Below, piece after piece: positions 1-24,874 of a DNA stretch of 24,874 nt. The notes under the pieces are model-generated. The model did no database searches, had not been told where the DNA came from, and worked only from the letters and a program-made list of their open reading frames with translations. The stretch spans positions 1-24,874 of IMG/VR virus record IMGVR_UViG_3300011335_000877, one strand, 5' to 3'. Source of the DNA: a virus. Lineage: Duplodnaviria > Caudoviricetes. A program made the translations under genes and the position numbers. Numbering within the stretch: the first letter of the stretch is position 1; the number at the start of each line of letters is the position of its first letter.

Positions 1-63
1 CAACAGCCTCCAATCATTAGGCTTTTCTTCATCCATCTCCCTAGAGGAGGGCTTATTCGACCT

Positions 64-1320
64 ATGCACCAACCAAAAGTTCTCTATTCCGGCCCATTTT
101 TCAATGGAGACGAAATAAAAGCAGCCGTAGATTGCTTGCTTACTGGTGGCTGGTTGCCATCAGGATCTAATGTGGCACGATTTGAAAAGCAATTTTCCCA
201 AAAATTTAACTTTTCAGAAAGTTTAATGGTGAATAGCGGCAGCTCCGCTAATCTTGTGATGTTAGCTGCACTCAAGCAATATTTTGACTGGCCAGATGGC
301 GCGGAAATTATTGTGAGTGTTGTTGGTTTCCCTACAACAGTGGCTCCTATATTGCAAAATAATATGATCCCAAGATTCGTGGATATTGAATGGGAAAGTT
401 TAAATTGGAATTTAGATCAAGTCGAAAATGCTATTAATGAAAAAACCGTAGCAGTAATCAATAGTCCAGTGCTTGGCAACCCTTGTGATATTGATCGACT
501 GCTGTCCATTTGCAAGGCAAATAATATCCATGCCATTGCTGATGGTTGTGATTCACTAGGGAGCAAATGGAAAAATAAATGGTTGTCAGATTATTTTGTG
601 GCATCATCTTGTTCTTTTTACCCTGCCCATCACATCACCACAATGGAAGGCGGGATGGTGTCATCTTCTCTTCCCGGATTCAATAAACTTGCAAGAAGTT
701 TTGCTTGGTGGGGTCGGGATTGCTATTGCGTGGGGGAATGCAATTTACTTACCAACGGAACATGCGGCAATCGTTTTGGCAAGTGGTTAGAGGGATATGA
801 CGTATCAGTTGATCATAAATATGTATTTAGTACCATTGGTTACAATTTAAAACCTCTTGACTTGCAGGGTGCCGTTGGATCTGTACAGTTAGAAAAATTC
901 GATGAAATTCATGCTAAGCGTCGGGCTAATTATCAACGCATTGCAAGTATATTTAGCGTACTTCCATCGTCTGTAAAAGTAATCACTGAAAGCAGTGAAG
1001 TGGAATCTAGCTGGTTTGGAGTGCCAATTGTTTGCGAGCAGCCCAATGTCAAGCATGCATTACAAAGGTATCTTGAGCAGAATGGCATACAAACTAGAAA
1101 TTACTTTGCAGGTAATCTTTTGTTGCATCCTGGTTACAAACATCTTGGCGATGCCAAGGAATTTCCTAATGCCTATCAAGTGCTTGATAAAGTTTTCTTT
1201 GTGGGATGTCATCCTGGCATGACTGATGATGCTTTTGAATGGATAGAAGAAGTGATTGCTGGATTCCTGAAGGGATGCAATATTGTTGCTGATGGCTATA
1301 ATTGGGATATCGCAGATTAA
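64..1320 (+). CDS. rfbH: DegT/DnrJ/EryC1/StrS-family enzyme, RfbH/DdhC (E1)-like NDP-4-keto-6-deoxyglucose 3-dehydratase
   Basis: Motifs NSGSSAN, FPTT, DGCDSLGS, SFYPAHHITTMEGG (His at the Schiff-base Lys position), WGRDCYC...TCG, DHKY, GYNLKPLDLQGA, TRNYFAGN; RBS GAGGAGG at 44-50. Confidence 0.88.
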   Translation: MHQPKVLYSGPFFNGDEIKAAVDCLLTGGWLPSGSNVARFEKQFSQKFNFSESLMVNSGSSANLVMLAALKQYFDWPDGAEIIVSVVGFPTTVAPILQNNMIPRFVDIEWESLNWNLDQVENAINEKTVAVINSPVLGNPCDIDRLLSICKANNIHAIADGCDSLGSKWKNKWLSDYFVASSCSFYPAHHITTMEGGMVSSSLPGFNKLARSFAWWGRDCYCVGECNLLTNGTCGNRFGKWLEGYDVSVDHKYVFSTIGYNLKPLDLQGAVGSVQLEKFDEIHAKRRANYQRIASIFSVLPSSVKVITESSEVESSWFGVPIVCEQPNVKHALQRYLEQNGIQTRNYFAGNLLLHPGYKHLGDAKEFPNAYQVLDKVFFVGCHPGMTDDAFEWIEEVIAGFLKGCNIVADGYNWDIAD

Positions 1321-1322
1321 TT

Positions 1323-1625
1323 ATGAACAAAAAAGAACGCCAAGCTAAAATTTCAAAAGTAATGAAAGAATTTAAAAGTGGCAAACTAAAGAGCAGCACT
1401 GGTGAGCTAATCAAAAGCCCCCAGCAGGCACTTGCCATTGCCCTTTCTGAAGCTGGCATGACTCGCAAGCCCAAGGAAGGCAAAAGTGACGAATATTACA
1501 TGGGCTTTTTTAAAGAAATGGCAGGGGAGGAAGAAGAGGAGGAAGAAGGCAATATGGATGAAAGCACTGGTGAAAAACGCTGCAAAGCATATTTAAATAC
1601 AGTGCAAAAAAGCAAAAAAAAGTAG
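1323..1625 (+). CDS. Small DUF6496-like protein (100 aa), 0-frame product of a putative -1 frameshift gene
   Basis: KISKVMKEFKSGKLKSS...QALAIALSEA resembles DUF6496; ATG at 1323 just after the upstream stop is preferred to TTG at 1302; ends AAA AAA AAG TAG. Confidence 0.75.
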   Translation: MNKKERQAKISKVMKEFKSGKLKSSTGELIKSPQQALAIALSEAGMTRKPKEGKSDEYYMGFFKEMAGEEEEEEEGNMDESTGEKRCKAYLNTVQKSKKK

Positions 1626-1671
1626 TTAGGGGCGATGTTCAATCCTTCGTCCCTCCGTCGCCCGTAAGGGA
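1616..1671 (+). promoter_or_regulatory. Putative programmed -1 frameshift signal (A AAA AAG plus downstream stem/pseudoknot)
   Basis: In-phase heptamer at 1616-1622; 7-nt spacer; GGGCGATG (1630-1637) pairs with CGTCGCCC (1656-1663); loop TCCCT (1650-1654) is complementary to AGGGA (1667-1671). Confidence 0.7.
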
Positions 1672-1975
1672 AGCAGCGCGTCGTGGTCTAGAACTGCGTA
1701 GGAAATATGGCAAAGGCGGTTTAACAACGCAGGAAGCCGGGAAAGAAGGCATTGGCAGTGGAGTGGCGAGGGCTGGTGATCTAGCTGGTGGTGGTGGTGT
1801 AAGTTTTGCCACTATTAAACGAATGGCAGCATTCTTTTCGCGGCATGAAAAAAATAAAAGTGGCGGTGAAGATGACGCTGGTTACATAGCCTGGCAATTA
1901 TGGGGCGGCGATGCAGGCAGGTCATGGGCGAATCGCATCATTAAGATGGTAGAAAGTCGCAAACCAAAACCATGA
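1622..1975 (+). CDS. Phage head-region domain (AARRGLELR...TIKRM..FF.RH...IAWQLWGGDAG), probably translated as a -1 extension of 1323..1625 (217 aa fusion)
   Basis: Frame is open from 1574 to 1975. Protein-like sequence VVRGDVQSFVPPSPVREAARRGLELRRKYG begins about 140 nt before the first GTG (1763), and the first ATG is at 1823. Confidence 0.72.
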   Translation, partial: VVRGDVQSFVPPSPVREAARRGLELRRKYGKGGLTTQEAGKEGIGSGVARAGDLAGGGGVSFATIKRMAAFFSRHEKNKSGGEDDAGYIAWQLWGGDAGRSWANRIIKMVESRKPKP

Positions 1976-2289
1976 GCGAATTTGTCCGCGTCATCGAAGA
2001 AGAAGATGAAGGCATTGGCACCATGAAGGCGCTGGCTATTCTTTCATGCAATGAACACCGCAATACTTCCCACTGGCGGTTGATCGAAGAACAGCATTTC
2101 AGAAATGGCCGTTTCGATGAAACGCATATTTTTGTCAAGAATTCTTACGATAAGCCTGATGAACAGTTTGAAGAAACCAAGTTTTTGGTTTTTGAAGCTG
2201 AAGCAATAGCAAAGGCATACGTAATGGAAGGCATTGAAAATCAACTGGCTGATTTGCGTGATGATGATGAAGATGAAGATGGTAATTAA
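1972..2289 (+). CDS. Hypothetical acidic phage protein
   Basis: 105-aa ORF with ATGA overlap to the upstream stop; acidic C-terminal tail. Confidence 0.75.
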   Translation: MSEFVRVIEEEDEGIGTMKALAILSCNEHRNTSHWRLIEEQHFRNGRFDETHIFVKNSYDKPDEQFEETKFLVFEAEAIAKAYVMEGIENQLADLRDDDEDEDGN

Positions 2290-2582
2290 CTGCTAATAGC
2301 AGACACCACAAAAGTGGGATAGCCAAGTAGATATAAAATAGAAAGCTGAAAAACAGAGCTAAGCGTACGGATTTGAGCGCAATCAGGAGATATTGCTCCA
2401 CGTTCCATTCGTGAAATAGTAGTTTGATCGCAATGCAAAATCTGCGCTATGTCTTGCTGTGATAAACCGCAATTTAATCGCGCTTCTTTCATGCGTTGAC
2501 CAATGACTTGCCTGCTTTCCTGGATGGTAATATTTGGTGCTTTAAGCCGAGTGGTGAGGCGCCGAAGCTGAATGTGCTGCAT
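2286..2582 (-). CDS. Cro/CI (XRE)-family HTH DNA-binding protein
   Basis: IGQRMKEARLNCGLSQQDIAQILHCDQTTISRMERG...LSSVFQLSILYLLG is a typical HTH_3 pattern; its stop overlaps the convergent gene's stop in TTAA (2286-2289). Confidence 0.9.
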   Translation of the reverse strand: MQHIQLRRLTTRLKAPNITIQESRQVIGQRMKEARLNCGLSQQDIAQILHCDQTTISRMERGAISPDCAQIRTLSSVFQLSILYLLGYPTFVVSAISS

Positions 2583-2602
2583 TCCTAGGCAATATATCCT
2601 AA

Positions 2603-2627
2603 GTTAGTCTATCTTACGTTAGATTAT
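2603..2627 (+). promoter_or_regulatory. Candidate promoter/operator between the HTH gene and the head operon
   Basis: Direct repeats GTTAGTCTAT (2603-2612) and GTTAGATTAT (2618-2627), each holding a TAnnnT -10-like hexamer; overlapping imperfect palindrome ATCTTACGTTAGAT (2611-2624). Confidence 0.45.
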
Positions 2628-2637
2628 TTGATAGAGT

Positions 2638-3834
2638 ATGGACATGAGCGACACTTGCTTCCGTTACGATGTAGCGCCGATTGACAAGTATGAACTAACC
2701 CCTGAGGGTTATCTTCGTGCTTGGGCAACCATCGCTCGCACTGGTGTGCAACAGTACACTGATGCAGATGGTTCTATTCGTCGTGAATATCGCCCGGAGT
2801 CAGAAGTGGCGTCTCCTATTAGCTTGGCCTCGTTTGCGGGCAAAGCAATTACTCTTGAACATCCATCAGCTCTTTTAGATAGTTCTAATACAAAGGATTA
2901 TCAAATTGGCTTCACTAGCACTGAAGTGGTTTATGACAACGGCTTTGTTCGTGCAGTTATGACAATCACTGATAAAGATGCTATTGAACGCATTATGCGT
3001 GGTGATGCAAAGGAGGTCAGCGCTGGTTATCGCGTCAATTATGAGGCGATTCCTGGTGTGACTGATAGTGGTGAAAATTACGATGGCATCCAAAAAGATA
3101 TCAGCGGAAATCACATTGCTGTTGTTCGCCGGGGTAGAGCTGGCCCGCAAGTGAAGCTGCATTTAGATCGTCTAGATGCTGCCGACCCTTCTTTATTTAC
3201 TCCCATTGAGGAACCATCTATGACTGCAAAAGTCAATTTTGATGGCGCTGAGTTTGATGTGACTGAGAGCGTAGCGCTAGCGATCACTAAAGAACGAGAT
3301 GACGCCAAAAAAAGCTACGAAGACATGAAGAAAATGTACGATGGCATGATGGCTGAAGCTTCCAAAATGAAGGAAGAAATGGATGCCATGCAAAAGGAAA
3401 TGAAAGGTAAGTGCGATGCTGCCGAAGGGCGGGCCGATGCACTTGCAGAGGAAGTAGAAAGCCTTAAGGCTGATCTTTCCGAAGCACAAAAGGTGAATGT
3501 TGATGGTCTTGTTGAAGAGCGTGTTGCGCTCATTGACAAAGCACGTCCTTCCCTTGATAGTGCTTTTGATTTTACTGGCCTTTCAGCTCGTGAAATCATG
3601 GAAACCTCCATCAAAGCCGTTCGTGGCGATGTTGATTTATCAGCTCGTTCTGATGATTACATCACCGCTATGTTCGACACCTTGGCAGAATCCCCTCGTG
3701 GTGATTCTCCCGCTACGGAAGAACTGCGTAAAGCTGTTGCTTCCATCACTTCTCCAATGTCTGCTCCTTCTTCCTACATGGATAAGTTGCAGAATGCTTG
3801 GAAATCCCCACTCTCCGTCTCTAAGGAGCGCTGA
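2638..3834 (+). CDS. DUF2213-family prohead protease/scaffold protein
   Basis: TPEGYL...IARTGVQQY, YRPESEV, GKAITLEHP, EVSAGY, NHIAVVRRGRAG, then an acidic coiled-coil C-terminal half; lies directly upstream of the decoration and capsid genes. Start could be ATG 2644. Confidence 0.9.
   Translation: MDMSDTCFRYDVAPIDKYELTPEGYLRAWATIARTGVQQYTDADGSIRREYRPESEVASPISLASFAGKAITLEHPSALLDSSNTKDYQIGFTSTEVVYDNGFVRAVMTITDKDAIERIMRGDAKEVSAGYRVNYEAIPGVTDSGENYDGIQKDISGNHIAVVRRGRAGPQVKLHLDRLDAADPSLFTPIEEPSMTAKVNFDGAEFDVTESVALAITKERDDAKKSYEDMKKMYDGMMAEASKMKEEMDAMQKEMKGKCDAAEGRADALAEEVESLKADLSEAQKVNVDGLVEERVALIDKARPSLDSAFDFTGLSAREIMETSIKAVRGDVDLSARSDDYITAMFDTLAESPRGDSPATEELRKAVASITSPMSAPSSYMDKLQNAWKSPLSVSKER
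3220..3834 (+). CDS. Putative nested in-frame scaffold protein (204 aa)
   Basis: GAGGA at 3208-3212 lies 7 nt before the in-frame ATG at 3220, at the boundary between the protease domain and the helical region. Confidence 0.55.
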   Translation: MTAKVNFDGAEFDVTESVALAITKERDDAKKSYEDMKKMYDGMMAEASKMKEEMDAMQKEMKGKCDAAEGRADALAEEVESLKADLSEAQKVNVDGLVEERVALIDKARPSLDSAFDFTGLSAREIMETSIKAVRGDVDLSARSDDYITAMFDTLAESPRGDSPATEELRKAVASITSPMSAPSSYMDKLQNAWKSPLSVSKER

Positions 3835-3837
3835 TCC

Positions 3838-4398
3838 ATGGCCGTAACTTTTACCACGTCGGGGACTGCTTCTGCTGGTGGTGTGCAACAGAGCTATGCT
3901 CTGGCTCAAACTGCTTTGCTGGAAGGTCAACTCTCTGATATTCGCGACAACACCATTGGCACCTACATCAACGAAACAGCAGTTGTACTGCCTTTCGGTA
4001 ATGTGCAGGTGTACAACACTGCTGGCACTGTAGCTAATTCTGCTACCACCATTTCTGGTGCTTCCGATACTGTTCTTGGTATCAATGTTCTCACTTACGT
4101 TGACGAAACCGCACTGAACGCCGATAATCGTCCTGGTGTGAAAGTTGATCAAGTGCTGAATGTTGCTAATGAAGGTGCAGTAGCTGTTTATGTGACTGGT
4201 GCCGTCACTCCTGCTTCCATAGTCCGCGTGTTGTATTCAGCAAGCGGCACTGGCAAGGCTGGTCAATTCAGCCATGCTTTTGCTTCGGGCAAGACTGTTC
4301 GTATGGCCAATGCTCGTTATCTTTCTACTACCACTGGTAGTGGACTGGCGATCTTGGAACTGAACGGCCCAAGCTTTACTCTCTCCGCTGATTCTTGA
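3838..4398 (+). CDS. Capsid decoration/cement protein
   Basis: Position between protease and capsid gene; A/T/G/S/V-rich; LPFG and EGAVAVYVTGAVTP..IVRV motifs; RBS TAAGGAG upstream. Confidence 0.8.
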   Translation: MAVTFTTSGTASAGGVQQSYALAQTALLEGQLSDIRDNTIGTYINETAVVLPFGNVQVYNTAGTVANSATTISGASDTVLGINVLTYVDETALNADNRPGVKVDQVLNVANEGAVAVYVTGAVTPASIVRVLYSASGTGKAGQFSHAFASGKTVRMANARYLSTTTGSGLAILELNGPSFTLSADS

Positions 4399-4413
4399 TA
4401 GGAGGCCCTACCA

Positions 4414-5328
4414 ATGTCTGAATTTCGTATGGACGAAGCGGGTCTGTTTCTTGAGCGTCAGCTTGAGTACATCCGCCCCCAGGTATTTGAAACGGTTTAT
4501 GCCGACATCAAATATCCAACTATTTTGCCTGTAACTAGCGAAGCTGGTCCTGGCGCACAAACCTTCACCTTCCGCATCATGAACTCCACTGGTGAGTTCA
4601 AACTGATTGCAGATGCTGCTGATGATTTGCCCCGTGCAGATATTAGCCAAGTGGAAAAAAGCATCAACATTCGTTCTTTCGGTGGTAGCTTCGGTTATAC
4701 CGTGCAGGAACTACGTGCTGCTCAAATGGCCAACATTGCTCTTGAGCAGCGTCGTGCGCAAGCCGTGCGTCGTGCTTATGAAGAGAAAGTGGAAGCTGTT
4801 GCCATGTTTGGTGAGTCCACTGTTGGTTTGGCTGGTTTCTTCAACAATTCAACTGTTGATGTGATTGCAGCTAACAAATGGTTCACTGGCGCCACTGCTA
4901 GTGGCACTGCTCAAGACATGCTGGAACTATTGAACTATGGCGTTAGTGCCATCATCAATGCTTCCAAAATGAAGGAGCAGCCCGACACTATTCTGTTGGC
5001 TTACGAAGACTACAACGTAGTAAGCACCACTCGTAATTCCGATTCTTCGGACGTTACTGTGCTTGAGTATTTCCTTCGCACCAACCCCTACATCCGTAAT
5101 GTTGAGCCAATCAACCAGTTGGATGCAGACAACAGCGTATTAAATACCAACCGTATGGTGGTATATAAGCGTGATCCAGAGAAAGTGCAACTGCACATTC
5201 CTCAACCCTTGGAACTGTTCCCGCCTCAACAGCGTGGTCTTGAGTTCATTGTTCCTGCTCACGCTCGCGTGGGTGGTGTATCTCTGTACTTCCCCAAGAG
5301 CGTCATCTATGTTCAAGCTTCTGCTTGA
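4414..5328 (+). CDS. Major capsid protein (DUF2184-like, HK97 fold)
   Basis: FLERQLEYI, DDLPRADI, FGYTVQELRAA, ARVGGVSLYFP motifs; strong GGAGG at 4401-4405; 304 aa. Confidence 0.93.
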   Translation: MSEFRMDEAGLFLERQLEYIRPQVFETVYADIKYPTILPVTSEAGPGAQTFTFRIMNSTGEFKLIADAADDLPRADISQVEKSINIRSFGGSFGYTVQELRAAQMANIALEQRRAQAVRRAYEEKVEAVAMFGESTVGLAGFFNNSTVDVIAANKWFTGATASGTAQDMLELLNYGVSAIINASKMKEQPDTILLAYEDYNVVSTTRNSDSSDVTVLEYFLRTNPYIRNVEPINQLDADNSVLNTNRMVVYKRDPEKVQLHIPQPLELFPPQQRGLEFIVPAHARVGGVSLYFPKSVIYVQASA

Positions 5329-5378
5329 GCCTAATTAAGCAAAGGGCGTTAAGCTATCATCAGTTCTCATGAACATGC

Positions 5379-5765
5379 ATGCTAATCGCTTATCGCCCTG
5401 AGCTTGAAAATCCGCCTCGTGAAGGAGGGTTTGGTATTATCACCGATGGTGGAATGATTCAACTGGCTCCTGGTCTTAATCAGGATGTACCAGAAACTCA
5501 ATGGAAAATCGCTCAAGAAAATCCAACTGTAAAAAGGTTGATTACTATTGGTGCCATTGAAGAAGTAAGGGAGCAACTAACAGTGGAAAATATTCCACAT
5601 GATGTGCAAACCCTTGCTACTCTTCCCATCGTCGAATCCGCCCGCATCATTGAATTGATTCATGACCTCGATCAACTCGCGGCATGGAAAAAAATTGAAG
5701 GGCGTGTGAGGGTACGTAATGCAATTGCAAAACGACAGGAATCCATCAAAGCAGGTAAGGCATAA
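5379..5765 (+). CDS. Hypothetical phage protein following the capsid gene
   Basis: 128-aa ORF filling the gap between the capsid and adaptor genes; -10-like GTTAAGCTAT at 5348-5357. Confidence 0.8.
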   Translation: MLIAYRPELENPPREGGFGIITDGGMIQLAPGLNQDVPETQWKIAQENPTVKRLITIGAIEEVREQLTVENIPHDVQTLATLPIVESARIIELIHDLDQLAAWKKIEGRVRVRNAIAKRQESIKAGKA

Positions 5766-5767
5766 TC

Positions 5768-6082
5768 ATGGCTGTTACTTACGCAGATTTCCTTGATCGT
5801 TTCCCTGAATTTACGCCCCATCCATCGGGAATTGTAAACGGGGCTCTTTCCGAAGCTACTGCCGATGCATCAGCAGATGTATTTGGTTCTCAAACCGATA
5901 GAGCAGTAAAACACCTTACAGCGCATATAGTTGCCATTCAACTTGCACAAATGGGCATTCAAATTGGTGCCACTGAAGGCAAGGTATATGGCAAAGGACT
6001 TGACGCCACTCAGTATGGCCAAGAGTTCAAACGAATGCTTGATACCGCCGCTGATTCTCTTTCAATTGGTTTTGTTGCATGA
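5768..6082 (+). CDS. Head-tail adaptor (DUF4054-like)
   Basis: FLDRFPEF, HLTAH and TQYGQEF motifs; position after the capsid module. Confidence 0.85.
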   Translation: MAVTYADFLDRFPEFTPHPSGIVNGALSEATADASADVFGSQTDRAVKHLTAHIVAIQLAQMGIQIGATEGKVYGKGLDATQYGQEFKRMLDTAADSLSIGFVA

Positions 6083-6468
6083 CCAACGTCCTCTTACCAT
6101 TAGCTAATGCCACACTTGTGTGGTCGGTGGCTTCTGGTTATGTCGTTGAATCAGGCACTGGTAATTACGTTCCCACTGCAACTGGCATTACTTATTACGC
6201 TAGTTTAAAGCAAAAACGTAATCCACAGTATGATTATTTGCTTGGTGCAGATAATACTGCTGTGTATATGGAAGGACGTTTGACAGGGCCTCTAGCTTTG
6301 TCTGGCATCACTCCTGGAAGTTCAGCTTCTGCCACAATCAATGGAAGAGAGGGGCGATTTGAGTTATTACCTAATGAACAAATTGCTGAACATTATTGGC
6401 AGTTTTTAGGCACACCAGTCAGAGGTATCTTTAGACTGGTAGGCAAAGGAAGCGTACAGAACGTCTGA
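6079..6468 (+). CDS. Putative head-closure (stopper) protein
   Basis: 129 aa, beta-rich, ATGA-coupled to the adaptor; assigned mainly by synteny. Confidence 0.6.
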   Translation: MTNVLLPLANATLVWSVASGYVVESGTGNYVPTATGITYYASLKQKRNPQYDYLLGADNTAVYMEGRLTGPLALSGITPGSSASATINGREGRFELLPNEQIAEHYWQFLGTPVRGIFRLVGKGSVQNV

Positions 6469-6508
6469 CGCTTAACCACTTTCTCTTTTCCATTGTTGAG
6501 GCATTCTC

Positions 6509-7090
6509 ATGCTCTACCATCCCACAGAACTGGTTAAGAGCCAAGACGTAATTGTACGTGTTGGTTCTATCATCACCGCTAGCGGTCGTCCAGTCATCAC
6601 TCAATCCGGCGCTACTTTCACAGTATCTGGTGCTCCCACCCTTTACACCCTTCAGGCGGCCACTACGGCTTCTGTTGCTTTCAATGATGGCAACACTGAA
6701 TTCTACCTGCTTGGTGGTGGTGGTTTCTCTGATAGCGTGATTGTTACCAGTGCAGCTACTGCTTCAATCACTTCCTACTTCCAGAAAGATGTTGATGGTA
6801 CTACATTTGTGCCTGACAGCTTTGATGAAGCTTTCCAAGTAATTGCTACTGGTCGTTATGACAAGACGGCTGAAGTATATGTTGAAATCAACAAACAACT
6901 TGGCGTTAGTGGTAGCACTTACTACTACGACCGTGTGGCTTATGTTGGTCGTGTTATGAACTACAACGAAAGCTATCCTGCTGATAACTTGGTTGAAGTT
7001 ACTTTTGATTTGATGAGCCGTGGTCGCATTGGTATTCACCAAAATGCTACTAGCTCCGGCAGCATCATCCCAACTGCTCCTAACAGCTAA
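6509..7090 (+). CDS. Major tail tube protein
   Basis: 193 aa, S/T/G/A-rich; EFYLLGGGGFSDSVIVT beta-loop and NESYPADNLVEVTFDLMSRG C-terminal strand pattern; followed by a terminator-like hairpin. Confidence 0.8.
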   Translation: MLYHPTELVKSQDVIVRVGSIITASGRPVITQSGATFTVSGAPTLYTLQAATTASVAFNDGNTEFYLLGGGGFSDSVIVTSAATASITSYFQKDVDGTTFVPDSFDEAFQVIATGRYDKTAEVYVEINKQLGVSGSTYYYDRVAYVGRVMNYNESYPADNLVEVTFDLMSRGRIGIHQNATSSGSIIPTAPNS

Positions 7091-7114
7091 ACGCTTTTAC
7101 TATTGTTTTCTGCT

Positions 7115-7144
7115 AGCCTCTCCTTACGGGGAGGCTTATATTTT
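7115..7144 (+). terminator. Rho-independent terminator-like hairpin after the tail tube gene
   Basis: AGCCTCTCC-TTAC-GGGGAGGCT (9 bp, one G-U pair) followed by TATATTTT. Confidence 0.7.
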
Positions 7145-7553
7145 GGACATCAATCAATTGAGGGAAACAATTTTCGAGTTGCTTTCAGCGGCTCCTAATT
7201 TAATTGGTTCTTACATTTTTCCTAATAATACGCAAGTACCTGCTATTTATGTGGTGGGACAAAAAAGCGTACCACCAGAATGGAAAGTTACTGGCATGGA
7301 AGTTACCATGCGGCAATATCCAGAAATATTGCCTGAAGCTGGTGTGGGCATCGTAAGTGTATTGCAACAATGGGAAGTTATCACTGTGCAATATAATCCT
7401 GATGGTAAACAAATTGCAGAAGCAATGGACAGGATGGTAAGACGTTTTCCTGATGCTAGTTTACGATTCACGCCTGGTGACGATGTGGCTTACGAACGCT
7501 GTAGATTTATTATTCCTGATATGACCATTCGCCGTCTTTATCCTGGCCCTTAA
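7143..7553 (+). CDS. Putative tail terminator/completion protein
   Basis: TTG at 7143 is 8 nt after GGAGG, giving MDINQLRETIFELL...; size and alpha/beta pattern fit tail terminators; function is by inference. Confidence 0.55.
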   Translation: MDINQLRETIFELLSAAPNLIGSYIFPNNTQVPAIYVVGQKSVPPEWKVTGMEVTMRQYPEILPEAGVGIVSVLQQWEVITVQYNPDGKQIAEAMDRMVRRFPDASLRFTPGDDVAYERCRFIIPDMTIRRLYPGP

Positions 7554-7555
7554 TC

Positions 7556-8017
7556 ATGGCAGTTGCTAATGCAAGGATTATTGGCGGGGTTGCTATTGAG
7601 CAGGCATTAATTAATGCATTTGAAATTTGGGCTAGTGAAGATATTAATGAAGCCCATTGGGATGATCAATTCAAAGGGGAAAAATGGAAATATGATGGCA
7701 TTACTGAACGCGAAAATGGGCAAACAGTTGGCAGCCCTCGTGATATTTATGATTTAGGTAATTTATATCAAAGTGGTGTTGATAGTTTTAAGCTCACTAG
7801 AAGTGCTACAAGTGCTATAGCCTCATGGTATTGGAACGCCACTAATAGAAGTGGAGGACAGTATGCGTGGTATGTTCACGAAGGTTTAGGAACAAACATC
7901 ACGGCAAGACCATTTACTGATGATATTTCCATACCATCGTCTTTTTTTCGCAAAGCTCCCGGCAGGGCTCTTAACCTTAGAGTGGGCGTTGCATTAGAAG
8001 CACTTCATGCAAATTGA
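7556..8017 (+). CDS. Putative neck/tail-completion protein (HK97 gp10-like)
   Basis: PRDIYDLGNLYQS, YAWYVHEG and ARPF motifs resemble the DTG.L..S / YA.YV..G / .RPF signature. Confidence 0.7.
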   Translation: MAVANARIIGGVAIEQALINAFEIWASEDINEAHWDDQFKGEKWKYDGITERENGQTVGSPRDIYDLGNLYQSGVDSFKLTRSATSAIASWYWNATNRSGGQYAWYVHEGLGTNITARPFTDDISIPSSFFRKAPGRALNLRVGVALEALHAN

Positions 8018-8246
8018 TTATCTATGGAGCAAGGATGGTCGTGTTCATGCTATTAATTGTTCTTACGTAGGAGCAAGCATTGAAGCTGGAATTCTTTGCC
8101 TTATAGCATTTCCAGAAGAAACCATTAGAATTTCAAACGAAGATCATTCTTTTTTAGTTGAAGTGCCTAAGGAATTTCGTTCTCAAAACGAAAGGGTGAA
8201 AGTCTTCAACGCCACTTTAAACGTTCTCCACCATGAGCAAGTATAG
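8007..8246 (+). CDS. Hypothetical phage protein
   Basis: 79-aa ORF overlapping both neighbours by 11-14 nt. Confidence 0.65.
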   Translation: MQIDYLWSKDGRVHAINCSYVGASIEAGILCLIAFPEETIRISNEDHSFLVEVPKEFRSQNERVKVFNATLNVLHHEQV

Positions 8247-8778
8247 TTTCCTTCTCCAAAGCGAAGAGCCTGAGTTTTTTGAATTAACTCCTAAAATCCG
8301 TTTGCGTAAGCATGGTGGATGGTTAGTAGCTGAAGGTATTGAACAGGAAGAACTAAGCAAGGTTCAAAGCCAAGCAACGATTCGCGCTGTGCAATTAGCA
8401 AAACGCATTGCCACTACAAAAGATATTCCATTAGACGAAGCATTTGCTCTGTTGCAAGGTGGTGCTGATATGACAGAGATGGAACTACTAAGTGATTTCA
8501 CTGAAGAAACACTTGGCATGATCAATAGCAGCGGTAGTGTTGAAACTGGCAATGCTCGCATGGTAACTGCATTCATCCGCTGCAGGGGTGAAGGTTTAAT
8601 TAAAGACGAATGGTTGCCCCTTGATGATTGGTCCATTGAAGACACTAAGGCCATGGGACGGCGCGTGATTGCAAAAGGCATGGAATTTATTGCTAGCGAG
8701 CAAGAAGCTGAGGCGCAAGAAGCAGGACAAGCAAAAAAAGCACCACGCCGGACGAAGGAAGCATCGCCGAACGTTTAG
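8233..8778 (+). CDS. Tail assembly chaperone (gpG-like)
   Basis: Acidic 181-aa protein upstream of the tape measure gene, with slippery GCA AAA AAA near its 3' end. Confidence 0.8.
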   Translation: MSKYSFLLQSEEPEFFELTPKIRLRKHGGWLVAEGIEQEELSKVQSQATIRAVQLAKRIATTKDIPLDEAFALLQGGADMTEMELLSDFTEETLGMINSSGSVETGNARMVTAFIRCRGEGLIKDEWLPLDDWSIEDTKAMGRRVIAKGMEFIASEQEAEAQEAGQAKKAPRRTKEASPNV

Positions 8779-9209
8779 AAAAACAAGCCCGGCAATTTTT
8801 AAAAAACTTAACCAAATGGGACGATATTTATTTTCGTCTTAATGCGTCAGATTTTAATGATTGCCGATGGGAGGCAGATAGCTTTGGCAGGCAAAGAATG
8901 AAAGACGTGATAAAAGCATTGAAATGGTTGGAACAGCATGATATAACACAATATAATATCAATAGTATTTCAACAGCTAAATTAGGCACTGTTGTAGTAG
9001 GGGCATTAGGCGGAAAAAAAGCAAGGGCGTCAGCAGATGATTTCTTGCCATTTGACACAAGGAAGCTGAAAAAACAAGCTGGCATATCAGACGAAAGCCT
9101 AGTGATACTACAGCGTTTAATGAAAACAAGGCGATTGGATGGTAGAGTGATTTCATTATTGGCAAATGAATTAAAAACTGCTTCTTCGCGTGAACAAGGC
9201 AGTGATTAG
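8739..9209 (+). CDS. gpT-like extension reached by -1 frameshift (gpGT fusion 8233..9209, about 325 aa)
   Basis: The -1 frame is open from 8712 to 9209 (STTPDEGSIAERLEKQARQFLKNLTKWDDIYFRL...DFLPF); first ATG only at 8898; A AAA AAA at 8733-8739 lies in the overlap. Confidence 0.8.
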   Translation, partial: STTPDEGSIAERLEKQARQFLKNLTKWDDIYFRLNASDFNDCRWEADSFGRQRMKDVIKALKWLEQHDITQYNINSISTAKLGTVVVGALGGKKARASADDFLPFDTRKLKKQAGISDESLVILQRLMKTRRLDGRVISLLANELKTASSREQGSD

Positions 9210-9241
9210 CTACACTATTAACAATAGGCTTATTGTCGGAT

Positions 9242-12200
9242 ATGGCTGCTCCTGAGTTAAGACTTAATGTAACGCTGGACCTGGCCTTCTTTAGGACTCA
9301 GGTTCAAAAACTTACAGCTATAGCTGAGGGTGAATTTCGCCCCAAGCTTTTTGTTAAATTAGATATTGACAAAAAAGATTTTGAACAACAATTAAAGGCA
9401 TTAGAAAAAATTAAACCTGTCATTACCATTAAGGACAGTCAAGTAGAGGCAGCAAAAATAAAAATAGGAACGCTAAATAAAAGTTTAGCAACATTAAGAA
9501 GAGCTACTGCTACTCCCATTGAAATTAAAATTAAATATGTAGAAGAAGGAAAACCTCCAACTGGAGCAATTTCAAAGAGCGGTACTTTTCGCCAACGGCT
9601 AACTGGTTTAGATACCGAGCCGATAAAGCAATTGTATGCAGCAGCAGGAAAAGCTGGAATTGTTCAATTTGACGCGGAGATTGCTAAAAATAAAGGCAAA
9701 ATAATTACAGCCTTAAATCAGGCAGGTGAATCATCTGTTACTGGACTGCTAAATGGTTTAAAAAGTAAAGACTCTGCGGTTAAAGCTGCAGCAAAATCCT
9801 TAGGAGATATATTAATTGCAGCCTTAAAACTATCTTTGCAAATTCAATCTCCATCCAAGAGAATGGAAGCGATTGGAGAAGATGCAGGAGATGGTTTTAA
9901 TAAAGGATTAAAAGAAAGTTTAAGCGAGGCAAAGAATTCCGCTGTTACTGAAATGCGGGAACTTGTTGCTGCTTTAAAATCTGAAGCAGCAAAAATTCAG
10001 AATATTTCGGTAGCTCCAAGTTCATTGAGGGGCACCCCAAGACGTGGCACTGGTTTTCGCGCTTTACCAGAAGGGGCATCGCAAGCTGGGGCTGGTGTCG
10101 AATTTAGTGAGATGATGAGGCGTTTTAGGGGAGAAATTGCTGCGTTAACAACTCAACCCCAAAAATACGAACAATTATTAAATGCTTTACCAGATAGAAA
10201 AATCACTACAGATCTGGCTGATGTTGCTTCTAGGCGATCAAGGGCAGCGGAAATGCCTTCTTTTATGCCTATTCAACGTCAATTGGGGCCAGGGGAATTA
10301 GAGAAACAAATTACTGGTGATGTGGCTCGATATTTAAGAAGTATACGCATTCCAAATCCTTGGGTTGGCCCTACTGGTGATTTTCAAAAATTCATAGGCA
10401 ACATTTCTAAAAGCACAAAGCAACTTGGCTCTCAACTGTTATTACCACCATCCAACGCTGTTAAACTTCTCCCTCCGGGATCATCGCCAACATTTCAACA
10501 AGTAGCAGCAGCAAGAACACAAATTGCTTATCAACGATCAGCAGCTCGTAATGCCGCTGTATTGGGTGACCCTTCGGCACCCGTAGGAGGCGGCGGAGGT
10601 GGTGGGGGTGGTGGCTTACCTCCTGGCGGTGGTGGTAGCGTCCCTCCTACACCTCCTTCTGGCGGCGGTAGAGGCGGCGGTTTTTTTAGTGGTATGCAAT
10701 TCAATATGCCTAAACTGCCTGGTGCTGGAATAGTTCAAGGTCTAGGCACTGAGTTTGCGTTTGCTGCGAAACAAGTTTTATTATTTGGAACTGCTTATAA
10801 AGCATTAGCTTTTCTTACAGATTTCCCTTCTCAAGTGGGGTCAGCAGTAGGACAACTGCAAAGTTTTAGAAATACTTTAAATGCTGTTTCACCATCTGCA
10901 CAAGAAGCAGCACAGTCTTCTCAGTTTATTCTTGATGTTGTAGATAAATATAATGTTCCTTTGCAATCGGCTCGTGATGGTTTCACTAAACTCTATGCTT
11001 CAATGCAACCCGCTGGTTTTGGCGGCAATGAAATTCGTGATTTGTTTTTAGGTATCAGCCAAGCAGCAGCCACTTTTGGTATGAGTGCTGACAAGGTTGA
11101 TCGCGTTAATTATGCATTTGCTCAAATGGCTAGTAAAGGCCAGGTAATGAGCGAAGAGCTTAAAGGGCAATTAGGTGATGTTTTACCTGGCTCTATGGCG
11201 CTTTTTGCTGAAGCCGCTGGTTTCAAAGGACCACAAGCAATTACTAAGTTTTCCAAAGCGCTAGAAGATGGAGTATATAAGGGCAGTGCAATGAAAACTT
11301 TGCTCACAAATGTGGGCATAGTTATGAGAAAAGAATTTGGACCTGGAGCTGAAGGTGCTGCAAAAACCTTTCAAGGTTCAATTAATAGAATGCAAAATTC
11401 TTTAAAACTGTTTTATGAAACTTTTGAACCTGTAGCTGTTGGTTTCTTGAACGCTGTTGTCATGCCTATGACAAGCGGCATCAAAACTCTTACTGATGGT
11501 TTTAATGCTTTCTTTGCGGGGCAAGCAGCTCAGACGGCAGGCGGCAATGCCTTAGCTCAACAGTTGGAACAATTACGTCCGGCTTTTGATGGAATACGAA
11601 ATAATATTGCACAAATCTTACCATTGTTGCAAAGTTTTGGAAAGACTGCATTGTCGTTGGGTTCGATTTTATTACAAATTGCAGGCAATCCATTTGTTGG
11701 ATACTTGGCTCGTGTGTATTTAGCCGTACTTCCCCTTACCATTGCCATCCAAGCACTTAATCTCAGCGCACTTATCCCACTAATAAGAAATTTACTTGCG
11801 GCAGTTCCTGCTTTTGTAGCATTCACAGCATCGCAACTCCGAGGAATGAGTACGCTGGGATCATTTAAAGCCGCAACGTATGGGTTGGGTTTAACGGCTG
11901 CTGCGACGGGAGTGAAAATCAGACTTCTTTCTGGAATTATTAAAACTGCATTTGCTACCACTGTTATAGGAGTGGCTTTGTTGGGGATTGGAATGTTGAT
12001 TGAAAAATTAATGATGGCTGGATTCAAAGCGGATGAAGCAAAGCAAAAAATGTTGCAATTTGCTGATTCTGTTAAGCAAGCAGGTAAAGCTGGTGACGTG
12101 GCAGGGCTGGTAACCACGTTGGCAGAAGAGAAAGGGATGACAAAAAGAATGCAAAATGCAAAAGCGTTATTAGAAAAAATAAAAGAAGGAAAGAAAAGTA

Positions 12201-14503
12201 TTAGCGAGCAACAAGCACAAGAACTAAAAGCTCTTGGGCTTACCTCAAACATGGCCTTCTTTCAAGAAGGTGGGCCCAAGAATTTATCTAAAAATTTGAC
12301 AGTGCAAGTTTCAATGTTTGGTGTACTTGAGGCAAATATTCAAGCTGCTCAACAAGGTTACCTTGAAGGACAAACAAAAATTATACAAACTCAAAAAGCA
12401 TTAAATGAAGCAAAAACTAAACAAGTAGAAGAAGAAAAGAAGCTTGAAAAAATCAAGCTTGAAGGCGGTGATGGTGGTAAAGCTGCTGAGAGGGAAGCAG
12501 AGAGACAAGCAAAACTACAAGATAAACTTGCGAACAGGCAGGATCAATTAGCACTAGAAGCAGCAAACCGTCAAGTAGCTCTTGATCAAAGCACTTTTGA
12601 TAGTCGTTTAAGAATGAGTGATGCTGAATATGATCATGAGAGAGCATTGCAAGATGACTATTTTGAACGTAAAATGTCAGGGCTTGACTCCATTGAAGCT
12701 CGTCAAAAGAAGTTCCAACAAGACTTGCAAGCCATTGAAAACCGTCGTATTGATAGTATTAGAAAAGCAGAATTAGATGCAGTTAAAGCTGTTCAAGATT
12801 TAAGATCAGCAAGTATAAAAGCAGCAGCCGTAACTGGGAGCGCCTCAGGAGATTCTTCTAAATACGTTGATAGAAGCGTGTTGCGGAAATATTTAGAATC
12901 CGAAGGATTTGGTCGTACAAGCGGAGATTTTACTAATAAAGGTCACAAGACGCCTGATCACATGCGTAATGCAATGGATTATGGAATTATGGGAGGGAGC
13001 GATGCAGACGCACTACGTAAAACAATTGCAATGGAAAGAAAGCTGAAGGCTACTGGAGCATTTGGCGATCAACTTTTTGGTCCTGAACGCGATCCGTATG
13101 GACATGGAGCTGGGAAAGGTGGTCAAAATATTCATTTACATATACCAACCCCTGACGGACAAATTAAATTAACACCCGGATTATCTAATTTGATCGGAGG
13201 AGAAGGCTTGCAAAGCAGTGCGGTTGGTCTTAATACAAGATCAGGCGCTTTTGCGATGGGGCGTCGTGAAGACAAGCTTGAAGGTCAACTAGCAGTAGAG
13301 CAACAGGATGCGCAAAATAAAGCCTTAGAAAAATTAGAAACAATCAGAAGAGCAAACAATCTTGCACTTGAGCAAACCATCACCTTAGTAAAGCAAAATA
13401 TAGATTCTATCTTCCCAGTAAAAGAGCAACAACTAGAGAACGATCTGCTTGAAATGCGCAATAATCTGGAGCTAAAAGGCACCTCCAAAGAAATTATTGA
13501 TATGGAAGTACAAAAATACAAAGCAGTTAAAGAAAATGCACATAACTTGCAAATGTTAAACGAAAAAATAGCTAAAAACAACGAGGAATTAACAAAATTA
13601 AAAGGCAAAAAAATTACGACGGAAGAAGAAAAAGAGCAAATAAAATTCTTGACAGATCAAATTAAAGCATATAAACTTGCTATTACTGGCATTCCAGAGC
13701 AGCAAAGATTATTTAATGAGCAACTAGAAAAAACTGCTGCGTTAGCTGTTGAATCACCAATGGTTAAATTGGCGAAACAATTAAATGAAACCAAGAAAGA
13801 ATTAATAGAAATAGGTAGTGCATCTTCAATCGCAATTGGCAGTGCTAAAGCTATTGGAGAAGCATTTGGCAATTCATTTAAATCCATGATCAGCGGCAGT
13901 GCAACTGTTCAGCAATCTTTTGCTTCTTTGTTTCAAAGTGTTGGGGATTATTTCCTGGATATGGCTAGTCGAATAATTACTAAATATATTGAAATGCAAG
14001 CAATACAAGGGCTTATGAGTATATTTAACATGTTTGCCCCTGGCGCTGCTGCTGGCGGAGGCTTTGCTTTAGGCGGCCCCGGTGGGCAAGGGGCTGCTGG
14101 TAGTTACGGTAGTGCCATGAGCCCTACATCTTCATTGCCTTCATTCACAGGAGGGGCGGGTTTTCAGCCTGTCAGCATGGGTGCTTTTGGCATACAACAA
14201 TTCGCCTCGGGCGGCATCGTTCAAGGCCCTACATTGGGTCTCGTAGGCGAAGGCAAATACAACGAAGCCATCATTCCACTTCCCGATGGCAAAAGCGTTC
14301 CCGTTGATCTTGGAGGCATGTCTGACGGCTTAGGTAATAACATCACTAGCAATATTGTTGTAAACGTAAGTTCCGATGGACAAAGCACAAGCAATGCCAA
14401 CGGTTCTAATTCTGTAGACTTAGGACGTAAAATTGAAGGAGCTGTAAAACAAGTGATCGTGGCTGAATTAAGACCAGGCGGTGTCCTAGCCGGGAGGCGT
14501 TAA
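9242..14503 (+). CDS. Tail tape measure protein (about 1753 aa) with an embedded putative Zn-peptidase domain
   Basis: Tape-measure motif AFAQMASKGQVMSEELKGQLGD, hydrophobic segment, long coiled coils, C-terminal FASGGIVQGPTLGLVGEG..EAIIPL. ATG 9242 is preferred to TTG 9233. Confidence 0.96.
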   Translation: MAAPELRLNVTLDLAFFRTQVQKLTAIAEGEFRPKLFVKLDIDKKDFEQQLKALEKIKPVITIKDSQVEAAKIKIGTLNKSLATLRRATATPIEIKIKYVEEGKPPTGAISKSGTFRQRLTGLDTEPIKQLYAAAGKAGIVQFDAEIAKNKGKIITALNQAGESSVTGLLNGLKSKDSAVKAAAKSLGDILIAALKLSLQIQSPSKRMEAIGEDAGDGFNKGLKESLSEAKNSAVTEMRELVAALKSEAAKIQNISVAPSSLRGTPRRGTGFRALPEGASQAGAGVEFSEMMRRFRGEIAALTTQPQKYEQLLNALPDRKITTDLADVASRRSRAAEMPSFMPIQRQLGPGELEKQITGDVARYLRSIRIPNPWVGPTGDFQKFIGNISKSTKQLGSQLLLPPSNAVKLLPPGSSPTFQQVAAARTQIAYQRSAARNAAVLGDPSAPVGGGGGGGGGGLPPGGGGSVPPTPPSGGGRGGGFFSGMQFNMPKLPGAGIVQGLGTEFAFAAKQVLLFGTAYKALAFLTDFPSQVGSAVGQLQSFRNTLNAVSPSAQEAAQSSQFILDVVDKYNVPLQSARDGFTKLYASMQPAGFGGNEIRDLFLGISQAAATFGMSADKVDRVNYAFAQMASKGQVMSEELKGQLGDVLPGSMALFAEAAGFKGPQAITKFSKALEDGVYKGSAMKTLLTNVGIVMRKEFGPGAEGAAKTFQGSINRMQNSLKLFYETFEPVAVGFLNAVVMPMTSGIKTLTDGFNAFFAGQAAQTAGGNALAQQLEQLRPAFDGIRNNIAQILPLLQSFGKTALSLGSILLQIAGNPFVGYLARVYLAVLPLTIAIQALNLSALIPLIRNLLAAVPAFVAFTASQLRGMSTLGSFKAATYGLGLTAAATGVKIRLLSGIIKTAFATTVIGVALLGIGMLIEKLMMAGFKADEAKQKMLQFADSVKQAGKAGDVAGLVTTLAEEKGMTKRMQNAKALLEKIKEGKKSISEQQAQELKALGLTSNMAFFQEGGPKNLSKNLTVQVSMFGVLEANIQAAQQGYLEGQTKIIQTQKALNEAKTKQVEEEKKLEKIKLEGGDGGKAAEREAERQAKLQDKLANRQDQLALEAANRQVALDQSTFDSRLRMSDAEYDHERALQDDYFERKMSGLDSIEARQKKFQQDLQAIENRRIDSIRKAELDAVKAVQDLRSASIKAAAVTGSASGDSSKYVDRSVLRKYLESEGFGRTSGDFTNKGHKTPDHMRNAMDYGIMGGSDADALRKTIAMERKLKATGAFGDQLFGPERDPYGHGAGKGGQNIHLHIPTPDGQIKLTPGLSNLIGGEGLQSSAVGLNTRSGAFAMGRREDKLEGQLAVEQQDAQNKALEKLETIRRANNLALEQTITLVKQNIDSIFPVKEQQLENDLLEMRNNLELKGTSKEIIDMEVQKYKAVKENAHNLQMLNEKIAKNNEELTKLKGKKITTEEEKEQIKFLTDQIKAYKLAITGIPEQQRLFNEQLEKTAALAVESPMVKLAKQLNETKKELIEIGSASSIAIGSAKAIGEAFGNSFKSMISGSATVQQSFASLFQSVGDYFLDMASRIITKYIEMQAIQGLMSIFNMFAPGAAAGGGFALGGPGGQGAAGSYGSAMSPTSSLPSFTGGAGFQPVSMGAFGIQQFASGGIVQGPTLGLVGEGKYNEAIIPLPDGKSVPVDLGGMSDGLGNNITSNIVVNVSSDGQSTSNANGSNSVDLGRKIEGAVKQVIVAELRPGGVLAGRR

Positions 14504-14505
14504 TC

Positions 14506-14859
14506 ATGACCCAACCAACATTAGCTTTACCTTGTGAATACGGACTTACAGTTGTAAGAGGCACTCGCACTAAAGAAACAAAATTTGGAGATGGTTATGC
14601 GCAAATAGCTCCTGATGGCATCAACAATGAAATTAGAAAATATCAAATTGATACAGTGCCTATTGCTGATTCAATTGCCATGGCATTAGATGCGCAGCTA
14701 GCAGCACTACAAGGTGATTTCTTTTATTCGCAATTTTTCATGGATGATCGTTTGTATAAATACAGACTTACGCCAAACCAATGGCAATGGGTTAGTATGG
14801 GGCCAAATAGCAACAAATTTTCTTTTTCCGTAGAAAGGATTTACGATGCTAGAAGCTGA
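14506..14859 (+). CDS. Minor tail (distal tail) protein, lambda gpM-like
   Basis: KFGDGYAQIAPDGIN signature; directly after the tape measure gene. Confidence 0.92.
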   Translation: MTQPTLALPCEYGLTVVRGTRTKETKFGDGYAQIAPDGINNEIRKYQIDTVPIADSIAMALDAQLAALQGDFFYSQFFMDDRLYKYRLTPNQWQWVSMGPNSNKFSFSVERIYDARS

Positions 14860-15964
14860 TGTTCAAAAAGGATGGCATGATGCCATTGTTGAAATGTATG
14901 ATATTGACTTGTCTCCTATTACGGGGGATGCTAATGATATTTATTATTTTACTAATCAATTAAAACCTGACTCTTCTGCTATTGAATGGAAAGGCAATAC
15001 TTATGATGCATTGCCAATTATATCAACGGGATATGAACGTAATACCACTGGGCAAATTGCACAGCCATCTTTAACTGTTGCCAATATCTTAGGAACATTT
15101 AGCACGGCAATTGCTGATTATGATGATTTAGTAGGTGCTAAAGTTACAAGACGACGAACATTCGCTAAATACTTAGATGGCGAACCTTTAGCTGATACAA
15201 CACAAGAATTTCCCGTTGATATTTTTTACATTGAACGTAAAATTGAAGAATCTGCATTAGTAATTTCTTGGCAATTAAATAGTGTGATGGACTTGGAGGG
15301 GTTGCAATTACCCCGCCGCGTTATTACGCAGAATCATTGTTTATGGAAGTATCGCAGTAGTGAATGCAGTTATACTGGTCCACCAATATTTACAAAAGAT
15401 GATGAGCCTATAAGTTTAGCTGGGGCCAGTGCAGAAGCTATAGCTGTAATTAATGGTTTTGCCTTAAAAGAACAACGAGAAAGAGAATATAAAACTGCAC
15501 TTGCTGTCAGCAATAGCGCCAAGCATACTCAGCTTAATGTTTGTGCGCCCTATTCATTACTAGAAAGCAAATATGAACCTGGCACTTATCTTGTTGATCC
15601 AGCTCAAGCATTATGGGCGGGCGTTCCCGTCGCATTAGGGATTCAATATAGACAAGGCCCGCAAGCTTTCTACGAAGAGAGCAGCAATCGCTATGAATAT
15701 TTTATTGAAGAATGGGGATACAACGATGCGGGTTGTGCTGCTGCCACTGCATACTTGGCTACAGCGCAAGCTAATGTTACAACAGCCCTTAATGCTTTAA
15801 ATGATTCTATTACTGCATTAAACAATGCTATTACTGCATTGCCAGTGGATGATCCTGTATTTAGTCTTGATATATGCGGAAAACGTATAAAAAGCTGCCA
15901 ATTAAGATTTCCAAATCAATCTTTACCATTCGGCGCTTTTCCTGGTGCTAACCTCGTCCGATGA
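14846..15964 (+). CDS. Minor tail protein, lambda gpL-like, with a large insertion
   Basis: PSLTVANI, DLVGAKVTRRRTFAKYLD, LPRRVI..HCLWKYRSSECSYTG, DICGKRIKSCQLRF, LPFGAFPG. Confidence 0.93.
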   Translation: MLEADVQKGWHDAIVEMYDIDLSPITGDANDIYYFTNQLKPDSSAIEWKGNTYDALPIISTGYERNTTGQIAQPSLTVANILGTFSTAIADYDDLVGAKVTRRRTFAKYLDGEPLADTTQEFPVDIFYIERKIEESALVISWQLNSVMDLEGLQLPRRVITQNHCLWKYRSSECSYTGPPIFTKDDEPISLAGASAEAIAVINGFALKEQREREYKTALAVSNSAKHTQLNVCAPYSLLESKYEPGTYLVDPAQALWAGVPVALGIQYRQGPQAFYEESSNRYEYFIEEWGYNDAGCAAATAYLATAQANVTTALNALNDSITALNNAITALPVDDPVFSLDICGKRIKSCQLRFPNQSLPFGAFPGANLVR

Positions 15965-16680
15965 TCCAGCAATTCTCAGCATTGTATGCCACCATGAAAA
16001 TTCATGCTATGCAGTGTTTTCCTCAAGAAGCATGTGGTTTAATCGTAAATAACAAATATTTACCTTGTGATAATATGCATTCTTTACCATTGGAATATTT
16101 TGCCATTGACGCAAAAGACTATGCAAAAGCATCGGCCAAAGGAGACATTCAAGCAGTATTTCATTCTCATCCAAATCAATTAAATAATTTTAGTGTTCAT
16201 GATATTGAAGCATGTAAACATAGTAAATTGCCATGGGTTTTGTATTGTACAGGCACTAATGAATGGTTGGAAATTGATCCATCAGGAAATGCGCCTTATC
16301 TAGGCAGACCATGGCAATATGGTATTTATGATTGCTATGCATTGATGAAAGATTTTTACAACAGAGAATTTGGCATTGTGTTGGATGATTTTAATCGTGG
16401 CCAAGAAGGCGAGTGGGAAAATCCCGAATGGCGTATGTTTGAAAAAAATGTAGAACAACAAGGTTTTATTGATTACAATGGTCCATTAAAAAAAGGAGAT
16501 ATGTTATTAATGCAATTACAATCTCGTTTTCCTAATCATGCTGGTTTTATAGTTGCACCTTCGTCTAATATTTTTTATCATCATTTGATGGGGCGCATTT
16601 CAGAACAAAATGTTTATGGTGGCTATTGGGCTAAGGTAACAAATAGAATATTGAGACACAGGGATTTATTATGCAATTAA
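15961..16680 (+). CDS. Tail tip assembly protein, lambda gpK-like (JAB/MPN plus NlpC/P60)
   Basis: EACGL, HSHP....S..D (JAB), PYLGR, DCY and NHAG (NlpC/P60). Confidence 0.93.
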   Translation: MIQQFSALYATMKIHAMQCFPQEACGLIVNNKYLPCDNMHSLPLEYFAIDAKDYAKASAKGDIQAVFHSHPNQLNNFSVHDIEACKHSKLPWVLYCTGTNEWLEIDPSGNAPYLGRPWQYGIYDCYALMKDFYNREFGIVLDDFNRGQEGEWENPEWRMFEKNVEQQGFIDYNGPLKKGDMLLMQLQSRFPNHAGFIVAPSSNIFYHHLMGRISEQNVYGGYWAKVTNRILRHRDLLCN

Positions 16681-17273
16681 TTAAAGTGAAACTGCTAGGG
16701 GAGCTGGGGCGACAATTTGGCCGCAGCTATGAATTCATGGCTAATTCGCCTAAGGATGTAATGTCAGCATTGTGTAATCAATTGGATGGATTTAAGCAAT
16801 ACATGGCGGATGCGCATGAACATGGCATTGGTTTCAAGCTTGTAGATGAAGATCCAGATGGTATGGATTATGCCAATGTGTTAATGGGCTGTAGACGACT
16901 TGTAATTGCACCAGTCATTAGTGGTGGTGGCACTGTAGGGCGAATTTTAGTTGGCGTGGCATTAATTGCATTAGCTTTTGTTCCAGTTATTGGTGCTGCT
17001 GCAATTGGTACTTTTGGTGCAACGCCAATTGGTGTAGGAAGTTTATTGTTTAGCTTTGGTACGGGCATGGTTTTAACTGGTATTGCATCATTACTTACGC
17101 CACCAGTGGAAGCGCCAAAAGGAGATGCAGAACGTAAAGATAGTTTTTTGTTTGATCGCGCTGCAGAATTAACTTCACAAGGGGCACCAATACCTTTACT
17201 TTATGGTAGATTTCTTGCTCAAAGCCCTTTAATTATTAGTTCATCACTTTCCACTCAACAAGTGGCAGCGTAA
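16671..17273 (+). CDS. Tail assembly protein, lambda gpI-like
   Basis: VKLLGELGRQFGR, APVISG, hydrophobic middle, SFLF...QGAPIPLLYGR. Confidence 0.93.
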   Translation: MQLIKVKLLGELGRQFGRSYEFMANSPKDVMSALCNQLDGFKQYMADAHEHGIGFKLVDEDPDGMDYANVLMGCRRLVIAPVISGGGTVGRILVGVALIALAFVPVIGAAAIGTFGATPIGVGSLLFSFGTGMVLTGIASLLTPPVEAPKGDAERKDSFLFDRAAELTSQGAPIPLLYGRFLAQSPLIISSSLSTQQVAA

Positions 17274-19408
17274 TGACTTTACCTACCATGGAATTAGACG
17301 ACGATATTATTTATAGTGGTGCGGGCGGAGGAAAAGGCGGCGGGGGCGGCGGGGGCGGGGGCGGCAAGGGCAAGGGAGGCAGCAATCCACGCAAGCCGGA
17401 AGAAGATCCTGAATCATTAAGAAGCCGATCAGAAGCTAGTTTTGTTGCAGTATTGTCTGAAGGTGAAGTACAAGGTTTTGAAGATGGGGTGGATCCACTC
17501 ACTCGTATTTTTTTAGATGGTGTACCACTAAGAAATAGAGACGGCAGTTCTAATTTTTCAATTGCTGCATTTTTTACGGGCTCTCCTTCAACAGCGCAAG
17601 GCAAAGGAAGCTTAATTTCCGCTATTTCTAGCTCAATACCAGGATTAGTGCGCACTGAAACCAATACTGGTGTAAATACTATTGTTGCTGATTATCGCGT
17701 GGGGGTACAAAACCAAGATCCCATGCCCGGTTTTGACGATGTAAGAGCAGAACAAGGTGTAAATATTAAATTAACAAGAGCAGCCGGTCGCGTTTTTAGG
17801 GTTACTACCAGCAGTATATTTAATCGAATACGAGTGAGAATAGGCATTGGATCTTTATTTTATGTTAATAACAGCAATGGCGACGTCAAAGGGGGCTTTG
17901 TAAGTTTTAATATTCAAATTCAATCTGATAATGGCTCAGTAATTGTAAATGACAACAAAGTAATTGGCGGTAAATCTAGGGGGCCAGTGGAATTTGAATA
18001 CGAGTATTCATTGTCTGGCAATGGACCATGGGTGGTAAGTGTTGAAAGAACACTAGCAGATCCTACTAGCACCACTGAAAGTAATGATTTATATTTCAAG
18101 GCAATCGTAGGAATTATTAATCAATCATTTCGCTATCCCAACACAGCATTGCTTGGCTTAAAAATTGGAGCTGAAAATTTTTCTGCAGTGCCAACAATAG
18201 GAGCAGATATGTTGGGAATTAAAATTAAAATTCCTCAAAATTATGATCCTATTGCGCGATCTTATGTAGGTGTTTGGAATGGTACATTTAAAACAGAATG
18301 GAGCAATAATCCAGTGTGGGTATTTTATGACTTACTAACAAACACAAGGTATGGAGCGGGGCAATTTATAAATGCGAATCAAGTGGATCGCTATAGTTTG
18401 TATCCAATTGCTCAGTATTGTGATGAATTAGTAAGCGATGGTAAAGGCGGCAAGGAGCCACGTTTTACATTTAATGCTTATATTACAGACCGAGGAGAAG
18501 CTTATAGTGTTTTAAATAGTTTGGCTGCTGCTTTTCGTGGAATGTTGTATTTTAGCGAAGGAACAGTTGTTGCTATTCAAGATCGACCAAAAGCAATTAC
18601 TAAGATATTTTCTCCTGCTAATGTTGTTCAGGAAGTTAATGATAATGGCAATATAACAACACCCCCGTTTGCCTATGAGGGCACAGCACGTAAAGCAAGA
18701 AAAACAGTTGCTTTAGTAAGCTGGAATGATCCTGATGATTCCTATAAAAGCAAGATTGAATATGTAGAAGATGCTGAAGGGCTTGATCGTTATGGTTACC
18801 ATGAAGTAGAAGTAAGGGCTTTTGGTACCACTTCTCAGGGACAAGCGCAAAGAGTGGGAAGGTGGATTTTGCTAACAGATCAATTAGATACAGAAACCGT
18901 TACGTTAAAAACTGGCACGGAAGGATTTTTTTGATGCCAGGGGAGGTTATTGTTATTGCAGATCCGACAAAGGGAGGAAAAGCGCTATGGGGGGAGAATT
19001 ACTGCGGCAACAACAATTGCCGTTACCATTGACTCTCCATTTATTCTGCTGAGCGGCAAATCCTACACACTTACTGTAATGCTTCCTAATGGTTCCTTAG
19101 AGAGCCGTACAGTGCTTAATAGCCCTGGCACCACTTCTGTACTTAGTATCAACCCGGCTTTATCTGAGGCGCCCATACAAGGCGCTCCTTGGGTGCTGCA
19201 GGAAGACGCCGATGGTATAAGAAAATTTCGCGTAATTTCAATTAACGAAGACGATGGACGAATGACAGTAATTGCTTCTCTTTATAATGAAGAAAAATTT
19301 ACTATTGCCGATAGCCCTCAACTAAGCTCCAAGCGTGTTTCACTCTCTAGACTGCAAACAATACCACTTGTATCACAACGCAGTATTATTCTTGGGACGG
19401 TACAGTAA
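17273..19408 (+). CDS. Central tail tip protein, lambda gpJ-like, interrupted as sequenced at 18926-18981 (about 711 aa if repaired)
   Basis: SEGEVQG, YPNTA, WNGTFK..WSNNPVW.FYDLLTNTRYGAG, YCDELV.DG.GG.EPRF, TSQGQAQRVGRW. ORFs 17273..18934 and 18950..19408 share a frame, while the expected LMPGEVIVIADP motif lies in the -1 frame. Confidence 0.88.
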
Positions 19409-19806
19409 TGGCTTACAACGAAGTGGCATGGGATTACCCTAAAATTTCTTCATATTCAATTCTTAATGCAGCCGTACATCCAGCTATCTGCTGGCAGCCA
19501 TTACAAAACAATCCATTCATTGGTGCGTTTGATGTAGATTATTTAGACATTGAAAATAAACTATGGGTGAATATTGGACGCACTTCTACCAATTACATTC
19601 GTTTTCCCAATGATGATTACAACGGGCAAGGGGTTTATCAAATTAGAATTGCTACAATAGGCATTAATGGCATTCGCTCTCCTTATGCTTATAGCACAGT
19701 AGCGTTTTCCAGTCCATTATCGTTTGATTTTACAAGAAATCAGACAGTAAGATTAATAAACGGCACAGAAGTGCCTAACCAACGTTACCTTTTCTTAGTT
19801 ATTTGA
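19408..19806 (+). CDS. Fibronectin type III-like tail protein resembling a detached gpJ C-terminal domain
   Basis: W...FDVDY....WVNIGRTS...GVYQIRIATIGINGIRSPYA pattern; TAATG coupling to gpJ. Confidence 0.6.
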   Translation: MAYNEVAWDYPKISSYSILNAAVHPAICWQPLQNNPFIGAFDVDYLDIENKLWVNIGRTSTNYIRFPNDDYNGQGVYQIRIATIGINGIRSPYAYSTVAFSSPLSFDFTRNQTVRLINGTEVPNQRYLFLVI

Positions 19807-19807
19807 T

Positions 19808-20215
19808 ATGGCAAATCTTTATGGACTTGATGCTGCTGGCTCACAAGCCTACATAAGAGCTACTGGTGCTGGTGCCATTGGCGATCCATTTATTGTAAGC
19901 AATGATTTATTCACTTCTGAATTGAAAAGTGCTTTTGTTTCCGCTAGTGGTAACGCAGATGTAATTACAGCAGTAGCTAGCCGAAAATTAAGAGTGATGG
20001 CTATGACTATCACTTCATTGTCTGGTTGTACGGTAAAGCTTCAAAGTGGCGCCTCAACTGATAAAACACCTCCATTCCATGTTGCCGCCAATGGCAATTT
20101 GGTGCAAAGCAATCCATTGGGGCTTTTTGAAGGTGTAATTAGTGAAAAAATCAATGCTGTGGTAAGTGGCACCACCATTTATACGGTAATGCTTTCGTAT
20201 CGAGAGGTGGCATGA
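19808..20215 (+). CDS. Small beta-rich putative virion protein
   Basis: 135 aa, A/S/T/G-rich, tightly packed in the tail operon. Confidence 0.7.
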   Translation: MANLYGLDAAGSQAYIRATGAGAIGDPFIVSNDLFTSELKSAFVSASGNADVITAVASRKLRVMAMTITSLSGCTVKLQSGASTDKTPPFHVAANGNLVQSNPLGLFEGVISEKINAVVSGTTIYTVMLSYREVA

Positions 20216-20910
20216 GCGTGTTTCTTGCTACTAAACTTGTTCCTCAAATTAATTTGCATTTATTACGTAGGGATTTTTTTGATGGTTTTGGCTTATTGTT
20301 ACAAGATAGCGATGGAGAACCATTTGATTTAAGTTTAGTGGAAGTGTGTGCTTCTGTATGGAAATATACAACCGCAGGAGCATTATCACAAGTTACTGCT
20401 TTTAATGTAGAAAAACAGGAGCCACTTCGTAATGGTGTGGTAAGGCTATGGCTCACGTCTTCTCAAGTGGCAGCAATTTGGGATGCAGCCGAGGAACCAC
20501 AGAATGCAGCGATCAGTCAAAGCTTCTTTCCTACTACTTACACTGAAAACGAAGTGCAAGGTTCATTATTCTGGGATGTTCGTATTGAAAAACAAGATGA
20601 ATTAGCTAGTTTAGTTAGCGTTAGTAGTGGTGTATTTGTTTCTCAAACCAATCATGGTCTTGGTGCTACAGAGCGCGTAGTGTTTAAGGGTACTACCACT
20701 TCTAGTGGCATCAACTACAATGGCACAAGTGCTCGCATTTACACTAATTTGACGGGCCTTACTTATGCTGCCCCTTATTCTTTCACCATTGCCACTCTTT
20801 CTGGTGTTACAGCCTCAGGAATTGGTGGAAATGTTTATAGACTAAAGCAAGATACAGTGGCGGGCGGCGGCGTAATCGTAGGCACCACTTTTTCCAATTG
20901 TTTTCCTTGA
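20212..20910 (+). CDS. Putative tail accessory protein with BppU-like N-terminal domain
   Basis: LQDSDGEPFDLS...ASV...GVVRLWLTSSQ...LFWDVRI pattern, followed by a TNHGL...VVF module; ATGA coupling. Confidence 0.6.
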   Translation: MSVFLATKLVPQINLHLLRRDFFDGFGLLLQDSDGEPFDLSLVEVCASVWKYTTAGALSQVTAFNVEKQEPLRNGVVRLWLTSSQVAAIWDAAEEPQNAAISQSFFPTTYTENEVQGSLFWDVRIEKQDELASLVSVSSGVFVSQTNHGLGATERVVFKGTTTSSGINYNGTSARIYTNLTGLTYAAPYSFTIATLSGVTASGIGGNVYRLKQDTVAGGGVIVGTTFSNCFP

Positions 20911-20916
20911 GGAATT

Positions 20917-22662
20917 ATGGCTGATTTAAAAGAAGGCGTATCAGTTATAACGGTAGGGCGTACAGCGCCAATTCCTCCTGGCCAGCAAACGATGGCAGCA
21001 AGTTTGCCAGTAGTAATTGCTAGTGATCAAACGCCAGTGCCGGTGGAAGTGGCAAACCAGCAAATTAGTGAAGTAAGTTTAAGTTTGCTTGGCATTCCTC
21101 GTGCTGAAGTAGCGCTTGGTATTTTTGCTGATGTTACCACTTATGATATTAATCCAAGTGAATGGGCTAGTGAAGGTGGTGGTTCCAGCACTCATATTGC
21201 AAACGAAAGTGCAGCAAAAATAGTTTTAGGATCCGCAGTAACAAATAATTATCAAATATTGAGCAGTAGGCGCTTTTTTCGTTATCAACCAGGCAGGGTA
21301 AGTGCAGCCACATTCGGGGTGAGAAGTTCCATTTCCAATGATTCAACTGATATTAAAAAATTTGGTGCTTTTGATAAACGCGATGCTTATTATATAGAAG
21401 TGCAAGGTGGTGGTCAGTCAGATTCAGCCAGCAAAGATTTTAATTGCTATTGCGTAAGACGAACAAGTGCGTTTGGAAGTAATGAACTAGGTATTCTTAC
21501 GCCAAATACTGTAGATGGCGATATTGGTACGGCAGGAACAGATTTAGTAATAGTACGAGCTGGTCTCACTTATATCCATGCTGGTCTTTTTGATCGCAGC
21601 GTTCGTGGTGCTGGTGGTACTAGCATTGGCAACATTGCTTCTTCGGATGGTGCGACAAGTGTTGCTAATAGCTTTATTTCAGTAGAACCTGCGTACAGGT
21701 ATACATACGAATATCGAGTGCCACGTAAATATGTTAGCCATGATCGTTTAGATGCAGAAACAAAAACGCAATATTATGCAGATAAAACACCAGGGCGCAA
21801 TTCTTTTACATTAGTAGTTGGAGGCACTGCAGACAATCCTGTGGTGACATATACCAATGGCACATCCGTAACAGATGCAAATAATGATATTGTTACCAAA
21901 ACAAGCATTTGGGACATTGATTTTTCAAAAGTTACAATGTATAAAGTTGAATATAGCTGGTACGGTGCTGTTGGAGGACACTTTTTGGCTTACGTTCCTG
22001 ATGCTACAACCACTGGAGAAGCTCGATGGGCTCGCATGCATCACATACGAGCCTCCAATCAACTTACAAGCCCTAGCTTAGCCAACCCTACGCTTCCTAT
22101 TGCTTATTTAGCGCAAAAAGCTACAAGCGCTAATGAATGTGCAATTTATAAATATGGTGCTTCTTATTACATTGACGGAGGAGACAAAGGTACTGTCACA
22201 GCTAGATCATCAAGTAATGCCGCTGATCGCTCTGCGACAACAAGTGGTACAATGTTAATTGGCTTGCAAATCAAAGAAAATGTTAATTCAATTCGCAATC
22301 GAATGCAAGTTTATCCCACTCGTTTAGGCGTGGGCAGCAGTGGCCGTGCTGTAGTAAAACTTATAAAAAATCCTACTACTGTTTCTGGTGCTCCTGCTTT
22401 TGCTAGTACAAGCACCTTGAGCCCAACAAATGTAACTACAAGCAGTGGTGTTATAACAGTAAGTGGCGGAACTAATGTCGCAACTTTTTTTGTAGGCGCT
22501 GGTGGTGTGGATATTGATTTAAGTCCATATTTTGGTTACAACAAGGATTACTTGTCATATCCATTGACTGCTAACACTGGTGATACGTTATATGTATTTG
22601 CGCAAGGTATTGGTGCGTCAGCAAACATAAGCGCGTCGTTGACTTGGGAGGAACAAGTGTAA
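20917..22662 (+). CDS. Large virion structural protein (paralog 1)
   Basis: 581 aa, S/T/G/A-rich; RBS GAGGA; motifs SLLGIPR, FRYQPGR, SWYGAVG and IDGGDKG are shared with the next gene. Confidence 0.85.
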   Translation: MADLKEGVSVITVGRTAPIPPGQQTMAASLPVVIASDQTPVPVEVANQQISEVSLSLLGIPRAEVALGIFADVTTYDINPSEWASEGGGSSTHIANESAAKIVLGSAVTNNYQILSSRRFFRYQPGRVSAATFGVRSSISNDSTDIKKFGAFDKRDAYYIEVQGGGQSDSASKDFNCYCVRRTSAFGSNELGILTPNTVDGDIGTAGTDLVIVRAGLTYIHAGLFDRSVRGAGGTSIGNIASSDGATSVANSFISVEPAYRYTYEYRVPRKYVSHDRLDAETKTQYYADKTPGRNSFTLVVGGTADNPVVTYTNGTSVTDANNDIVTKTSIWDIDFSKVTMYKVEYSWYGAVGGHFLAYVPDATTTGEARWARMHHIRASNQLTSPSLANPTLPIAYLAQKATSANECAIYKYGASYYIDGGDKGTVTARSSSNAADRSATTSGTMLIGLQIKENVNSIRNRMQVYPTRLGVGSSGRAVVKLIKNPTTVSGAPAFASTSTLSPTNVTTSSGVITVSGGTNVATFFVGAGGVDIDLSPYFGYNKDYLSYPLTANTGDTLYVFAQGIGASANISASLTWEEQV

Positions 22663-22666
22663 ATAA

Positions 22667-24874
22667 ATGGCGCAAGATTTTTCTGAATATTATCAAGTGC
22701 CTGATGATGCACAGTCAGCCGGAAGCAAGCTTATTGACGCTGAACTCATTGATTTTCTCACGGGGGATTCCTTAATTGATCCCATCAGCCAAGAACTATT
22801 AACGGGAGATTCAAGAGGCACTTTAGTGCTTACTGCAGATGCAGGCATTATTCCAGCTACTATCTCTAATTCTGATGGTGCCAACATAACCGTTGATTCT
22901 GTCAATAGTCAGGCAAGTGAAGTAGGGATAAGCTTGCTAGGTATACCAAGAAGCGAAACATCATTAGGGCTTTTTGATGCAGTAAATATTTATGGTATCA
23001 ATGATAAAGAATTTCACTCCGGCCCTGACGCTGCTGGTTATGCCTATGCAGCAGATCCAGGAGATTGGACTTTTAGAACTGAAGGTGTTGGTGATAATGA
23101 AAAGAAATATGGATTTTATTCGCGTCATTTACCAGCAGAAAGTGCCATTCAGGCTTATGTGTTTCCTCCTCCAGTTAGTTTTACTTATTTAGTTGATGAC
23201 AATACTGGTCGGTTTCCAGGAGGACATACAAATGGAACCATGCTTTTGTTTTGGGAAAGTAAGCGAGCATTTCGCTATCAACCAGGAAGAGTAACTGGTT
23301 TTACTCTTGGCGTGAGAATGTCAACTGGTAGTAATTATGCAGGAGAAATAATTAAGTGGGGGTGACGTAATGATGTTGGAGATGGTTATTTCTTTCAACT
23401 TGACAAAGGTGGTGATTTATTTGTAGTGCGCACATCGCCTGATTTGGGCACAGCCAAAATTGCTAGGGACGATTGGAATGGTGATCCCATCCAGCCCAAT
23501 ATTGGCAGCACTGGTTGGAATTTAGACTTGTCCCGTGTCACAATGTTTAAGATTGAATTTAGCTGGTATGGTGCTGTTGGCGCTCGTTTTTTGGCTTATG
23601 TACCAATTAGCCATGATGAAGCTCGATGGGTTACTTTACATTATTTTTTCGCAGAAAATCAATTTACATTTCCTAGTCTTCGCAGTCCATTCTTAAAATT
23701 GTTCGTGGAAGCACGTACCACGGCAGGAGCATCATCTCCAGCTTTTATTAATCTTTATGGCAGTAGTGTATTTATTGATGGAGGAGACAAAGGTACGGTT
23801 ACGGTTGGCGCTGCTGGATTAAATGAATTAAAACCAATTGACGCTACGCCAAGAAGCCTTTTAGGTTTAAATATAAAACCTTACATTAATAATATAATAA
23901 ATAAAAAAAGTATATTTCCTGTTAGCTTATCAGTGTTTGCAACAACTGATGCTCGCTTTGATTTAATATTTCAAAAAGCTTATTTTGGAGAAGAAAGTTT
24001 TAATTATGGTAATGGCACTACTTTGACTGCTAATGCTGCTTCTGGTATTACCGTAATTCGAACTGATGCTAATACACTAACCACTCCATCTGGGCAATTT
24101 TTTCCTGACATCAGTAATGAGTTAGGAGGAGCTAGTGATTACAGAAGCGGTCATAAAGTAAAGATTGTGGGAAATGGCATTCTTGCTACTCATGTAATTT
24201 CAATTAGCAATGATTTAACACAAATTGTAACAGATAGACCTCTGCCTGCTGGCATTACAAGCATTACATTAGGGAGAATGAATAATTATGCTGTTAGCAG
24301 TGGATTCATAGATAGCGGCGTCACTCAAGGTGCAATTTTTAGGTCGCTCATGGGACAAACAGGTTATGCACGAATTGGTTTGCTTCCTAAGGCATCAGGT
24401 TTAACTTATACGCCTGGTTCTGGCTATACGCCTGGCTCGAATGATGTTTTATGGGTGGCATCTAGTTATCCAGCTCTTCAATTTAATCGCTTTGGAACAG
24501 TTGTAGGAGAAGAACGATTCCCGCCAGGACCTAACGACGGCACTAATTTTGCAATTACTTTTCCTACCAGTGGTACTACAACAATTAGTGCAGCAGGGCG
24601 ATCAATTACAATTTCAGGCAATTCTCCATGGCCTATTCGTGTGGTGGTAGAGGCCCATGCGGGTGCGACCATTTCAGATGTAGTATTAGCGCAGCAACCA
24701 GTAGCAGTGCGTTTGATACCTGGAAGCGGTTCCACTCAAGCGCAAACCTCTTGGCCTGCAAGCAGCGGTATCACTCAAAGTTCATCTAGTGCTGGAGGGA
24801 CAAATTATGTAGCCAATAAATTTGTAGATAGTCTTTCGAGTCTACTTGGCGCAGCTTTAGTAGATACGCAAGGT
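22667..24874 (+). CDS. Large virion structural protein (paralog 2), 3'-partial, with one in-frame TGA at 23363-23365
   Basis: Manual translation stays open in the same frame from 23366 to the window end (736 codons in total) and continues the alignment with paralog 1 (DLSRVTMFKIEFSWYGAVGARFLAYVP, YGSSVFIDGGDKGTVT). Confidence 0.85.
24407..24438 (+). repeat. Short in-frame tandem duplication with an 18-nt period (YTPGSG-YTPGS)
   Basis: TATACGCCTGG at 24407-24417 and 24425-24435. Confidence 0.7.

Follow-up and report, generated by a model that had tools for sequence, protein, structure and literature searches.

A predicted -1 ribosomal frameshift adds a conserved all-helical domain to a DUF6496 protein in the head region of S-CBS4-like phages

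The window, the whole 24,874-nucleotide stretch of freshwater-virus DNA analysed here (IMG/VR record IMGVR_UViG_3300011335_000877), carries two overlapping reading frames, ORF A and ORF B, upstream of head maturation protease, cement, and capsid genes (Table 1). ORF A ends in A AAA AAG TAG with the heptamer in phase at 1616-1622, as a sequence-only reading of this DNA had stated and the window letters bear out. The -1 frame stays open over 1574-1975, again as that reading had it, and a shift at the heptamer would append 117 residues, giving the predicted 100-aa protein and 217-aa fusion it had proposed. Its observation that the first ~47 residues of the -1 frame lack a start also holds: the first ATG, GTG, or TTG is a GTG at 1763 (residue 48), with CTG, ATA, and ATT as the only start-like codons ahead of it. 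Directly 5' of ORF A, positions 64-1320 encode a DegT/DnrJ/EryC1/StrS aminotransferase. Promoter and terminator scans stayed at chance level (3 found vs 3.1; 2 vs 1.4), and an Rfam scan returned four chance-level matches, none close to a gathering score.

Table 1. Features of the putative frameshift cassette and of the adjoining genes in the window
Feature	Positions	Strand	Description
ORF A	1323..1625	+	100 aa, 11.3 kDa; DUF6496 helical hairpin, K-x-D motif, acidic Glu linker, Lys-rich end
Slippery heptamer A AAA AAG	1616..1622	+	In phase with ORF A (start at 1323)
0-frame stop TAG	1623..1625	+	Immediately 3' of the heptamer
ORF B, -1 frame	1622..1975	+	117 aa appended after the predicted shift; basic all-helical domain, phrog_2859, function unknown; no Pfam/NCBIfam family
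R-G-D codons at the start of B	1628..1636	+	Putative head-protease site; overlaps 5' arm of hairpin
Conserved 8-bp hairpin, putatively stimulatory	1628..1654	+	1628-1635 paired with 1647-1654; 11-nt loop; 5-nt spacer
Earlier-proposed pseudoknot	1630..1671	+	1630-1637/1656-1663 and 1650-1654/1667-1671; complementary here, not conserved
ORF C	1972..2289	+	105 aa, acidic, no family; overlaps B stop; in 233/239 close loci
HTH_3 transcriptional regulator	2286..2582	-	
DUF2213 head maturation protease	2644..3834	+	Scaffold-like tail; 10 [RK]-x-D motifs
Capsid cement protein	3838..4398	+	PF22758
Major capsid protein	4414..5328	+	PF09950; conserved R-x-D at residues 5-7

The DUF6496 likeness of ORF A, already noted in the sequence-only reading, passes the Pfam cut-off (29.3 vs 24 bits), with the domain covering residues 4-44. 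The model of A, composed of a helical hairpin, a further helix, and a disordered acidic tail, has pLDDT values of 84-89 over residues 1-40 and is disordered beyond residue ~70. AlphaFold models B with confidence (pLDDT 90) as seven helices. Both domains are basic, with pI values of 9.9 (A) and 10.4 (B). Apart from phrog_2859, B finds no family in Pfam or NCBIfam and no PDB match by sequence, and its Atlas matches are unnamed clusters only, with DUF6321 as a weak lead. Fold searches with B gave a best Foldseek E of 0.49 and a best VIA Z of 4.5 (rmsd 5.4, 94 residues aligned), which does not in itself prove a new fold. For A, the best VIA match has Z 4.5 (rmsd 4.2, 66 aligned), the viral matches are all uncharacterised proteins, and PDB sequence matches appear at E 1.5 only.

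Relatives were collected from viral contigs using B, A, and an alignment of B as queries, and metagenome contigs and genomes were scanned too; each scan comprises its best 80 loci (e.g., the best 80 of 297 or the best 80 of at least 578), which biases the sample toward close relatives. In all, 240 loci, the window and S-CBS4 among them, share at least 66% identity with B; without two truncated ones, they yield 157 distinct junctions. The -1 arrangement is present in 140 of these 157 close-relative junctions (best 80 loci per scan), a count that overstates the number of events because related sequences are not independent. The heptamer is A AAA AAG in 97 of the 140, G GGA AAG in 37, and C CCA AAG in 6, whereas U UUA AAG is absent from all 157. 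XXX AAAG lies at the window's position in 139/157 junctions, and one further junction, a C CCA AAG, has it 3 nt earlier. The XXX letters switch jointly among AAA, GGG, and CCC, and the encoded residues change with them. According to the available part of PMC4066793, these three are the most efficient motifs in E. coli, their efficiency being ~0.3% where no stimulator is present and reaching as much as 54% behind an IS3 pseudoknot. Among the 138 shifted junctions whose upstream sequence is long enough (excluding L138 and the extra-A type described below), the stop lies 0, 1, or 5 codons past the heptamer in 13, 121, and 4 cases, respectively. An in-phase XXX AAAG located 0-1 codons ahead of the stop occurs in only 2 of 1125 other ORF ends of the same loci, and the cassette therefore exceeds chance. 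The other 17 of the 157 junctions are in frame, comprising 16 plain fusions without the heptamer and one type with one extra A. Heptamer, stop, and -1 overlap, three of the four elements whose conservation the sequence-only reading had proposed to check, are thus kept in most close relatives; the fourth, its proposed stem, is not.

Pairing downstream of the heptamer was assessed in 87 distinct shifted junctions that align without gaps. The hairpin 1628-1635/1647-1654 is paired in 97.4% of cells, a level reached by 0 of 500 shuffles and by no slid control, and its sole strongly covarying pair, 1633:1649, has both sides changed in 43 of 87 sequences, with relatedness of the sequences inflating both the shuffle and the covariation tests. 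The RNAalifold consensus is this same hairpin minus its outer pair, and the alignment of shifted junctions contains no other conserved helix of at least 5 bp within 110 nt. Pair probabilities in the window are 0.84-0.99 for the hairpin versus 0.014 for stem 1 of the proposed pseudoknot. At least seven of the eight hairpin pairs are kept in 137/138 shifted loci versus 9/16 fusions, and AGG encodes the Arg in 83/86 shifted loci versus 2/10 fusions. Mean folding energy is -15.9 kcal/mol in 86 shifted loci versus -8.5 kcal/mol for synonymous recodings, and -7.4 versus -6.6 kcal/mol in 10 fusions. As judged by comparison of sequences, the conserved putative stimulator is a simple hairpin in another register than the proposed stem, weakened in fusions. 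The window has no upstream SD-like element. The mean anti-SD duplex is -6.3 kcal/mol in shifted versus -2.6 kcal/mol in fused loci, but it also reaches -5.1 kcal/mol further upstream, in Glu/Asp-rich codons.

The H-type pseudoknot of the sequence-only reading exists in the window as two complementarities but is not conserved, with 60.7% of cells paired and 380 of 500 shuffles equalling it; its stems 1 and 2 are paired in 67% and 51% of cells, respectively, which is shuffle level. That frameshifting is real and yet stimulated by this pseudoknot in this particular genome is improbable. Stem 1 is slightly more stable than the hairpin in isolation (-13.1 vs -12.1 kcal/mol) and ViennaRNA folding cannot score pseudoknots, but in context stem 1 scarcely forms, and it and the conserved hairpin are mutually exclusive. 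A 3-nt loop spanning an 8-bp stem is, moreover, sterically poor.

Even less probable is that B is a gene of its own, initiated at a non-ATG codon or through re-initiation once A has terminated, with the heptamer serving merely as Lys-Lys codons. Two genes are what gene callers and the S-CBS4 record give. A search of the -1 frame 5' of the PP motif of domain B found a TTG, GTG, or ATG in 50/138 shifted relatives (mostly TTG; ATG as the sole start in 1/138), some of which could initiate B separately, and an ATG lies within 35 codons of the domain start in 129/143 distant B loci. However, the window and 88/138 shifted relatives have none of these codons before the conserved N-terminus of B, and initiation at 1763 would lose the first two of the seven predicted helices. 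Separate genes also leave unexplained both the AAA/GGG/CCC triplet switching and the weakening of the hairpin in fusions. Slippage of RNA polymerase, rather than of the ribosome, on the A run would likewise produce the fusion, and the window's run is A8; stretches of 9 A or T let the polymerase slip efficiently, as stated in the available part of PMC5009743. Yet no run of about 9 A or T is conserved, the A run measuring 3, 6, 7, and 8 in 41, 83, 5, and 9 of 138 shifted relatives (only A3 in those 41), and the hairpin spacing suits a ribosome, leaving polymerase slippage a very slim prospect. An assembly error or a newly broken gene whose true form is one continuous ORF has a negligible chance of being correct: a homopolymer does lie at the site and one junction type (L002, L118, L322) carries an extra A, in frame and with the hairpin kept, but contigs of three public runs (X1, X2, and X5; contigs, not the raw reads that the sequence-only reading had wished to map, two of them being diverged strains that differ at 14 and 13 other positions, and X2 possibly being the source sample) cross the A8 run with 0 gaps, and the offset is common to 140/157 distinct junctions, S-CBS4 among them. 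The listed runs that hold the sequence include no RNA run. Programmed -1 ribosomal frameshifting, as the sequence-only reading had suggested, very probably yields the 100-aa protein and the 217-aa fusion of the window, a prediction from sequence that the comparison of relatives strongly supports.

The cultured Synechococcus phage S-CBS4 (HQ698895) possesses an orthologous pair, gp018/gp019, with 75% identity in B and the same heptamer, hairpin, and gene order. Its record lists two hypothetical genes, places the gp019 start inside the domain, and notes no frameshift. At the position of the window's aminotransferase, S-CBS4 has glycosyltransferase, methyltransferase, and HNH genes. Going by S-CBS4 only, the host of the window phage is probably a cyanobacterium. 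No cyanobacterial prophage with the cassette is present among the 80 genome loci listed, and the three close matches in that list come from contigs binned into MAGs of unrelated taxa.

In a midpoint-rooted tree of 160 rows, built from the DNA that encodes B past the cassette, the fused state has to change ten times, at least six of these changes being forced by well-supported branches, and the type of heptamer switches many times as well. Recombination may explain part of this repeated switching. The window's nearest B relatives have a G GGA AAG heptamer and a shorter A, and run X9 contains a contig in which a window-like B follows a different linker, the join lying exactly at the hairpin. In-frame DUF6496-B fusions occur naturally, which makes the fusion protein a natural product; UniProt entry A0A2I7R3X7 matches the models of both A and B. 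The extra-A in-frame junction of L002, L118, and L322, apparently one lineage, and the proteins P0035 and P0072, which likewise keep the shift-type junction in frame, apparently through one extra A, represent either homopolymer errors or a first step from the shifted to the fused state. B is lost in two loci (L111 and L154) that retain the A/DUF6496 gene, ORF C, and the protease, and the heptamer has decayed in L111. The A proteins of L163, L168, and L344 have an additional Cys-containing module at the N-terminus, followed by an RDD motif, and that of L168 has a further module after KMD, in each case upstream of an intact cassette.

Among 143 distant B loci (<66% identity), none has a tblastn match to A and none has XXX AAAG behind a long ORF. 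The sequence-only reading had counted homologues that are always plain fusions, or that have their own start codon, as evidence against it; close relatives are mostly shifted, but fusions make up 17/157 junctions, and distant homologues carry a start codon themselves or are embedded in long ORFs. Together, the distant loci without the cassette, the fusions, and the losses indicate that the shift is specific to the S-CBS4-like group and dispensable.

Domain B is distributed over 3490 clusters at 50% identity. Partner domains, scanned in 110 of the best 150 cluster representatives, include XkdF-type proteases, a Mu-like protease, portal, capsid, InPase, 2H phosphoesterases, DdrB-ParB, LPD29, and several DUFs. 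These fusions recur among predicted viral structures. InPase, 2H, and DdrB-ParB are domains of phage-type polyvalent proteins, which are likely packaged in the head according to the available part of PMC5512222. In named phages, B is found within the prohead protease (HGTV-1), at the start of the major head protein (S-CBS1), or alone (PaBG), and it opens the gene two before the capsid gene in DC31 and Vibrio phage 382E49-1. One distant locus (L221:9-1502) encodes a 498-aa polyprotein without a Pfam match, composed of B followed by modules split by four R-P-G-A-K repeats with a short helical motif, Q-A-V-A-I-A-L, at its end that recalls DUF6496; in 8/143 distant loci, this motif is found at most 1.5 kb from B. 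B also occurs in cellular contigs, including L278:3785-4960 and other loci of Xanthomonas, Rhizobium, Neorhizobium, and Woesearchaeota. The L278 copy (Xanthomonas) has a long Lys/Ala-rich tail, and its surrounding listed ORFs are without obvious phage genes.

Downstream of the cassette, 233, 208, 174, and 112 of 239 close loci reach ORF C, the protease, the cement gene, and the capsid gene, respectively. Translation of ORF C, which overlaps the B stop, may be coupled to the frameshift. The six head-module proteins share an [RK]-x-D motif, which accounts for 19 of their 77 Asp residues versus 22 of 316 in the 22 other window ORFs (Fisher p 3e-5), for a motif picked post hoc, after looking, and with offsets 1, 3, and 4 giving 7, 6, and 13 (offset 4 being somewhat raised, 13/77). 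In the protease, the motif is kept with a free middle residue at 218 in 194/194, 256 in 189/191, 335 in 178/178, and 352 in 170/177 sequences, and at capsid residue 5 it is kept in 112/112. Poorly kept sites are protease 275 (74/185) and cement 102 (28/120), and S-CBS4 gp20 and gp23 have no [RK]-x-D motif. K-x-D behind DUF6496 is kept in 142 of the 148 A proteins scored, R-x-D at the opening of B occurs in 155/157 junctions, fusions included, and the extra modules of some A proteins are bordered by RDD or KMD.

By analogy with T4 gp21 and SPN3US gp245, which cleave internal head proteins (PMC7411985, available part), [RK]-x-D resembles a prohead-protease site and is likely, though putatively, the recognition rule of the DUF2213 protease. 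Whether this protease would cut A and A-B at the motif is, on the same analogy, about an even question. A literature search found no paper on DUF2213 cleavage specificity. In XkdF-fused proteins, B placed before the protease is often flanked, by eye, by K-A, K-S, or K-G instead of R-x-D (L161:1329-2123, L162:4923-5699, P0133, P0137, and P0139), which hints at lineage-specific cleavage sites.

Association of the products with the head is moderately probable. The cassette adjoins the protease, cement, and capsid genes, and B is fused in frame to proteases, portals, and capsids elsewhere, which both speak against the reading that the products are DNA-binding proteins acting in the infected cell and not head components. 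That reading, which we consider unlikely although worth keeping in view, draws on the basic character of both domains, on PaBG gp148 (B alone), a "putative DNA-binding protein" among replication genes, and on the Lys/Ala-rich tail of the Xanthomonas copy. Counter to a head role, B stands outside any head module in PaBG and in some bacterial chromosomes.

In the mechanism we propose, the hairpin 5 nt downstream would pause the ribosome at the heptamer, where two Lys-tRNAs would re-pair from AAA AAG to AAA AAA, a tandem slippage known from E. coli work. Non-slipping ribosomes would terminate at TAG and release the 100-aa DUF6496 protein, and slipping ribosomes would produce the 217-aa fusion with domain B from the same message. 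Both products, judged from their context, would be small basic prohead-associated proteins, and the DUF2213 protease would cut them at [RK]-x-D, behind the DUF6496 part and at the R-G-D opening B. The shift would then set the amount of free B loaded relative to DUF6496, below the 1:1 of fused lineages. Extended to the whole group, this becomes a tentative picture, which we hold with less than even confidence, of a dosage dial on a head-cargo polyprotein: a large set of small modules, including DUF6496 and B, would be joined by [RK]-x-D sites for the DUF2213 protease, and lineages would switch repeatedly among DUF6496 alone, DUF6496 plus a fraction of B via frameshifting, and an obligate 1:1 fusion, setting the B copies packed.

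On the frameshift reading, a head-module gene family would join the few phage genes listed as recoded. The phage group concerned is common in freshwater and estuaries, and its cultured member, S-CBS4, allows testing. Present annotation truncates B or invents a start for it. Nature already provides the mutants: the heptamer comes in three forms, the hairpin covaries, and some lineages have plain fusions or have lost B. The locus also points to an unnamed domain with thousands of clusters and to a testable putative cleavage rule for DUF2213 proteases.

The sequence-only reading had placed the gene in a family not known to be recoded, and the literature search agrees, having returned no paper that describes a frameshift in this gene; the S-CBS4 genome paper and the GeneTack/PRFect lists lay outside that search. 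It returned no paper on DUF6496, and papers on an S-CBS4 frameshift or on slippery frameshifts of cyanophages, judged by title and abstract start, include none on this gene. By sequence, the cassette is a candidate of the dnaX/IS3 type, composed of an in-phase X XXA AAG in an ORF overlap, a start-less second ORF, and a 3' structure. It shares with E. coli dnaX and IS911/IS3-family elements the heptamer class (V VVA AAG) and a 3' hairpin a few bases downstream, and with IS3 elements a shift that yields a longer fusion, whereas the shifted product of dnaX is the shorter one. It differs from both in being a phage head-region gene of unrelated sequence with an immediate 0-frame stop and, in the window, without an SD-like element.

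Among annotated shifts of the SEA-PHAGES collection, 2397/2476 are tail chaperones and 79 hypotheticals (PMC10885494, available part), and the only phage genes mentioned in the accessible portion of PMC3711429 are a tail chaperone cluster. Lambda G/GT resembles the present case as a -1 shift in a morphogenesis gene producing a short protein and a C-terminally extended form; G/GT, however, is a tail gene between the tail tube and tape measure genes, and here other proteins are encoded, upstream of the protease, cement, and capsid genes. Identity with the G/GT tail chaperone was rejected on the head-side position and because a separate site fills the G/GT position in the window. That site (8733-8739, within 8233-9209) is a -1 candidate with an in-phase A AAA AAA in a tail chaperone-like ORF, and its -1 frame is open over 8712-9209, in frame with ATG 8898, just before a tape-measure-like ORF. 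Further downstream, ORFs 17273-18934 and 18950-19408, 15 bases apart, look by size and position like one tail-tip protein in two pieces.

Phage A2, a head example with a -1 frameshift in its major head protein gene (PMC5009743, available part), shares with this locus a shift giving a second head-related product, as do Ig-like capsid or tail extensions. Here, the predicted shift affects a gene other than the major capsid gene and would add an all-helical rather than an Ig-like domain; a capsid or tail C-terminal extension was rejected, the major capsid gene lying at 4414-5328 and A being DUF6496. T4 internal proteins, Alt, SPN3US ejection proteins, and polyvalent proteins have in common with A and B small modules for which loading into the prohead and cleavage by its protease are predicted (PMC7411985, available part), and polyvalent proteins also the InPase, 2H phosphoesterase, DdrB-ParB, and LPD29 domains to which B is fused elsewhere (PMC5512222, available part). 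The available text of these two sources makes no mention of domain B or of a frameshift in such genes, and the likeness drawn to these systems concerns predicted packaging and cleavage, with no sequence or fold similarity seen. The mechanism itself is textbook.
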